Positions 1-64,000 of a DNA stretch of 64,000 bases are shown here, in pieces. The translations under genes and the position numbers were made by a program. The notes below the pieces were generated by a model. That model searched no databases, was not told where the DNA came from, and saw nothing but the letters and a program-made list of their open reading frames with translations. How positions within the stretch are numbered: position 1 is the stretch's first letter; every line of letters begins with the position of its first letter. The DNA comes from an uncultured bacterium. Its GTDB lineage: Bacteria > Zixibacteria > MSB-5A5 > CAIYYT01. The stretch spans positions 1,216,001-1,280,000 of the forward strand of contig CAVSCK010000004.1 in NCBI GenBank assembly GCA_963726455.1, given 5' to 3'.

Positions 1-136
1 GGCAATGAGTCGGCCTGAATCAGGCGGACAAATGATAGCACACGTTCACGCGGTGACGGCCCGGAACTGGAACAGCCCAGCCCAATTGCCAGGCAGATGA
101 CCAGAGTCAGGACAGCCAGAACGCGATACGCCATCG

Positions 137-1144
137 CTACCACCTGTAAGCCAGACCCACCCGATGGAGCGAGCCGAGGTCGGCATAAGGCAGGTAAGCA
201 TAATCGATGGCAACCTTGGGCAGATTAAATCCGGCGCCGAATGAAAATCCGGCGGTGTTGTCCTTGCTGCCACCGGTCTTATAATTCTGGCCGAAGGTGG
301 AATAACCGAGCCGCAGCGAGACCGGTATCTTCGGGTGGATTTCCACGCCGATCGAACCGTACAAATCGTTGTCCGCCGGCAGCACACCTTCCAGGGAGAC
401 GGTCAGCGGCAATTCGTTGACGCGGTGGGAAATACCCGCGCGGATCAGTACCGGCAACGGGTCTTTGTGTTCTTTCGACAAACTCGAAAGCTGTACACCG
501 AGATTGGAAGCCGACAGCCCGATGTTGGTGCGGCCGTCCTTAATTCGATATAGCAGACCGGCATCGATAGCCAATCCCGTCGATGAGTACTGGTCTATCT
601 TCTGGTAAATGAATTTTACCGTGCCCCCGCCGGCAAGTTGCGGTGACAGCTTGCGGGCGTACGTCCCCGCCAGCGCCATGTCGGAACCGCCGAAATTGCC
701 GTTCGCAATACCCAGATCATCAAAACCGTTGATAGTGCCATAATTAAGATATGTTATCGAGAAAGCCAGTGCCGCCGGGGAGTCGTGAAACGTTGGAGTC
801 TCCTCTGCGTCACCGGAAGCCGGATCGGAGCCGCCGGGGTCGACCGCCTTGCCGCGCGGCAGAACACAGACCAGATTGCCCGACTGGATGCCGGCGATGT
901 AGTTCATATATGAGGCCGAGACCGCGTTATGCTGGAAGCCCACTATGCCGGCGGGATTATAGTAGACGGCAGATTCGTCATCGGCCAAGCCGACAAACGC
1001 TCCGCCCATGGCAGCCGACTTCGCGCCAAATCCGATTTTCAAGAACGGATAGGCCGTAGTGCCGACTTTGCTCTTGCCGGCAAACAACGACGCCGACATC
1101 AAAAGAACTAAAACTACAGATAGAATGGTCTTGGCTGATTTCAT
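137..1144 (-). CDS. PorV/PorQ-family outer-membrane beta-barrel protein (T9SS-associated)
   Basis: Signal peptide MKSAKTILSVVLVLL; PorV-type N-terminal motif FLKIGFGAKSAAMGGAFVGLADDESAVYYNPAG; terminal aromatic residue (YRW). Start moved to ATG at 1144. Confidence 0.8.
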   Translation of the reverse strand: MKSAKTILSVVLVLLMSASLFAGKSKVGTTAYPFLKIGFGAKSAAMGGAFVGLADDESAVYYNPAGIVGFQHNAVSASYMNYIAGIQSGNLVCVLPRGKAVDPGGSDPASGDAEETPTFHDSPAALAFSITYLNYGTINGFDDLGIANGNFGGSDMALAGTYARKLSPQLAGGGTVKFIYQKIDQYSSTGLAIDAGLLYRIKDGRTNIGLSASNLGVQLSSLSKEHKDPLPVLIRAGISHRVNELPLTVSLEGVLPADNDLYGSIGVEIHPKIPVSLRLGYSTFGQNYKTGGSKDNTAGFSFGAGFNLPKVAIDYAYLPYADLGSLHRVGLAYRW

Positions 1145-1208
1145 TTTGACCTCATGTCTATGTTTGACACTGTAATATACCACTCCGGATTCTTGTGCGC
1201 AACCGCTC

Positions 1209-1682
1209 TTACCAGGTTTTGGTAGTCTCATCGACAATATCCTGGGCAAGTTTATCGATCGCGGCCGACTTGCCGTCATCCTCGGTCTGGCTGGTGGCAT
1301 TGTAGACGCCGAAACCGAGCATGTTGGACTTTTCATAAAGCGATTTACCACCCTTACGTTCCAGAACCACGTTCACGTAGATGTTGACCTTATATTCGGC
1401 GACGTTGCTGGCGGCGTCATAGGTATACGGCACTCGCTCGTACTTGACGATTTCCCCGCGCAGGACAGCGTCGGCGTCGGATTGTGCGACGACTTTCAGC
1501 GTGTTGTCGGCGATAAATCGCTCCGTAACTTTGCTGGTCAAATCGTCCTGAATGCCGTACTGCGTGGTTTTGTTGTCGAACTGCGGTATCGCGACGGTCT
1601 TAACACCGCCAAGGGATGAACTGGAAAACGAATAACACCCCGCGAAAATCAGTCCGACACACACTACTATGACGGCTCTCAA
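1209..1682 (-). CDS. lptE: LptE-family LPS assembly lipoprotein
   Basis: Lipobox FAGC followed by YSFSSS; KTVAIPQFDNKT and ADAVLRGEI motifs typical of FCB-type LptE. Confidence 0.75.
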   Translation of the reverse strand: MRAVIVVCVGLIFAGCYSFSSSSLGGVKTVAIPQFDNKTTQYGIQDDLTSKVTERFIADNTLKVVAQSDADAVLRGEIVKYERVPYTYDAASNVAEYKVNIYVNVVLERKGGKSLYEKSNMLGFGVYNATSQTEDDGKSAAIDKLAQDIVDETTKTW

Positions 1683-2941
1683 ACGACCCTTCTCCCTCGT
1701 TTATAAACGCTGCGAACGGGATTCTGTGCAAATAGATACGGAATCTGTTCATAGTTTTCTACATCCCAGATTACGAAATCGGCGAGTTTTTGTGGCTGCA
1801 GTGAACCGATTTCTTTCTGCAGGCCGAGCGAACACGCCGAATTGAAAGTCACGGCATTTAGAATTTCCTCGGCCGTCATCTTAAGATAAATCGCCGCAAT
1901 CGTCATATCGGCGGGCAGCGACGTGGTACAGGATGAACCGGGGTTGAAATCAGTTGCCAGCGCCACGGCTACTCCCCTATCGATCATAATGCGCGCCGGA
2001 GCATACTGCTTGTGCCCGAGGAAGAACGTCGTCGCGGGCAGCAACACAGCAATGACTCCCGCGTCAGCCATCTTGGCGATTCCGGCGTCCGAAACATAGA
2101 CGAGGTGGTCGGCACTGACGGCGCCCATTTCGGCTGCCAGTTCGGCGCCACCGATTGACTTCAGTTCGTCGGCATGAAAGCGCAGTTTCAGCCCGTGCCC
2201 CTTGGCCGCAGTCATGACGCGCCGCGACTGCGCAATATCGAACACGCCCTGCTCGGTGAAGATGTCGCAGAACACCGCCAGCTTGCGATGCGTAATTTCG
2301 GGAATCATTTCTTCGATCAACAGGCGCACATAGCCCTCGCGGTTGTCGCGATACTCATCCGGAAATTCGTGCGCGCCCAAAAACGTCGGCACCAGGTCGA
2401 TATTGTGATTGGCGTTCAGCCAGTCGATGACCTCCAGCGACCTGATTTCGGCCTCGGTCGACAGCCCGTATCCAGACTTGGCTTCGATAGTGGTCGTGCC
2501 TGATTGCAGCATGCGGTCAAGGAATCGTTGCGCGTTTTCGCACAAGTGGTCGAAACTGGCGGCGCGGGTCCGGCGCACCGAATTGCGAATCCCGCCCCCC
2601 GCTTCGGCGATTTCCATATATGATTTACCGGCGTTGCGCAGATAGAACTCATGCTCGCGCGTGGCGGCAAAAATCGGATGCGTATGCGGATCGACCAAAC
2701 CGGGCGTGACCACGCTTCCCAGAGCGTCGACAGTGGTCTCGAAACGGCGTCCGGAGTAGCTTGATCCCAGCGCCGCTTCCGGCCCGACCCAGGCCACCCG
2801 TTCCCCTTCAACGACCATCGCACCCTTTTCAAATAACTCCAACCGCCCGAAATCCTCGCCGATTTTGGGACTGTCCCCATCATGGCGGCAAGTGACAAGC
2901 TGCGAGATATTATGAATCAGAGTTTGCGTCGACGCCTTCAT
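1679..2941 (-). CDS. hutI: Imidazolonepropionase
   Basis: TPGLVDPHTH, GTTTIEAKSGYGL, TFLGAH, HADEL, SADHL and ALATDFNPGS motifs. Confidence 0.95.
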   Translation of the reverse strand: MKASTQTLIHNISQLVTCRHDGDSPKIGEDFGRLELFEKGAMVVEGERVAWVGPEAALGSSYSGRRFETTVDALGSVVTPGLVDPHTHPIFAATREHEFYLRNAGKSYMEIAEAGGGIRNSVRRTRAASFDHLCENAQRFLDRMLQSGTTTIEAKSGYGLSTEAEIRSLEVIDWLNANHNIDLVPTFLGAHEFPDEYRDNREGYVRLLIEEMIPEITHRKLAVFCDIFTEQGVFDIAQSRRVMTAAKGHGLKLRFHADELKSIGGAELAAEMGAVSADHLVYVSDAGIAKMADAGVIAVLLPATTFFLGHKQYAPARIMIDRGVAVALATDFNPGSSCTTSLPADMTIAAIYLKMTAEEILNAVTFNSACSLGLQKEIGSLQPQKLADFVIWDVENYEQIPYLFAQNPVRSVYKRGRRVV

Positions 2942-3009
2942 TGCGAAGAGAGGATAAGAAATCGCCGCCATTGAGGGAAGAAGATTTGTAAACGTCCCTA
3001 CCGCGCCGT

Positions 3010-3151
3010 GTCATTCCCGCGCAGGCGGGAATCCAGGCTAATTCGAACGCGTAGCTCAAAACCGCCTCGGACTTGACACTTGGTTTCGTAGGTCGGGTTC
3101 CCAGCGCAGCGCGGAACCCGACACTGGGTACCCCGCCCGCAAGGGCGGGAC
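3010..3151. repeat. Cluster of four different REP-like palindromes
   Basis: GTCATTCCCGCGCAGGCGGGAATCCAG; GTAGCTCAAAACCGCCTCGGACTTGACAC; GTAGGTCGGGTTCC..GGAACCCGAC; CCCGCCCGCAAGGGCGGG. Confidence 0.75.
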
Positions 3152-3275
3152 TGTTCCGCGCACCCCACGTCCTCATTCGCCGCACCCTTGGACAAACAGA
3201 AATACGTTGACATCCCCAACCTTAGCTTGCATTCTGCTCATCGGGGACTAGGCGAACTAACCAATAGAGAAGACA

Positions 3276-3304
3276 GTGTCAAGAGCGAAGCGGTTCTGAC
3301 CTAT
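3276..3304 (-). repeat. REP-like family A copy (consensus approx. RTAGGTCARAACCGCYTCGGTCTTGACAC)
   Basis: Reverse complement ATAGGTCAGAACCGCTTCGCTCTTGACAC; related copies at 3051, 3908, 4637, 48522, 49409 and 58822. Confidence 0.7.
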
Positions 3305-3347
3305 AGATCAAGTGGCTCCCAATTGAAGTAGTATCGAAGGGATCGGA

Positions 3348-3899
3348 ATGGCAAATATCAACATCTGGGATTCGCAAGATTCGAAATCCGGCAAACGAAG
3401 CAGCGTGGCATTGGTTCGAGATGTAAGAGAAGCGCGGCGTATGCTGTCCGTGGGCAGTCGGCAGGTTCTTCTGATCCTATCTCCGCTGCTGACAATGATG
3501 ATTGTATGGGGTGCATTTGAGGCCCACAGAGGATACCAGATTCACAAATCACTAGTCGTCTTCCCGGCGATATACTTTCTGGTCCTGGGAATCGGTGGCT
3601 TCGCTTATTTGCTGAGTTCCAGGGCGCTTTTTATGGTCGATTCTGTTGTTAGTGGTAATGTAGTCTCAAGCAGGATACTGTTGTTTTCAAGACTGATTAG
3701 ATACGAGGATATCGGAAGGATCTCTCTCACGGTCGATCGTCGTTCCCTGCTGATCCTAAGAATCGCTTCTGGGACTGGTGACTCAATCACCATTGTCGGT
3801 TTGGGACGAGAGAAGTGTCGCCAGGTTCTGATATTACTACAGCAGAAGGTCGAAGCGAAAAGCTTCAATCAGGAAGCGTTACGGTTACTCGAAGAATAA
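3348..3899 (+). CDS. Hypothetical membrane protein (2 TM helices plus soluble C-terminal domain)
   Basis: 183-aa ORF with ATG start after a GAAGGGA-like RBS; two hydrophobic helices. Confidence 0.6.
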   Translation: MANINIWDSQDSKSGKRSSVALVRDVREARRMLSVGSRQVLLILSPLLTMMIVWGAFEAHRGYQIHKSLVVFPAIYFLVLGIGGFAYLLSSRALFMVDSVVSGNVVSSRILLFSRLIRYEDIGRISLTVDRRSLLILRIASGTGDSITIVGLGREKCRQVLILLQQKVEAKSFNQEALRLLEE

Positions 3900-3907
3900 A
3901 ACAGTCC

Positions 3908-3935
3908 GTAGCTCAAAACCGCCTCGGTCTTGCAC
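3908..3935 (+). repeat. REP-like family A copy
   Basis: GTAGCTCAAAACCGCCTCGGTCTTGCAC, nearly identical to 3051-3079. Confidence 0.75.
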
Positions 3936-4068
3936 TTATTCTCGTAGGTCCGCGTTCCGAGTCCCATGCCACTATGCCGCCAACGCATATTGCAGCTTCC
4001 GCCCCTATCTTTCGACACGCTTCCTATATACCACGCACAGGTAGATACGCCGCTGTCGGAGCCGTTCC

Positions 4069-4143
4069 GGTAGGATAAACATTCTTGTTTGTCCCCGTCG
4101 TCGGTGGCAGTCACAAGAAGTCAAACAGGAATGTTTAACCTAC
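4069..4143. repeat. Inverted pair of GTAG-type REPs (REPIN-like)
   Basis: GTAGGATAAACATTCTTGTTTG ... CAAACAGGAATGTTTAACCTAC. Confidence 0.65.
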
Positions 4144-4168
4144 CGAACTGATGAGCGTCGGGACTTAG

Positions 4169-4603
4169 TCAGTCGATCTTGACAAAATCACGTCGTTCAT
4201 TGTGGCACAACTCTACCCACTGCCTATGTTGCCTCTTCTTGACGACGTAACCCTTTCTGAGAACGCGCACTTCACCCGGCCTAAGCTCTACAGCTCCGAT
4301 ACAAAGTTCTTCATTGCTATGAAGAACTAGATGTTCAATCTCTACTGAATATTCATCATATGGAAGATGTGGTACGAAACGGTATGTTCCCGTGTCGGAC
4401 ATCAACTGTCCCTCGCGAGGTTGGTAAAAGTGTGTGAAAGTAGAATCGGGTCGAAAGACAATTTGATCTATCTCAGCACTGCCAAAATCCGCCTGATAAG
4501 TACCTACGAAGTGGGCGAAATCGATTTTTTCGCTGGGCAAGTCAATATCACATGAGAGGACGACTGCAATTAATGTCAGAAGCGCGGCAGCTAGGATTCT
4601 CAT
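4169..4603 (-). CDS. Hypothetical lipoprotein
   Basis: Lipobox VLSC after a hydrophobic signal; 144 aa. Confidence 0.65.
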   Translation of the reverse strand: MRILAAALLTLIAVVLSCDIDLPSEKIDFAHFVGTYQADFGSAEIDQIVFRPDSTFTHFYQPREGQLMSDTGTYRFVPHLPYDEYSVEIEHLVLHSNEELCIGAVELRPGEVRVLRKGYVVKKRQHRQWVELCHNERRDFVKID

Positions 4604-4667
4604 AATATTGGTAATCCAGTCCCGACCAGCGAGATTTCACAACCGAAGCGGTCTTGACTTACAAAGT

Positions 4668-5378
4668 CTAATAATCAAGTTTCATCGGCAGTCGATGCTT
4701 CACCGACAATCTTGCGTGATGCAAGAACATGGCCAAACCAAACCGAGCTGCCTCGTTAAAGCGCTGCTCACTTCCGGGACCGTCATATATCCATTGCGCA
4801 ATATCGTAGTCTGAGCCCCGCACGGTTTCCGAATTTAGTATCTCAAGTTCTCTAAGTAGCTCCATCGAAGAACCAAGCGGAACTTCTTGCCCAGCCAAGT
4901 CTTCAGACCTAAAAACAGACCCAAAATCGACGGGCAACCAGAGTTCCGGCAAGAGGATGTGATTAAATCGCGATTTGAAATCGTCAGCAGTTGACGCCAC
5001 AAATGCCGGATCGCCGCCCCATTCGTTGGTCGCCTTCTCAGGCTTCGGCATTTCGGGATGTTCGTGGTGTGCCGCCATCAGAAGCAAACAGGCGTAACCG
5101 TCCCAGTCTGGCTTATCAGTAAAATAGGGAGTATCCGGTCGTTCCTCCCACTCGAGAATGGGCACTAGAAATTTGCTCAATCCTTTGCTCAGACTGTAAC
5201 GCCATAATCGGATGCAATCCATTATCACAGTTTCGTCTGTGACGACATCGCTTTCTTGTGTGCTAGGGCGCACGGTCGCATATACCACCCCCTGTTTACG
5301 CGCCCACTTGCTGACAACGGTCTCCCAATTGCCGACGTAGTATCTGACAAGCGAACCTACGTAGATATCGAGCCCCAC
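4668..5378 (-). CDS. Hypothetical protein (MGLDIYVGSL...)
   Basis: Long ORF; likely GTG start at 5378 after an AAGAAGGGAA RBS. Confidence 0.7.
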   Translation of the reverse strand: MGLDIYVGSLVRYYVGNWETVVSKWARKQGVVYATVRPSTQESDVVTDETVIMDCIRLWRYSLSKGLSKFLVPILEWEERPDTPYFTDKPDWDGYACLLLMAAHHEHPEMPKPEKATNEWGGDPAFVASTADDFKSRFNHILLPELWLPVDFGSVFRSEDLAGQEVPLGSSMELLRELEILNSETVRGSDYDIAQWIYDGPGSEQRFNEAARFGLAMFLHHARLSVKHRLPMKLDY

Positions 5379-5476
5379 GATAGTTCCCTTCTTAAAACGC
5401 TGTTGGTCGTACCGGCTTTGTCCCCGCTCGCCGCCTAGTTTCAGGGGGGGGCATCCTTTCACTGCTTCTCTTCTTC

Positions 5477-5764
5477 CTACACCCCTGCCCGCACCGCTTT
5501 CCGATAATAGCGAATCAAGAACATCATATTCATCGCTGCCAACATGGCCACTAAAAACAGATTAAGATGAATGATAAAGCGGTCGGAATCGTTGATCAAA
5601 TAGGTCGTCCTGCCGATCCATGGGCATAGAAAATTGACGACCAGCGAAATAGCAAACGCAACTTTCGAGCGCGGCCATTTCAGTCCGAACGCAATCGCAA
5701 GGCCCACAATTGCGCCCGCCGCAAATGACCAGATCACATTCTGCAGTTGATAGGATTCCAACAT
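5477..5764 (-). CDS. Small hypothetical membrane protein
   Basis: GGGAGG RBS; three hydrophobic segments. Confidence 0.55.
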   Translation of the reverse strand: MLESYQLQNVIWSFAAGAIVGLAIAFGLKWPRSKVAFAISLVVNFLCPWIGRTTYLINDSDRFIIHLNLFLVAMLAAMNMMFLIRYYRKAVRAGV

Positions 5765-5931
5765 CAGATGTCCCTCCCATATTATGCCGCCAAGGATTCC
5801 CGGTCAATTTCCGGAATCGTTGGCAACTTACAATCAATCTTTCGCTATCGACAATAAACTCGATAACCCCTCATTGTGTCAAGCGAGAAAACAAGAATAT
5901 CCGGGTCTCGTAATCTGCCCCCTTGTCGCCG

Positions 5932-7239
5932 TCAGTCGTTAGGTGTCGGACGAGGAATAATTCCTTTGGCGATATATATCGGCCTGACATGTCTGCGCCA
6001 ATTCGGGAGGTTGAGCATAAAGATCAGCGACGCAAGGATGCAGACGACGCCGTTGATGCGCAGCGTCAGCGGCGCACCGATGGCGGATGCGACCGACCCG
6101 GCAATGAGCGTGCCGATCGGCATCATTCCCATGAACGATACCACATGCAGACTCATCACGCGCCCGCGTTTGTCGTCATCGACGATGGTTTGCAGCAGCG
6201 TGTTGCTGGTCGCCACCTGAATCATCATGCCGAGTCCCATCAGATACATCATGCCGAGTGACACCCAAAATGTCTCGGACAGCGAGAACAGAATCAGCCC
6301 GCAGCCGAGCACCAACGACGCAATCGACAGCACTCGTCCCAGGCCGACGACATTCCGACGTGCTGCCAGGTAGAGCGCACCGGACAGCGCGCCGACGCCG
6401 GTGGCGCCCATCAGGAACCCGAGCGTGCGCGGACCGCCATGCAGAATGTCTTTGGCGAAAATCGGCAACAGCGATGGATAGGACAGCCCGATCAGACTGA
6501 CGCAAGCCGTCAACAACAGAATCGATCGAATCGGGGGCGAACCATGGACGTAACGAATTCCATCTTTCAAATCGGTTAACACGTTGCCGCCGTTGGCCTG
6601 TTTTTCCCGACGCTTAACGCGCATCAACAGCAGCGCGATAATTACGGCAATGTAGCTGATGCCGTTGACCAGGAAGCAGACGGCCTCCCCTACCCAGGCA
6701 ATCAACACTCCGGCAATCGACGGACCGATCAGACGCGCGCCGTTGACCATAGATGAATTCATGGCGATGGCGTTGCCCAAGTCGCGTTTGTCGTCCACCA
6801 TCTGCACGATGAATGATTGCCGCGCCGGGGTGTCGAAGGCGTTGATCAAACCGATCACGAGACTGAGTGCGATTATCTGCCAAACCTGGATGCTGCCAGC
6901 GAACACCAATGTCGCCAGAACAAACGCCTGCAACATGGCCAGGGTTTGCGTGATGACAATCGTGCGGCGCAGATTCCAGCGATCGGCAAAAACCCCGGCA
7001 ATGGGAGCAAAAACGGTGACGGGAATCTGGTTGGTGAAGCCGATCAGACCCAGCAGAAAAGCCGAACCGGTCAGGCGATAGACCAGCCAGCTCAGGGAAA
7101 TCGACTGCATCCAGGTGCCGATCAGCGAGAAACTCTGGCCGGTGAAGAAGAGCCGATAGTTGCGGTTCTTGAGCGCGCGGAAAATGTGACGTAGTCCCTC
7201 TGGACGTGTGGGTGTCGCGGCGGTCGAATTGGGTGGCAT
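5932..7239 (-). CDS. MFS transporter (MFS_3 / macrolide-efflux-like)
   Basis: FRALKNRNYRLFFTGQSFSLIGTWMQ, GVFADRW, DTPARQSF motifs; about 12 TM helices. Confidence 0.9.
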   Translation of the reverse strand: MPPNSTAATPTRPEGLRHIFRALKNRNYRLFFTGQSFSLIGTWMQSISLSWLVYRLTGSAFLLGLIGFTNQIPVTVFAPIAGVFADRWNLRRTIVITQTLAMLQAFVLATLVFAGSIQVWQIIALSLVIGLINAFDTPARQSFIVQMVDDKRDLGNAIAMNSSMVNGARLIGPSIAGVLIAWVGEAVCFLVNGISYIAVIIALLLMRVKRREKQANGGNVLTDLKDGIRYVHGSPPIRSILLLTACVSLIGLSYPSLLPIFAKDILHGGPRTLGFLMGATGVGALSGALYLAARRNVVGLGRVLSIASLVLGCGLILFSLSETFWVSLGMMYLMGLGMMIQVATSNTLLQTIVDDDKRGRVMSLHVVSFMGMMPIGTLIAGSVASAIGAPLTLRINGVVCILASLIFMLNLPNWRRHVRPIYIAKGIIPRPTPND

Positions 7240-7394
7240 GGAAATCAATATAGGCGGAAGGCGGGGTGATTGGCAAGGGGAGCGCAGAAATCCTTTCCGC
7301 TGCGCCAGTCAAGGGCTCCGACGCCACTCAGATGTTGAGTGGGAATATTCCGTAAAAGCATCTGTATAATGGTCGGTATTGTCGGGAATAGTTC

Positions 7395-7422
7395 TTGACT
7401 GTGAGTTTTTTCAAGCTATAAT
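7395..7422 (+). promoter_or_regulatory. Putative sigma70 promoter
   Basis: TTGACT-N16-TATAAT upstream of the 7516 ORF. Confidence 0.5.
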
Positions 7423-7515
7423 GTGGGTGACATAATACAGCGACCATCTACAAACACGGCGAGGGCAAGCCGCTGTATTCGTGTTCCAATTCTGCTTCTC
7501 AGGGAGGTTTGACTT

Positions 7516-10101
7516 ATGCACCGATTGATATTGATCGCAACTATTCTGCTGGTTTCTATGTCGGTTTCGACCGCCACCACGATTCATGTTCCCGCCGAAC
7601 AACCTACGATCCAGGCGGGCATTGATGCAGCGTCGGACGGGGATACGGTGCTGGTGAGTAGTGGAAGCTACCCGGAGCATGTGGATTTTCATGGCAAGTC
7701 AATTTGCCTTGTGTCGAAGGAAGGTCCTTCTGAAACAGCACTCGGCTCGGTACACAGCGACGAAAGCGGGCTTTCAATCGTGATTGACGGATTCTCATTT
7801 CATGAAGACGATATCACGTACTACATCATAATCTGGTATTCATCCCGCGCCATCGTTAGAAATTGCGCATTCCTTGGGACACGCATTTATGGTGCTGTGG
7901 CTTCATCAAGTGTCACAGTTGTGAGCATTGAGCACTGCATTTTCGGCGGAATGATCTATTACCCTACTATCTGCGATGGTCCGGATTGTAGATTCGTAAA
8001 CAATACCGTTGTTGGTGAAGGTTACGGATTAAGAATGATGGGGCCAAACAACTCTATTGTTAACAATATAATCACTAACAGATACGAAAGAGCGTTCGAG
8101 TACCTGAATCCAACGACAGTCGTAGATTATAACGATTTCTGGAGCAATCTTACCGCCAGCGATCCCGGACCATACGGGATAACTACACCTCCCATGTTTG
8201 TTGACCCGCTTCATGGCGACTGCCGATTGTCCGATGCATCGCCTTGTGTCGATGCAGGGGATCCGAATCCTAAGTACAACGATCCGGACGGTACGAGAAG
8301 TGATATTGGGGCAAGATGGTTCGACAGTCATCGACCGTTGCCTCATGCCCAGGGCTTAATTCTGGCAGGCGAAAACTGCGAAAGAGTCGTAAGTCATTCG
8401 CCGCGATTCCAATGGAAATTCGTAGATCCTGGGCGACCGCAAACGGCCTACGAAATACAGGTGAGTTCTGACTACACTTGGCAGACTATTGACATGTGGT
8501 CACCTGGAATAACGACCGGAGACGACAGCCTGGCGCAGTACGGTGGATTGGAATTAGTCGATGGGGGTCGGTATTATGTGCGCGTGAGAGTCAAGGCTGA
8601 CGACATTTGGAGTGACTGGAGCCAGCTCTCCTTCTATATGAATAGCAGGACCAGCAGGCCTATTCCTTTATTCCCAACTTTCGGCCAAGTGCTGCCCGTC
8701 TGGATGATTCAATTGATAGTGCAGGATGGGTTAGATAAGGAGAATGATTACTGGACTTATGACTTCCAGATCTTCGCCGACGAGAATCTGGAAAACCGTG
8801 TTTTCGAATTAAACGACGTGCCAGAAACAGTTCCCCAAACAGGTACGGGGATTATTCCAGGCCTTCTGCCCGATACTAGGTACTGGTGGCGGGCAAGGTG
8901 CAGTGATTCATACGAAGAGTCAGCGTGGTCGTTCGTAAGTCCGTTCACCACTCGGCTAAACGCTACCGTTATAGTACCGATCGACCAAAGCACAATTCAA
9001 AAGGCCATCGATTACTGCACTAAAGGCGATACAATCGTTGTCCTTCCGGGCACGTATCAAGAGAATCTGAACATTAATGGCAAGAGCCTGATACTTAGGG
9101 CATCCGGTGTCCTAGGAGAGACGATTCTTGACGGCGGAGGAAACGACAACATACTGAGAATCCAATACGGCGATTCCAGCAGCCTCATTGAGGGATTCGT
9201 TTTCCAGAATGCCAAGAGGGCAATTCAAGGAGTCAATACTAGTGTGACTTTGAGAGGATGTGAATTCCGTAACCTTAGCGTATCGGAAGGCGACGAATTT
9301 GCCGTGGTGAATCTCCAGTCCAGGGGTGCCAATATTGTAGACAATTACTTTCACGATATAGTAGGCGGTGGTGTGATCGTGTACAACGCTAAAGAGATTT
9401 CTGGAAATAGATTCGAAAGAATCACGGGCTGCGCAATATTCTCTAACAATTTTGTACAGTTCTACCGGACTTTCATCCACGACAACGTAGTCACTGCTTG
9501 CAGCCAGGGGCCCGGCTTCCATGCCGCAATCGAGGTTTGTGCTGGAACGCCGATCATAACCAATAATACTATAATCGGCAATCGCGTCGGGGTTCTCACC
9601 CTCTGTGAGCCTGGCACAACGGTGCGCGGCAACATAATTGTCCAGAACACGGGGCACGGATTGCAGGGATATAGGATTGAATCTGACTACAATGACGTCT
9701 GGGGTAACGGAGGCGACGATCTTGAGGTTGTTCAAGCGGGCCCACACGACATTTCGGCTGATCCCCAATTCGTCGATGCAGCAAACGGAGATTTTCGGCT
9801 GTTGTGCACTTCCCCTTGCATTGATGCCGGCGACCCGGGTGCGGGCGGATTCATTGGCAAAGCCAGGGATATCGGGACATCCGAATTTAACTACAAGGTT
9901 GGCAATGCGGATGGAAGTGCTGACCAGGGAATCAACGTGAGCGACGTTATAGCGCTGGTGAATTTTGTGTTTGCCGGAGGCGAGCCGCCCTGCCCAGCTA
10001 ACGCGGGAGATGTTCAGTGCGACGGAACCCTAGACGTATCCGATGTCGTCTATCTTATCGCTTATATCTTCTCAAACGGTCCTGCCCCCTGCGGCAGTTA
10101 G
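7516..10101 (+). CDS. Secreted multidomain protein: two parallel beta-helix modules, FN3-like domains, C-terminal dockerin-like domain
   Basis: Signal peptide; duplicated motifs HVPAEQPTIQAGID/IVPIDQSTIQKAID and SPCxDAGDP; QTAYEIQVS; C-terminal GNADGS...GDVQCDGTLDVSDVVYLIAYIF. Confidence 0.8.
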   Translation: MHRLILIATILLVSMSVSTATTIHVPAEQPTIQAGIDAASDGDTVLVSSGSYPEHVDFHGKSICLVSKEGPSETALGSVHSDESGLSIVIDGFSFHEDDITYYIIIWYSSRAIVRNCAFLGTRIYGAVASSSVTVVSIEHCIFGGMIYYPTICDGPDCRFVNNTVVGEGYGLRMMGPNNSIVNNIITNRYERAFEYLNPTTVVDYNDFWSNLTASDPGPYGITTPPMFVDPLHGDCRLSDASPCVDAGDPNPKYNDPDGTRSDIGARWFDSHRPLPHAQGLILAGENCERVVSHSPRFQWKFVDPGRPQTAYEIQVSSDYTWQTIDMWSPGITTGDDSLAQYGGLELVDGGRYYVRVRVKADDIWSDWSQLSFYMNSRTSRPIPLFPTFGQVLPVWMIQLIVQDGLDKENDYWTYDFQIFADENLENRVFELNDVPETVPQTGTGIIPGLLPDTRYWWRARCSDSYEESAWSFVSPFTTRLNATVIVPIDQSTIQKAIDYCTKGDTIVVLPGTYQENLNINGKSLILRASGVLGETILDGGGNDNILRIQYGDSSSLIEGFVFQNAKRAIQGVNTSVTLRGCEFRNLSVSEGDEFAVVNLQSRGANIVDNYFHDIVGGGVIVYNAKEISGNRFERITGCAIFSNNFVQFYRTFIHDNVVTACSQGPGFHAAIEVCAGTPIITNNTIIGNRVGVLTLCEPGTTVRGNIIVQNTGHGLQGYRIESDYNDVWGNGGDDLEVVQAGPHDISADPQFVDAANGDFRLLCTSPCIDAGDPGAGGFIGKARDIGTSEFNYKVGNADGSADQGINVSDVIALVNFVFAGGEPPCPANAGDVQCDGTLDVSDVVYLIAYIFSNGPAPCGS

Positions 10102-10148
10102 TGAACTCTCGGCCAGGCAACACTGATCTATCATACTAGAAATGAAAA

Positions 10149-10175
10149 GCGCGAAGAGCAGATGACTCTTCGCGC
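10149..10175. terminator. Hairpin between convergent genes (likely terminator)
   Basis: GCGCGAAGAG...CTCTTCGCGC inverted repeat. Confidence 0.6.
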
Positions 10176-10205
10176 TCGTCATTTCAAGAGCTTATCAAAC
10201 AGACG

Positions 10206-12407
10206 TCACTTGCAGCCGGGCGCTGGGCCGCCGCTGAAGATATAAGCAATCAGATATACCACGTCGGAAATGTCGATGAAGCCGCTGCAGTCGGCATCGC
10301 CGCGGGTGAGTGGGTTCGGCGCCGGGCCGCCCGAGAAAATGTAAGCGATCAGAAAGACGGCGTCCGAGATGTCCACGTGGCCATCATTGTTGGCATCACC
10401 GATCTGCACGCCAATGACATGAATGAAGTCGCGAGTCTGGGTGAGCGGTGATGCGGCGGCGTCGGCAACTTGTAGCGTGTAATAGTAGGTGGAGGCATAA
10501 GTGGGCGTGCCGGTGACGGTTCCTTCCGAGTTCAAATTCAGTCCGTAAGGTATATCACCGCCGATCTGAGACCAGGTGTAAGGCGGCGTTCCGCCGACGG
10601 CTTCCAATTGCCAGTTGTAAGGCGTGCCGACCCTGCCCATGGGCGGCGCGAGACTCAGCATACGCATACCGAACGGAACGACCTCCACAGTGCGAAGAAT
10701 CCATTCCTGCGGATCGAAGAGTACATTCGTCACGGAATCGGCAAAGTGCAGCCGATAGAGCTGCTCTTTGCTGTCGTTCCAGATGACCGTGTCGACAGTT
10801 CCGGCGGTCGTCACAAATTGAGTGCGAATCGGCATCTTGAATGTCGTGGGCCCGGTCTGGGTCTGCCAGATGAAATAGTACAGATTGAAGCCGCCGCTCG
10901 TGTCGGGCTGGCAGTGCCAGGAGATTCTATAATCAGGGTGGCCGTCGCCGTAAATCCATTCCTGGAAAAACCAGTTCATGTCGGCGCCGACGCGTGATGA
11001 AACGAAGGCCGAGAATTCCTCGGTAGTAAGGGATTTGTATTTGTACGGTGAATCGGTGTACTCGCGCATGACACGGAAGAAGGTGGTATCGCCCAACACA
11101 CCTCGCAATTGGTGCACGACCCATGAGCCCTTGTCATAAGTCAGATTCGGGTCGAAGATGTCGTCGGTCTGGAGGTTCTCGACATAGACCGTGCCGGGAC
11201 CGAGATACTTCTGGGTCAGCATCCAACTAAGGTAGGCCGATGCCGAACCGTAATAGGACTCGAAGAAGATCGCTTCGGAGTAAGACGCAAAACCTTCTTT
11301 GAGCCAAATATGATTGAAGGTGCTGGCGGAAAGCATGTCGCCAAACCACTGATGGCCGTTTTCGTGGGCGATTACCCAATCGTCATAGAAAGTCGGGAGA
11401 TAGAAGACGCAGGTCTGGTGTTCCATGGCGCCGCCCCAACCGAAGTTGGCGCTGCCGTCTTTTTCGGTGATAAAAGGATATCGTCCCAAACTTGTTGCTG
11501 AGATGCGTGAGCACTTCGGGCACCCAGGTTTCGTACGCCAACTTGCTGGCCCCGGCATTGGGCAGAGTGTAAGTTACCAAGGGCATCGCGTAGCCGTCGT
11601 AATTCCAAATCCGTTCGTCATAGACAAAATCGGAACAGACGAGGCAGACCAGGTAGGTGGCAATCGGATAGTTGTGCTTGTAGTGAATCAGGTTTCGGCC
11701 GCCGCCAAGATTGACGTTGTCAACGACGACACCGTTGGAAGCGACCTTGTAAACGGACGGGTAGTCAATGACGATATCGACCGAGTCCGGTTTATCCAGC
11801 GGGTAGTCTTTGCAGGGCCACCAGTAGCGCGCCCCGAACGGCGAACACATGGTGTAGCATATAGGATAACCCGAGGCGTATTCAAAAAACATCCCGCGCC
11901 CGTCAGCATCGGTATACGGAGTGCCGTGGTAATACACTGACATGTCGAACTCGTCTCCAGAAGCGTAGGGCTGGGGAGTCGTGATAGATAACAGATGATT
12001 CAAGTGGGTGAATGTTGCGGTAGTACCGGCGAAGCGCACGGAATCAACAACGAGCTGATTGTGAAGATTGAGGTCGACGGCAGCCAGTGCGGCGACGCTA
12101 GAGCGAATCTTATAGTCGACATGTCCCTGGATGTTGAGGTGACGAAATCCAGTTTGATGTTGAGGCCGTAGTAGCGGACATCGAAGTCGGCCTGGTTGCC
12201 GTCGATCGGCAGTTTACGGTCAGCCAGTATCTCTCGGATTTGATTCTGATAGCCGGCGGCCTCAGCACGATAAAAGGCGTGTTGGGCATCCTGCAATTCC
12301 CGGATGTCGGCGGGACTCAGGTTGTTGTAGTTATAGGTCTTCTGCTGGCCGTAGGCGACGGCACAGACCAGAAGCACTGCTAGCAGCATTAGCAAACGGC
12401 GTGGCAT
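10206..12407 (-). CDS. Secreted M1-family metallopeptidase with Ig-like and dockerin-like C-terminal domains (two apparent frameshifts, near 12135 and 11480)
   Basis: Three ORF pieces join into one protein: signal peptide, DVRYYGLNI, ARYWWPCKD, GGAMEH, HENGHQWFG..WLKEGFASY, YDKG, dockerin GDANNDG/GDADCSG. Confidence 0.85.
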
Positions 12408-12596
12408 GTTACCTCCACTATATGGGTATGTCGGCGAGTAATCAGATTGTTCGTTGAGTTATAGATACATCATTTGAGGCGAATTGTCAAGGATTCAGCG
12501 ATGTATTGAGCGGTGGCAAATACGAAGGGCGGACACGTAAGGTCCGCCCGTCTTATTCAAACGCCCACAAGGGGCTGGACTACAATGATGCACCCA

Positions 12597-13814
12597 TCAC
12601 ATGCGGAAAAGAACCTCTTCGCGTTCGAACCACCTCTTGGCGAAATAAAGCGCCAACGCCGCAACCGCAAACAGCGAGACGAAGGCAGTTAATACATATT
12701 GCCATTCGACTGTGCCTGAAATCGCATCCTTTATGATAAGTGAAGTGTTTACGATCGGTATCATCGCCATCTGGTAATTGAGTTTCACACCGGGGACAAG
12801 CGCAACAAACGCCGGCAACACCAGGAAGATATTGAGGAAGCCGACATAGCCCTGTGCTTCTTTGGCGGATTTGGCGAATATCGACAGCGAGAGCAGAATC
12901 GCCGCAAAGATGCCGGCCAACGGAATGACGATAGCAAAGATCAGAACGACTGTTTGGAGATCGATCTGAATTGCCGTCATTTCCGCCATTCTTCGCATCG
13001 TCGGGTCACTTGAAATGTACTTGAAGAAAAGGGTCATGGATGCAAGTGACAACAAGCCGGCCGTCACCGACGTTAGAACCACAACCGCATATTTGCCCAA
13101 TATGAATTCGCCCCGAGTCGCAGGTGCCACCATCAGGGTCTCTATCGTGCCGCGCTCTTTTTCGCCCGCGCCGAGATCGATGGCGGGCGACATCGCACCC
13201 AGGAAGCAGGTGAGAATCAGGAAATATGGAATGAGTCCGCCGAGAGTCCTTCCCGCGTATTTCTGTGCCGTGGCAACGCTATAGTCCTGAATCGCGAATG
13301 GTTTGAGAACGTCTTCGGGAATCTGACGCCCCAGCACGCGCGTCTTCACGACACGGTTACGGTAACGGGACAATACGTCTCTGAGCTTGTCGTAGGCGAC
13401 AGCCGACTTCTCTTCTGCTTTATCATAGTAAATCTCGATGTCAGTCGGCGATTCGAGCTCGATAGCTTTGGCGAAGTTGTCCGGTACGATCACAAGTGCC
13501 TGAAACGACCCCAGCTTGAGTTCGTCCATTGGTTTCTTGTCAACGAAGTCGGCTTCGGATTTGATGAGAAAAGTGGTGTCAGTCGTCAGCGAGTCCCGCA
13601 AGTCTTGAGGAAGCTGGGCAATATTCTGGATGACTATGTCCGAGCGCGCAGCTTGAATCTTTTCGGCAGCGCCCATCTGGACTTTGAAGATGATCATCAT
13701 CAGGAGCGGGATGGTTATAATCGGCACCAAGAACGCAAAAATCATGGTACGGCGATCGCGAACCGTGTCCTTGAATTCCTTCTGGAAGATTGTTCCTATG
13801 TTCTTCAGTTTCAT
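12597..13814 (-). CDS. natB: ABC-2 permease, NatB-like
   Basis: IFQKEFKDTVRDRRT start and AIDLGAGEKERGTIETL motif. Confidence 0.8.
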   Translation of the reverse strand: MKLKNIGTIFQKEFKDTVRDRRTMIFAFLVPIITIPLLMMIIFKVQMGAAEKIQAARSDIVIQNIAQLPQDLRDSLTTDTTFLIKSEADFVDKKPMDELKLGSFQALVIVPDNFAKAIELESPTDIEIYYDKAEEKSAVAYDKLRDVLSRYRNRVVKTRVLGRQIPEDVLKPFAIQDYSVATAQKYAGRTLGGLIPYFLILTCFLGAMSPAIDLGAGEKERGTIETLMVAPATRGEFILGKYAVVVLTSVTAGLLSLASMTLFFKYISSDPTMRRMAEMTAIQIDLQTVVLIFAIVIPLAGIFAAILLSLSIFAKSAKEAQGYVGFLNIFLVLPAFVALVPGVKLNYQMAMIPIVNTSLIIKDAISGTVEWQYVLTAFVSLFAVAALALYFAKRWFEREEVLFRM

Positions 13815-13817
13815 CGC

Positions 13818-14550
13818 TCACTCTCCCACGATCTTGATGAAGGCGTCCTCGAGGTTGTTCTGACCGGTCGCCTGCAGGAGGTCGTTGCCCGTGCCTTCCT
13901 GGTAAATTCTGCCGTTATGAATAATCGCCATCCGATCGCAAAGACGCATCGCCTCGGACATGATGTGGGTCGAGAAGATCACGCACTTGCCGTCGTCGCG
14001 GCAGCGTTTGATGAAGTCGACGATCGTGCGCGAGCTCATGACATCGAGACCAGAGGTCGGCTCATCGAACACCATCACTGGCGGGTCATGAAGCACCGAG
14101 CGGACGATGGAGACTTTCTGCTTCATGCCGGTCGACAGCTTTTCGTTGCGCGAATCGGCAAAGTCCTTCATATCCAGCAGGGCAAAAAGCTCGTCCGTCC
14201 GGCGACGAATCAGCTCGCTTGTCCATGCCGTAGAGACTGCCGAAATAAGCGACCATTTCCCTCGCCGTAAGGCGACCATAGAGGCCGGTGTTGCCGGAGA
14301 GAAATCCGATCTGGGAACGGACTTTTTGGGGGTCGGCCGCAACGTCGGTGCCGTTGATTATGGCCGTGCCGGAAGTCGGTTTAAGGGCGGTTGACAGTAT
14401 GCGAAGGGTGGTTGTCTTGCCGGCGCCATTGGGGCCGAGGAGTCCGTAGACTTCCCCTGCCTTGCAGGAGAACGAAACGTTGTCTACGGCCTTGACGATA
14501 CCGCGCTTCTTGTCCTTGAAATTCTTGCAGAGTTGCCTTGCTTCGATCAT
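13818..14550 (-). CDS. natA: ABC ATP-binding protein, NatA-like (one apparent frameshift near 14216)
   Basis: Walker A GPNGAGKT in the 5' piece; [17 protein letters not shown] and STH in the 3' piece. Confidence 0.8.
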
Positions 14551-14823
14551 CAGGAATCTCGCGTTAGGGTTGGTTACGACACTAAATGGTAGTAGTATAC
14601 CGGTACCACCCCGGAAATGTTACAAAAAACACGCTGGCGCGCCGACATTCGCGGCGAGGGCGGCTGGATGCCCATTGATGCTTCGTTTTTCTGCCAGAAG
14701 AGTCCGCTCAGGATTCGTACAATTATTAAGGTAGCCGACGGCTTCCGCTCTCCTTGTGACTTGCATCTGGAACTTATCTGCCGCCGGGGTGGTTTATTGA
14801 AATATGTCGTAAGGAGTATTGAT

Positions 14824-15498
14824 ATGCAGAATCACAAAGGAAATGCAGCATTGATCGCGCTGCTCGCAGCATTGTATTATCTTGCGTCGGCCAGTGCTGT
14901 CTTCGCCACAATCCACAGGATCGACGTCGGCAATTTCTCATTTACGCCGGCAAAGACCCATGTACAACCGGGTGACACCGTCAGATGGCTCTGGGCCAAC
15001 GGTACCCACACCAGCACTACGGATCCCAGTTCGCCCAAACAATGGAGCTCGCCGGTCCTGTCGCTGACCAATCAATCTTTTCAGGTTGTATTCTCAGCCG
15101 GTGACGGCCCCGGACCATTCCCCTACCATTGCATCTACCATGAAGTGCTTTACAACATGAAGGATACAATCTTTATGACAGCATCGGGCGTCGAGGTTGA
15201 TCCCGAGGGTACCCTGCCGGGAGATTTTTCGGTCGAGCAGAATTATCCGAATCCGTTCAATCCCTCGACCACTATTAAGTTCACTTTACCGCGGCCTTCG
15301 GAAGTAGTACTCAGTGTGATCAACGTTGAGGGCGAGACCGTGTCACAACATCCGCTCGGCATGTTACAGGCGGGCTCGTATTCGGTCCAGTGGGACGGCA
15401 GAAACTCAGCCGGCGAGATGTTACAGTCGGGGGTCTATTTCTACCGAGTCAAGGCCGGAGAATTTGTCGAAACGCGAAAGATGGTGCTGCTGAAATAA
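14824..15498 (+). CDS. Secreted plastocyanin-like cupredoxin with FlgD/T9SS-type C-terminal tail
   Basis: AAGGAG RBS; SFTP...PGDTVRW, HTST, YHCIYH...M type-1 Cu ligands; QNYPNPFNPSTTI...SGVYFYRV...KMVLLK tail. Confidence 0.8.
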   Translation: MQNHKGNAALIALLAALYYLASASAVFATIHRIDVGNFSFTPAKTHVQPGDTVRWLWANGTHTSTTDPSSPKQWSSPVLSLTNQSFQVVFSAGDGPGPFPYHCIYHEVLYNMKDTIFMTASGVEVDPEGTLPGDFSVEQNYPNPFNPSTTIKFTLPRPSEVVLSVINVEGETVSQHPLGMLQAGSYSVQWDGRNSAGEMLQSGVYFYRVKAGEFVETRKMVLLK

Positions 15499-15528
15499 TT
15501 CCCGCCAGGCCGCACAGGTTTCTGGTTT

Positions 15529-17841
15529 CTATTGTTTCCTGTCGACGCAGAGAACCGACTTGTAAGGGTTGAAATAGAAAGTCGTCGGTTTGTACGGCAC
15601 CTTCGGCAAGGTGATATGTTTCGTCGTCTGGTCGATATCGAGACGGACGGTTGAATGATAGTCGCCTTCCATAATGACTGTGAACGGAACCAACATCCTG
15701 AACTCGGGACCAACCCCTTCCGTAATCACATCGATGCTAATCAAATAACCACCATCCGGTTCCTGCGTCACGTTGGTTGACCACTTGTAGGTCGGAATCT
15801 GGGTTGTGTAAATCCACTCGTTGAAGAACCAATCCAGTTTCGAGCCATAATGCTTTTCGGCCACGCGGATAAAGTCGGGCGTCGAGGCCTCCTGCCAACT
15901 GTACTGCTGCAGGTAGTCCTTGAGCATGGCGTTAAATTTGGAATCGTCGCGCTTGGCGAAATCAAACATCATCATCCGCAACATATAGAGGACGTAGGCG
16001 CCCTTACTGTACACGAGCGTTGTGTAGTCGGCGGAGTGTGACGAAGCCAACCGCACGCCCATCCAAATCGGCCCGGCGGCGTTGCCTTCCTGATAGGCGA
16101 TTGGATTGCCCCAAATATCATGCCCGCCCGATTGCAGAACATCTTCGCGCCAGCGGTCCATCAATTCCATGAACTTGCCGCGATATTTCTGGTCATTCAG
16201 GTATTTGCGCTGCACATACCACGAGCCCATGTATTCGGCGAAGCCCTCGGAGAGCCACTGATCGTGATAGCTTTGCCACCCCACCAGGTGTCCCCACCAT
16301 TGGTGGGCGACCTCATGGGCGCGAAAGGCATCATCGTACGGGATTAGTTGAGACTCGAAAGTGTTCCAGGCCAGATGCAGGAATCCGGGCATGCCCTGAC
16401 CATGGGCATCGGGAATTTCCGTGGCGAGCAATTTGGGAAAAGGATAGTGCGTCAACTCCATTGAGAACAAGGTTGCCGACTGGCTGATGTCGAGGAGTAC
16501 GTTCTCCAGCATACCGGCGGAGCTGGCGAGATGGTCTTTGCTGCGATAGACCTGAATCGGAATGCTGTCGGCGGTAGTAGTGCTGTCGCACTTGAAGTCG
16601 CCATAGTTGTAGGAGATTGCTGCCACCGGGAAATCGGAAATGTCCCATTCAGTGATGCGGAAGCCATCTTCGATCTCTATCTGATAGCTTTTTGCCGACT
16701 GAAAGGAAACGTATTCTGCTCGGGACAGGCGAATTTCAATTTGAATTTGCAGCGCTTTAAGTAACCGTAGTTCGGGTACCACTTGGTCGAACTGACGAGC
16801 AAATTGGTTCCCCAGGGACTTTTCCAGAGCATTCCCTTGGAGCTATAGACGAAAGTGAGAGTCCCGCGCTCGCCTTTGGCAAGAGATTTGGCGAGGTAAA
16901 CGGTGATTCCGCCCTCTTTCTTCAGCTTCTGAAAAAAGAGCGAGTCTCCGGCGCCATCGGTGATCTTGATAGTCTCCAACATCAGGTCGGGAAAGATCGA
17001 AAAACGAATTACCTGCAGGTTATCGACTTTGGAGATGAACGACAGCTTAATGTCGAGATCGGATTTGGCGGACTGCCAGATTTTGCCGTTGATATCGTAT
17101 TCGAGACTGTCGATTACGTCCTTGTTTTCGTGGTCTGGCCCCCACTGAGACTGTTGATATTGGTCGGGAGAATGGAAGCTGGAGATGCATTCAGGAAAGG
17201 CATCAGACGCAGTTGTCGAATGCTTGTAGAGACTGACCTCCTCGACTTCCTTGGGGTCATACATAAAGACGACATTACCGCAGGGTGCTTTGAAACGTGC
17301 GCGGAAACTGCCGGGTTGATCCTTCTGCAAGAGCTCGGACAGAATCTGGGCGGAGAAGGTTTCCAGGAATTCATCCTGAACGTAGTTGATGAAACCGGCA
17401 AGCGCTGTCTGCTGGGACCCGGCTTCCTTGACAGCTCTGAAATGAGCACTGCTGCTGCAATTCGGAGATGAAACTATCGGTCGCAAAGAAGGCAACTTCT
17501 TTCACGTCCCAGGCCGCAACGGAATCTTTGCAGAGTTTCGCGAACATATATTTTTCGGCTGAATTGGGAGGCGTCATTTCGAACCGGCCCTTGCCGCTGA
17601 AGACGGCGGCAATCACACGACCAGACACCGGTTGGGCAAAGGTAATCGTGCCGCTCTGGAGCGTAAACTTTGCCCCTCCGCGTTCGATGACAAGGTTCTT
17701 GACTTCTGCCTGTTTGGTGAGATCGATCTTGATGTTGTCGATACTGTCGGCGACGGCGGGTAGGTCAGTCGAGTAACCAAATGCGGTTGAGACAAGCAGC
17801 AGCGAGGCAGCCGCTGCCCAGCAATGGCGCAGCAGATTCAT
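15529..17841 (-). CDS. Secreted M1-like zinc metallopeptidase (two apparent frameshifts, near 17430 and 16700)
   Basis: Signal peptide; HEVAHQWWG...WLSEGFAEY; YSKG; three overlapping ORF pieces. Confidence 0.8.
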
Positions 17842-17920
17842 GAAGCTCTCCCTATTCTTGATCCTGCAAGGCTAAATGTCGACTACAGCCATCAGTCGAC
17901 CGGAATCGGCAATGTGTTCT

Positions 17921-18256
17921 TTACTTGTCCTTGAGGGCAGCGTCCACGGAATCGTAGACGTTGAACACCTCAGTGAGACGCGAAATCACCATAATGCGTT
18001 CGATCTTGTCGGTCAGATTGGCGAGTTTCAGCTCGCCGCCGGCATCACGAAACTTCTTATAATGGTGGATCAGAATCGACAACCCGGAAGAGTTGATCCA
18101 CTCACAACCGGAGAGGTCTACGACGGCGACTTTGGTGCCCTTGCCTAGGAGTGAGTACAGTTTCTCGTCAAGTTCGCCGGTATCGGGACCACCCATCATT
18201 TTCCCCTGTATGGTGATTATCGCAGCGCCGCTTTTTTCCGAGACATTTACTTTCAT
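17921..18256 (-). CDS. STAS-domain anti-sigma factor antagonist
   Basis: VVDLSGCEWINSSGL motif; GGAGG RBS before the ATG at 18256. Confidence 0.9.
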   Translation of the reverse strand: MKVNVSEKSGAAIITIQGKMMGGPDTGELDEKLYSLLGKGTKVAVVDLSGCEWINSSGLSILIHHYKKFRDAGGELKLANLTDKIERIMVISRLTEVFNVYDSVDAALKDK

Positions 18257-18528
18257 TCGTCCTCCGATTTTGTGGCCAGTGTTGCTAAGGCCGTTTCCTT
18301 TGCCAAAGATACGAAACGATCCCCGCAAATAAAACCACTAAGTTTCCGAATTTTAGAATTGAAGAACGAGGCAAAACATAAATCAAACAGAATCCTCACA
18401 ATGAGTTGGACTGCTCGCCGGTACAACACGGCGCCCGCAAACTGAGTGTGGTTTCAGGTTGGAACGAGTGCGTTAGCCGCTAACATTGAAGGTGATGAGA
18501 GCTGCAAACTTGACCGATAGTTTCCAGT

Positions 18529-19344
18529 ATGTGTCGCCTCGAACGCATGCAGAGTCCGGGTGCGACGGGAAACGAATTTGCAGCGTCAAGGGAGCTAGTC
18601 ATCGATACTACGTTGATACAATCCGGATCGAACCAGACGATGCACAGCGAAGATCAGGAAAGTCTCGTACTGTTTCTGATTCATGATCTGGAAGGTCCAC
18701 TGGCCGCGATGCAGACGATGTTGCGGCTCCTGGATGGCAGGCGCTTTGACCCAGCGTCCAAGCTTCACGCTCAATTGCTGCAGTCGACCCATGCGGCAAT
18801 GGACCGCGCCAGACTCATTGTGAGTGATCTGCTTAGCGTGAGCAAACTCGAGCAGGACTCACTCGTGATCGCGTGGGAGGAATTCCCGCTGACGGAAACT
18901 GTAAACGAAAGTGTCAAGCTGGCACTCGCGGCATCGACCGATCAGGACGTAACGGTACAGGTGACTCCATTCGATCAGGAGCTGATCGCGCGGGCTGACC
19001 GCAAACTGTTGTCGCGTGTGATTGACAACGTGCTCTTCAATGCTGTCCGGCATGCGGACCCTGGTTCTCGCGTCCGATTATCAGTGGAAGATGGAGTGGA
19101 GCAGATCATTATACGGGTCACGAATAGCGGCGAAGGGCTTGGCGCCCTCGACCCTAATGAACTGTTCGAAAAATTCAAGCAGGTTAGGCACCGTCGCAAT
19201 TCCAACCATCGGGGCGTCGGATTGGGCCTATACTTCTGCAAGCTGGCAGTGACAGCAATGCAAGGTGAAATCAAAGCTTTCAACACTGATGCCGGAGAAA
19301 CATGCTTCTCGATATCGGTGCTAAAGGGAGGATACGCGCAATGA
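18529..19344 (+). CDS. Histidine kinase with only HisKA and HATPase domains (start may be 18640)
   Basis: H-box HDLEGPL, N-box NVLFNAVRH, F-box LFEKF, G2 GVGLGL. Confidence 0.85.
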   Translation: MCRLERMQSPGATGNEFAASRELVIDTTLIQSGSNQTMHSEDQESLVLFLIHDLEGPLAAMQTMLRLLDGRRFDPASKLHAQLLQSTHAAMDRARLIVSDLLSVSKLEQDSLVIAWEEFPLTETVNESVKLALAASTDQDVTVQVTPFDQELIARADRKLLSRVIDNVLFNAVRHADPGSRVRLSVEDGVEQIIIRVTNSGEGLGALDPNELFEKFKQVRHRRNSNHRGVGLGLYFCKLAVTAMQGEIKAFNTDAGETCFSISVLKGGYAQ

Positions 19345-20231
19345 GACTCGAAGCAGAATCGTATCTCAAATCTGGCTCCAATGAGGTCAGAATCCTGGAA
19401 TATCGGCTGGGGGGAAGGTCGTTTGGCATCAACATCCTGAAAGTGAAACGGATCGTCAATGAACTGCCACTATTAACTGGAACGCCGAACTCGCCGGAGC
19501 ATGTAGTCGGCGTGTTCCGTGATCGCGAGAGTGTGGTACCGGTGATTGATCTGATGTCCTACCTGGGATTGTCGGATGTCGAGAAAATCGCACACAAGAA
19601 AGTCATCATCACCGAATTCTTTGGCGTGCTCAACGCCTTCTTCGTAGATCATATCGACTGGATACATCATTTCCGCTGGGAAGACGTGATCGATGCCGAC
19701 TCGGTGCTGGCGGCCTTTGATCATAAATATGTGATCGGGATTGTCAAACCGACTGAGAGCCGGATGATACAATTGCTCGATTACGAGACCATCATTCTCG
19801 GGCTGAGTCCCAGTCTGCGTTCGAGGGAGCTGGCGAAAGTGCGCGATCTCAATCATCCATCCTCTGGAAAGCGCGTGCTGATCTCGGAAGATTCGCAGTC
19901 CGTGCGCGACATGCTGACAGTAGAATTATCGGAATACGGGTTTGAGGTTGTCTCAGCCAAGAACGGCCAGGAGGCGCTGGCTCATATCGAGGCGGGTGAA
20001 CTGTTCGACCTCGTGATCTCAGATGTCGAAACACCACAGATGGACGGGTTGGCGCTGACCTGCGCGATCCGCAATCGCGAAGAAACCAGCGATTTGCCGG
20101 TTATCATCTATTCGTCGATCGGCGATCTGGGAATGAAGAAACGCGCCGAATTTCTTAATGCCAGTGCCCATATCACCAAGCTCAATGTTGAAGAGTTGCT
20201 GGAAAAGGTAACTGAGCTGACGACGAACTAG
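19341..20231 (+). CDS. cheV: CheV (CheW + receiver)
   Basis: FGINILKV CheW domain; receiver with EDS, SDVETPQMDG and conserved Lys. Confidence 0.85.
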   Translation: MRLEAESYLKSGSNEVRILEYRLGGRSFGINILKVKRIVNELPLLTGTPNSPEHVVGVFRDRESVVPVIDLMSYLGLSDVEKIAHKKVIITEFFGVLNAFFVDHIDWIHHFRWEDVIDADSVLAAFDHKYVIGIVKPTESRMIQLLDYETIILGLSPSLRSRELAKVRDLNHPSSGKRVLISEDSQSVRDMLTVELSEYGFEVVSAKNGQEALAHIEAGELFDLVISDVETPQMDGLALTCAIRNREETSDLPVIIYSSIGDLGMKKRAEFLNASAHITKLNVEELLEKVTELTTN

Positions 20232-20431
20232 CGCCACCACACCGGTCTCGGCCAATTTACTCTAGGAACCGCGCAGATTACTTCGTCGTCCTCTCACTGC
20301 TCTTCAGCACATTACTCTCTTCACAAGGCCTGAAGGCGGCTTCTCAACAGTCACCCCACATCATAGAATGAGCTTGCCAACCAGGTGCCTCCAGTGTAAG
20401 ATTCTTTAGGCGAGCTATCGACCGGGATGGA

Positions 20432-21652
20432 ATGAGGAATTACCACAGCGAACCAGTCCGAAAAATCATAACTAGTATCGGAACGCGATTAGTCCATGCG
20501 GCGGGGTCACTAATGGTAAGGCCGTTTCTGGCCCGTCCGGTTGCCAAGGATCTTCTCGAAAAAAACGAGCCGCGCTTTCTTTACGTCAGTTTAGCGTACC
20601 GTGGAGACCTGATTCTCTGTTTCCCAGCGATTCGCGCTATCAAACGAAAATTTCCCAAGAGCAAGTTGACTTGCTGGGTCAAGAGTTACAATGTTCCGTT
20701 GGCTCTGATGAACCCTGACATTGACGAAGCCATATCCTATGACTCTTATTCATCGCAAGGCATTCTTCTGCCCCTGGAGTTTATCAGGTTGGCCAGACAT
20801 CGGCCGTTCCTGGAAACTATCAGAGACCGTCACTTTGACTGTATGGTTGACGAAGCGGGATCGGGATTCAGTGCGATGATCGGCGCATTGGCGCGAATTC
20901 CCTATCGTCTCGGCAGAAATGCCCAGGGATATGGATTCCTACATCATGTCGAGTTGCCATATGAAGATGAAGGACATCTGGTGGATCGGAAGGTTCGGTC
21001 GCTTGCAGCGATGGGAATTTCGCTCGAAGATTTTTCTGAGTTGTCCCCTACAATTCGGGTCAAGGCCGAAGAGGCACAACACGCGGTTGAGCAAGCCGGT
21101 ATCCCGAGCGATTGCCAGGGGTTCTTTACTGTGCAGCCATACTCCGGCTGGACGGCGAAAGAATGGTCAGACAAAAAATTCGCCGAAGTAGTTGAGAAAT
21201 TCGGAAGTGTCGCCGGCCTCACTCCTGTGTTCATCGGCAGTTCAGAGGACGTGGTTCGTCTCACGGCTGTCTGCTCAGGGATAAATATTGAGTGTATCAT
21301 CGCTGCCGGAAAACTGGAGCTTGCAGAAACGGCGGCATTAATATCCAGAGCACAAATGCACATTGGCGTTGATTCGCTTGGTTCACATGTTGCTGCGGCA
21401 ACGGGCGTGAAGAGCTTGACGCTGTTCGGCCCGACCAACCCCAGATTGAGCGCCGCACGGAACGTCACGACGGTCAGCATATACAAGAGAATCCAGTGCT
21501 CCCCTGCCAGCGACAGGCAATATTGTGCTAAAGATGCAGGTCGCAGTTGTTCCAACATTGAATGTATGAAGCAACTGACTGTCGAGGAAGTTATGGACGC
21601 CCTGCTGAAACTCTGGCGTGGAGAAGTTGAGTCGACTATATTTGAAGTATAG
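20432..21652 (+). CDS. Glycosyltransferase family 9 (heptosyltransferase-like)
   Basis: YRGDLIL, AKEWS, AGKLELAETAALI, IGVDSLGSHVAAA, LFGPT motifs. Confidence 0.85.
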   Translation: MRNYHSEPVRKIITSIGTRLVHAAGSLMVRPFLARPVAKDLLEKNEPRFLYVSLAYRGDLILCFPAIRAIKRKFPKSKLTCWVKSYNVPLALMNPDIDEAISYDSYSSQGILLPLEFIRLARHRPFLETIRDRHFDCMVDEAGSGFSAMIGALARIPYRLGRNAQGYGFLHHVELPYEDEGHLVDRKVRSLAAMGISLEDFSELSPTIRVKAEEAQHAVEQAGIPSDCQGFFTVQPYSGWTAKEWSDKKFAEVVEKFGSVAGLTPVFIGSSEDVVRLTAVCSGINIECIIAAGKLELAETAALISRAQMHIGVDSLGSHVAAATGVKSLTLFGPTNPRLSAARNVTTVSIYKRIQCSPASDRQYCAKDAGRSCSNIECMKQLTVEEVMDALLKLWRGEVESTIFEV

Positions 21653-21684
21653 AGTCGGCTGTGATTGCCATTATTCGATTGAAG

Positions 21685-21713
21685 TTGACGCGCGACTGAC
21701 GTTCTGCTATAAT
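21685..21713 (+). promoter_or_regulatory. Putative sigma70 promoter
   Basis: TTGACG-N17-TATAAT with extended -10 TG. Confidence 0.55.
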
Positions 21714-21744
21714 CGGGCGGCGGATAAACGAAAAGGATACAAAC

Positions 21745-22929
21745 GTGTGGATCGTACAGGCACTTAAGACAGTATTAAAGCGCAGAAGATTCGTGCTGGT
21801 CAATACTCTGATCGTCACGATACTTGCCGCTGGACTGAGTCTGATTCTGCCAAAAACGTTTCGCAGCAAGGCGACCGTACTCCCCCCGGAAAGCCAGTCA
21901 CCTCTAAGCGGGCTGCTCGGCCTGTCCACCAGCCAGATAGCTATGGCGGTTACGAATTTCTCGCTGCCGTTGATGGCGACGCCGTCGGATCTTTATGCCA
22001 GCATGCTCGAATCAGAAACGATACTAAAGAAGGTAGTCGATTCACTTGACCTAAAGACGGTCTACAAGCAAGAGACCGAATGGAAAGCCGTGGCGGCACT
22101 TAAGGATCATATCGCGATTAAAGTCCAGGCTGACGGTATAATCTCGGTCGAAGCGGACGCCCGGAAGGCGCAGTTGGCGTCCGATATCGTCAACTCGCTC
22201 GTGTACTTCCTGGATGACTTCAATCGCCAAATGCAGAACAAGAAAGGCAAAGACTACAGCGAGTTCTTGGCGCGCCGGCTGCAGGAGACCGACAGCGCTC
22301 TCACGAAAGCTCAAAATGCCCTGAAAACTTTCCAGGAAAAGAACAAAGCCGTTGCCCTGGATCTGCAGGCGGAGGCGCTCATCAACAGTCTGGCTCAGCA
22401 AAAGGCCATGCTGACCAGCGCCGAAATCGAATTGGAAATGCTCAAGGGTACGCTGTATCCGACTCACCGGGACGTCATTCGCAAACAGATGGAGGTGAAC
22501 GAAATCAAAGCCAAGCTGCGCGAAATGGAAAACGGCGCCGCGAATCGCACGGATTCAACGTTGTCTGCCCTCGATATCCCCCTCTCGCAGGTTCCTGACC
22601 TTAGTCTGAGATTTGCAATTCTGAAACGCGATGCCAAAATCCAGGAAGCGATTTTCGAGATGCTGTCGCAGCAGGTGGAGGTGGCACGGATACAGGAGCG
22701 TCGCGACACACCAACGATCATGATACTTGATCGCGCTCATCCTGCGGAATTGCCTGTCAAACCGCAGAAGCGGATGATTGTCTTGGCGGCCTTCTTCTTG
22801 ACTTTGTTCGTTACGACGTTGATCGTGTTGATCACGGAGCATCTCCGTGAGAACCGGGGCGACGTCGGGTCAGTAGCTAGCCAGTTTACCGACACCTTGC
22901 GAGACGTTATTAAGAAACCATTCGGTTAG
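21745..22929 (+). CDS. Wzz/GumC-family polysaccharide co-polymerase
   Basis: Two TM helices, periplasmic coiled coil, C-terminal ILDRAHPAELPVKP motif. Confidence 0.85.
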   Translation: MWIVQALKTVLKRRRFVLVNTLIVTILAAGLSLILPKTFRSKATVLPPESQSPLSGLLGLSTSQIAMAVTNFSLPLMATPSDLYASMLESETILKKVVDSLDLKTVYKQETEWKAVAALKDHIAIKVQADGIISVEADARKAQLASDIVNSLVYFLDDFNRQMQNKKGKDYSEFLARRLQETDSALTKAQNALKTFQEKNKAVALDLQAEALINSLAQQKAMLTSAEIELEMLKGTLYPTHRDVIRKQMEVNEIKAKLREMENGAANRTDSTLSALDIPLSQVPDLSLRFAILKRDAKIQEAIFEMLSQQVEVARIQERRDTPTIMILDRAHPAELPVKPQKRMIVLAAFFLTLFVTTLIVLITEHLRENRGDVGSVASQFTDTLRDVIKKPFG

Positions 22930-22973
22930 CCGCGACATGCGCGGGGCGCAAGAATCAAGACATCCAAAGTCTC

Positions 22974-24011
22974 TCAGATCAGTTCCACCAATCGCAATGG
23001 CTGCCAGGTCTTGAGATCGAAACGGATCCAGCGAATCACACCCTTAAAATCCATCGTAACCTCGGCATAATTTGACTTGGGCGGAATGGAGAACGTCAGG
23101 ATGTCGTCACCATACTGGGACAAATCGACTTTCCCGGTTTGAAAAAAAGTGTCGGGATTAAGCATCAGAACGTCGGTTTTGCCTGCAACCGCAACGAGGG
23201 TCTTGTTGGTCACTTCGAATTGAATTTCGCGAGGCCGGTCTAGTCCATCCTTGGTTCCAAGAATCTCGCCTTCGCCGAACATCACGTGATAGATCTTTCC
23301 TTGTTTGGTGTCACAGGAGAAGAAGGAGTTGCCGTCAAAGGCGAATACCGCGTTGTCCAGAAACTTGGCGTCCTTGATAATGATAGTCTGGCACAGGTAT
23401 TTGTTGTCTGTCAGTATCTGGGTCACACTGGCGCGGGCGCCGTTGGCGGTGATGATTTTTCCAGACGGTCCGGGTGACATATTTCGCGGCCCGATCTTGC
23501 CGTTATCCGTAATGGTCAACGGAAAGTAATATAAGAACTTCATTGAGTCTGGGCTGAACACGCGGAAGTAGGTTGAGTCCTCAGACGTGATAAACAGCAG
23601 TTTCTTGATCGGATGGTACAGCAGATCCGTCGGCGGCTGGGCGAACTCAAGAGTATTGATAGTTCTGCCCTGACGGGGGTCGAAGACCCTGAGTGACGGT
23701 TTTGGCATACCGACGGCTTCGTAGACCCAATTGCGGCCCATGTCGTATGCGATGGCAACGACATTGTCGCCTAGCAGATAGCGATTCGAAATTTTGTTGG
23801 TGTTCAGGTCGATCTCGAACATTGTTTTCTGGCTCTTGTCGAGCACGTAGTACTTGTCCGACGTCGGCAACTGGGCTGGTGTCGTCCCGGCCGCCTGGGA
23901 GGCATTCGAAGCCGACGCTGATTTCTGAGCGGCGTTTTGATTGTCGCGACTGCACGACCAGAGGCATATCGCGAGGAGACATACGAGACCGAGGCGAAAG
24001 AGATTCTTCAT
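22974..24011 (-). CDS. Lipoprotein with probable beta-propeller (YncE-like)
   Basis: Lipobox LWSC; low-complexity linker; repeated blade-like segments. Confidence 0.6.
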   Translation of the reverse strand: MKNLFRLGLVCLLAICLWSCSRDNQNAAQKSASASNASQAAGTTPAQLPTSDKYYVLDKSQKTMFEIDLNTNKISNRYLLGDNVVAIAYDMGRNWVYEAVGMPKPSLRVFDPRQGRTINTLEFAQPPTDLLYHPIKKLLFITSEDSTYFRVFSPDSMKFLYYFPLTITDNGKIGPRNMSPGPSGKIITANGARASVTQILTDNKYLCQTIIIKDAKFLDNAVFAFDGNSFFSCDTKQGKIYHVMFGEGEILGTKDGLDRPREIQFEVTNKTLVAVAGKTDVLMLNPDTFFQTGKVDLSQYGDDILTFSIPPKSNYAEVTMDFKGVIRWIRFDLKTWQPLRLVELI

Positions 24012-24022
24012 TATAAACTTCC

Positions 24023-24631
24023 CTAAAAACCGGTATTTACGTGAACTCCGAGAAACAGGTTCCAGGCGCTGGGAGCGATCTGGACGCTATTTCCCCCCAG
24101 AGATAGATTTGTCTTTGCGAAAGAAGTGTACCCAAGCCCTGCCTCCAGATTGATCGCCGGCGCCAGCGCGTAGCGCACACCGCCGTTAATCTGGTATCCG
24201 AACTTCGTGGCGGAATTCTTGACAGAGTGATTGTTGAGTATGGTCTCTTGTTGAACTGATGCCAATCGCGCCAGTAGCTCAAAGAAAGGTTTCACTACTG
24301 GTGTCGGTGGCTCTAGCCGCGCGCCCACAGCGACACCGCTGACCGTAATGCGCGAGGTTTCATTGAGTGCCACGAAAGTAAAGGGCCAGGTATAATGTTT
24401 GTCACCAAATTTCAGCCGATCATAAGCAACGACCATTCTAACGGCGCTGATTGGCAGCACGCGAAAGTCGGCGAGGACGTCAATACCCCAGCCGAGTTTG
24501 GCATAGTCGTTGAAATTGCCGACCGGAAGTCCCGAACCGACACGCAGGCCCACTCCACCAAAGGCGGGACTTGCGGCGGAAATTGCCGTGGCCAAGACGA
24601 GTATGACGACGAACGAACGAAACATAGTCAT
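24023..24631 (-). CDS. Small outer-membrane beta-barrel protein
   Basis: Signal peptide; alternating beta-strand pattern; KFGYQINGGVRY; terminal Phe. Confidence 0.7.
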   Translation of the reverse strand: MTMFRSFVVILVLATAISAASPAFGGVGLRVGSGLPVGNFNDYAKLGWGIDVLADFRVLPISAVRMVVAYDRLKFGDKHYTWPFTFVALNETSRITVSGVAVGARLEPPTPVVKPFFELLARLASVQQETILNNHSVKNSATKFGYQINGGVRYALAPAINLEAGLGYTSFAKTNLSLGGNSVQIAPSAWNLFLGVHVNTGF

Positions 24632-24846
24632 ATATAGTACCCTCGACGATCGGTGGAGGCAACAAATAATACGGGACACGGACCGCAAATTCCTATTGCC
24701 GCGGACGGACAAGTGTCTGTCGCCAAAATGTTTGTGTTCGTTAATTTTGGGAAACAATCGTATACTTTTGGTGTTCTGGTAGACAGTTGGCGGGAATCAA
24801 AGGTCACGGGAAATAAATCCGGGCACTGTGGGAAATTGACAGGTTA

Positions 24847-25755
24847 ATGAGTCAGAAATCGTTATCGCTCTCAATATCGCGACCCCAAAGCATTACTAAT
24901 CTACTCTCCAGCTATCTGCAATTGACGAAGCCATCGATCATGTTGCTGGTTCTGGTTACAGGTGCGACCTCGATGATCATCGAAGGAAGCTTATTGTCGC
25001 AGCCGGCAAAGTTTCTGTTGGTGTTAACAGGACTCTACCTCACCGGCGGTTGCGCCAATGCCCTCAACCAGTATTTCGAACGTGAAGTCGATGCGCGCAT
25101 GTCGCGGACACGAATGAGACGTCCCCTGCCCCTGCACAAGATCGGCGCCCTGCATGCATTGGGATTTGCCGTGACGATCGGGATCGTGGGCGTCGCCATA
25201 TTCGGCGTCTTCTTTAATGTGCTTACTGCCGCATTGTCCCTGGGCACGATTCTGTTTTACAGTCTTGCCTACACGCTCTGGCTGAAACCAAGGACGTGGC
25301 AAAATATCGTCATCGGTGGGGTTGCCGGCGCGATGGCGCCTGTCGGAGCATGGACTGCGGCCACTGGAGCAATGGCGTGGGCGCCCTGGATCATGTTTCT
25401 GATCATTTTCTTCTGGACGCCGCCTCATTTCTGGTCGCTGGCGCTGTTCATCAAAGATGACTATGTGCAGGTTCATTATCCGATGTTACCGGTGGTCAAA
25501 GGCGATAGAGCCACGTTGAGATGGATTCTGCTGTATACCGCCATTCTAGTACCGGTAAGTCTCGCGCCGGCGCTGGCGGGTTCGGGGATTCTCTACCTGA
25601 GCGCCGCGGCAATACTCGGAGCGGTATTTATCTGGAAGGCGTTCGTCGCCTATAAGAACACCGATAGACAACGTGCCCGCGGGCTATTTGGATTTTCCAT
25701 AGTGTATCTGTTTGCGATATTCGGGGCTTTGGTAATAGACAAGTTGAATTGGTAA
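24847..25755 (+). CDS. ctaB: Heme o synthase (protoheme IX farnesyltransferase)
   Basis: LTKP, NQYFEREVDARMSRT..RPLP, YTLWLK, NIVIGG, WTPPHFWSL motifs. Confidence 0.95.
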   Translation: MSQKSLSLSISRPQSITNLLSSYLQLTKPSIMLLVLVTGATSMIIEGSLLSQPAKFLLVLTGLYLTGGCANALNQYFEREVDARMSRTRMRRPLPLHKIGALHALGFAVTIGIVGVAIFGVFFNVLTAALSLGTILFYSLAYTLWLKPRTWQNIVIGGVAGAMAPVGAWTAATGAMAWAPWIMFLIIFFWTPPHFWSLALFIKDDYVQVHYPMLPVVKGDRATLRWILLYTAILVPVSLAPALAGSGILYLSAAAILGAVFIWKAFVAYKNTDRQRARGLFGFSIVYLFAIFGALVIDKLNW

Positions 25756-25784
25756 GGTGCGCGGCACGTCCGGCGCGTTTTTAG

Positions 25785-25813
25785 TTGACAGGGCTGGGTT
25801 ACGATGATACAAT
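25785..25813 (+). promoter_or_regulatory. Putative sigma70 promoter of the act-cox operon
   Basis: TTGACA-N17-TACAAT. Confidence 0.55.
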
Positions 25814-25924
25814 CGCGATGAGGAAAGACCCGAATAAATAGATAATATCGATTTACTTTATCATCGATAGAAGCGGGCTGGGTGCCGAGAGCGATCCCAA
25901 AGATACAAAGGATGAGGTCCGGAT

Positions 25925-26572
25925 TTGCCACAGATTTTTCCTCCATGGACAAATAAGCTCCCCCTGATTGTCGCCATCGGTATTGTCGTAGTCGTGATAG
26001 GTGTAATCGGCTTCTTCTGGTATTACGGTTCGCCCAAGTATACGGACGTCGGCTATCGCCCCAAACAGCCGGTTCCCTACAGTCATAAGCTGCACGCAGG
26101 CGATCTGGGAATGGATTGCCGGTACTGCCACAGCGACGTAGAAGTGTCGCCCGTAGCCAATGTACCTGCGACACAGACCTGCATGAATTGCCACAAGCTG
26201 ATCCTGCCCCAGAGCGAGAAACTGCTGCCGATTCGCGAGAGCTGGATGACCGGGATACCGTTGAAATGGGTGCGCGTACACGAGTTGCCGGAATTCGTCT
26301 ATTTCAACCATGCACCGCACCTGAATGCCGGAGTCGGTTGCTCCAGTTGCCATGGCGATGTCCGGCGCGAGGATGAAGTCACCCAGTTGATGCCGTTAAG
26401 CATGTCCTGGTGCCTTGATTGTCACCGCAATCCCGTCAACAGCATTCGGCCGCGCGAGGAACTGACCAACACCGAATGGTCACCGCCTGCAGATCAAGAG
26501 GCGTTTGGAAAACGAATGATCGCAGAACGCAATATCAAGCCACCAACGGAATGTTCAGGGTGCCACCGATGA
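25925..26572 (+). CDS. actA: Alternative complex III pentaheme cytochrome c subunit
   Basis: Five CxxCH motifs, PKQPVPYSHKLHAG, N-terminal TM helix. Confidence 0.9.
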   Translation: MPQIFPPWTNKLPLIVAIGIVVVVIGVIGFFWYYGSPKYTDVGYRPKQPVPYSHKLHAGDLGMDCRYCHSDVEVSPVANVPATQTCMNCHKLILPQSEKLLPIRESWMTGIPLKWVRVHELPEFVYFNHAPHLNAGVGCSSCHGDVRREDEVTQLMPLSMSWCLDCHRNPVNSIRPREELTNTEWSPPADQEAFGKRMIAERNIKPPTECSGCHR

Positions 26573-29538
26573 GCAACAACAAGAAGGGCGATCCCAAGCA
26601 GTATTGGCGGAGTCTCGCTGAGCTGGAAAATTCGGCTTCAGAGGTTACGGAGAGACAACCGGAATTTCCGGAAGGAACATTCGATCCGCCGAACCGGGTG
26701 ACAAGACGAAACTTCCTGACCATGATGAGCGCCTCACTTGCTCTCGCGGGAGTTGGCTGCTTCCGCAAGCCACTCGAAAAGATCGTTCCCTACGTCATTC
26801 AACCCGAGGAAGTGATTCCGGGTGTGGCGCAACACTACGCCACGACTATGCCATTCGGGCTGGACGCCTTCGGATTGGTCGTGGAGAGCCATGAGGGCAG
26901 ACCTACCAAAATCGAAGGGAACAAGAATCATTCGTCATCGTTGGGCGGCACAAATCCGCTGATACAGGCATCGATCCTGGGGCTTTACGATCCCGATCGT
27001 TCGAAGATTACTCTCAATCATGGCTCTGATAGTAGTTGGGACGATTTCGTGACGTTCTGGCGCAAAGCACATCTCCACTTTGCTGAGACGAAAGGCGCCG
27101 GCCTTGCGGTACTCAGCGAAGCATTTTCATCGCCGACGATGGCGAGATTGAAGGCGGAATTTCTAAGTCAATTTCCGCAGGCGGTTTGGGTGACTTACGA
27201 ACCGGTTAGTGATGAGAATATATATGAGGGCGTGCGGATCGCCTCCGGCAAGCCACTAAGGCCGGTGTATTCGTATGGCAAGGCCGACGTTATCGTATCA
27301 TTGGATTCAGATTTTCTGTTTGGCGAGAGCGACAACGTAGCGGCCGCCAGAGGATTTGCCGACGGTCGACGCATCACCTCCGAGCATGACACGATGAATC
27401 GGCTTTATGTTGCCGAGGGTGTGTTCAGCTTGACCGGAACTATGGCAGATCATCGTTTGCGTGTCGAGAGTTCTCAAATTGCGCCGCTCGCTGCAGCGTT
27501 GGCCGCAGAACTCAGCCGACGGGGACTGCAGATTCCGATTGCTGGAAGACTCGGAAGTTACAGTGATACCAGCTTTGATAAGAAATGGCTGGCGGCAGCG
27601 GCTTCCGACTTGATCGCTGCCAAAGGCAAGGGTGTCGTTGTCGCAGGGCGACGCCAACCGCCGATTGTTCACGCGTTGGCGCTGGCAATCAATCAGGCGC
27701 TGGGAAATGTTGGCGCGACGGTCTCGTATCGTGAGATAACCGATTGTGAAGTGCCCAGCAGGGCTGCTCTCGGCGATCTGACGAAGAAGATGCTCAACAG
27801 CCAGGTTGACACTGTTGTGATAATTGGCGGGAATCCGGTATACGACGCGCCCGCGGATTTGGATTTCGTGAATGCTCTGGCCCAGGTGCCGAACCGCATC
27901 GGACTGGGAATGTATCTGGATGAGACGGCCGACACAATGATCTGGCATTTGCCACAAGCGCATTATCTGGAATCCTGGGGCGACGCCCGTTCCGCCGACG
28001 GCACGGCGAGCGTAATTCAGCCGTTGATTCTACCCCTATTCGGTGGCCACAGTTCGGTCGAATTGCTTGGACTGCTCGCAAGTGGAATCGAGGGCCGTGG
28101 ATACGATATCGTGCGGCAAACGTGGAACAAGTTTCTGACGGGCAGTTTCGAGCGGAACTGGGAGGGCGTGCTGTTCGAAGGCCGGCTGGCATACTCGGCA
28201 TTGCCGTTGGTTACGCCGGCAGTCGATGATAGCGCAATGGCTCAGTTGATCAATCAGGGCGGCCTGAAAGCGTCTGCGCAATCGACGGGCACATTCGAAG
28301 TTGTGTTTGCTCAATCGGCGATGCTATACGACGGGAGATTTGCCAACAACGGCTGGCTGCAGGAAGCACCGCATCCGGTGACGAAGATCACCTGGGACAA
28401 CGTCGCGCTGATTAGTCCGGCGGCTGCTCGGGAACTGAATGTTGACAACGGCGATATCGTGAAAATCACGGTCGACGGAAACAGCATCAAGATTCCGGCC
28501 TGGATTCAGCCGGGACAGGCGGAACGAACGGTCACACTCGACCTGGGATATGGCAGAAGACTTTCGGGGAGAGTCGGCAAGAACATTGGTGTCGATGTCT
28601 ACCCGATACGAACAACTTCGAGCAGCGACTTTGTTTCCGGCGTGGCGATAACGCCAAACGGAAGAACCTGCAAAATCTCAACAACACAAGACCACGATGT
28701 TATGGAGGGCCGGCCCCTCGTACGCGAGGCGACATTAGCTGAGTACAGGCAGAAGCCGACCTTTGCACAGAATGTGGTCGAGCATCCGCCGCTGCAATCG
28801 CTCTGGACGGAATATGATTACTCGAAGGGCAACCAATGGGGAATGACGGTTGATTTGACCACCTGCATCGGCTGCGCCGCGTGCGCACTCGCGTGTCAAA
28901 GCGAAAACAACACCGTTGTCGTCGGCAAGAAGCAGGTCGGCAAAGGTCGGCGCATGCACTGGATACGTGTGGATCGCTACTATCAGGGCACAAGCGACGA
29001 TCCCGAGGTCGTTCACCAGGTGGTCGCCTGCCAGCATTGCGAGAATGCGCCCTGCGAGCAGGTCTGCCCGGTGGCGGCGACGTTGCATGACAGCGAAGGT
29101 TTGAACTTACAGGTTTACAATCGTTGCATAGGCACCCGTTATTGTTCCAACAACTGCCCCTACAAAGTTCGTCGTTTCAATTTCTTCAATTACACCAAGG
29201 ACACGCCGGAGATCGTGCGGATGGCGATGAACCCCGACGTCACGGTGCGCTCTCGGGGCGTGATGGAGAAGTGCACGTTCTGTCTGCACCGAATCAATCG
29301 CGCTAAGATTAAGGCGAAACTGGATGGCCGGGAACTGCACGACGGCGAGGTGGTCACGGCGTGCCAGCAGGCATGCCCAACCGGAGCAATTGTCTTCGGC
29401 AACATTGTGGATGCCAACAGCAGGGTGAGCCAAACGAAGAAGCAGAACCGCAATTATGCGTTGTTGGATGAACTGAATACCAAGCCGCGCTTGTCGTACC
29501 TGGCGCGAATAAGAAATCCAAACCCGAACCTGGGCTAA
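26569..29538 (+). CDS. actB: Alternative complex III molybdopterin-oxidoreductase-like / Fe-S subunit
   Basis: YWRSL, Tat motif TRRNFL, EGRPTKIEGN, C-terminal ferredoxin motifs CIGCAAC, CQHCENAPC, CIGTRYC, EKCTFC. Confidence 0.92.
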   Translation: MSNNKKGDPKQYWRSLAELENSASEVTERQPEFPEGTFDPPNRVTRRNFLTMMSASLALAGVGCFRKPLEKIVPYVIQPEEVIPGVAQHYATTMPFGLDAFGLVVESHEGRPTKIEGNKNHSSSLGGTNPLIQASILGLYDPDRSKITLNHGSDSSWDDFVTFWRKAHLHFAETKGAGLAVLSEAFSSPTMARLKAEFLSQFPQAVWVTYEPVSDENIYEGVRIASGKPLRPVYSYGKADVIVSLDSDFLFGESDNVAAARGFADGRRITSEHDTMNRLYVAEGVFSLTGTMADHRLRVESSQIAPLAAALAAELSRRGLQIPIAGRLGSYSDTSFDKKWLAAAASDLIAAKGKGVVVAGRRQPPIVHALALAINQALGNVGATVSYREITDCEVPSRAALGDLTKKMLNSQVDTVVIIGGNPVYDAPADLDFVNALAQVPNRIGLGMYLDETADTMIWHLPQAHYLESWGDARSADGTASVIQPLILPLFGGHSSVELLGLLASGIEGRGYDIVRQTWNKFLTGSFERNWEGVLFEGRLAYSALPLVTPAVDDSAMAQLINQGGLKASAQSTGTFEVVFAQSAMLYDGRFANNGWLQEAPHPVTKITWDNVALISPAAARELNVDNGDIVKITVDGNSIKIPAWIQPGQAERTVTLDLGYGRRLSGRVGKNIGVDVYPIRTTSSSDFVSGVAITPNGRTCKISTTQDHDVMEGRPLVREATLAEYRQKPTFAQNVVEHPPLQSLWTEYDYSKGNQWGMTVDLTTCIGCAACALACQSENNTVVVGKKQVGKGRRMHWIRVDRYYQGTSDDPEVVHQVVACQHCENAPCEQVCPVAATLHDSEGLNLQVYNRCIGTRYCSNNCPYKVRRFNFFNYTKDTPEIVRMAMNPDVTVRSRGVMEKCTFCLHRINRAKIKAKLDGRELHDGEVVTACQQACPTGAIVFGNIVDANSRVSQTKKQNRNYALLDELNTKPRLSYLARIRNPNPNLG

Positions 29539-29564
29539 TATCGAAACATGGCGGGAATAAACAG

Positions 29565-30959
29565 TTGAGTATCGAAGCCGGAGCACACCGGGAAATATTT
29601 GTCGAGGGAAATCCTCGCTTCAGCGCCATCACGAGCAGGATCAGCGGCATCGTCGAGTCGAAGACGGCCATGGGCTGGATACTGCTGTTCGGAATGGCCG
29701 TTTCCTTGCTGTTGCTCCTGCTGGGCTCGGTCGGATATCTGCTTTGGGAAGGAATCGGCATCTGGGGCCTGAATATCCCATCCGGTTGGGGATTTGACAT
29801 TACTAACTTTGTCTGGTGGGTCGGCATCGGGCACGCGGGCACATTGATATCGGCGATTCTATTTCTATTCCGGCAGCGCTGGCGGACATCGATCAATCGT
29901 TTCGCGGAGGCGATGACAATATTCGCGGTGATTTGTGCACTGCTGTTTCCGTCGATACATGTCGGTCGCGCCTGGCTGTTGTATTGGGTGTTTCCGGTAC
30001 CAAATCAGATGGCGATGTGGCCCAACTTCCGCAGTCCGCTTCTCTGGGACTTCTTCGCCGTCGGGACTTACTTCACTTGCTCATTGCTGTTCTGGTACGT
30101 CGGATTGATTCCTGATCTGGCAACTCTGAGAGACCGCGCCAAAACCCGCGTGCGCAAGATTCTTTACGGGATATTCGCCATCGGCTGGCGTGGTGGGAAC
30201 CGGCAGTGGAAGCATTATGAGTTGGCGTACCTGATCCTGGCAGGCATCATGACGCCTTTGGTGTTGTCAGTTCACTCGGTCGTCAGCACCGACTTCGCGA
30301 CCAGTGTTGTACCGGGATGGCATACCACGATCTATCCCCCCTATTTCGTAGCCGGCGCAATCTTCTCGGGCTTCGCGATGGTGATGACCTTGATACTGAT
30401 CGCCCGGCGAATCTACCATCTGGAAGACATCATCACCATGAAGCATCTCGAACGAATGAACATTCTGATGCTGGTTACGGGACTAATGGTGTCATATTCC
30501 TATGTCAGCGAGTTCTTCATCGCCTGGTATTCAGCGAATCCTTACGAACAGTTCGCTTTTTACAATCGCGTCTTCGGCCCCTATTGGTGGGCTTCAGCGA
30601 TAATGCTGGTCTGCAATGTTGCGGTGCCGCAGCTATTCTGGTTCAAACGTTTTCGAACCAGCATACTGGTAATGTTCATAGTTTCGATTCTGATCAATGT
30701 CGGCATGTGGTTCGAGCGCTGGGTGATTATTCTTTCCCTGTTGCGCGATTACTTACCGTCGAGTTGGGGATGGTACTGGCCGACGAAATGGGAAGTCTTC
30801 ATTATGGTCGGCGCTTTCGGACTGTTCTTCACGTTGTTCCTGTTGTTCATTCGCCACCTGCCGATCGTTGCGATGTCGGAAGTGAAGAACGTATTACCGC
30901 AGGCAGATCCTCACTACAAAACAGAAATGAGCCGCGGCGCAACAGGAGGTAATGCGTGA
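29565..30959 (+). CDS. actC: Alternative complex III NrfD-like quinol-oxidising subunit
   Basis: NFVWWVGIGHAGTLISA, WRTSINRFAE, SPLLWD, SVHSVVS. Confidence 0.92.
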   Translation: MSIEAGAHREIFVEGNPRFSAITSRISGIVESKTAMGWILLFGMAVSLLLLLLGSVGYLLWEGIGIWGLNIPSGWGFDITNFVWWVGIGHAGTLISAILFLFRQRWRTSINRFAEAMTIFAVICALLFPSIHVGRAWLLYWVFPVPNQMAMWPNFRSPLLWDFFAVGTYFTCSLLFWYVGLIPDLATLRDRAKTRVRKILYGIFAIGWRGGNRQWKHYELAYLILAGIMTPLVLSVHSVVSTDFATSVVPGWHTTIYPPYFVAGAIFSGFAMVMTLILIARRIYHLEDIITMKHLERMNILMLVTGLMVSYSYVSEFFIAWYSANPYEQFAFYNRVFGPYWWASAIMLVCNVAVPQLFWFKRFRTSILVMFIVSILINVGMWFERWVIILSLLRDYLPSSWGWYWPTKWEVFIMVGAFGLFFTLFLLFIRHLPIVAMSEVKNVLPQADPHYKTEMSRGATGGNA

Positions 30960-31498
30960 ACAGCATTCCGCACGTGGCGACCATACTTGCCGAATTCGAT
31001 TCGCCGGCGGCCTTGTTGGCGGCAGCCCGGAAGGTCAAGGACGCGGGCTACACACATTTCGACAGTCATTCACCATTTCCGGTACACGGGATGGATGAAG
31101 CAATGGGATTGAAACGATCATCTCTTGGATATTGGGTAGGCGCCGTAGCGTTCGTGGCAATAGCGGCAGCAACGCTGGCCATCTGGTGGATTACGGCAGT
31201 TGATTTCCCGATGGTGATTTCGGGAAAACCATATTTCAGTTTCCAGGCATTTGTACCGGTGATATTTGCGGTGACGATTCTGTCTTCCGCACTCGCGACA
31301 TTGATCACGATGCTCGCGCTGAATCGACTGCCGAAGTTATTCCATCCGCTTTTCGAGTCCAAGCGATTCGCGAAAGTAACCGACGATGCCTTCTTTATCA
31401 GTATAGAGGCAGACGATCCGAAATTCGAGGCGTTGGCTACCGAGCAATTCCTGAAGGATATCGGCAGCAATTATGTGGAGGTCATCGAACTGGCATGA
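30956..31498 (+). CDS. actD: Alternative complex III subunit D (DUF3341)
   Basis: AEFDSP, HSPFPVHGMDEAMG, ISGKP. Confidence 0.88.
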   Translation: MNSIPHVATILAEFDSPAALLAAARKVKDAGYTHFDSHSPFPVHGMDEAMGLKRSSLGYWVGAVAFVAIAAATLAIWWITAVDFPMVISGKPYFSFQAFVPVIFAVTILSSALATLITMLALNRLPKLFHPLFESKRFAKVTDDAFFISIEADDPKFEALATEQFLKDIGSNYVEVIELA

Positions 31499-32128
31499 GG
31501 AAGCGGATGTTCGCAAAAGTATCAATCGTTACTGCACTGCTGCTATTTGCACTTGGTGTGAATGGCTGTTTTCGCGGCGAGCCAAAACGCGAGCCGCCGA
31601 TTCATGTCAATCCGAATATGTTCAAGCAGGAAAAATATCTGCCGCAGTCGGAGAGCAGGTTCTTCGCCGACAGCGCCACAATGCGGCAGCCGGTAGCGGG
31701 AACAGTCCCCAACGACGAATGGCGTGGTGATACGGCGTTCTATCGAGGACGGGACGATCGCGACAGTCTGCTGGCGAAGTCCCCGGTGCCTCTGACGATC
31801 CAGTTGCTGAAACGCGGACAGGAACGATTCAACATCTACTGTTCGCCGTGCCATAGCAGAATTGGCGATGGTCAGGGAATAATCGTACAACGCGGATATG
31901 TGCCGCCACCAAGTTACCATCAGGATCGGCTGCGTAATGTTCCCGACGGATATATCTTTGACGTTATGACAAATGGACTGCGAAATATGCCCTCCTATCG
32001 GCAGCAGATACCGGTGGCGGATCGCTGGGCCATCGTCGCATACTGTGCGGGCATTACAGCGTAGCCAGAATGCGAGCATTAACGACATTCCACCGGAGTT
32101 GCGGAAATCGGTGAAGGAGGGGCAATAG
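31495..32128 (+). CDS. actE: Alternative complex III monoheme cytochrome c lipoprotein (apparent +1 frameshift near 32044)
   Basis: Lipobox VNGC; CSPCH; RWAIVAY continues as VRALQRSQ...KEGQ* in the shifted frame. Confidence 0.85.
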
Positions 32129-32136
32129 TTAGCATC

Positions 32137-33321
32137 ATGAAGTTCGACAACCAGACATATCGAATCAGCGGCGGAGAAAAGCTCGGAAATCTCCTGTTGA
32201 TAATTGGATTGGCAGGATTAGTACTCAGCGCAGTCGGTCTGGTGGTTGACAGCAGACAGTTTCTCTTCTCGTATCTGGTCAGCTTTGCGTTCTGGGTCAG
32301 TATCGGATTGGGCGCCCTGTTCTTTGTCATGGTGCATCATCTGGCAGGGGCGGTCTGGAGTGTAATGCTGCGGCGGATTATGGAGAATGTGATGATCACC
32401 CTGCCGATCCTATTCGTGTTCTTCATTCCCATCGCGTTGGGAATGGGCAGTCTGTATGAATGGACTGACGGAAACGTGGTAGCCACTGATGAAATACTGC
32501 GCCAAAGGACGGCCTATCTCAATTCCGGGTTCTTTCTCGGAAGAACGACTATCTATTTCGCCGTCTGGTTTGTCCTGGCTATCTGCTGTATCGGTTTGAC
32601 CATCAGGCAAGATGCGAGCCGCAGTGATGAAATGACCGCCAAATTCAGAAAGATTAGCGCGCCCGGTATTGTTCTCTTCGCGTTTACGTTGACGTTCGCG
32701 GCGTGGGACTGGCTCATGTCGCTGGAGGCGCGGTGGTATTCGACGATCTACGGCGTTTACTTTTTCGCCGGATCGTCAATAGCAATTCTGGCGCTGATAA
32801 TTTTGATTTCGCTATACCTGCGGCGGAAGCAGGTACTGACAACCCAAATCACGGCCGAACACTATCACGATTTATCCAAACTGATGTTCGCCTTCGTGAT
32901 ATTCTGGGGATATATGGCGTTCGCGCAATACCTGCTGATATGGTACGCCAACGTCCCCGAGGAGACGATTTGGTTCCAGCATCGTTGGGTCGGATCGTGG
33001 AAGGCCATGACCTTGCTGCTGGTATTCGGGCAATTTGCACTGCCGTTCGCCTTCCTGATTCCGAGATTGTCGAAGCGGAGATTCTGGACTGTGGGAGTTG
33101 CGGCGGGCTGGTTGTTGCTGATGCACTGGGCGGACATGTATTGGCTGGTGATGCCGAGTTTGCACAAAGAAGGCGTCTCCCTGTCATGGATGGACTTGAC
33201 AACCTTGGCCGGAATTGGGGGCGTATATCTAGGGTTGACTTGGAAGCGTCTCTGTGCGCAACCGCTGGTTCCGGTGAATGATCCGCGGCTGCAAGATTCG
33301 ATTGAATTCGTCAACCGCTGA
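32137..33321 (+). CDS. actF: Alternative complex III membrane subunit F
   Basis: DWLMSLEARWYSTIYG, HDLSKL, QYLLIWYANVPEE. Confidence 0.88.
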   Translation: MKFDNQTYRISGGEKLGNLLLIIGLAGLVLSAVGLVVDSRQFLFSYLVSFAFWVSIGLGALFFVMVHHLAGAVWSVMLRRIMENVMITLPILFVFFIPIALGMGSLYEWTDGNVVATDEILRQRTAYLNSGFFLGRTTIYFAVWFVLAICCIGLTIRQDASRSDEMTAKFRKISAPGIVLFAFTLTFAAWDWLMSLEARWYSTIYGVYFFAGSSIAILALIILISLYLRRKQVLTTQITAEHYHDLSKLMFAFVIFWGYMAFAQYLLIWYANVPEETIWFQHRWVGSWKAMTLLLVFGQFALPFAFLIPRLSKRRFWTVGVAAGWLLLMHWADMYWLVMPSLHKEGVSLSWMDLTTLAGIGGVYLGLTWKRLCAQPLVPVNDPRLQDSIEFVNR

Positions 33322-33326
33322 GAGGT

Positions 33327-33695
33327 ATGAGCTTGGACGACGAAGCACAGAGTCATACGGATATTCCGCCGACGCCGGGATACGAAAAACGCGACGTCAA
33401 TGTTCGTCTGGCGTTCGGTGTCGGAGCCGTGATAATACTGGTCATCGCGATCAGCGTGGTGATCTTGAACGACGTTTTTGTGCTGGACAAGGAAGAAATC
33501 ATGTTTAACGCGGCGCTGAAGCCGGAATCGATGGCGCTGCGCGAATTTCAAGATCGGGAAACGGAGACACTGACCACATACAAAACTTTGGACGGGACGA
33601 AAGGTGTCTACCGGATTCCCGTATCACGAGCAATGGAATTGATGGCAGATGAAGCATACCAGGCACGCGAAGCAAAGGCGGCAACCAAGCAGTGA
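33327..33695 (+). CDS. actG: Alternative complex III small subunit (ActG-like)
   Basis: Single TM helix, RIPVSRAMEL motif, position directly after actF. Confidence 0.65.
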   Translation: MSLDDEAQSHTDIPPTPGYEKRDVNVRLAFGVGAVIILVIAISVVILNDVFVLDKEEIMFNAALKPESMALREFQDRETETLTTYKTLDGTKGVYRIPVSRAMELMADEAYQAREAKAATKQ

Positions 33696-33714
33696 TTTGT
33701 GAAGGCGCAAACTC

Positions 33715-34551
33715 ATGAAGAGCATAAATCCGAAATCGGTGGTCCTGGCCCTCCTCACTGCCTGCATGTGCCTGATATCGGAGTCTCGGGCGCAGGTGGT
33801 ACAGGACAGCGTCCCGGCTCTCAAGAGGATTGACGTCATCGAGCATCTCGGCGACACGATTCCGATGGGTCTGACATTCACCAATGATGCCGGGGAGACG
33901 GCCAATCTGGGGACTTATTTTCATCATGGCAAACCGGTAATTCTGGTGTTGGCCTATTACACGTGCCCGATGTTGTGTACGCTCGTCTTGAATGGGCTGA
34001 GTAATGCCGTGGCGGCGCTGGATTGGACTCCCGGCAAGGAATTTCAGATACTGACTATCAGCATTGATCCGTCGGAAACATTCGAGCTGGCTGCCGGCAA
34101 GAGGACGCGCTATCTGGACAACCTTGGCAGGCCGGGAATTGGCGACGGCTGGAGATTCTTCGTCGGCGCGGCCGATCAATCGCAGGCACTGGCGGACGCA
34201 GTCGGCTTCAAGTACTATTACGATACCGAGCAGAAAATGTACGCACATCCAGCCGTGGTCATGATTCTCACTGAGGACGGCAAGATTTCGCGGTATCTCT
34301 ACGGAATCGATTTCAAACCGCGCGATCTCAAGTTGGCGCTGGGGGAGGCATCACAGGGGAAAGTCGGCAACACAATCGATCGGATCATTTTGTACTGTTA
34401 TCATTACGATCCGGCGGCCAAGGGCTACGTCGCCGTCGCGGGAAGAATTATGCAGTTGGGCGGCCTGCTGACGCTGGGGATACTGATAGTGTTTCTGGGG
34501 ATTCTCTGGGGAAGAGAACGCAGGCGCAGGTCACAGGTAAGCAGTGCCTGA
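33715..34551 (+). CDS. SCO-family copper chaperone
   Basis: YYTCPMLC, YAHP, ISRYLYG. Confidence 0.9.
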   Translation: MKSINPKSVVLALLTACMCLISESRAQVVQDSVPALKRIDVIEHLGDTIPMGLTFTNDAGETANLGTYFHHGKPVILVLAYYTCPMLCTLVLNGLSNAVAALDWTPGKEFQILTISIDPSETFELAAGKRTRYLDNLGRPGIGDGWRFFVGAADQSQALADAVGFKYYYDTEQKMYAHPAVVMILTEDGKISRYLYGIDFKPRDLKLALGEASQGKVGNTIDRIILYCYHYDPAAKGYVAVAGRIMQLGGLLTLGILIVFLGILWGRERRRRSQVSSA

Positions 34552-34585
34552 ACGACTGTTAACAGCAAGGAGCTAGCCGGACAAG

Positions 34586-35545
34586 ATGCAGGATAACGGC
34601 ACTTTGTTTCTACCATCGGGGCACTCGACTATTGCACCCGACACGGATGCGCTGTTCAATTTCATATACTACTTTTCAATAGTCTTTATGGCGATCGTTG
34701 TCGGTATGATCGCGCTCGCCGTCACTCGTTATCGGCGCAGAGGTGCAGCAACGGTTTCGACGGCGCCATCGCATAACCTCAAGCTGGAAATCATTTGGAC
34801 GACGATACCGATTATTCTGGTGCTGATCGTCTTTGCGTGGGGATTTCGTGTCTACCTGCGGCTGTTCATCGTTCCGAAGGATGCCATGGAGATCAAGGTG
34901 ACGGGACAGCGGTGGTTCTGGAGCTTCGACTACCCGAACGGAGCCAAGTCGGTGAATGACCTGGTCGTCCCGGTGAGCAAGCCGATCAAGTTGCTGATGT
35001 CATCGAAAGACGTGATCCACAGCTTCTTTGTGCCCAACTTTCGTATAAAACAGGATGTGCTGCCGAATCGGTACACGATAACCTGGTTTGAAGCGACTGA
35101 TACGGGAGCGTATGACCTGTTCTGCTCGGAGTATTGTGGCAGCAAGCATTCAGGGATGATCGGCAAGATACGAGTCGTCACCGATCGCGAATACGCCGAG
35201 TGGTTGGAGAAGAATTCACAAGAAGGCAAAGGAATGTCTTTGGCAGATTATGGGGCAAGTTTGTATGCGTCGAAGGCATGCATAACGTGCCATTCGATTG
35301 ATGGAAAGGCGGGCACCGGTCCGACATTTCTCGGATTGTATGGCAACCAGGTAAAATATCAGGACGGTAGCACGGCGACGGCGGATGAGAACTATCTGCG
35401 GGCCTGCATCCTGACGCCTAATCTGAAGGTGCTGGCGGGTTATCAGCCGGTGATGCCGACGTTTCAAGGCGTGCTCGACGACCGGCAGGTTGATGCGTTG
35501 ATTGCGTATATCAAGTCACTTAACAAGGGCGGTGCCAAGCAATGA
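34586..35545 (+). CDS. coxB: Cytochrome c oxidase subunit II with fused cytochrome c (caa3 type)
   Basis: DVIHSF, CuA motif [13 protein letters not shown]-terminal CITCH...MP. Confidence 0.95.
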
Positions 35546-37146
35546 ACGAGATTCCTCAGTACAACTTCCTCACGACTCCCAAGGGAATCAAGTCCTGGTT
35601 GTTCACCCGGGACCACAAGCGCATCGGGCTGATGTATCTCTTTGCGATCATGTTCTTCTTTCTGATCGGAGGCATCTTTGCGCTGCTGATCAGGATTGAA
35701 TTGCTGACGCCGAATGAAGCGCTGGTCAAGCCCGACACCTACAATCAGCTCTTCACGCTGCATGGCGCAATCATGATCTTCCTGTTTATCATTCCGTCGA
35801 TACCGGCGTCTCTGGGTAATTTTGTACTGCCACAACTGCTCGGCGCCAAAGATGTCGCGTTTCCAAGATTGAACTTGGCGAGCTGGTATATCTATGTAGT
35901 CGGCGCCTGTTTTCTGATCTACTCGATGTTCGCAGGTGCAGCGGACACCGGTTGGACTTTCTATACACCCTATTCCACTCTGACAACGACATCAGTGATT
36001 TCCACCACCATGGGCGTGTTCATTCTGGGGTTCTCCTCGATCTTCACCGGCCTGAATTTCGTCGTCACTATTCACAAGCTGCGCCTGCCGGGTATGACCT
36101 GGTACGATATGCCGTTGTTCTGCTGGGGCATTTACGGCACAGCCATTCTGCAGATACTGGCGACCCCGGTGTTGGGAATTACGCTGGTTCTATTGATGTT
36201 GGAGCGCGCTTTCGGGATTGGCATATTCGACCCGGCGATGGGCGGCGATCCGGTATTGTATCAGCATTTCTTCTGGTTCTATTCGCATCCGGCGGTCTAT
36301 ATCATGATCCTGCCCGGAATGGCAATTATCAGCGAGACAATCAGTGTGTTTTCGCATAAGCGGATTTTCGGTTACAAGGCAATAGCATTTTCGAGTCTGG
36401 GAATCGCATTCGTCAGTTTCCTGGTCTGGGGACATCACATGTTCACCAGCGGCCAGTCGGAGCTGTCGGCGATGCTCTTTTCGTTTCTGACATTCATGGT
36501 GGCGATTCCATCGGGTATCAAAGTGTTCAACTGGCTGGCCACGTTGTACAAGGGCTCGATCAGCCTGGAAGCACCGATGATCTATACTTTGATGTTTCTG
36601 ATACTGTTCTCCATCGGCGGACTCACCGGAATCTTTCTCGGCGCGCTGGCAGTGGATGTGCAAGTTCATGGCACCTATTTTGTGGTGGCACATTTCCATT
36701 ACGTGATGATGGGCGGTACGGTCATGGCCTTTCTGGCCGGGCTGCACTATTGGTGGCCGAAGATTTGGGGGCGCATGTACAGTGAATTCTGGGCGCGCGT
36801 GGGAGCGCTCTTGATCTTCATCGGCTTCAACATGACGTTCTTTACGCAGTTCATTCTCGGCGCCAAAGGAATGCCGCGCCGTTATGCGACGTATTTGATT
36901 CAGTATCAACCATTACACGGATTTTCATCGGTGGGGTCGTTTATTCTCGGCGCCGGGTTTGTTGTGATGGCGGTCTACTTGATTGCCTCTATTTTCCGAG
37001 GGAAACCGGCGGGCAATAATCCTTGGGGCGGACTGACTTTGGAGTGGACGACGACTTCACCACCACCACCGGAGAATTTCTTGGAGACGCCCAAGCTGAC
37101 GCACGGGCCTTATGATTATGACAAGGTGCTACCGGAAAAAAGTTAA
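35542..37146 (+). CDS. coxA: Cytochrome c oxidase subunit I (A2 type)
   Basis: [21 protein letters not shown] (YS motif), WGHHM, AHFHY, GMPRR. Confidence 0.97.
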
Positions 37147-37167
37147 GGTTAAGGAGACACCGGCACG

Positions 37168-37818
37168 ATGTCGGAAATGACCGGCGGTCATCCCGCGCAT
37201 TTGCAGCATCATTTTAGCGGCAGCGAACAGCAGGCAGCCGCTGCCAAGCTGGGCATGTGGATATTCCTGCTCACGGAGATTCTACTGTTCGGCGGGCTGT
37301 TCTGCGCTTACGCGATCTACCGCGCCTGGAATCCGCAGATGTTCTTCGAGGCCCACAAGCAACTGGATGTCCACCTGGGAATGACCAACACCATCGTGCT
37401 GATCATTTCGTCGGTGACGATGGCGCTGGCGATTCGCAGCATGCAACTCGGCAAGAAACAACTGACGATTCGATTCCTGATCGCGACCTTGCTCTGCGCG
37501 GCGGTATTCCTGTTCATTAAGTATCTCGAATACGAGCACAAATTCCATCTCGGACAATTGCCAGGCAGATATTACACGTTTACCGGCCTTAAGGGAGCGA
37601 ATCCGCATATCTTCTTCGGCATCTACTTCATGATGACCGGGCTGCACGGCATACACGTGATCGGCGGCATGGCAGTCATCAGCTGGATGTTGTTCCGCAC
37701 GGCGCGCAATCAGTTCTCGCCGGAATACTATACACCACTGGAAATGACGGGCCTGTATTGGCACTTGGTCGATATGATTTGGATCTTTCTGTTTCCGTTA
37801 CTCTACCTGATCGGATGA
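37168..37818 (+). CDS. coxC: Cytochrome c oxidase subunit III
   Basis: LGMWIFLLTEILLF, TGLHGIHV, YWHLVD. Confidence 0.93.
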   Translation: MSEMTGGHPAHLQHHFSGSEQQAAAAKLGMWIFLLTEILLFGGLFCAYAIYRAWNPQMFFEAHKQLDVHLGMTNTIVLIISSVTMALAIRSMQLGKKQLTIRFLIATLLCAAVFLFIKYLEYEHKFHLGQLPGRYYTFTGLKGANPHIFFGIYFMMTGLHGIHVIGGMAVISWMLFRTARNQFSPEYYTPLEMTGLYWHLVDMIWIFLFPLLYLIG

Positions 37819-37822
37819 AACG

Positions 37823-38320
37823 ATGAGCAACCACGCCACCACATCGACGCCGCATGTACTTCCGCTCAAGATATACCTCGGAGTCGGCGCGATCCTATTG
37901 ACGTTGACGGTAACAACGGTGCTGGTATCGGAGATACAGTTGGGTGGTTGGAATCTGGTGGCGGCGTTGGCAATTGCGGCGACCAAAGCGCTGCTCGTGG
38001 CATTCTTCTTTATGCATCTCTATTATGATTACAAACTGTATTTCTTCATCTTCAGCATCGCGGTCTCGGTATTGGCGATCTTCATCGTCTTCACGATGTT
38101 TGACACGCTCGATCGCGGCGCGATATACGAAATCAAGGGCCAACCGATAAATCCGAAGGCGTCAATGTATTCCGAGCCGATTTTCCAGGGTCAGGGGGCG
38201 GCTGTTGATACTTCCAAAGCAAAAGCACCGGCCAAGACGGGCGACACGTCGGGAGTCAAGACAGATACCTCAACCGCCAGGAAGGACACAACTCAGCAAG
38301 CGAAGCCGCCTGGATACTAG
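37823..38320 (+). CDS. Cytochrome c oxidase subunit IV family
   Basis: KALLVAFFFMHL motif; three TM helices. Confidence 0.85.
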   Translation: MSNHATTSTPHVLPLKIYLGVGAILLTLTVTTVLVSEIQLGGWNLVAALAIAATKALLVAFFFMHLYYDYKLYFFIFSIAVSVLAIFIVFTMFDTLDRGAIYEIKGQPINPKASMYSEPIFQGQGAAVDTSKAKAPAKTGDTSGVKTDTSTARKDTTQQAKPPGY

Positions 38321-38352
38321 AATGTTAGCGCTGACATAAACGGGGAATTATC

Positions 38353-39282
38353 ATGAAAGCTTTTAGAATTTTCGCGTTCATCTCGATGGTCGCCTCCTAC
38401 CTGCTCATTTTCACAGGCGGCCTCGTGAGAGTATCGGGTGCGGGACTTGGTTGTCCTGACTGGCCGAAGTGCTTCGGTCGCTGGTTGCCGCCATTCAGCG
38501 CGATGCAATTGCCTGCCGACATTGATCCGAACACGTTCAATTTTGCACTGGCGTGGATCGAGTATCTCAATCGAGTATTTGGTATGTTGCTGGGGCTGTT
38601 GGTTGTGGTGACGGCAATTCTCGCAATCGTGCACTATCGCAAGGTCACGCGAATATTATGGCCGACATTGCTGGCCGCACTGTTCGTGGCGTTTGCCGGC
38701 TGGCAGGGCGGCAAAGTGGTAACATCGCATCTGGAGCCGATTGCGGTGTCGATGCATCTATTCGTGGCATTGGCAATTGTGACCCTGCTCACCTATGTCA
38801 CGCAGCAAGCGTACTATCTGAGCCAGGGCATTGCGGAGCCGCCGGGCGTTGCGGGCAAGGCGCACGTCTGGATTGCGTTCCTCTGGGTCGTGGCAATCGT
38901 TCAGATTCTGCTGGGCACCCAAGTTCGAGAGTCGTTCGAGCGCATTGGAATTCAGAATCCGCTGGCAAGTGACCTTGAAGTCATCGCCGGCGCCGGCGCT
39001 ATGAAATACATTCACATGTTGTTCGGAATTCTCACCGCCATTGCGACGTTCCAGGTGGCGCATCAGGTGTTGCGCGCCGGCGGACGGACAGTGGCACTGA
39101 TGCGAGTTGCCGTCTGGTGGATGATGTCGCTGATGATTCTGCAGATTCTGTTGGGAACAGGTCTGTTGGTGATCGGAATTCCGCCACTATTGCAGGTGTT
39201 TCATCTGTGGGTTGCGGCGTTGCTGATCGGCACGATACTGTACTTGTATTCCGCAGTTCGAGTGGAGGTGCAGCCACAATGA
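38353..39282 (+). CDS. ctaA: Heme A synthase (COX15/CtaA)
   Basis: GGLVRVSGAGLGCPDWPKC, EYLNR, conserved His residues. Confidence 0.9.
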   Translation: MKAFRIFAFISMVASYLLIFTGGLVRVSGAGLGCPDWPKCFGRWLPPFSAMQLPADIDPNTFNFALAWIEYLNRVFGMLLGLLVVVTAILAIVHYRKVTRILWPTLLAALFVAFAGWQGGKVVTSHLEPIAVSMHLFVALAIVTLLTYVTQQAYYLSQGIAEPPGVAGKAHVWIAFLWVVAIVQILLGTQVRESFERIGIQNPLASDLEVIAGAGAMKYIHMLFGILTAIATFQVAHQVLRAGGRTVALMRVAVWWMMSLMILQILLGTGLLVIGIPPLLQVFHLWVAALLIGTILYLYSAVRVEVQPQ

Positions 39283-39885
39283 CCAAGCAAACAGGGATTC
39301 CCAAATGGGTATTCTGGACGGTGCCGGTGATTGCTGTCATGGCCGTTGTCGCCGCAGTTGTGATTAACTGGGCGGAAAGCTCAATGGCGCAACTACCGTC
39401 GCTGGGACAAGTGCCGCAATTCAAACTGACCGAGCGCAACGGCCAGACAATTACGGCTAATGATCTCCAAGGACACCTGACTGTGGTCGATTTCATATTC
39501 ACCAGTTGTCGCACGATCTGTCCCGTCATGACCGGCAACATGAGTGACCTGTATCAGACCTACAAGGGTTCCGACAAGGTGCATTTTCTTTCCATATCCG
39601 TTGATCCCGATGTCGATTCACTTACCGGTGCTGCAACGCTACGCTGTCGATCATGGCGTGACCGACAATCGCTGGTTGTTCGCGCGCGGCGCATTGGTTG
39701 ATGTGGCGCATTTGATGGAAAAGGGATTCATGCTGGCGGCCGACGAATTGCCTGCGGGACATCCGTCACAATTCGTACTGGTCGACGACAAGGCGCAGAT
39801 TCGCGGCTACTACTCGAACGGCGAACCGTCGGAAATGCCGATTCTCAAGCGCGATATTCGTGAACTGGCGCGGCAGATCAAATGA
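39279..39885 (+). CDS. Second SCO-family protein (apparent frameshift near 39620)
   Basis: FIFTSCRTICP and SISVDP; 3' part HPSQFVLVD..IRGYY in another frame. Confidence 0.8.
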
Positions 39886-40295
39886 ACGTCTCCGCACTGC
39901 CGACCGTTGATGCCGTTCTCAACTTAACAAGTGCCCTACTGCTGTTCTTCGGGCGACGGCAGATCAAGGCCGGTCAGCGTGAGAAGCACAAGAAATTGAT
40001 GCTGTCGGCGCTGATGTCCTCTGCCTTATTCCTGATTTCATATTTGGTCTACCATGCGAATGTCGGTTCCGTCCCCTACGCACGACATGACTGGACGCGA
40101 ACCCTGTATTTCGCCATCCTGATCCCACATTCGTTCTTCGCCGCGGTGATGGTGCCTTTCATAATTGCGGCGGTGTGGTACGCATTGCATGAGAAATTCG
40201 AGCAGCATCGACGCATCGTGCGCTGGCTCTGGCCCGCGTGGATGTTCGTGTCGTTGAGCGGGATTGTGGTGTATGTGATGTTGTATCATTTGTAA
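39882..40295 (+). CDS. DUF420 / CtaM-like membrane protein
   Basis: HKKLML, FLISYLVYH, YFAILIPH, HRRIVRW; last gene of the oxidase operon. Confidence 0.85.
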   Translation: MNVSALPTVDAVLNLTSALLLFFGRRQIKAGQREKHKKLMLSALMSSALFLISYLVYHANVGSVPYARHDWTRTLYFAILIPHSFFAAVMVPFIIAAVWYALHEKFEQHRRIVRWLWPAWMFVSLSGIVVYVMLYHL

Positions 40296-40337
40296 ATCAG
40301 ACATGCCCCGGAAGATCGAGTGCGCGACAATCAATTA

Positions 40338-40522
40338 CGCCGTCAGGAAAGAGTTCCTGACGGCGCTTCTATACGCTGTTGCGTCGGTTCCTGATTTCGC
40401 GCGGTCATTCACAAACCTCTGACACTATTGATCGCCCAGCGCGAAATTGTGAACCGACGCATCCATAGAACTGAGCAAACGGAACTCTTGGGACACCCAA
40501 AGGGTTCCTGACGACGCTTCTA
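40338..40522. repeat. Two related hairpins between convergent operons
   Basis: CGCCGTCAGGAA..TTCCTGACGGCG and GGAAC..GTTCC, both followed by TGACGRCGCTTCTA. Confidence 0.5.
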
Positions 40523-40548
40523 TTGGTATCTAAAGTGTCGTCTGCTAT

Positions 40549-42350
40549 TTAAGCCGCTCCCACTGCTTCCTGCAATTCACTGCGGGAATAAAGTTCTTGA
40601 TAAGCGGCGGATCGCGCCATGAGTTCGTCATGCGTACCACGGTCGACCACCTTGCCTTCGTCGAACAGCAGAATCTTGTCCGCCAGCCGCAATGTCTTGG
40701 TGCGGTGCGTCACGACGAAACAGGTCATCTCCGGCATAACTGCGTGCAGCGCATCCCAGAGGCGTTCCTCGGTGCGGGCATCGAGTGCCGACGTGCAATC
40801 GTCCAGTATCAGTATCTGCGGATTGCGCGCCAATGCACGCGCGATGGCCACACGTTGTTTCTCGCCACCGGAAATCGTCAGACCGCGCGTCCCGATCATG
40901 GTCTTGAGCCCCTGTGGGAAACGCTCCATTTGCGAATCCAACTGCGCCAGCCGTATCGTTTCTGCAATCTTGCCGTCATCTATCGACTTGTCGCCGAAAC
41001 GAATGTTCCCCTCGATCGTGTCGGAGAACAGTATCGGCTCCTGCGGCACAAAGCCGATGATATCGCGGTACGAGTCGAGCGGCAGTTCCTTGAGCGGCGA
41101 GTCGTCGAGCGATATCGTTCCTTCCGACGGATCGGCTACCCGCGTGAGCAAATGGATGATCGTGCTCTTGCCCGAGCCAACCTTGCCGACGAGCGCCACC
41201 GTCTGGCCCTTGCGTACCGTGAACGTTACCTCGTCGAGCACTTTGCGACCGGTCGAATCATACGAGAAAGACACGCCTTCAAACTTGATCGCGTTGAATT
41301 TGACATCCACCCGTTGATGATTGCCGTTGCGCACCATCGGCGGATAATCGGCGATTTCAAGCAACCGCCCGATGCTTACTGCCGACTGGCGACCTCTCAC
41401 CAGAAACTGGCCGATATCGAACATGGAATAAACCATGGCCACGCTGTAACTGATAAACGCGACCATATCGCCTACCGATACGCCGCCGTTAATGGCCATC
41501 ATACCGCCGACGATCAGCACGGCGATCAGCCCGAATTGCCAGATATACATATAGAGCAATTCGATTCCGCCCTGAGCGCGCACGACGTTAATTTCGGAAG
41601 CTCGGCGCTCGCCGATGATACCCGCGAACTTCCTCGACCAGAGGGCGCGGCGATTGTAGGCCATGACTACCCGGATTCCCGAGAAGCAGGATTCCATGGT
41701 ACTGTTCAGATCGGAAATCCTCTTCTGAAGACGTTCATACCGTTTGTCAAGCAGGGTCGCAGTCTTCATGAAGATGATCACCAGAATCGGCAGCGGTCCG
41801 ATCGTGTACAAGGTCAGCTTCACATTGAGGCCGAACATCATTACCAGGCCGAACACCACCAAACAGAGCGCCTCATAAAAACGAAAGATGCCGGAACAGG
41901 CAAACCATGACATCTTGTCCGCCACGTCATCGGTCATGCGCGTGACCAGATCGCCGGTGCGGAAATGATTGAAAAAGTCGGGGCCCATCTGCGTGGTCGC
42001 ATCAAATCCACGTTGCCGGTAAATCCATTCCAGTTTCACGTTCATCCAGGCGCGACTGTTCTGCAGGATCAAATAGATCACCAGCGCCGCTGCGGCAAAG
42101 ACTGATCAGCATCACGCCCGCCTGCGCCATAGGCGTCGAGTCCATAGCCGGACACCAGCGTACGCAACGGTTCCAGCCATGCCGGGACTACGCCGGAGCC
42201 CTTGCTGATCACGTCGAACACATATTTGAGAATGAGCGGCTGAGCCATGACCAGCGCTGCGAATATCGGCGTGCCGATAATCAGCCACGCCAGCATCAGC
42301 TTGTAGTCGGAATATCCGCTCATCAACCATTTTATCTTACGCCACATCAT
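40549..42350 (-). CDS. ABC exporter half-transporter (TMD+NBD); apparent frameshifts near 42100-42140
   Basis: TGDLVTRMTDD, GKVGSGKS, ISGGEKQR, degenerate Walker B LDDCTSALD. Confidence 0.88.
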
Positions 42351-44139
42351 GTACCTTCGCTTCCTGGTGCTCCTGGAACTGCAGCCGGAACAACTTCTCG
42401 AAATAGCCCTTCTGCGCAAGCAGTTCCCGATAGGTTCCGCGTTCGATAATCCGCCCTTCGCGGATGACCAGAATCAAGTCCGCATCCAGAATGGTCGTCA
42501 GGCGGTGCGCGATGATCAACGACGTGCGTCCCGTGAGCAACCGCTTGAGGGCAATCTGTATCCGCTTCTCCGTGTGCGGATCGACCGAGCTGGTGGCTTC
42601 GTCGAGCAACAACACTTGCGGATTGAACACCATCGCCCGCGCAAATGACAACAGTTGCCGTTCGCCACGACTCAGATTGCCTCCGCGCTCGGAGACTTCG
42701 GTTTCATACTTCTTCGGCATTTTCTCGATAAAGCGATCTGCCGACACGAGGCGCGCCGTACTGCGCAATGCTTCCTCGGAAACGCCTTCCTGTTCCAGCG
42801 TGATGTTCTGTTTGACATTGCCGGGGAACAGGAAAATGTCCTGCAACACCAGGCCGAATTTCGCGCGCAAATCCTCGGTCGCGATGTTTCGGACATCGAT
42901 TCCGTCAACCAGCACGCGGCCTTCCGTCGGATCGTAGAAACGAAGCAATAGACTTATCAACGTGCTTTTGCCGCCGCCGGTAACGCCGACCAGAGCCACT
43001 TTCTGACCCTTCTTGATCTCGAATGACATCTCCCGAATAGCGAAATTGCCGTCGTTGGTGTATGACAGTCCGACGTTCTCAAACGCAATCGACTTCTCGA
43101 TACCCTGCCATTTCACCGGCAGCGCAGCTTCCGGAATCGCCTCTTCATTCGACAGAAGCGCAAATATCCGTCGCGCACCGGAAATGGCGCGCTGTACGAC
43201 ATAAAGCTGTTCCGACGCGCGGTGAATCGGCATAAAGAAGTACTGGATATAGGTTATGAACATCATCAGTGTTCCCGCCGTGGCGGTACTGCCCGACACC
43301 AGGTAGGCGCCGGCAAGAATCACCGATGCGATCGACACGCGCTCGATGAAGAACACCAGGTTGAAGAACGTCGTGTTGGCGATGTTCACCGCCGCATCGG
43401 CTCTGTACTTCTGGCGATTGGCCTCGTTTACGCGATCCCGCGCCAGCTTCTGGCGATTGAAAATCTGTACGATGCTCATACCCTGCAGGTACTCGGTGAT
43501 CGTGGCGATGATGTCCGCCATGCGTCTGCGCACTTCCAGGAAACGCGGATTCGTGTAGCGCTGATATATGTACAGTAGCACTACCACGATGGGTGCATAT
43601 GCCAACACCACCAGCGTCAGTCTCCAGTCGAAATAGAACATGACGGTAAACATGGCGACGATCAAAATCACGTCGCCGACCAGCATGACTACGGTCGAGG
43701 TGAAAAGCTGGCGCAAAGATTCGCCGTCGGATTCGACCCGCGAAAGCAGGCGTCCCACCGGGTTCCGGTCAAAGAATGACACCGACCGGCCGATGATGTG
43801 ATCGAAGCAGCGCTGCTTGAGCTTCAGGATCGCGTCCTGCCCGATTATTTCGAGATGCACCCGCTGCCAGTAGCTAGCCACTACAAACACTAGTTGCAGG
43901 GCGGCATAAATCACCGCGGTTCGTATCAAACCTGAACTGTCTTTGCCCGGGATGTCAATGTCAAGGGCACGCTTAATCAGGAGCGGGCCGACAATCGACA
44001 TCGATGTCGAAGCGGCTAACAAGATCATGTTGAAGATCAGTCGGCGTCGGTACGGCTTCAGCAGCGGCAGCAGCGCCTTGAATGCCTGCGTCGAGCTAAA
44101 GCCTTTTTCCTGTTCCTGTTCGTAATATGATTGATCCAT
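42337..44139 (-). CDS. ABC exporter half-transporter (TMD+NBD), partner of the downstream gene
   Basis: PVGRLLSRV, GVTGGGKS, degenerate signature LSRGERQ, LLDEATSSVD, IAHRL. Confidence 0.92.
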   Translation of the reverse strand: MDQSYYEQEQEKGFSSTQAFKALLPLLKPYRRRLIFNMILLAASTSMSIVGPLLIKRALDIDIPGKDSSGLIRTAVIYAALQLVFVVASYWQRVHLEIIGQDAILKLKQRCFDHIIGRSVSFFDRNPVGRLLSRVESDGESLRQLFTSTVVMLVGDVILIVAMFTVMFYFDWRLTLVVLAYAPIVVVLLYIYQRYTNPRFLEVRRRMADIIATITEYLQGMSIVQIFNRQKLARDRVNEANRQKYRADAAVNIANTTFFNLVFFIERVSIASVILAGAYLVSGSTATAGTLMMFITYIQYFFMPIHRASEQLYVVQRAISGARRIFALLSNEEAIPEAALPVKWQGIEKSIAFENVGLSYTNDGNFAIREMSFEIKKGQKVALVGVTGGGKSTLISLLLRFYDPTEGRVLVDGIDVRNIATEDLRAKFGLVLQDIFLFPGNVKQNITLEQEGVSEEALRSTARLVSADRFIEKMPKKYETEVSERGGNLSRGERQLLSFARAMVFNPQVLLLDEATSSVDPHTEKRIQIALKRLLTGRTSLIIAHRLTTILDADLILVIREGRIIERGTYRELLAQKGYFEKLFRLQFQEHQEAKVHDVA

Positions 44140-44196
44140 CTAAATCTCTTAATACTAATGTCTACGCTTAAACTCTGTCTTGTGCCGACCTTCTGG

Positions 44197-44232
44197 AAAA
44201 AAAAGAGCCGGACTTCATCAGGAGTCCGGCTC
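44197..44232 (-). terminator. Intrinsic terminator in the ABC exporter leader (probable attenuator)
   Basis: Minus strand GAGCCGGACT-N8-AGTCCGGCTC followed by T8. Confidence 0.85.
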
Positions 44233-44258
44233 GGTATGTCCAAATATAGCCCAATGGC

Positions 44259-44351
44259 TTAAATTGGCGGCCTACACCGAGGCGGAACCCCTGCCGAGAC
44301 AGTATCATAAGACACTGCCAGGGTTGTCAATCTCATAAGGAAATTGTTCAT
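44259..44351 (-). CDS. Putative leader peptide MNNFLMRLTTLAVSYDTVSAGVPPRCRPPI
   Basis: GAGGAG RBS, ATG, 30 codons, TAA; lies between a promoter and a terminator; below the ORF-track size cutoff. Confidence 0.65.
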   Translation of the reverse strand: MNNFLMRLTTLAVSYDTVSAGVPPRCRPPI

Positions 44352-44424
44352 CTAGGGTTCTCTCCTCTGCAAAAGCACCCGGATACACCCCGGCTGCTGA
44401 CAAATAGTAACTTGAACTACGCTG

Positions 44425-44452
44425 AGTATAGCCCAAGGTTTCGGCGTGTCAA
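44425..44452 (-). promoter_or_regulatory. Sigma70 promoter for the leader peptide / ABC operon
   Basis: TTGACA-N16-TATACT with an upstream T-tract. Confidence 0.7.
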
Positions 44453-44493
44453 GAAAAAAATTCACTTTCTTCGACCGAACTTCGACAAGACGT

Positions 44494-45054
44494 CTAGGGC
44501 AGCTTGGATTTCACGGAAAGTGTAGCGACAACGGTTTTAGTGGTCTTGTCTTCGATTGTCACGAGCCACGTAGGTTCGGAATACTTCACGTCAAAGCTGT
44601 AGCGGTGTTTCGCCTTTACGGTAAGAGGCATCCGAAATGGTTCAGTTACGAAATCCCTTATTCCCTTCGGTCGCAGAAAACTTCCGGCACACCTCACTGT
44701 CAGTTCGTGAGGCCCGGGTGACAACATGACTCTCCGAAGTTGGTAAGACTCCGCGAATTCCGCACCTGCTTTGTCATAGCCCCAGCCAGTACTTGGATTA
44801 CCCGGCCGTTCGGCCTGGCTGTAGTCGTCCTTCACGCCATGAAGGATCATCGAGACAGACAACGTGTCAATCTTCACTGCGTAAACAAGCATGGTGCTGT
44901 CTGACGAAGTGCGCCCCTTTTGGGTACACAATTGGAATTCGGCAACGGAATCCTTGGGCATTTGTTTCCCGTCAAACGTTTTGGCTGTGCCTCCGCAAAT
45001 GCCGTATCCGTTCACAACGAGACTGATCGTAATTAACGCGAGAATCGTCCTCAT
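44494..45054 (-). CDS. Exported hypothetical protein, paralog 3 of a tandem family
   Basis: DGKQMPKDSVAEF...PGPH...C...KHRY...W.V.IEDKTTK motifs shared with both upstream neighbours. Confidence 0.7.
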   Translation of the reverse strand: MRTILALITISLVVNGYGICGGTAKTFDGKQMPKDSVAEFQLCTQKGRTSSDSTMLVYAVKIDTLSVSMILHGVKDDYSQAERPGNPSTGWGYDKAGAEFAESYQLRRVMLSPGPHELTVRCAGSFLRPKGIRDFVTEPFRMPLTVKAKHRYSFDVKYSEPTWLVTIEDKTTKTVVATLSVKSKLP

Positions 45055-45269
45055 AATGTGTCCTTTCCCGCAGGCGATATGGGGCCTGTTTACGTTCGGC
45101 GCAGTGACTCGCAAAACGCCCTCAAATGATTTCGGATAGAGTGAATTAAGAGCGCGACCCTGGGGCGAACAAGAAAAATCTTTTGCACTTACGTGGAGTG
45201 TAGACAAGGGCTAACTCGTCCCAAGGCAGGATCATGGAGTTTTCCGAAGCCCTCCATTGCCGATTCCCG

Positions 45270-45827
45270 TCACTCTACGATTGGTGACGTGCCCGCTACC
45301 CGTACCTTCGTGCCTCGATCTTCAATCCACACATCCCAATTGTTGCGAACGATCTTACCTCCGAGTCGATAGCGATGCCCGGCAACACAGTCAAACGCCA
45401 GAGGAATCGGCGATGAATACACAATCCGCCGTATAGACTTTTCGCTTCTCCGGCCGGTGCACTTGATCACGATAATATGGCGGCCTTGCGCCAGATAGAC
45501 TTTGCCGACTTTCTCCGCCAAGTCAAAGTCAACCAGGGCCGAGTCCAGTTGTTCGAGGGGGTTTGAAGCTGGAGCCACAGAGTCGGCCCCTTGATTCTTC
45601 CTTTGACCTCCGGAATGAAGTTGGGAAGTGGTGATCGTGTCAATTTGGCTGGCGTATACAAACAGGATCGTATCCAAAAAGCGATTGCCGACCTTTTGGA
45701 AGATGTCCAGTTCCGCCACCGAGTTCTTTGGCATCTTGCGTCCGTCGACTAGCTTAACATCACCGGCAGATACATGGGCTATCGCAGTTAGTAGACATGT
45801 GAACAAAAAAGCTGAGACAATCCTCAT
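45270..45827 (-). CDS. Exported hypothetical protein, paralog 2
   Basis: DGRKMPKNSVAEL...AGHRY...WDVWIEDRGTK; GAGG RBS. Confidence 0.7.
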   Translation of the reverse strand: MRIVSAFLFTCLLTAIAHVSAGDVKLVDGRKMPKNSVAELDIFQKVGNRFLDTILFVYASQIDTITTSQLHSGGQRKNQGADSVAPASNPLEQLDSALVDFDLAEKVGKVYLAQGRHIIVIKCTGRRSEKSIRRIVYSSPIPLAFDCVAGHRYRLGGKIVRNNWDVWIEDRGTKVRVAGTSPIVE

Positions 45828-45838
45828 AGTGTGCTTCC

Positions 45839-46393
45839 TCATTGCAAAACCTGTGCCGTTGTCGCAACGGTATCCTTAGTATCTTTATCCTCAATCCAGA
45901 CGTTCCACTTATCGACGACGATCGCCGCTCTCAGCCAGTAGCGGTGACCCGCCAGGCATTTCAGCGATAAAGGGATACGAGATGAAATTAAGCATGCGAG
46001 TCGACCTCTACCCTCAATCATACCATAGCAATTTGCTTTCACAATGTGCTTCCCAGGAGCTAGGTAGATTTTACCCGCGATGCCGATCCAATCACAATAC
46101 GCGCCTTCCGAAACTTGCACTTCCAGAAACACCGGGATATCGGAGAGAGTATCAACTTTTACCGGTTGGCGTTCGCTTCCATGAAACAGTTGGGGAGACG
46201 AAACACCATCCACCTCTGCTACCAGCACATCCCATGTGCTGTCCTGAGCCTGCCCTCCTTTGCCGGAAAGGTCGAATTCCGCAGTCAGTTCCTTCGACAT
46301 CTTCCTCCCGTCCAGAGTCCTGACTCTGCCCGTCGGCGCGCAGCCCAGAGCCAGCAACATCGATAGCATGATCGTCACGGCGCACGATTTCAT
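45839..46393 (-). CDS. Lipoprotein, paralog 1
   Basis: Lipobox ALGC; DGRKMSKELTAEF...AGHRY...WNVWIEDKDTK. Confidence 0.7.
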   Translation of the reverse strand: MKSCAVTIMLSMLLALGCAPTGRVRTLDGRKMSKELTAEFDLSGKGGQAQDSTWDVLVAEVDGVSSPQLFHGSERQPVKVDTLSDIPVFLEVQVSEGAYCDWIGIAGKIYLAPGKHIVKANCYGMIEGRGRLACLISSRIPLSLKCLAGHRYWLRAAIVVDKWNVWIEDKDTKDTVATTAQVLQ

Positions 46394-46699
46394 CGAGGTA
46401 CTTTTCCTACTCCAGTATCTGGTAGCTGCTATGGTACACTGACGGATTACGGATGACAAACTCTTTTCTTTACTTTTTTGCCCGGAGGGAATCTTTTGCG
46501 CACTGCATAGTCCCGCATCAGCTTGAGGCAAAGAGTCCGAAATTTTCTAATGTAGCTTTCTGGGCGGTCAAATATAGGGCGTGGAGCATCAAGAATGAAC
46601 GAAAAGGCAGAAAATTCACATTTTGACCTCTACGCGCCGAAATTCTCTTGCCATTAGATATGGTTTCCGACATTATTAGACATATTAAGAGGTACTAAG

Positions 46700-47575
46700 A
46701 TGAAGATTGGTGAGATCGTCCGTAGATCGTTCATTCTTGCATGGGAACTCAAGAGTCTCTGGATCTTCGCGTTTTTCCTGACTCCCAATCTCATTGGAAT
46801 TCGATTGTATAACCCTCAGTACGATCCAGCGGGGGACTTTCCCTGGGAACAAATACTCCGCTTTATGATGATTGGCGGGATTGCTGCCGCGTTCTATATG
46901 TTTGTGACGCCGATGATTCAGGCAACGCTGATTATCATTGTCTTCCAACGGGAGCGGGGCACTCGCATGACCCTCAAGGATGGTATCAGTCGCTCCCTGG
47001 ATTACTACTGGCGATGTTTTCTGCTCAGTCTTTATTGGCTGTTCATCGCGCTCTTAATAGGAATTGCGGCGACGTTGATCCTGGTTCCGGCGTTCCTGGT
47101 CCATCTCGCTGTCGGACTACTTGTCTCGTTTGTCATGGTACCGGTCTTGCTTTTGCTGCTTCTCGCATATCTTGCCGTCACCGCCTACTCGTATCGCTTT
47201 GTCGTGATCGAAAATCAGAGCGTTCGTACCGCCATCAAAACCACCTACTCGTTCTTCAAGGAGCGTAAGGCGCAGTCGCTTATCGCGTCGGTAGCCAATT
47301 TTGCGATCGCATTCGGGATTAGCATGGTCACCGGCATCGTGGTGGTTATGGTTCAATTTCTGCTCGCGCTACCTGCGGTAGTGGCAGGAGAGTCTCTGCT
47401 GTCGGTTGGCTCTAATCTCCCATCCGTGGCGTTTTCGGTAGTAGTCTCGCTGGTGGTCATGGGATTCTGCAGTCTTTTCAATTCGGCGTTCTGGACAATA
47501 TTCATTGTGGGGTCATACAGCTGGCCGGCCGTGACAGTGGCAGACACGCCACCGTTGCCTTCATTTGAGGTCTGA
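46700..47575 (+). CDS. Multi-pass membrane protein of unknown function
   Basis: GAGG RBS; about six TM helices. Confidence 0.7.
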   Translation: MKIGEIVRRSFILAWELKSLWIFAFFLTPNLIGIRLYNPQYDPAGDFPWEQILRFMMIGGIAAAFYMFVTPMIQATLIIIVFQRERGTRMTLKDGISRSLDYYWRCFLLSLYWLFIALLIGIAATLILVPAFLVHLAVGLLVSFVMVPVLLLLLLAYLAVTAYSYRFVVIENQSVRTAIKTTYSFFKERKAQSLIASVANFAIAFGISMVTGIVVVMVQFLLALPAVVAGESLLSVGSNLPSVAFSVVVSLVVMGFCSLFNSAFWTIFIVGSYSWPAVTVADTPPLPSFEV

Positions 47576-47700
47576 ATCCAGCGTCAGCAGATTCATGTTA
47601 ATTTCGAGTGCCTCAATCTTGACAAAGTCATACTGCTATCGCTACTTTGAAGCTGTTAGATGAATCAATACAATCGAAAACGAACGGAGGCAATAGAGCC

Positions 47701-48018
47701 ATGTTGAAACCATCTTATAATCCTGACGACCCACTTGAAGTGTCGGAATTTCTGCGGGCACTAGTCACCACCTGGGCGGACAAGAACGAGGGACCATCGC
47801 GGGCCAGACGCGCGATCCAGGATATCGCGGGATCAGGCGACGACGGTATGCGGCTGCTGAGAGAATGCAGTGCTTTGATTGGCCGCTATCACGTAGGCGC
47901 CACCGATATGCGCCTATTCCCACTTAACGTGATTGCCGGACGACCGATCCCGGTTGCCGATATTTTGAGGTCAATGCAGCAGGAGCTGAACACCTACATC
48001 CGGCGTCTGATGGTCTAG
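47701..48018 (+). CDS. Hypothetical protein
   Basis: GGAGG upstream of the ATG at 47701. Confidence 0.5.
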   Translation: MLKPSYNPDDPLEVSEFLRALVTTWADKNEGPSRARRAIQDIAGSGDDGMRLLRECSALIGRYHVGATDMRLFPLNVIAGRPIPVADILRSMQQELNTYIRRLMV

Positions 48019-48148
48019 TTTGGGCCGAAATTTCTGTAGATCAGTTATCATGGCCCATCATTTTCGGAACTTGACAAGCGAACGTACGATATATACTTAT
48101 GAGAGGTGCGCGGCGGGTTTCTGTCGCGTACATCAGACAAGTATCCTT

Positions 48149-48514
48149 GGGGGTGATTTGGTTTCGACGGGGTTACCGAGGATTGACTTGCGCGCCGAGT
48201 TTGCGCCAGACTCGTTAAACGGGTGCAAAACAATTAGCTGGCAACTATGCCATTGCTGCCTAACTAGCAAAAACTAGTTAAGCCGTCGGGCGCGAGGCCC
48301 GCCATCAGGCGTCGCGTTTCCGGCGTCGACAAATGATGGATAGCTTCAACGTTTGGCTTGGCGATGAAGAAGCGAAACTACAAGCGAAGCTGGTCTAACG
48401 CCAGCCTTAGTCTTTCGGCGGTGCGTTAGACGAGAAATAAATGAAAGAACACGCGCGTAGACGGTTAGTTGTCGGTTTCTTCGGACGGGGGTTCGATTCC
48501 CCCCACCTCCACCA
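48149..48514 (+). ncRNA. ssrA: tmRNA (one-piece)
   Basis: 5' GGGGGTGATTTGGTTTCGACGGGG; 3' GGGGGTTCGATTCCCCCCACCTCCACCA with G3-U70 acceptor pair; pk1; tag frame ending GNYAIAA*; TTGACA...TATACT upstream at 48071-48097. Confidence 0.95.
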
Positions 48515-48521
48515 TTTTCAA

Positions 48522-48550
48522 GTGTCAAGGACGAGGCGGTTCTGATATTC
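48522..48550 (-). repeat. REP-like family A copy just after tmRNA
   Basis: GTGTCAAGGACGAGGCGGTTCTGA. Confidence 0.6.
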
Positions 48551-48583
48551 GTTCCTGTAACCTGAGAAAAGGACTCAGCTAGG

Positions 48584-49351
48584 ATGCAGATCAAAGCGAA
48601 CTGTGATATCTACTACGATGACATCGTACGTGTGCTTTCTGGGCCCCTAGAAGGGCGAGTAGGAGTTGTGGATGACGAAGAATCGGGGAACGCCATTGTG
48701 CACTTTGGGGGATACTTTCTTACTCCGCAATATTACTTGATCGATCCGGATAACCTGAAACACTGCAGCGTCGATGATTATCTCAAACGGGAAGCGGAGA
48801 TCGTTACAGCACTTTTCACAAATCATGATCGTTCTTGGAAACATCGGTATGAGCTTCTTGCTGAACTCGAATTGATCAGAGGGGAGCTTGCCGCGGGCCT
48901 CAATCCAACTGACATGTGGTTTGACAAGAAGACGAGACGCAAGATCACAAAGGTATTCCTTGCGCACTCTGCAAATGACAAGCCCATCGCCAGGGCAATT
49001 CGTCTTGACCTCTTGAATAGAGGTTTCGATGTGTGGATAGACGAACAGGAAATCTTCGCCGGTGAGTCAATACCAGTCAAGATATCGAGAGCGATTGCAG
49101 AGTCGCACTTCATGGTTGTTCTTCTGTCTGGCGCTTCTGTTGCGTCAAAGTGGGTGGAAAAAGAATGGGCAACGAAGATTATCCAGGAAATTCCAGCGGG
49201 CAGAGTTTCCATTATTCCTGCCCTTTTGGAGCCCTGCGCCATACCAGCCGTATTGAGAGACAAGAGGTATGCGGACTTCACGGAGAGCTACGGGGACGGC
49301 CTAAGAGAGTTGGTCAAGGGGCTAGCCAGACCGAGGGCAACAAAGAGGTGA
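48584..49351 (+). CDS. TIR-domain protein with N-terminal KOW-like motif
   Basis: DIVRVLSGPLEGRVGVV (KOW-like); VFLAHSANDK, VWIDEQEIFAGESI, SKWVEKEW (putative catalytic Glu), YADF. Confidence 0.85.
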   Translation: MQIKANCDIYYDDIVRVLSGPLEGRVGVVDDEESGNAIVHFGGYFLTPQYYLIDPDNLKHCSVDDYLKREAEIVTALFTNHDRSWKHRYELLAELELIRGELAAGLNPTDMWFDKKTRRKITKVFLAHSANDKPIARAIRLDLLNRGFDVWIDEQEIFAGESIPVKISRAIAESHFMVVLLSGASVASKWVEKEWATKIIQEIPAGRVSIIPALLEPCAIPAVLRDKRYADFTESYGDGLRELVKGLARPRATKR

Positions 49352-49408
49352 AGGAGTGGTCATAATCATGAGGAGTCCTTGCTTCTGCTGATGGAGCTAC
49401 TTTCTGGA

Positions 49409-49437
49409 GTGTCAAGACCGAGGCGGTTCTGGCCTGC
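49409..49437 (-). repeat. REP-like family A copy
   Basis: GTGTCAAGACCGAGGCGGTTCTGGCCTGC. Confidence 0.65.
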
Positions 49438-49476
49438 GCGATTGCGAGAAATTCGCTCCGTGAAGCGTTTGGCCAT

Positions 49477-50442
49477 ATGTTGAAAAGCGAAAATCGGTGG
49501 AGAGCCGTCCCGAGCGATAGTGGAACCATCTTTGAGCTTTTGAATAGGCAACTCATCGCGTTTTCGGAAGAGCATGAGGATGGCTTGCCCGAAATAGGCA
49601 CTGGGAAGAACGTCTTTGTAGGTAGCGACTACAGCGGCGAGCATCAGGAGGCCGACTACGAAGTGTATGCAATCCTAGTGGCACCCCTCGACAGTTGTAT
49701 GGAATGGGAATCGCGGCGAAGCGAAGTCAGAGAGAAATATCTTTCTGACGGTCGTAGAATGTCCTTCAAGGCCCTTCGCGATAAGAGGTGCCTCTCGGCC
49801 CTTCCGGAGTTCCTGGAAGCTGCTGATCATATTCCAGGACTCTGCGTGGCCTTTGCGGTACACAAGTCCGTGGGTTCACTTTTCGACAATCTAATATCAC
49901 CGAGATCTGAAGATCCCCTATTTCTGCCGTACCTGGGCTGGCCAAAGCATGTGCTCGAAAAGGCCGGTCGCCTCGCGCACTTCACGGGCTTTTTGCTGGG
50001 CGGGCTCTGCTCGTCAGGCCAGAACCTGCTTTGGATTACGGACGAAGATGCCGTGGCAGCTAACGTGGAACGCCTGAAGCAGTTCACCGATCTTTGTGGA
50101 TGGATCACAAGCCGCTATTTGAGTTTCGACATGGGACACATTAGGATCGGCACAACGGCTTCCGACAACGGCAGCAGATCTGTCGAGGATCTTGTTTCAG
50201 TTGCAGATATCGTTGCGGGAGCCATTTCTGAACAGCTCACCGCCCGGCGACGTTACGACTTCATCGACCCGACTAAAGTGTTCTGGCTCGCGAATCCAGA
50301 ATTCTCACATAAGACCAAGGACATAACATGGTGGTTTGCGTCTGTTCGTCAGCCGCTGAAGCGTCTTGTCTTCGTGATCGATGGAGAGGACAATTCCGTC
50401 AAAACCAAGGTGAGTTTCTTCCACTTCCACGATAGGTCGTAA
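49477..50442 (+). CDS. Hypothetical protein, possible RNase H-like (DUF3800-related) fold
   Basis: Acidic motifs VFVGSDYSG, WITDED and SVADIVAG spaced like a DUF3800-type catalytic set; fold assignment is inference. Confidence 0.55.
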   Translation: MLKSENRWRAVPSDSGTIFELLNRQLIAFSEEHEDGLPEIGTGKNVFVGSDYSGEHQEADYEVYAILVAPLDSCMEWESRRSEVREKYLSDGRRMSFKALRDKRCLSALPEFLEAADHIPGLCVAFAVHKSVGSLFDNLISPRSEDPLFLPYLGWPKHVLEKAGRLAHFTGFLLGGLCSSGQNLLWITDEDAVAANVERLKQFTDLCGWITSRYLSFDMGHIRIGTTASDNGSRSVEDLVSVADIVAGAISEQLTARRRYDFIDPTKVFWLANPEFSHKTKDITWWFASVRQPLKRLVFVIDGEDNSVKTKVSFFHFHDRS

Positions 50443-50559
50443 CGCATCATGGGTGGTGGCCCTTCGTGAAAGCAACAGGTAGGAGCGTTCTAGCTTGCCC
50501 AGTCGGCGTCTGTCTCGTGGCCGGAGATAAATGAACAGGTGAAGCGAAAGGAGCGGAGC

Positions 50560-51270
50560 ATGTTTAAATCCTTGAAACGGGCTTTTGCCCTAACAGATGG
50601 GTTAGAGGAACTGAAGAGGTTCAGTCCGATAACGTTTTTCGTAGAGAGAGTCTTCTTCTGCTTTCAGTACCTGTCGCCTGCGAATCTGCTATTCGGAACC
50701 CGCACGAGAGCCCACGAGATGGGCAAAGACGAAGAGAAATTCAGAGAAGTAACGGTAAAGAGGGGCCGCAAAATCGACGGCTACGTTCTGTGTTGGTTCG
50801 TTGTGTTGCTCCTCTGTGCTGTTGCCGCGGCGGACTCCCGAGAACCATTCAAGGCATTGATCATATTCCTGCCCGTACTCAGGATCTTCGACATTATGCA
50901 AGTTGCGATTAATATGGTAGTATTCGATCACTTGCGGACTACGCGAAAGCATTCCGTTTCTAGCGTTACCAGAACCCTTGTTATGGGGCTTTGGAACTTC
51001 GTCGAAATGGTGATCGCGTTCGGTATCCTATACTCCGCCATTATGCCGCAGATCGAAAATGCCAAGACTTGGTTCGACCCCTACTACTTCAGTGTCATAA
51101 CTCAATTGACCATCGGCTATGGTGATCTCACGCCGATCGGAGTGGCTCGAATGGTGACTGCTGTCCAAGGCATAGTAGGTGTTGTGTATGTGGTCATGAT
51201 GTTGTCAAGGTTCGTCTCTCTCATGCCCCGTATCGGCTCAGTCCAGACTAGCGAGAATCGCAAGGCATAG
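50560..51270 (+). CDS. Potassium-channel-family protein (Ion_trans_2 pore), no cytoplasmic gating domain
   Basis: YFSVITQLTIGYGDLTP selectivity filter; several TM helices. Confidence 0.85.
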   Translation: MFKSLKRAFALTDGLEELKRFSPITFFVERVFFCFQYLSPANLLFGTRTRAHEMGKDEEKFREVTVKRGRKIDGYVLCWFVVLLLCAVAAADSREPFKALIIFLPVLRIFDIMQVAINMVVFDHLRTTRKHSVSSVTRTLVMGLWNFVEMVIAFGILYSAIMPQIENAKTWFDPYYFSVITQLTIGYGDLTPIGVARMVTAVQGIVGVVYVVMMLSRFVSLMPRIGSVQTSENRKA

Positions 51271-51365
51271 GCTTGCCGTCCATGGCGGACACAAACTTGG
51301 GTGTCTGCCATTAGGCGACAGGGACCTGTGCCGCCAGCGGAAATCGAATTCAAGCTTCGACCAAA

Positions 51366-51684
51366 CGCCGAGTTTGCGCCAGACTCGTTAAACGGGTGCA
51401 AAACAATTAGCTGGCAACTATGCCATTGCTGCCTAACTAGCAAAAACTAGTTAAGCCGTCGGGCGCGAGGCCCGCCATCAGGCGTCGCGTTTCCGGCGTC
51501 GACAAATGATGGATAGCTTCAACGTTTGGCTTGGCGATGAAGAAGCGAAACTACAAGCGAAGCTGGTCTGACGCCAGCCTTAGTCTTTCGGCGGTGCGTC
51601 AGACGAGAAATAAATGAAAGAACACGCGCGTAGACGGTCAGTTGCCGGTTTCTTCGGACGGGGGTTCGATTCCCCCCACCTCCA
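51366..51684 (+). repeat. 319-nt direct copy of tmRNA lacking the first 44 nt and the terminal CCA
   Basis: Matches 48193-48511 with four substitutions found by eye. Confidence 0.95.
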
Positions 51685-51744
51685 ATAATTAAAGTGTAAA
51701 CCCTCAGGAAATCCTGACGTACACAACTATCAGTTGGTACGAAT

Positions 51745-52251
51745 ATGGATTTTGTGTCTCATGCACTGTGGGGCGGCGTAGCCCTTGGCCGATCGAGAAA
51801 AAGAGATTTCCTGCTGGCCGCCAGCATCTCAATCATGCCCGACCTTCTTACCGAAGGGCTTTTCATGCTTCTTTACTTGCTGGGAATTGGCGGAATGCCG
51901 GGATGGCAAAACGGACACCCCAATATCACCGACTACCCTCTGTTTGCCCAGACCCTCTATAACATCACGCACAGTTCAATCGTCTTTGCGGCCGTATTCG
52001 GGTTGTTGTGGGTAGTGATTGGCAGGCCCATGTGGGTTATCACGACCTGGGGTTTGCATATTCTAATCGACATACCCACGCATTCGCTGGCTCTCTTCCC
52101 CACACCATTTCTCTGGCCAATTTCCAACCTGAAATTCGACGGGATTGGTTGGGATCAACCTGTAGTTTGGGTCGTTGACATCTCTCTGTTGATAACCAGC
52201 TACGCACTATGGCTATACCCCGGACTTCGTAGGAGGATACAAGGCGGATAG
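51745..52251 (+). CDS. Membrane-bound metal-dependent hydrolase (YdjM-like)
   Basis: SHALWG, IMPDL, ITHS, LHILIDIPTH motifs. Confidence 0.75.
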   Translation: MDFVSHALWGGVALGRSRKRDFLLAASISIMPDLLTEGLFMLLYLLGIGGMPGWQNGHPNITDYPLFAQTLYNITHSSIVFAAVFGLLWVVIGRPMWVITTWGLHILIDIPTHSLALFPTPFLWPISNLKFDGIGWDQPVVWVVDISLLITSYALWLYPGLRRRIQGG

Positions 52252-52339
52252 TTCAGTGATCTCACCCGGCGGTCTCAGGGCGAAACTTGATTGCGATGCT
52301 AGTCTGACGCCAGCTTAGTCTTTCGGCGGTGCGTCAGAC
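52246..52339 (+). repeat. Internal tmRNA-derived fragment (pk3/pk4 region)
   Basis: GCTAGTCTGACGCCAGCTTAGTCTTTCGGCGGTGCGTCAGAC matches 51562-51604; weaker similarity extends upstream (GGATAG..GCGAAACT). Confidence 0.8.
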
Positions 52340-52489
52340 TTTGAGTCCACAACAACTATGTTGCCGGACTTTGCTCCGTTTTCCCATCCCTCTACAAAAT
52401 TCTCTACCAGAATCCGGGACAGCTTCGTAATTTCAGATACTGACTTTCAATAAGAAGCTCTTGACAATGACTGAGAAGAGGAGCATTCA

Positions 52490-53005
52490 ATGCAAAGAAG
52501 AGCGTGGCTAATACTAGCGTTTGTGGTAACATTCGGACTTGGTTACGCGGTCAGCCAGGGGGTATCTGCAACCTCGGACGACACGCAAAAGCTGAAACGA
52601 GTTACCGGAATCGGGGGCATCTTTTTCAAGTGTAAAGACCCGGGCAAAATCAGAGAATGGTACCATGCGCATCTCGGTCTCGAAACTGACAAATACGGGA
52701 CCAGCTTCGTGTGGTGGCAGGGCGCAGACTCAACCAAGAAAGGGTTTACTCAGTGGAGTCCGTTTAATGACTCGACGAAGTACTTCCTGCCGTCAACCAA
52801 GGAGTTCATGATTAACTATCGGGTTGCCAACTTGACCGCCCTGGCTGATCAACTCCGGAAAGAAGGAGTAACAATTCTCGATACGATCGAGTCATACGAT
52901 TACGGAAAATTCGTTCACATCATGGATATCGACGGCAACAAGATCGAGCTCTGGGAACCCAACGATGATGAATATAACAAATTCGAAGGTGGGCGCACTA
53001 AATGA
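52490..53005 (+). CDS. VOC/glyoxalase-family protein with N-terminal signal or anchor
   Basis: RVTGIGGIFFK, FMINYRV, DGNKIELWEP. Confidence 0.85.
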   Translation: MQRRAWLILAFVVTFGLGYAVSQGVSATSDDTQKLKRVTGIGGIFFKCKDPGKIREWYHAHLGLETDKYGTSFVWWQGADSTKKGFTQWSPFNDSTKYFLPSTKEFMINYRVANLTALADQLRKEGVTILDTIESYDYGKFVHIMDIDGNKIELWEPNDDEYNKFEGGRTK

Positions 53006-53772
53006 CGGAAACAGGTGACATCCCTATTCTAGAGTTCGATCCGACTCCACGGGCCGTACTCGAGCCGTCGGCGGTCGTTCCTCGGGTCGATAACGCAGAG
53101 CATTGTGTCATCTGCTTCTTTGACGATATCGTCCGGCAGGTTGCCGCGGCCACCGGGGCGAAAATAGTGTTTGAAGATAAGGGCTGCTACGGGACAAACC
53201 AATATTACCAGTTTGAGCACAACGGACGTCCGGTCGTCTTTTTCCAGCCGTTCGTCGGCGCGCCGCTGGCGGCGGCCTTTATGGAGATCGCCATCGGACT
53301 CGGATGCCGAAAATTCGTCGTTTGCGGCGGCTCCGGCGTGCTCGATAGGGATATTTCGGTCGGCGGCTTTATCGTACCGGACTCGGCTATTCGCGATGAA
53401 GGAACTTCCTATCACTACGTCGCTCCAAGTCGAACGATAGAAGTGGGTCAGAGGGCGAAAGATGCGATCATCTCGACACTGGACAGTCATCACCAGTCAT
53501 ACCGGGTAGGCAGGATCTGGACGACCGATGGCTTGTTTCGAGAAACACCGGCAAGAGTCGCCCGGAGAAAGTCGGAAGGTTGTGTGGCGGTCGACATGGA
53601 AGCGGCAGCCCTTCTCGCAGTGGCCCAATTTCGCAATGTCGAATTGGGTTACTTGCTGTTTGGGGACGACGATGTTTCGGGCGATGAGTGGGTTCAGAGA
53701 AGCAGTCTATCGAAACTGCCCGTCAAGGAAAGAGTTTTCTGGCTAAGCGTGGAATCGTGCTTGAAGCTCTGA
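53002..53772 (+). CDS. Nucleoside phosphorylase (PNP_UDP_1)
   Basis: VGAPLAA, AIRDEGTSYHY, WTTDGLFRET, VDMEAAA. Confidence 0.88.
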   Translation: MTETGDIPILEFDPTPRAVLEPSAVVPRVDNAEHCVICFFDDIVRQVAAATGAKIVFEDKGCYGTNQYYQFEHNGRPVVFFQPFVGAPLAAAFMEIAIGLGCRKFVVCGGSGVLDRDISVGGFIVPDSAIRDEGTSYHYVAPSRTIEVGQRAKDAIISTLDSHHQSYRVGRIWTTDGLFRETPARVARRKSEGCVAVDMEAAALLAVAQFRNVELGYLLFGDDDVSGDEWVQRSSLSKLPVKERVFWLSVESCLKL

Positions 53773-53832
53773 TTCACGTTCCGATATTATCTTAACGCGT
53801 TTTGACACTTCTGACTTGGTCACAACGCGAGT

Positions 53833-53860
53833 CGGGGGTTCGTCCTCCCACATCCACATT
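53833..53860 (+). repeat. Degenerate tmRNA 3'-end remnant
   Basis: CGGGGGTTCGTCCTCCCACATCCACATT versus CGGGGGTTCGATTCCCCCCACCTCCACCATT. Confidence 0.5.
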
Positions 53861-54099
53861 TGTAAGTCAATATAGTTAAATCAATTGCCAGGGCAGCGAG
53901 GGCACCGTCCTACCGTCCCCTGCTACGTCCGACCCTATATCATTCAATTGCACTGAATATCATGCGGCGAGAAGTGTCACGTCTTGGTTACAAGGAATCG
54001 TCGCCTAACTACTCCTTCTCAATCTATGTTTTGATTCACTGCGTATTGATACATTGTTACATCTGTGGCAATTGTGTTAACCAGTGGAACTGATCTGGA

Positions 54100-54300
54100 A
54101 TGAAAAAGAAATCGAAGACAGAAACCAGGGATCGGATGGTTCATATTCGGGTGAATGTGAATATACATCGCGAATTGAAACTCCTTGCCGTCAGGAATGA
54201 CACCTCGATCCAAAGAATCGTTGAGGAATTGATTAGGCACAAAGTAGAAGAGATGCAAGCTGCTCTCGAACGATCTGGTAAGACAAAGGGACGAGAATGA
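54100..54300 (+). CDS. Small ribbon-helix-helix-like DNA-binding protein
   Basis: MVHIRVNVNIHRELKLLAVRNDTSIQRIVEELI pattern; ATGA overlap with the kinase gene. Confidence 0.6.
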   Translation: MKKKSKTETRDRMVHIRVNVNIHRELKLLAVRNDTSIQRIVEELIRHKVEEMQAALERSGKTKGRE

Positions 54301-56982
54301 TATTGTCCAAAGGTCAAAGACTCGGTCCTTATGAGATCGAAGCGCCTGTTGGATCCGGTGCGATGGGCGAGGTATACCGGGCTAAGGATATCCGTCTCGA
54401 CCGAGTCGTGGCCATAAAGGTCTTGCCAGCCGCTCTGGCGCTCGACCGGGAGCTTCGTGATCGTTTCGTTCGCGAGGCCAAATTGATTTCGAGTCTGAAC
54501 CATCCGAATATCTGTACTCTTTTTGATGTAGGTCATCAGGAAGGGATCGATTTCCTGGTACTGGAATATGTGGAAGGTGAAACGATAGCGGATCGTCTAT
54601 GTAGAGGAACGCCATCACTCAAGGAAGTAATCAACATTGGAATTCAAATCGCAGACGCTCTCGAATCAGCTCATCGGCGTGGCATAGTGCACCGGGATCT
54701 AAAACCAGGCAATATTATGCTGACAAAGACCGGGGTCAAGCTCGTCGACTTCGGTCTGGCAAGATTGGTGCGGGAAGATGAGACAACGCGAGAGAGTGAT
54801 GAAGCGACTCGAAAGAATCCGTTGACTGGCAAAGGGGCTATCCTTGGAACCATCCAGTATATGGCTCCCGAACAGCTTGAGAAGCCAAGAAGTCGATCAT
54901 CGGGCGGATATCTTTGCCTGCGGCGCAGTCTTATACGAAATGGTAACGGGCAAGCGGGCCTTTCAGGGCGCCAGTCAGGCAAATCTCATTGCGAGCATAC
55001 TGAAGGAAGAGCCGCGGCCGATGAACGAACTGACGCCCTTGGCTCCGCCGGCATTGGAACGTGTAGTCAGGCAGTGTTTGTCGAAGAATCCTGACGAACG
55101 ATGGCAGAGTGCCGGTGATCTCAAGTGCGAGCTCAAATGGATACTCGAGCAGACTGGGTCTTCCTCAGGGACGAACATCAATTCATCTCCAGTTCGCTCG
55201 CGATGGCGCATGATGTGGACTGGTGGCTTGACCTTGGCACTTATCGCCGCTCTATCCGTGGCAGGCGTACTCTATTTCGGCAAAGGGAGCAAGACACTTT
55301 CACTTTCGAAGCGTTTTGTTATACCCACAGAAGACTTGAAAGCCGGCTTCGCGATTGCCCCCGTGATCTCGCCGAGTGGACGGTTCATTGTCTATCTGGC
55401 TAACAATCATCTCTGGTTGCGAGACCTTACCAAACTTGATGCCGAAATAATCGCAGAAATGTCATCGACTACCTCTTTCGAAAGTGGGGTTGCCGAGGGC
55501 TTCTTCTGGTCCCCTGATTCGCGTGCCATCGCCTTCTGTCAGAATAAGCGGATGTGGAAATATGATATCGAAACCGGGTCGAAAATACCGCTTTGCGACG
55601 TTCCCGAAACAGGCGACATCATAGCGGGCGCCTGGAACAAGGCCGGAGACCTCATCATCGCAGTTTGGAGAGGGGGGTTGTATCGAGTTTCCGATCGCGG
55701 AGGAGCACCAAATTTACTCATGGCGATAGATAGTCTCAAGTATCATGACTTTCACTCTCCCACCTTTCTTCCCGACGGCCAGACACTAGTACTCTTCGTC
55801 CACGCCTACAACCCGGAAGATGACTGCATCGCCATCCTCAAGAAAGGCGCCACGGCGCTAACAAGGTTGATGCTCGTCCCACGGGCAGGAGGCGTGACTT
55901 ACTCGCCAACCGGTCATCTCCTGTACACCTTCGTGGACGTCAATCCTTCAATTTGGGCGGTGCCGTTCTCAGCCGAAAAGTTGGAATTGACGGGCAAACC
56001 GTTCCTGGCGGTTCAGGGCGGACAGTTTCCGTCGCTGTCGGAAGACGGGGCGATGATATATTCAGTAGGAATGATAGAGCAGGAACTCCAGATGACGCGA
56101 TTGTCGCTCGACGGATCGTCAGTCACGCCTATCGGAAAGCCGATAGCCGGCTGGGCGGCGCCGGTATTCACTCCCGACGGTGAACACATCACTTTTACGG
56201 CGACTGACGACACGAGACGAAATCTCTGGCAGTATGATGTGAGACGAGGAACACTGACGCGACTGACATCTGATTCATCGGTGGACGTTCTGGCAACGTG
56301 GGTTCCATCGCGAAAGGAGTATGCGTTCAACAGGATCTTGAGTGTAGGAAAGGGATTTGTCCTGATGCTCGACCCGACGACCGGTAGGGTTACCGATACG
56401 CTGGTGGAAGGACTGGACCTGGCACTGTCTCCGGATGGGCACAATATGACATATAATACCGACGTACGGGGTAGGATAACTATTTGGCGCCTGGACCTGA
56501 ATGACCCGGCACATCCGGAGATATTGTTAAACGCCGAACAGGGTGTGGGCTTGGGGGGTGGAGTCTCGCCGGTAGCCCCGAACGGACGTTGGTTCGCTTA
56601 TGCATCATCGGAATCGGGGATACGGCAGGTCTATGTGAAACGCTTCTTGGAGCCGAGTGAAGCGATACAGGTGTCAATAGATGGAGGGAATCTTCCGTTC
56701 TGGCATCCTTCGGGAAAGTTTCTGTTCTATGTAACAGATACGGCATTGATGCAAGTCGACATTGTTTGGGACGACACACCCAAGCTAAGCCAGCCGAAGA
56801 TGCTCGTGAATACGTCAGACCATCACCTCGTGCTTACTAACCACCAACATCGGGATAATGCAGCGATATCAATCAGCCCTGACGGATCCTACTTCATCGT
56901 TGGTCGGGCCGTTGGCGAAATCAGCGGCCAGAGATTGTTCTACGTTGATCATTGGCTTTCCGAGACTACCCCAGAGCGATGA
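54297..56982 (+). CDS. Hanks-type Ser/Thr kinase with TM helix and TolB/PD40 beta-propeller (apparent frameshift near 54880)
   Basis: GSGAMGEVY, VAIK, HRDLKPGN, DFGLA, GTIQYMAPEQ; continues with DIFACGAVLYEM; SPDG/SPSG repeats. Confidence 0.88.
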
Positions 56983-57094
56983 ACTTGTCGGAAAATACGA
57001 GTCTTCTACGATCCAAGAGAAGATCCCACAGCAAGCTGTGGGCTGCCAAATTTCGCCGACCTCAAACAAGCTTCTTAGTTGAGCGTATCTGTGC

Positions 57095-57685
57095 ATGAAT
57101 AGTATGAATCCTAAAGTTGATGCATATTTGGGCCGAGCCAAGAAGTGGCAGAGAGAACTGATGAAGCTAAGAATGATCGTTCTTGGCTGTCAGCTAACCG
57201 AAGAATTAAAGTGGGGTGTTCCCTGTTACACGTTTCAGAACAGCAACATTGTTCTAATACATGTGTTCAAAGAATACTGCGCGCTCCTATTCTTCAAAGG
57301 CGCTTTGTTAAAGGACGCCAAAGGCATTCTAATCCAACAAACCCAAAATACGCAGGCGGCGCGTCAGACTCGCTTCACCAATGTTCGAGAAATTGCTGAC
57401 ATGGAACCCGTCCTGAAGGCCTACATCAATGAAGCCATTGAACTGGAAAAGGCCGGCTTGAAGGTGAAGCTTAAGAAGACTACCGATTTCGCAATTCCTG
57501 AAGAATTTCAAAATAGATTAGACGAAATCCCCGCCTTGAAAACTGCCTTTGCTGCGTTAACGCCTGGACGGCAAAGAGCATACCTTCTCTATTTTTCTGC
57601 ACCAAAGCAATCCAAAACCCGGGAATCAAGGATTGAAAAATGTGTAGAGCAGATTCTCGATGGCAAGGGATTGAATGATCAGTAA
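57095..57685 (+). CDS. YdeI/OmpD-associated (DUF1801) protein
   Basis: KWGVPCY, ALLFFKGALL, ALTPGRQRAY, KQSKTRESRI. Confidence 0.85.
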   Translation: MNSMNPKVDAYLGRAKKWQRELMKLRMIVLGCQLTEELKWGVPCYTFQNSNIVLIHVFKEYCALLFFKGALLKDAKGILIQQTQNTQAARQTRFTNVREIADMEPVLKAYINEAIELEKAGLKVKLKKTTDFAIPEEFQNRLDEIPALKTAFAALTPGRQRAYLLYFSAPKQSKTRESRIEKCVEQILDGKGLNDQ

Positions 57686-57913
57686 ATTCGACAAGAATGT
57701 GACCTGGCCAGAATCCCACAGCTAGCCGTTTGTTACCGGCTTTACACACAATCGATCGGACCATGTGTCCTCTTCTCCCGAGGCAGACCCGACAGCTTCA
57801 CCTCCCAATAGTCCTCCTCAGTGAAACTCCTTGACCTCTAAACTCGTAGTGATTTGAAGCACTGATTCACGGTTAACCATAGTAGGTTTCGCTATCTGAG
57901 AGGAGGTTCTTCA

Positions 57914-58591
57914 TTGACACACTACGATTCTTCTATTCATCAACGATGGATCACCGTCGGCATCGTCTGCGGATTCGCAACTATGATCGTTTATCCAGCG
58001 ATCATATTCATCGATCTGCCGACGCCGCTGGGAATCTTTCTGGCTGCCTCATTCGGGTTCTTGTTCGCTTTGGCGAGCATCGGTCTCAAGACGATACTTG
58101 AACTTGATCGACCGTCCGTGGGAGCCCAAATCGGCGCCCTTGCCAACATCATCGGCGGAGCTGTGGTAGCCGCTATGATGCTTATACAAGTGGCGGTCAA
58201 TTCACACATGCACACTCTGATGGATGCTACCGCAGCCGGTATCACCAAAGACACCTACCGCCAGGTCTGGTTGGCAATCGACAAAATTCAGCTCGCTCTC
58301 GATGTTACCTGGGATTACTTCGGTGGTATCGGCACGGTGCTGCTCGCCTTTGCCGCGGCGAGGCATCCCCGATTCGGTTGGTGGTTTGCCGCCCCGGGAA
58401 TTATCCTCGGAGTAGCGCTCCTCATCCTCAATTGTTGGACTTTCCCAACACCTCCGGCCGAGGGCGGACTCTTTGATCTCGGTCCGTTCGTTGCCCTGTG
58501 GTACCTGGTGATGATGATTCGATCGGTTTTGTCACTTAAATGGATCCGGTTGAGATTGCAGGAAATGGCGAGCGCTTCAGATTCGAAATAG
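57914..58591 (+). CDS. Membrane protein of unknown function
   Basis: AGGAGG RBS before a TTG start; about six TM helices. Confidence 0.7.
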   Translation: MTHYDSSIHQRWITVGIVCGFATMIVYPAIIFIDLPTPLGIFLAASFGFLFALASIGLKTILELDRPSVGAQIGALANIIGGAVVAAMMLIQVAVNSHMHTLMDATAAGITKDTYRQVWLAIDKIQLALDVTWDYFGGIGTVLLAFAAARHPRFGWWFAAPGIILGVALLILNCWTFPTPPAEGGLFDLGPFVALWYLVMMIRSVLSLKWIRLRLQEMASASDSK

Positions 58592-58668
58592 CGTGTAAGT
58601 CAAGACGCCTTGGGCTGGACGGTGCCAGTGCACGGTAGTCATCATTATCTGCTCGTGCCCAAATCCCC

Positions 58669-58812
58669 GAAAGTGATCTAGTTTCAGCGAGGTCCCGGGG
58701 ATTGACTTGCGCGCCGAGTTTGCTCCGGTTGAGAGATAAATAAACCAGCGCGCGTTTGGACAGTCAATCGGCCGTTTCTTCTTACCGGCGTTCGATTCCC
58801 CCACTTCCACCA
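58669..58812 (+). pseudogene. Internally deleted, diverged tmRNA copy (tRNA-like domain and helix 2 only)
   Basis: 5' GAAAGTGATCTAGTTTC...GGATTGACTTGCGCGCCGAGTTTGC joined to ...GCGCGCG..AGTCAATC..GTTCGATTCCCCCACTTCCACCA. Confidence 0.75.
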
Positions 58813-58821
58813 TTAACAAAG

Positions 58822-58850
58822 AGGTCAAAACCGAGACGGTCTTGACCTAT
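58822..58850 (-). repeat. REP-like family A copy just after the mini-tmRNA
   Basis: AGGTCAAAACCGAGACGGTCTTGACCTAT palindrome. Confidence 0.65.
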
Positions 58851-58890
58851 ACGACGCTAATTTACTACCCAATCTTCGCACGCTATCCGC

Positions 58891-59688
58891 CTAAAGATTA
58901 AATCCGAGAGTAAAAGCAAAGGTGTTTACTATAGAAAAATTATATTCGGCTGCCAGGTTGAGTTTCCAAATAGAATAGGCGACTCCGGCATAACCCTGCG
59001 TAACTGAAAGGTTCTCTCTATTCAGATTCACTTTGGAGGTTGTTTCTGTCCCGATAACCAGACTCTCTCTAAAACCAACATAGGGAGTCAGCAAAGTAAT
59101 CTTCTTACTTGCCATCACTTCAATGCTGTAGATGTTTAGATTAAAGTCGGGAACCCCGGTAAGCAATGTGGCACTCGCCCTTACGGCTGCCGCAGGAGAT
59201 TTCCCGGATTCTTGTAAGAACGAATATTTAATTTCTGCACCCACTACACCGTAGTTGGCTTCCGGTGCTGTGGTCCAATAACCGCCAATATCCATTCTAT
59301 CAGAAACTCCCATGCCAGCTCGAATTGTCGGAGTTGATACACGGTCGCCTAAAGGGCAGTCTGCATCAGGATGCGTGAAAGTATTGATCCAGGCAAGATC
59401 GTGCTGATCAACTGGAGTGAATGCATCACCGATCGCAATTTGGAAATTCATCTTGCCAAGAGTCTTTGCAGATGCCAGTGATTTGAAGGACATAAGCGCG
59501 CCGGTTTGTTCAGTGAATTTGTGCCATTGGGCCTGCGTTAGTGAAGGATCGATGACCATTGAACAGGACTTGACACTTGGATCGATATGCCAATAGACAT
59601 TGCTGCCGTCGCTCTGTGCGTGCGCCACAGATACGAGCGCGAATAGAACCAAAGAGGTCACTGCTACCATTAATGGTCTGCTTCTCAT
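58891..59688 (-). CDS. Putative outer-membrane beta-barrel protein
   Basis: Signal peptide ending AHA; beta-strand periodicity; C-terminal TLGFNL; visibly lower GC. Confidence 0.65.
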   Translation of the reverse strand: MRSRPLMVAVTSLVLFALVSVAHAQSDGSNVYWHIDPSVKSCSMVIDPSLTQAQWHKFTEQTGALMSFKSLASAKTLGKMNFQIAIGDAFTPVDQHDLAWINTFTHPDADCPLGDRVSTPTIRAGMGVSDRMDIGGYWTTAPEANYGVVGAEIKYSFLQESGKSPAAAVRASATLLTGVPDFNLNIYSIEVMASKKITLLTPYVGFRESLVIGTETTSKVNLNRENLSVTQGYAGVAYSIWKLNLAAEYNFSIVNTFAFTLGFNL

Positions 59689-59848
59689 GATGTTCTCCCC
59701 TGCAAATTGATATCCTGGAGATCAATTTGACTTGTCTTGATGTTTTGTTTTTGTGATTTCCACTTTCCTGTACGCCGTTGCGGCCAATACATGATTGCAG
59801 CAGTTTTGATTCAGTTGGTGTACCTCATGTTTCATCCTATCTTGGTTT

Positions 59849-60427
59849 CTAACCATTTGCATCGTTCTTTTGTCTTGCCAGCGTCGCACCGATAACATCG
59901 GTGCCAACATCCATGAGAGTCTTGATGATATAATCCTGATTGCAGTCCTTGATCAGGCCGACGCAGATCAGCGAGGCCAGGCCATGGGTGAATGTCCACA
60001 TTTTCCTCAGGAGCACGCGCCGCTCACTGTCCGACAGCGACGTGAATCTGCTATCCTTAATGATCTCGGATTCCAGTTTGTTGAGGAATTCATGGACGAC
60101 ATCGCCATAGCTGTCCCCTTCCAACATCAGCGCCCTATATAGCCGGCTGTGCTCACAGGCGAACATCGCGATGCCGGTTCCCATGTTCAGAAACACCCGA
60201 TCGGTGTAAGGTCGAGAGGCGTATTCCAACAATGCTCTCTGCGTTTCCCGGATCACACACAAAGCCAGTTCGTCCATTGCCGCAAAGTGATTGTAGACGG
60301 GCGCCGTTGAGGAACCCAGTCTGACAGCTACGTTTCGAGCAGTCAATGTATTCAGACCGTTTTCCTCAACCACACTCACGGCCGCCTTTATCACTTCATC
60401 CCTCGCATACTTAATCTTGGGTGGCAT
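59849..60427 (-). CDS. TetR/AcrR-family regulator (WHG-type C-terminus)
   Basis: LTARNVAVRLGSSTAPVYNHF HTH; WTFTHGLASL. Confidence 0.9.
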   Translation of the reverse strand: MPPKIKYARDEVIKAAVSVVEENGLNTLTARNVAVRLGSSTAPVYNHFAAMDELALCVIRETQRALLEYASRPYTDRVFLNMGTGIAMFACEHSRLYRALMLEGDSYGDVVHEFLNKLESEIIKDSRFTSLSDSERRVLLRKMWTFTHGLASLICVGLIKDCNQDYIIKTLMDVGTDVIGATLARQKNDANG

Positions 60428-60456
60428 ATCTCACCAATCCAATGCTAAAGTTACAT

Positions 60457-60507
60457 AACACATGTTAGCTTACGTCTGTTATATAACAGATGTTGCATTA
60501 TTGTCAA
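60457..60507 (-). promoter_or_regulatory. TetR promoter with palindromic operator candidates
   Basis: TAACACATGTTA, CTGTTATATAACAG and TAACAGATGTTG palindromes overlapping a minus-strand TTGACA..TATATA promoter. Confidence 0.55.
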
Positions 60508-61018
60508 GAAGTCTTTGATTAGACTATTGCAAGGGAAATCGCCTCTCGGGAGTATCACGAACATGTTGAACAACATGAACATAGGTTGAATCAGGCCCCG
60601 CGGCAACTGGAGACCAACCCCCAAACGATCATGAAATCTATTTGCCGACAGTCACGTCGAGATTCGCCAGTCTTCTGCCCCTGGACTGCCGACACCGGTG
60701 GCTCTCTGGTATATAGGTCGTTGTCATTGGTGGTGGAGAGACTGCTGTTATGTATACTCAACAGACGAGGTCCTCAACCCGTCGTCTCATTAGCAACGGA
60801 CATGGCCTTCGATACCGTTTTCTTGAAACCGGATAATGGTAACCGCCGTAGATAGACCTTATATTCTACCTGAGGTCTCATTAACACTCGGGTAACTTGG
60901 GGCGATTACTTCCCTGAGAAGGTCTTTGACACAGAGCAAAAGAATGTGCCGGTACGCAATTCAGGAATCGGAACGGACGGATTAACACGCGCGATCTGGA
61001 CAGCAGCAAGGAGATTCA

Positions 61019-61855
61019 ATGTCAGAAGCACACGGCGAGATATCGTCACTGGGAACAGTGCGTACATTTTTCAAAGTCGGGTCATGTTCCGAAACGCTTT
61101 GTAACGTTCTTGACCGCGCTTTCGATTGTCCGCATAAACGCGAGGAGCACGCTTCAATGCTGCTGGCCGGCGGAATAATGCAGCATGGTTACCAGTGCGG
61201 CATACTCTGGGGCTCGACACTTGCCGCAGGAGCACAGGCATTCCGACTTCATGGTTCAGGTCCCCGGGCCGAGGCTGCAGCCATAGTCGCAGCGCAGAGA
61301 ATTGTGCAATCCTTCCGCGCTCGCTACAAGCACATTGATTGTCTCGAACTCACCGATGTTGACTGGCGGAGTACCATGCAGGGAGTGAAGTACTTCGTGA
61401 AAGGCGGACCGATACGCTGTTTTCGCATGGCTGCGAAATACGCTCCGGTGGCGTTCGACGAGATAAATACCGGTCTCTCCGACGGACCGGTTACTACTCC
61501 CTCTTCATCGGTAAGCTGCGCGAGCATGGTGGCACGGAAGCTGGGTGAACCAGACTTGCATACGGTAATGGCTTCAGGGCTGGCGGGGGGCATCGGCTTA
61601 AGCGGCGGCGCCTGCGGAGCACTGGGAGCCGCCGTCTGGATCATCGGGATGAACGACCAGAGTGACGGTAGTGGAAAAGCAGCTTTCAAGAGCCCTAAGG
61701 CAACAGAAACCATCGAGAAATTCCTGAAATGCACCGACTATGAATTCGAGTGCGCCAAGATTGTCGGCCGGACATTTGCGAATGTCGAGGAGCATGCCGA
61801 CCATGTCTGCAAAGGCGGCTGCTCAAAAATCATTGAGGCGCTGGCAGCCGGTTGA
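61019..61855 (+). CDS. C-GCAxxG-C-C putative redox protein with two tandem domains
   Basis: CSETL..GGI..CGILWG..DCLEL and CASM..GGIGLSGGACGALG..ECAKI. Confidence 0.8.
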   Translation: MSEAHGEISSLGTVRTFFKVGSCSETLCNVLDRAFDCPHKREEHASMLLAGGIMQHGYQCGILWGSTLAAGAQAFRLHGSGPRAEAAAIVAAQRIVQSFRARYKHIDCLELTDVDWRSTMQGVKYFVKGGPIRCFRMAAKYAPVAFDEINTGLSDGPVTTPSSSVSCASMVARKLGEPDLHTVMASGLAGGIGLSGGACGALGAAVWIIGMNDQSDGSGKAAFKSPKATETIEKFLKCTDYEFECAKIVGRTFANVEEHADHVCKGGCSKIIEALAAG

Positions 61856-62319
61856 GATCGCCTGTTGAGTTCTCACGAACGATCGAACGATTTCGGAATC
61901 GGACGGCATTTCCGCACTCGTCCACCCCCCAACACATTGAACCACAAAACGTTCCGGTGGCAGCTCGCCATTGGCAGTCAGATGATTCCTCCCTCGACCC
62001 CGTCTCTTAGTTGACCATCAACAGATCGCTCAATAACAACATCGTGATATTGCATTGTGCCCCGCATCAAACTGGATAATCTTGAGATCCCGCTTGCCCG
62101 TGGGTGACACAGACAGGCAGCAATGTCTTCAGTCCGGAATTCGACATTGGACGGTCGCGTACTAAAACAAATCTCAGATGCTTAGTACCGAACCGTTCGT
62201 ATTAGGTTCAATGAGGGGACATGGCGACCCCTGAACAGTAACGCAGTTGAGTAGGGCAAACTCGCATGCGGACAGATTAAACCTGAGCCTGCTCTTATCA
62301 GAAGAAAGTGCATGAGGCA

Positions 62320-64000
62320 ATGACAGCTCAGCCGGAAGACAATACTCATACTCTTGAGCCACTTACACAAAGTACGCTGGTGGACCATTACCGGATCATC
62401 GCGAAGATCGGCGTCGGTGGAATGGGTGAGGTTTATCTTGCCGAGGACACCAGACTCAATCGGCAAGTCGCGCTCAAGTTTCTACCGACACATTTTGCAC
62501 AGGATGCGGATTTGCGGGGCCGCTTCACTCGCGAAGCGCAAGCTGCCGCCAAGCTCGACCATCCCAATATTGTCACGATTCATGAGGTCAGCGAATACTA
62601 CGGCAGGCCGTTCTTCGCCATGCAGTACATCGACGGCAAGACGCTACGCGATTACTGTGATGAGGAGCCGCTGCCGGTCAGCAAGATTGTGAGCTTAATT
62701 GCGCAGGTCGCAGACGGCTTGGCAAGAGCCCACGCGGCCGGCGTTATCCATCGAGATATCAAATCGGCGAACATAATAGTCGACGGTGAGTTTCGTCCGA
62801 AGCTGCTGGATTTCGGGCTCGCTACCATTCAAGGCGGCGAAATGCTCACCAGGGCGGGATCTGCCCTCGGAACAGTCGCCTACATGTCGCCCGAGCAGGC
62901 ACAGGGACGCGAGGCCGACCAGCGGTCGGATCTCTTCTCCCTCGGTATCGTCCTGTATGAACTTATCGCCGGACGAACGCCGTTCAAGCGAAACAACGAT
63001 GCAGCGACCCTGCAGGCGATTGTCAGCGAATCTCCCGAGCCGTTAGCCCGCTATAAGTCAGACATATCTCCGGAATTGCAGCGCATCGTCTCCAAGGCAC
63101 TGGCCAAGAACCCCCTCGAGCGTTACCAATCGGCAGCAGACTTCGCGACCGACCTGCGCTCCATCGTGCGTTCTTCCGATTCAAGTGAACATATTTCCAG
63201 CGGTCGAGTCGGCGCATCACGTCCTTCCGTCGCCGTATTGCCTTTCACCAACATGAGCGCCGACGCGGAAAACGAATATTTCTCCGATGGCCTGACCGAG
63301 GAACTCCTCAACGTGTTGGCAAAGAACCCGGAGCTGAAAGTCACCGGCCGCACTTCGTCTTTTGCATTCAAAGGAAAGCAGGAGGACGTGCGGACGATTG
63401 GTCAGAAACTGGGAGTTGGAACTTTGCTGGAAGGCAGCGTTCGCAAGTCCGGTAATCGCGTTCGGATCACGGTTCAGTTGGTCAGTGTAGCTGATGGATT
63501 TCACCTCTGGTCGGAGACGTATGATCGCATCCTCGACGACATCTTTGCAGTACAGGATGACATCGCCAAAGAAGTTTCTACGGCGATGCGTGTCACGCTC
63601 GTCGGAGTGGCCGAGGAAAAAAAGAAGGTCGATCCCGAAAGCTATGCGCTTGTACTGCGTGCTCACCAATCGGCGCTGCTGATGACGAAAGAGAGTCTGA
63701 CGTCCGCTATTGAACTCTATCAGAAAGCCATTACTCTCGATCCCGATAATGCCCGGGCCTGGGCTGGACTCAGCTACGTATTCGGGCATCGAGTAGCTTA
63801 TGGCCACTCTGACTACCGGGACGAATATCCTAAGGCCAGGGACGCTGCCGAAAAGGCGCTTGCCCTTGATGACCTGCTCCCCGAGGCCCATCAAGCTATG
63901 AGCTTCGTAATGGTGGCCCTCGAAATGAAGTTTGCAGAAGGAGAGCGGGAAATCCGTCGCGCTTACGACCTCGCTCCGAACAACAGCAGCGTTGTCAGCC
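62320..64000 (+). CDS. Ser/Thr kinase with TolB-like SVAVLPF domain and TPRs (truncated by window end; absent from the ORF track)
   Basis: Translated by eye from ATG 62320: IGVGGMGEVYLAED, VALK, HRDIKSAN, DFGLA, GTVAYMSPEQ, SVAVLPFTNMS..EYFSDGLTEELL. Confidence 0.88.
   Translation, partial: MTAQPEDNTHTLEPLTQSTLVDHYRIIAKIGVGGMGEVYLAEDTRLNRQVALKFLPTHFAQDADLRGRFTREAQAAAKLDHPNIVTIHEVSEYYGRPFFAMQYIDGKTLRDYCDEEPLPVSKIVSLIAQVADGLARAHAAGVIHRDIKSANIIVDGEFRPKLLDFGLATIQGGEMLTRAGSALGTVAYMSPEQAQGREADQRSDLFSLGIVLYELIAGRTPFKRNNDAATLQAIVSESPEPLARYKSDISPELQRIVSKALAKNPLERYQSAADFATDLRSIVRSSDSSEHISSGRVGASRPSVAVLPFTNMSADAENEYFSDGLTEELLNVLAKNPELKVTGRTSSFAFKGKQEDVRTIGQKLGVGTLLEGSVRKSGNRVRITVQLVSVADGFHLWSETYDRILDDIFAVQDDIAKEVSTAMRVTLVGVAEEKKKVDPESYALVLRAHQSALLMTKESLTSAIELYQKAITLDPDNARAWAGLSYVFGHRVAYGHSDYRDEYPKARDAAEKALALDDLLPEAHQAMSFVMVALEMKFAEGEREIRRAYDLAPNNSSVVS

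Follow-up and report, generated by a model that had tools for sequence, protein, structure and literature searches.

How do small gene blocks come to be lined up behind a tmRNA gene, each with a leftover of that gene at its end? An uncultured bacterium raises this question, as its working tmRNA gene (ssrA) is followed downstream by four small accessory-gene blocks with such an arrangement. The original prediction, made from the DNA sequence alone, described an integron-like array built by sequential acquisition, in which tmRNA-anchored DNA from relatives recombines in at ssrA, either RecA-dependently or through an integrase acting in trans. Here we analyzed the window, a stretch of 64,000 nucleotides that contains the locus. 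Coordinates are window positions, "nt" denotes a position in the intact ssrA, and C4 marks contig coordinates.

Five tmRNA-derived repeats mark the boundaries of the gene blocks

The suggested searches with Rfam RF00023 and BLAST of ssrA detected both the intact gene and copy 2. The intact gene scored 195.6 bits over model positions 1-374, i.e., the full model, and its acceptor stem and helix 2 were visible in the MFE fold. Judging from folding, the hairpin directly behind it is probably its terminator. The family of this hairpin was found by motif scan at five loci in the window versus 0.02 expected, and the member behind fragment 5 can, according to its predicted fold, also be used by the convergent gene at 58891-59688.

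BLAST, alignments and a repeat scan gave five tmRNA-derived repeats, intact ssrA included (Table 1). As predicted, all of them lie on the + strand at gene-block boundaries. No further tmRNA fragment was found outside the array in the 3.64-Mb genome at E < 0.05. The blocks measure 0.6 to 4.8 kb and contain 1 to 4 genes each, and all 11 ORFs from 48584 to 58591 point in the same direction as ssrA. As anticipated, the repeats decay with distance from ssrA: copy 2 is 98.7% identical to it, and identity drops to 73 to 85% in the distal copies, which are truncated and have internal deletions. This order supports the predicted sequential acquisition, in which the newest block would be the one next to the working gene.

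Table 1. Features of the ssrA locus, in window positions
Feature	Position	Strand	Basis or remark
Intact tmRNA gene ssrA	48149-48514	+	Tag GNYAIAA, encoded CCA; ARAGORN, Rfam RF00023
Hairpin directly after ssrA, dispersed palindromic family	48524-48546	+	Motif scan, fold
Block 1 (newest)	48584-51270	+	Three genes
TIR-domain protein, block 1	48584-49351	+	Pfam TIR_2 E 4.6e-26; PADLOC TIR models, e.g., PDC-S66 1.6e-15
Second hairpin copy, between first two genes of block 1	49411-49433		
321-aa protein, block 1	49477-50442	+	No family match
K+ channel-like protein, block 1	50539-51270	+	Pfam Ion_trans_2 8.4e-15
Copy 2, tmRNA nt 45-363	51366-51684	+	BLAST, Rfam
Block 2, 168-aa protein	51745-52251	+	Putative YdjM-like metal-dependent hydrolase
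Fragment 3, internal tmRNA piece nt ~190-283	52246-52339	+	BLAST, global alignment
Block 3	52490-53772	+	Two genes
VOC/glyoxalase-fold protein, block 3	52490-53005	+	Pfam
PNP_UDP_1 phosphorylase or nucleosidase-like protein, block 3	53002-53772	+	Pfam; NCBIfam AMP-nucleosidase-like 2.3e-18, below cut-off
Fragment 4, decayed classical attR	53821-53860	+	Alignment to relatives' att repeats
Block 4	54100-58591	+	Pfam
Small RHH-like ORF, block 4	54100-54300	+	Weak, E 0.0014, below cut-off
Ser/Thr kinase with PD40 beta-propeller, block 4	54297-56982	+	Pfam
YdeI/DUF1801 protein, block 4	57095-57685	+	Pfam
225-aa protein, block 4	57914-58591	+	No family assigned
Fragment 5, whole-gene remnant: nt 1-63 joined to nt 284-366	58669-58814	+	BLAST, global alignment, sequence reading
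Hairpin of same family, after fragment 5	58822-58848	.	Motif scan, fold

Copy 2 comes from another working tmRNA allele

Copy 2 is identical to ssrA at 315 of 319 positions (E = 2.6e-161) and scored 103.9 bits with RF00023; ARAGORN made no tmRNA call there. It lacks the 5' 44 nt, which form the 5' acceptor strand, and the encoded CCA. All four differences from ssrA, at nt 249, 279, 318 and 324, fall on positions that are paired in the fold. Indeed, nt 249 and 279 are partners, and their A-U pair is replaced in copy 2 by a compensatory G-C pair. Moreover, the G-U pair at nt 318 becomes G-C, and nt 324 pairs with nt 31. Since the chance of obtaining a compensatory pair from four random hits is below 1% by a rough estimate, copy 2 is not a decaying local duplicate. 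Differences confined to paired positions, two of them compensatory, show rather that it came from another working allele. On its left, nt 45 is preceded by unrelated sequence with no att-type element arm. On its right, identity stops at nt 363, which is also the end point of the short att repeats found in relatives, and the next 22 nt match the flank behind ssrA in the relative G001.

The older scars include a decayed att site

The robust core of fragment 3 (52280-52339) corresponds to nt 224-283 with 85% identity (E = 5e-12). The predicted extension of this internal fragment to 52246 is weak, identity being 58% for nt 190-223 and 75% when all 94 nt are aligned. Fragment 3 has the G249/C279 variant in common with copy 2. 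Its end (nt 283) abuts exactly the start of the 3' part of fragment 5 (nt 284). Fragment 5 is the internally deleted distal copy that had been expected: 58673-58726 matches nt 5-59 (84%, E = 7e-10) and 58731-58814 matches nt 284-366 (75%, E = 7e-10), global alignment giving 76% and 73% for the two halves. Nt 64-283 are deleted, and the acceptor stem no longer has its G3-U pair.

The 3' remnant predicted at 53833-53860 had no BLAST match to ssrA alone at E ≤ 10, and the alignment of the two gave 24 matches in 31 columns, two of them gaps. The evidence for it came instead from the relative G003: positions 53821-53856 match an att-like repeat of that genome, and the match extends over 12 nt of its left arm, which is not tmRNA sequence (89% identity over 38 nt; E = 1.9e-8, small database), so that the remnant is real. 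Fragment 4 consists of these 12 nt of element arm followed by the tmRNA core nt 338-363 with two mismatches and a 2-nt gap. No element arm is recognizable beside the tmRNA part of copy 2, fragment 3 or fragment 5.

The family uses ssrA as an integration site

We then compared the DNA behind ssrA among relatives. It proved hypervariable rather than syntenic, differing in all three same-genus genomes (G001, G002 and G003), while the upstream flank is conserved. Similarly, the bin of one relative contained two haplotypes that are 98.7% identical over 6 kb counted upstream from ssrA, yet part ways immediately behind it. Among 16 relatives whose ssrA context was examined, six carried co-oriented repeats of nt 334-363. 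Every att-type repeat in this census is 20 to 29 nt long; a duplicate in G010 and a second tmRNA copy in G005 are of another type. Two genera share the left arm of these att repeats, in which GTCACAAT occurs twice as a direct repeat; both this arm and the core can be aligned with fragment 4. In three of the 16, a tyrosine integrase gene follows ssrA at a distance of 84 nt to 1.9 kb, and these integrases form one clade (55 to 75% identical). The att-bounded islets are usually devoid of an integrase; only the ssrA-proximal island of G014 has one, and none was found on the ssrA contigs of G003, G004, G016, G017 and G020. Fragment 4 is thus a decayed classical att site of the family's active integrase system. 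Because one scar is of this kind, integrases did take part in building the array; in this respect the original prediction was not supported or overstated.

The two repeats of the other type are different. In G005, one 549-aa ORF lies between ssrA and the second copy, which starts at nt -2 and is 100% identical over 119 nt to the contig end. In G010, the region upstream of ssrA together with nt 1-55 is duplicated downstream of ssrA, the duplicate ending at nt ~47-55.

In the genome under study, no match to PF00589, PF00239 or PF07508 lies nearer than about 210 kb to the array. The search for recombinases elsewhere in the genome revealed four tyrosine and two large serine recombinases, each of them on another contig or separated from the array by 210 kb or more. 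Pfam detected no recombinase among 20 ORFs of the window and 10 beyond it. Likewise, tblastn with the family's ssrA-linked integrases gave no trace in the 36 kb of C4:1260001-1296000 (best E = 0.18). The predicted lack of a recombinase near the array was hence confirmed, and the decayed integrase genes that would have spoken against the prediction were not seen in the intervals. The best match in the genome to the ssrA-linked clade has 26 to 28% identity (Xer-like genes and one gene on C2), and by this comparison the genome is without an orthologue of the clade.

Gene content of the blocks

The gene identities proposed originally held for the TIR_2, Ion_trans_2, VOC, PNP_UDP_1, PD40-containing Ser/Thr kinase and YdeI/DUF1801 proteins, while the RHH assignment is weak. 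The hydrolase of block 2 had no Pfam, NCBIfam or PADLOC match; its sole lead is a language-model Atlas feature match (0.98) to clusters with PF04307 in 11 to 22% of members, which makes a YdjM-like metal-dependent hydrolase possible. The RNase H-like label given to the 321-aa protein was not recovered, as this protein had no match in Pfam, NCBIfam or PADLOC; no relative of it was found in 20 other genomes of the order or in the genome contig collection. Three-frame translation showed that the kinase gene is split by a frameshift into 54297-55094 and 54844-56982.

The blocks are mutually unrelated and, except for the kinase, single-copy in the genome. At the DNA level, 20 family relatives contained none of the block content except block 3 (VOC/phosphorylase) and kinase paralogues, and G001, G002 and G003 contained none of any block. 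Homologues of block 3 (68 to 75% nt identity) are located elsewhere in 11 genomes of the sister genus, and this block may be old native DNA instead of foreign cargo. Block 1 as a whole was found neither in 20 genomes of the order nor in the genome contig collection, and a search for its junction in metagenome contigs returned one chance match; that block 1 is a mobile cassette is suggested by this single instance.

The tmRNA is unusually similar among species of the genus

The tmRNA of this genome is 97.3% identical to that of G003, 96.2% to that of G002 and 96.5% to that of G001. For RNase P RNA, identity is 89.3% to G002 as well as to G003; for 16S rRNA (1200 nt) it is 97.1% to G003, and the neighboring conserved gene region (40.5-45.0 kb) shows 73 to 76% nt identity to genus relatives. 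Across genus boundaries, the two RNAs diverge to a similar degree (76% identity for tmRNA, 77% for RNase P RNA). The anomaly, which is judged against two comparator RNAs only, supports, together with the paired differences of copy 2, the predicted recombination of tmRNA-bearing DNA from relatives.

Divergence from G001, G002 and G003 amounts to 11 to 14% in nt 1-44 versus 1.3 to 1.6% in nt 45-363, i.e., a ratio of 7 to 9 (Fisher p = 0.0007-0.003); among 120 other pairs from the family, this ratio reached 2.4 at most, with a median of 0.6. This break at nt 44/45 coincides with the start of copy 2. At the helix-2 partner positions 316 and 327, both ssrA and copy 2 have this genome's own states, so the 5' cluster of differences could be a helix-specific burst and not a recombination boundary.

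Probable successive insertions at ssrA

We consider it somewhat probable that the array arose by successive single-crossover insertions, one through a classical att site and the newest on circular DNA with a long tmRNA segment, probably by homologous recombination. Integrase-less blocks would have been inserted one after another at ssrA, pushing older blocks away, and each insertion would have left a tmRNA-derived scar. Two processes would be behind these scars. The scar at 53821-53860 stems from the family's tyrosine-integrase/att system, which targets nt ~334-363. The three long scars (nt 45-363; nt ~190-283; nt 1-63 plus 284-366) are assigned to another process because a 3'-core crossover would not duplicate such pieces. 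They are most readily accounted for by Campbell-type insertion of a circular DNA molecule on which cargo genes accompanied a long tmRNA segment, promoterless but with its terminator hairpin. The crossover would rely on tmRNA homology and most likely be made by the homologous recombination machinery of the host, since the genome has no integrase of the ssrA-linked clade. In the newest event, the tmRNA segment would come from a different, working allele of a related organism. Such insertions would also move tmRNA sequence between species of the genus. The circular intermediate, the machinery, and the direction and number of events are the inferred parts of this reading.

A possible but rather doubtful alternative is that all events were site-specific, catalyzed by tyrosine integrases since deleted or acting in trans from lost elements. 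Long scars would then imply very long tmRNA identity blocks in attP or an integrase crossing over near nt 45-55, which must bring a replacement for everything 3' of the crossover. The family does possess the required integrase clade and conserved att arms, its att-bounded islets usually lack an integrase, as do 15 Dehalococcoides ssrA islands in the description available (PMC3146451), and copy 2 ends at the same nucleotide as the short att repeats. Moreover, all four copy 2 differences lie 5' of nt 325, as expected for a 3'-core crossover. Indeed, if the resident gene was an allele like that of the relatives, the crossover must have been within the final 39 of the 319 nt; uniform homologous recombination would place it there with a chance of about 12%, whereas a 3'-core integrase would be expected to do so. 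The abrupt left boundary of copy 2 at nt 45 could even be a second site-specific att site, as the G010 breakpoint nearby suggests a recurrent site. However, the three long scars have no recognizable element arm, neither an orthologue of the clade nor a remnant in 36 kb was detected, and the relatives' att-type repeats never exceed 29 nt. In addition, the G010 duplicate lies downstream of ssrA, not upstream as simple 5'-side integration would leave it.

An assembly artifact, in which two haplotypes were joined behind ssrA or a chimeric read made the second copy, is very improbable. A mis-join would fall inside homology and would not create the new junction between block 1 and tmRNA nt 45; moreover, the array is far from the ends of its 1.9-Mb contig, one of five in the assembly, and the three older fragments are too diverged to be haplotype copies. 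This weighs against the haplotypes seen to diverge behind ssrA in a relative's bin, the contigs of G005 and G012 that break at the tmRNA repeat, and two frameshifted genes near the array that may hint at consensus errors.

We regard as equally improbable a local duplication or rearrangement of the ssrA region without gene transfer, through slippage, unequal crossing-over and decay. Three related tandem ORFs just upstream (44494-46531) indicate that local duplication does happen in this region, and the exact fit between fragments 3 and 5 may reflect some rearrangement inside the array. However, the blocks are neither related to each other nor, apart from block 3 and the kinase paralogues, present in the family relatives, and the compensatory pair shows that copy 2 evolved as a working allele elsewhere.

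Finally, an integron-like platform, i.e., a fixed site at ssrA capturing promoterless single-gene cassettes via conserved cassette-borne sites, is hardly credible despite the co-orientation of the ORFs, the small blocks and the single-ORF islet of G005, as there is no integrase, no shared site apart from tmRNA pieces of differing extent and up to four genes per block, and the longer ORFs of the G003 islets run against ssrA.

Comparison with known systems

The locus is a genuine additive genomic island that has ssrA as its anchor and is built of tandem integrase-less islets. Mobile integrons likewise present an ordered array of small co-oriented blocks with the newest beside a fixed anchor. The predicted likeness nevertheless failed on every defining feature tested: no recombinase, and hence no IntI with attI and promoter, was found near the array, the repeat scan for attC-type sites gave only tmRNA pieces and the one dispersed hairpin family, with no site common to all boundaries, no promoter-cassette logic was apparent, and blocks hold several genes.

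Closer precedents exist, so the locus is of an already known kind. As described in the text available to us, Dehalococcoides carries multiple tandem islands with strain-specific content directly downstream of its only ssrA, and direct repeats of the 3' end of this gene form the island borders; 15 of these islands have no integration module and were interpreted as cis-mobilizable elements (CIMEs) added by accretion (McMurdie et al. 2011, PMC3146451). Those islands are many kb long, have uniform 20-bp repeats and include 16 with a serine recombinase, whereas the blocks here are smaller, none contains a recombinase and the family's ssrA-linked integrase is a tyrosine recombinase. CIMEs are reported to be att-flanked units without integrase or transfer genes, in tandem at one att site (Pavlovic et al. 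2004, via PMC3146451). The present islets resemble them in their direct repeats at one chromosomal att site and in the related integrase clade at that site in the population. Unlike CIMEs, which keep the functional attL/attR of a known ICE, the array has one decayed site of that type with most of its arm gone, and its newest islet is flanked by tmRNA homology (the copy 2 core is perfect) instead of arms.

Additive flexible islands and tycheposon arrays, as far as outlined in PMC10872708 and bioRxiv 10.1101/2020.12.28.424599, share the hypervariable position beside a tRNA or tmRNA gene with different content in close relatives, recurring partial-tDNA repeats, newer insertions pushing older ones inward, and degenerate remnants. 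Their repeats are ~20-40-nt 3' tDNA pieces with integrase-bearing elements or integrase fragments, and the portions of these sources considered here make no mention of long 5'-containing copies. The Islander filters, in the part of the publication consulted, admit only islands of 2 kb or more that contain an integrase ORF, and reject internal fragments and downstream 5' fragments (Hudson et al. 2015, PMC4383910). As in Islander tDNA islands, an intact gene is followed by co-oriented displaced 3' fragments (copy 2, the fragment 4 core and the 3' part of fragment 5), and copy 2 and fragment 4 are proper terminal pieces. Fragment 3 is internal and fragment 5 places nt 1-63 downstream, and, as each interval is without an integrase, none would pass these filters.

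Overall, what sets this locus apart from the known kind is that three of the four scars are long or include 5' or internal stretches of the tmRNA gene, versus only 20-29-nt 3' repeats in 6 of 16 relatives, that copy 2 derives from another working allele, and that the tmRNA is 96 to 97% identical to that of genus relatives versus 89% for RNase P RNA.

An array of real tmRNA repeats with no recombinase nearby

The five tmRNA repeats of the original prediction, the intact ssrA gene being one of them, proved to be real, since they were matched by BLAST, Rfam or ARAGORN and, in the case of fragment 4, through an att-like repeat (att, integrase attachment site) of a same-genus relative. They are listed below together with the other mapped features. 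Elsewhere in the genome under study (G000; 3.64 Mb, 5 contigs), we found nothing comparable, and Rfam in E-value mode added no tmRNA or tRNA piece between 47000 and 64000. Matches to permuted tmRNA (Rfam, 26 and 17 bits) were discarded, as they cover merely the T-arm and acceptor portions.

Mapped features (plain positions are window coordinates, the window corresponding to G000:C4:1216001-1280000; C, contig; L, fetched stretch; nt, position in ssrA)
Feature	Position	Strand	Remarks
ssrA	48149-48514	+	single intact tmRNA gene in the window (ARAGORN, Rfam)
Copy 2	51366-51684	+	nt 45-363, 319 nt, 4 mismatches, E 2.6e-161 (BLAST of ssrA vs window)
Fragment 3, significant piece	52280-52339	+	nt 224-283, internal, 85%, E 5e-12 (BLAST)
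Fragment 4, remnant	53833-53860	+	28 nt, no significance vs ssrA alone
Fragment 5, 5' part	58673-58726	+	nt 5-59, E 7e-10 (BLAST)
Fragment 5, 3' part	58731-58814	+	nt 284-366, E 7e-10, joined to the 5' part (BLAST)
Hairpin loci	3055-3077, 3278-3300, 48524-48546, 49411-49433, 58824-58846
Tyrosine recombinases of G000 (n=4)	C2:120464, C4:226244, C4:735336, C4:1043204
Large serine recombinases of G000 (n=2)	C3:222008, C4:1052636
G005, ssrA to second copy	L042, G005:C151, 1141-3470
G002, second copy and att-type repeat	L041, G002:C421, 13-37, 2248-2605		3-kb contig
G010, duplicate	L057 8209-8497, G010:C6:138208-138496		same strand as ssrA

Fragment 3 begins at 52246, its left third being weak (58%), and fragment 4 is validated by comparison with the same-genus relative G003, not by its own score: with 12 nt on its left, it matches the att-like repeat behind the G003 ssrA at 89% of 38 nt. 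Fragment 3 stops at nt 283, and nt 284 is the first position in the 3' part of fragment 5, AGAC repeats adjoining both borders. In the window, these borders lie at 52339/52340 and 58730/58731; in ssrA, AGAC terminates both nt 63 and nt 283. It looks as if one old copy had been split or rearranged, and no simple model fits. The idea that fragment 3 is the reciprocal of the fragment 5 deletion, through similarity of 52340-52400 to nt 64-130, was dropped, its basis being one 8-mer seen by eye. An 18-nt direct repeat (17/18 identical) links the left arm of fragment 4 (53761-53778) to the gap between the YdeI gene and the last block 4 ORF (57854-57871); as a sixth att remnant, the latter site is unsupported, no core following the arm.

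The absence of an integrase, also predicted originally, was borne out. The recombinase closest to ssrA is about 210 kb away, Pfam detected none in 30 ORFs (20 of the window and 10 of the following 16 kb), and tblastn with three ssrA-linked integrases of relatives against C4:1260001-1296000 revealed no remnant (best E, 0.18). An integrase of their clade is absent from the entire G000 genome.

Gene content of the blocks

Between 48584 and 58591, 11 ORFs with a length of 60 aa or more were taken as genes, and all are co-oriented with ssrA. Block 1, adjoining ssrA, encodes a TIR_2 protein, the TIR domain of which also matches defence-system models, an Ion_trans_2 channel, and a 321-aa protein. For the latter, neither Pfam nor NCBIfam nor PADLOC gave a family match, all Atlas neighbours were "hypothetical," and no relative was detected in the 20 other genomes of the order or by a pattern scan of genome contigs. 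Block 2 is a single 168-aa ORF for which only a language model gave a lead, to YdjM hydrolases. Block 3 consists of a VOC-fold protein and a PNP_UDP_1 enzyme. The most distal one, block 4, comprises a weak RHH-like ORF, a Ser/Thr kinase with PD40 repeats split by a frameshift, a YdeI/DUF1801 protein and an unassigned 225-aa ORF. The kinase gene (54297-56982) reads as two overlapping ORFs, as does an AcrB-family pump gene near the array (L058 4060-7147; C4:1284060-1287147); either the two are genuine pseudogenes or the assembly consensus may contain indel errors.

The cargo genes are single copy in the genome, the kinase excepted, and the GC content of the blocks is 50-52% versus 53-54% for the genome's contigs. 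Because a DNA search with 48515-58668 against 20 family relatives returned only tmRNA pieces, kinase paralogues and VOC/PNP homologues, the first two blocks and most of the fourth are specific to G000 among the genomes searched. The VOC and PNP homologues occur elsewhere in 11 sister-genus genomes at 68-75% identity, and block 3 may represent DNA that is old in the family. A search with the 20-nt junction between block 1 and tmRNA nt 45 gave one match on a metagenome contig, in unrelated coding sequence otherwise unlike the genome; block 1 has so far been seen only once.

The ssrA locus in related genomes

The proposal of sequential gene acquisition at ssrA called for a comparison of downstream gene content, which turned out not to be invariant: different DNA follows ssrA in each of the three same-genus genomes (G001 to G003). 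On the upstream side, synteny with these reaches about 44.5-45.0 kb of the window, and that with G003 returns only at about C4:1292830, some 28 kb behind ssrA. In the bin of one relative, a pair of haplotypes shares 98.7% identity over 6 kb of ssrA and upstream sequence and splits exactly behind ssrA. The DUF7544 gene directly before ssrA precedes it in two other genera too. Three tandem paralogous ORFs (44494-46531, - strand, 25-35% mutually identical) correspond to a single gene in G003, and the ssrA contigs fetched from G001 to G003 contained no match at the DNA level to the 3 kb from the paralogue gene to the ssrA promoter region. Because of these two differences, the upstream side of ssrA is variable as well.

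The order comprises 21 genomes of one family. BLAST with G000's own ssrA gave matches in 34 of 41 sampled genomes, G000 counted in. The ssrA context was taken from 16 of the 20 family relatives, each searched with its own ssrA; G006 and G018 gave no ssrA match, and in G009 and G013 the gene lies at a contig end. Six genomes (G003, G004, G014, G016, G017 and G020) harbor 1-5 co-oriented repeats (20-29 nt) of nt 334-363, while no such repeat was present within the fetched stretch of seven others (G001, G007, G008, G010, G011, G015 and G019), and the G012 contig breaks at a 55-nt overlap. The left arm of the short repeats, i.e., their non-tmRNA flank, is conserved across two genera and contains two direct GTCACAAT repeats. 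In addition, a tyrosine integrase is encoded behind ssrA in G007, G008 and G014, at distances from 84 nt to 1.9 kb, the three forming one clade (55-75% identical). Because of the short repeats with their conserved arm and the three ssrA-linked integrases, we conclude that a classical tmRNA-targeting integrase system exists in this family. Most att-bounded islets of the family lack an integrase, and fragment 4 is a decayed site of this system.

In G005, ssrA is followed by 1.85 kb holding a single 549-aa ORF, with a C terminus that by eye resembles PD-(D/E)xK nucleases, and then by a second tmRNA copy that starts at nt -2 and remains identical for 119 nt until the contig ends. G002 has, on another contig, a diverged second tmRNA-like copy (70% to its own ssrA over nt 1-116 and 87% over nt 303-363) and, 2.2 kb later, a 25-nt att-type repeat; this copy could be a displaced old one like fragment 5 or bin contamination. 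In G010, the ssrA upstream region plus nt 1-55 is duplicated 122 kb downstream of the real gene (87-94% identity), ending at nt ~47-55, near the nt 45 start of copy 2.

Copy 2 stems from another tmRNA allele

Copy 2 has no element arm, and the sequence left of nt 45 is unrelated. It differs from the working gene at nt 249, 279, 318 and 324 and nowhere in nt 45-248. In the minimum free energy fold, 249 pairs with 279 (A-U to G-C), 318 with G37 and 324 with nt 31. A compensatory pair among only four changes would not be expected from a decaying local duplicate, indicating that copy 2 is derived from another working tmRNA allele. The G249/C279 state of copy 2 recurs in fragment 3, and fragment 5 has C at 318 as in copy 2 and, at nt 31, the G that the C324 of copy 2 needs as a partner. 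The encoded CCA is absent from copy 2, G001 and G002 and present in the working gene and G003.

The rear flank of copy 2 equals that behind the G001 ssrA for 22 nt. A hairpin behind ssrA, copy 2 and fragment 5 was considered as proof of homologous flanks and set aside as weak evidence, since it belongs to a dispersed palindromic family with five loci in the window (0.02 expected). One locus immediately follows ssrA, one separates the TIR gene from its neighbour in block 1, and one lies behind fragment 5; G001 and G003 have similar hairpins after ssrA or att repeats. The 22-nt flank is the only flank evidence left standing. The hairpin family may represent a common terminator of the lineage or a REP-like element, and a promoter/terminator consensus scan gave chance-level results.

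Nine nucleotides ahead of copy 2, an EcoRI and a HindIII site abut (51346-51357), a 12-mer that occurs once in the 3.64-Mb genome versus about 0.2 expected. The 17 nt around it could fold into a stem of 5 bp and a 7-nt loop resembling a T-loop, although Rfam detected no tRNA there. The abutment is probably due to chance.

Similarity of G000 RNA genes to those of relatives
Pair	tmRNA	RNase P RNA	16S rRNA
G000 vs G003	97.3%	89.3%	97.1% (1200 nt)
G000 vs G002	96.2%	89.3%	not found in G002
G000 vs G001	96.5%	not found in G001	not found in G001
G000 vs G007 (other genus)	76.1%	77.2%

Within the genus, tmRNA is also more similar than it should be. Since tmRNA and RNase P RNA diverge alike between genera, the anomaly is the gap between them within the genus, as measured with only two comparator RNAs (6S was found in 0/4 genomes and 16S in 2/4). 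An adjacent conserved gene region is 73-76% identical to that of G001 to G003 at the nucleotide level. The tmRNA differences are clustered at nt 10, 31, 37, 39 and 40 and at the helix partners 316 and 327. Divergence from G001 to G003 is 11-14% in nt 1-44 versus 1.3-1.6% in nt 45-363, a ratio of 7-9; among 120 other family pairs, the median ratio was 0.6 and the highest 2.4 (Fisher P = 0.0007-0.003). The break falls where copy 2 begins. We read this as tmRNA sequence probably imported from a lineage like G001 to G003. A burst of changes restricted to helix 2 could have left the same pattern, and it would suit positions 316 and 327, at which both copies hold G000's own states.

A proposed mixed model for the origin of the array

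As assembled, ssrA, block 1 and copy 2 are arranged as would be expected from a single crossover. Its partners would have been the resident gene and a circle with tmRNA nt 45-363, CCA, the hairpin and block 1. We lean toward a mixed model, in which one classical att event was combined with long-fragment events that proceeded through tmRNA homology. The 319 nt of near-identity, the missing element arm and the lack of an ssrA-clade integrase in the genome speak for homologous recombination, as do the tmRNA alleles, which have evidently moved within the genus.

We consider it rather unlikely that every event was site specific and performed by integrases. This model would be in agreement with identity stopping at nt 363, which is also where the short att repeats stop, with a crossover within the final 39 nt, provided that the resident allele resembled that of the relatives, and with the end of the G010 duplicate adjoining the nt 45 boundary, which hints at a recurrent breakpoint. 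The locus would then represent an ordinary graveyard of islands in which one block of identity is unusually long.

If homologous recombination via tmRNA did take place, it would provide a simple, integrase-free route to defence and accessory islands and would call for caution in using tmRNA as a phylogenetic marker. An extension of it, which we hold to be quite doubtful, is that the family's cargo genes travel on integrase-free "tmRNA-homology cassettes." Such a circle would combine one to few genes with a long tmRNA segment that has no promoter, starts at nt 1 or 45, runs through the 3' end and is followed by its terminator hairpin, and would enter the resident ssrA by a single homologous crossover. 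The incoming allele would overwrite the body of the working gene, and the old body, pushed downstream, would decay there. This would account for the long or 5'-containing scars, the missing integrases, the G005 ORF between tmRNA copies, and a tmRNA that within the genus is as similar as 16S rRNA, with fourfold higher divergence in RNase P RNA. Besides being an att site, the tmRNA gene would in that case serve as a shared handle for recombination.

Comparison with known islands

In at least one uncultured lineage, cargo is accompanied by copied long pieces of an essential RNA gene, and this gene itself appears to be exchanged between species. In the literature surveyed, we found no description of long or 5'-containing tmRNA duplicates as island scars; Williams 2003 and Williams 2002 may cover long identity blocks. 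Tandem islands at ssrA are textbook knowledge and are usually read as the work of integrases.

The layout of the array is already known in kind, because comparable arrays have been described in three groups. Tandem ssrA islands bounded by 3'-end repeats are reported for Dehalococcoides, where roughly half have no integration module and are interpreted as cis-mobilizable elements (PMC3146451), and additive islands with recurring partial-tDNA repeats are reported for Methylophilaceae (PMC10872708) and for the tycheposons of Prochlorococcus (bioRxiv 10.1101/2020.12.28.424599). According to the account of Islander, standard island finders drop candidates that lack an integrase or contain internal or 5' fragments, and its filters as described there would reject the present array (PMC4383910). 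This locus shows that layouts discarded in this way can be real. What sets this array apart as a variant are its tmRNA scars, which are long, internal and 5' containing, together with the total absence of recombinases and the sign of tmRNA allele exchange.
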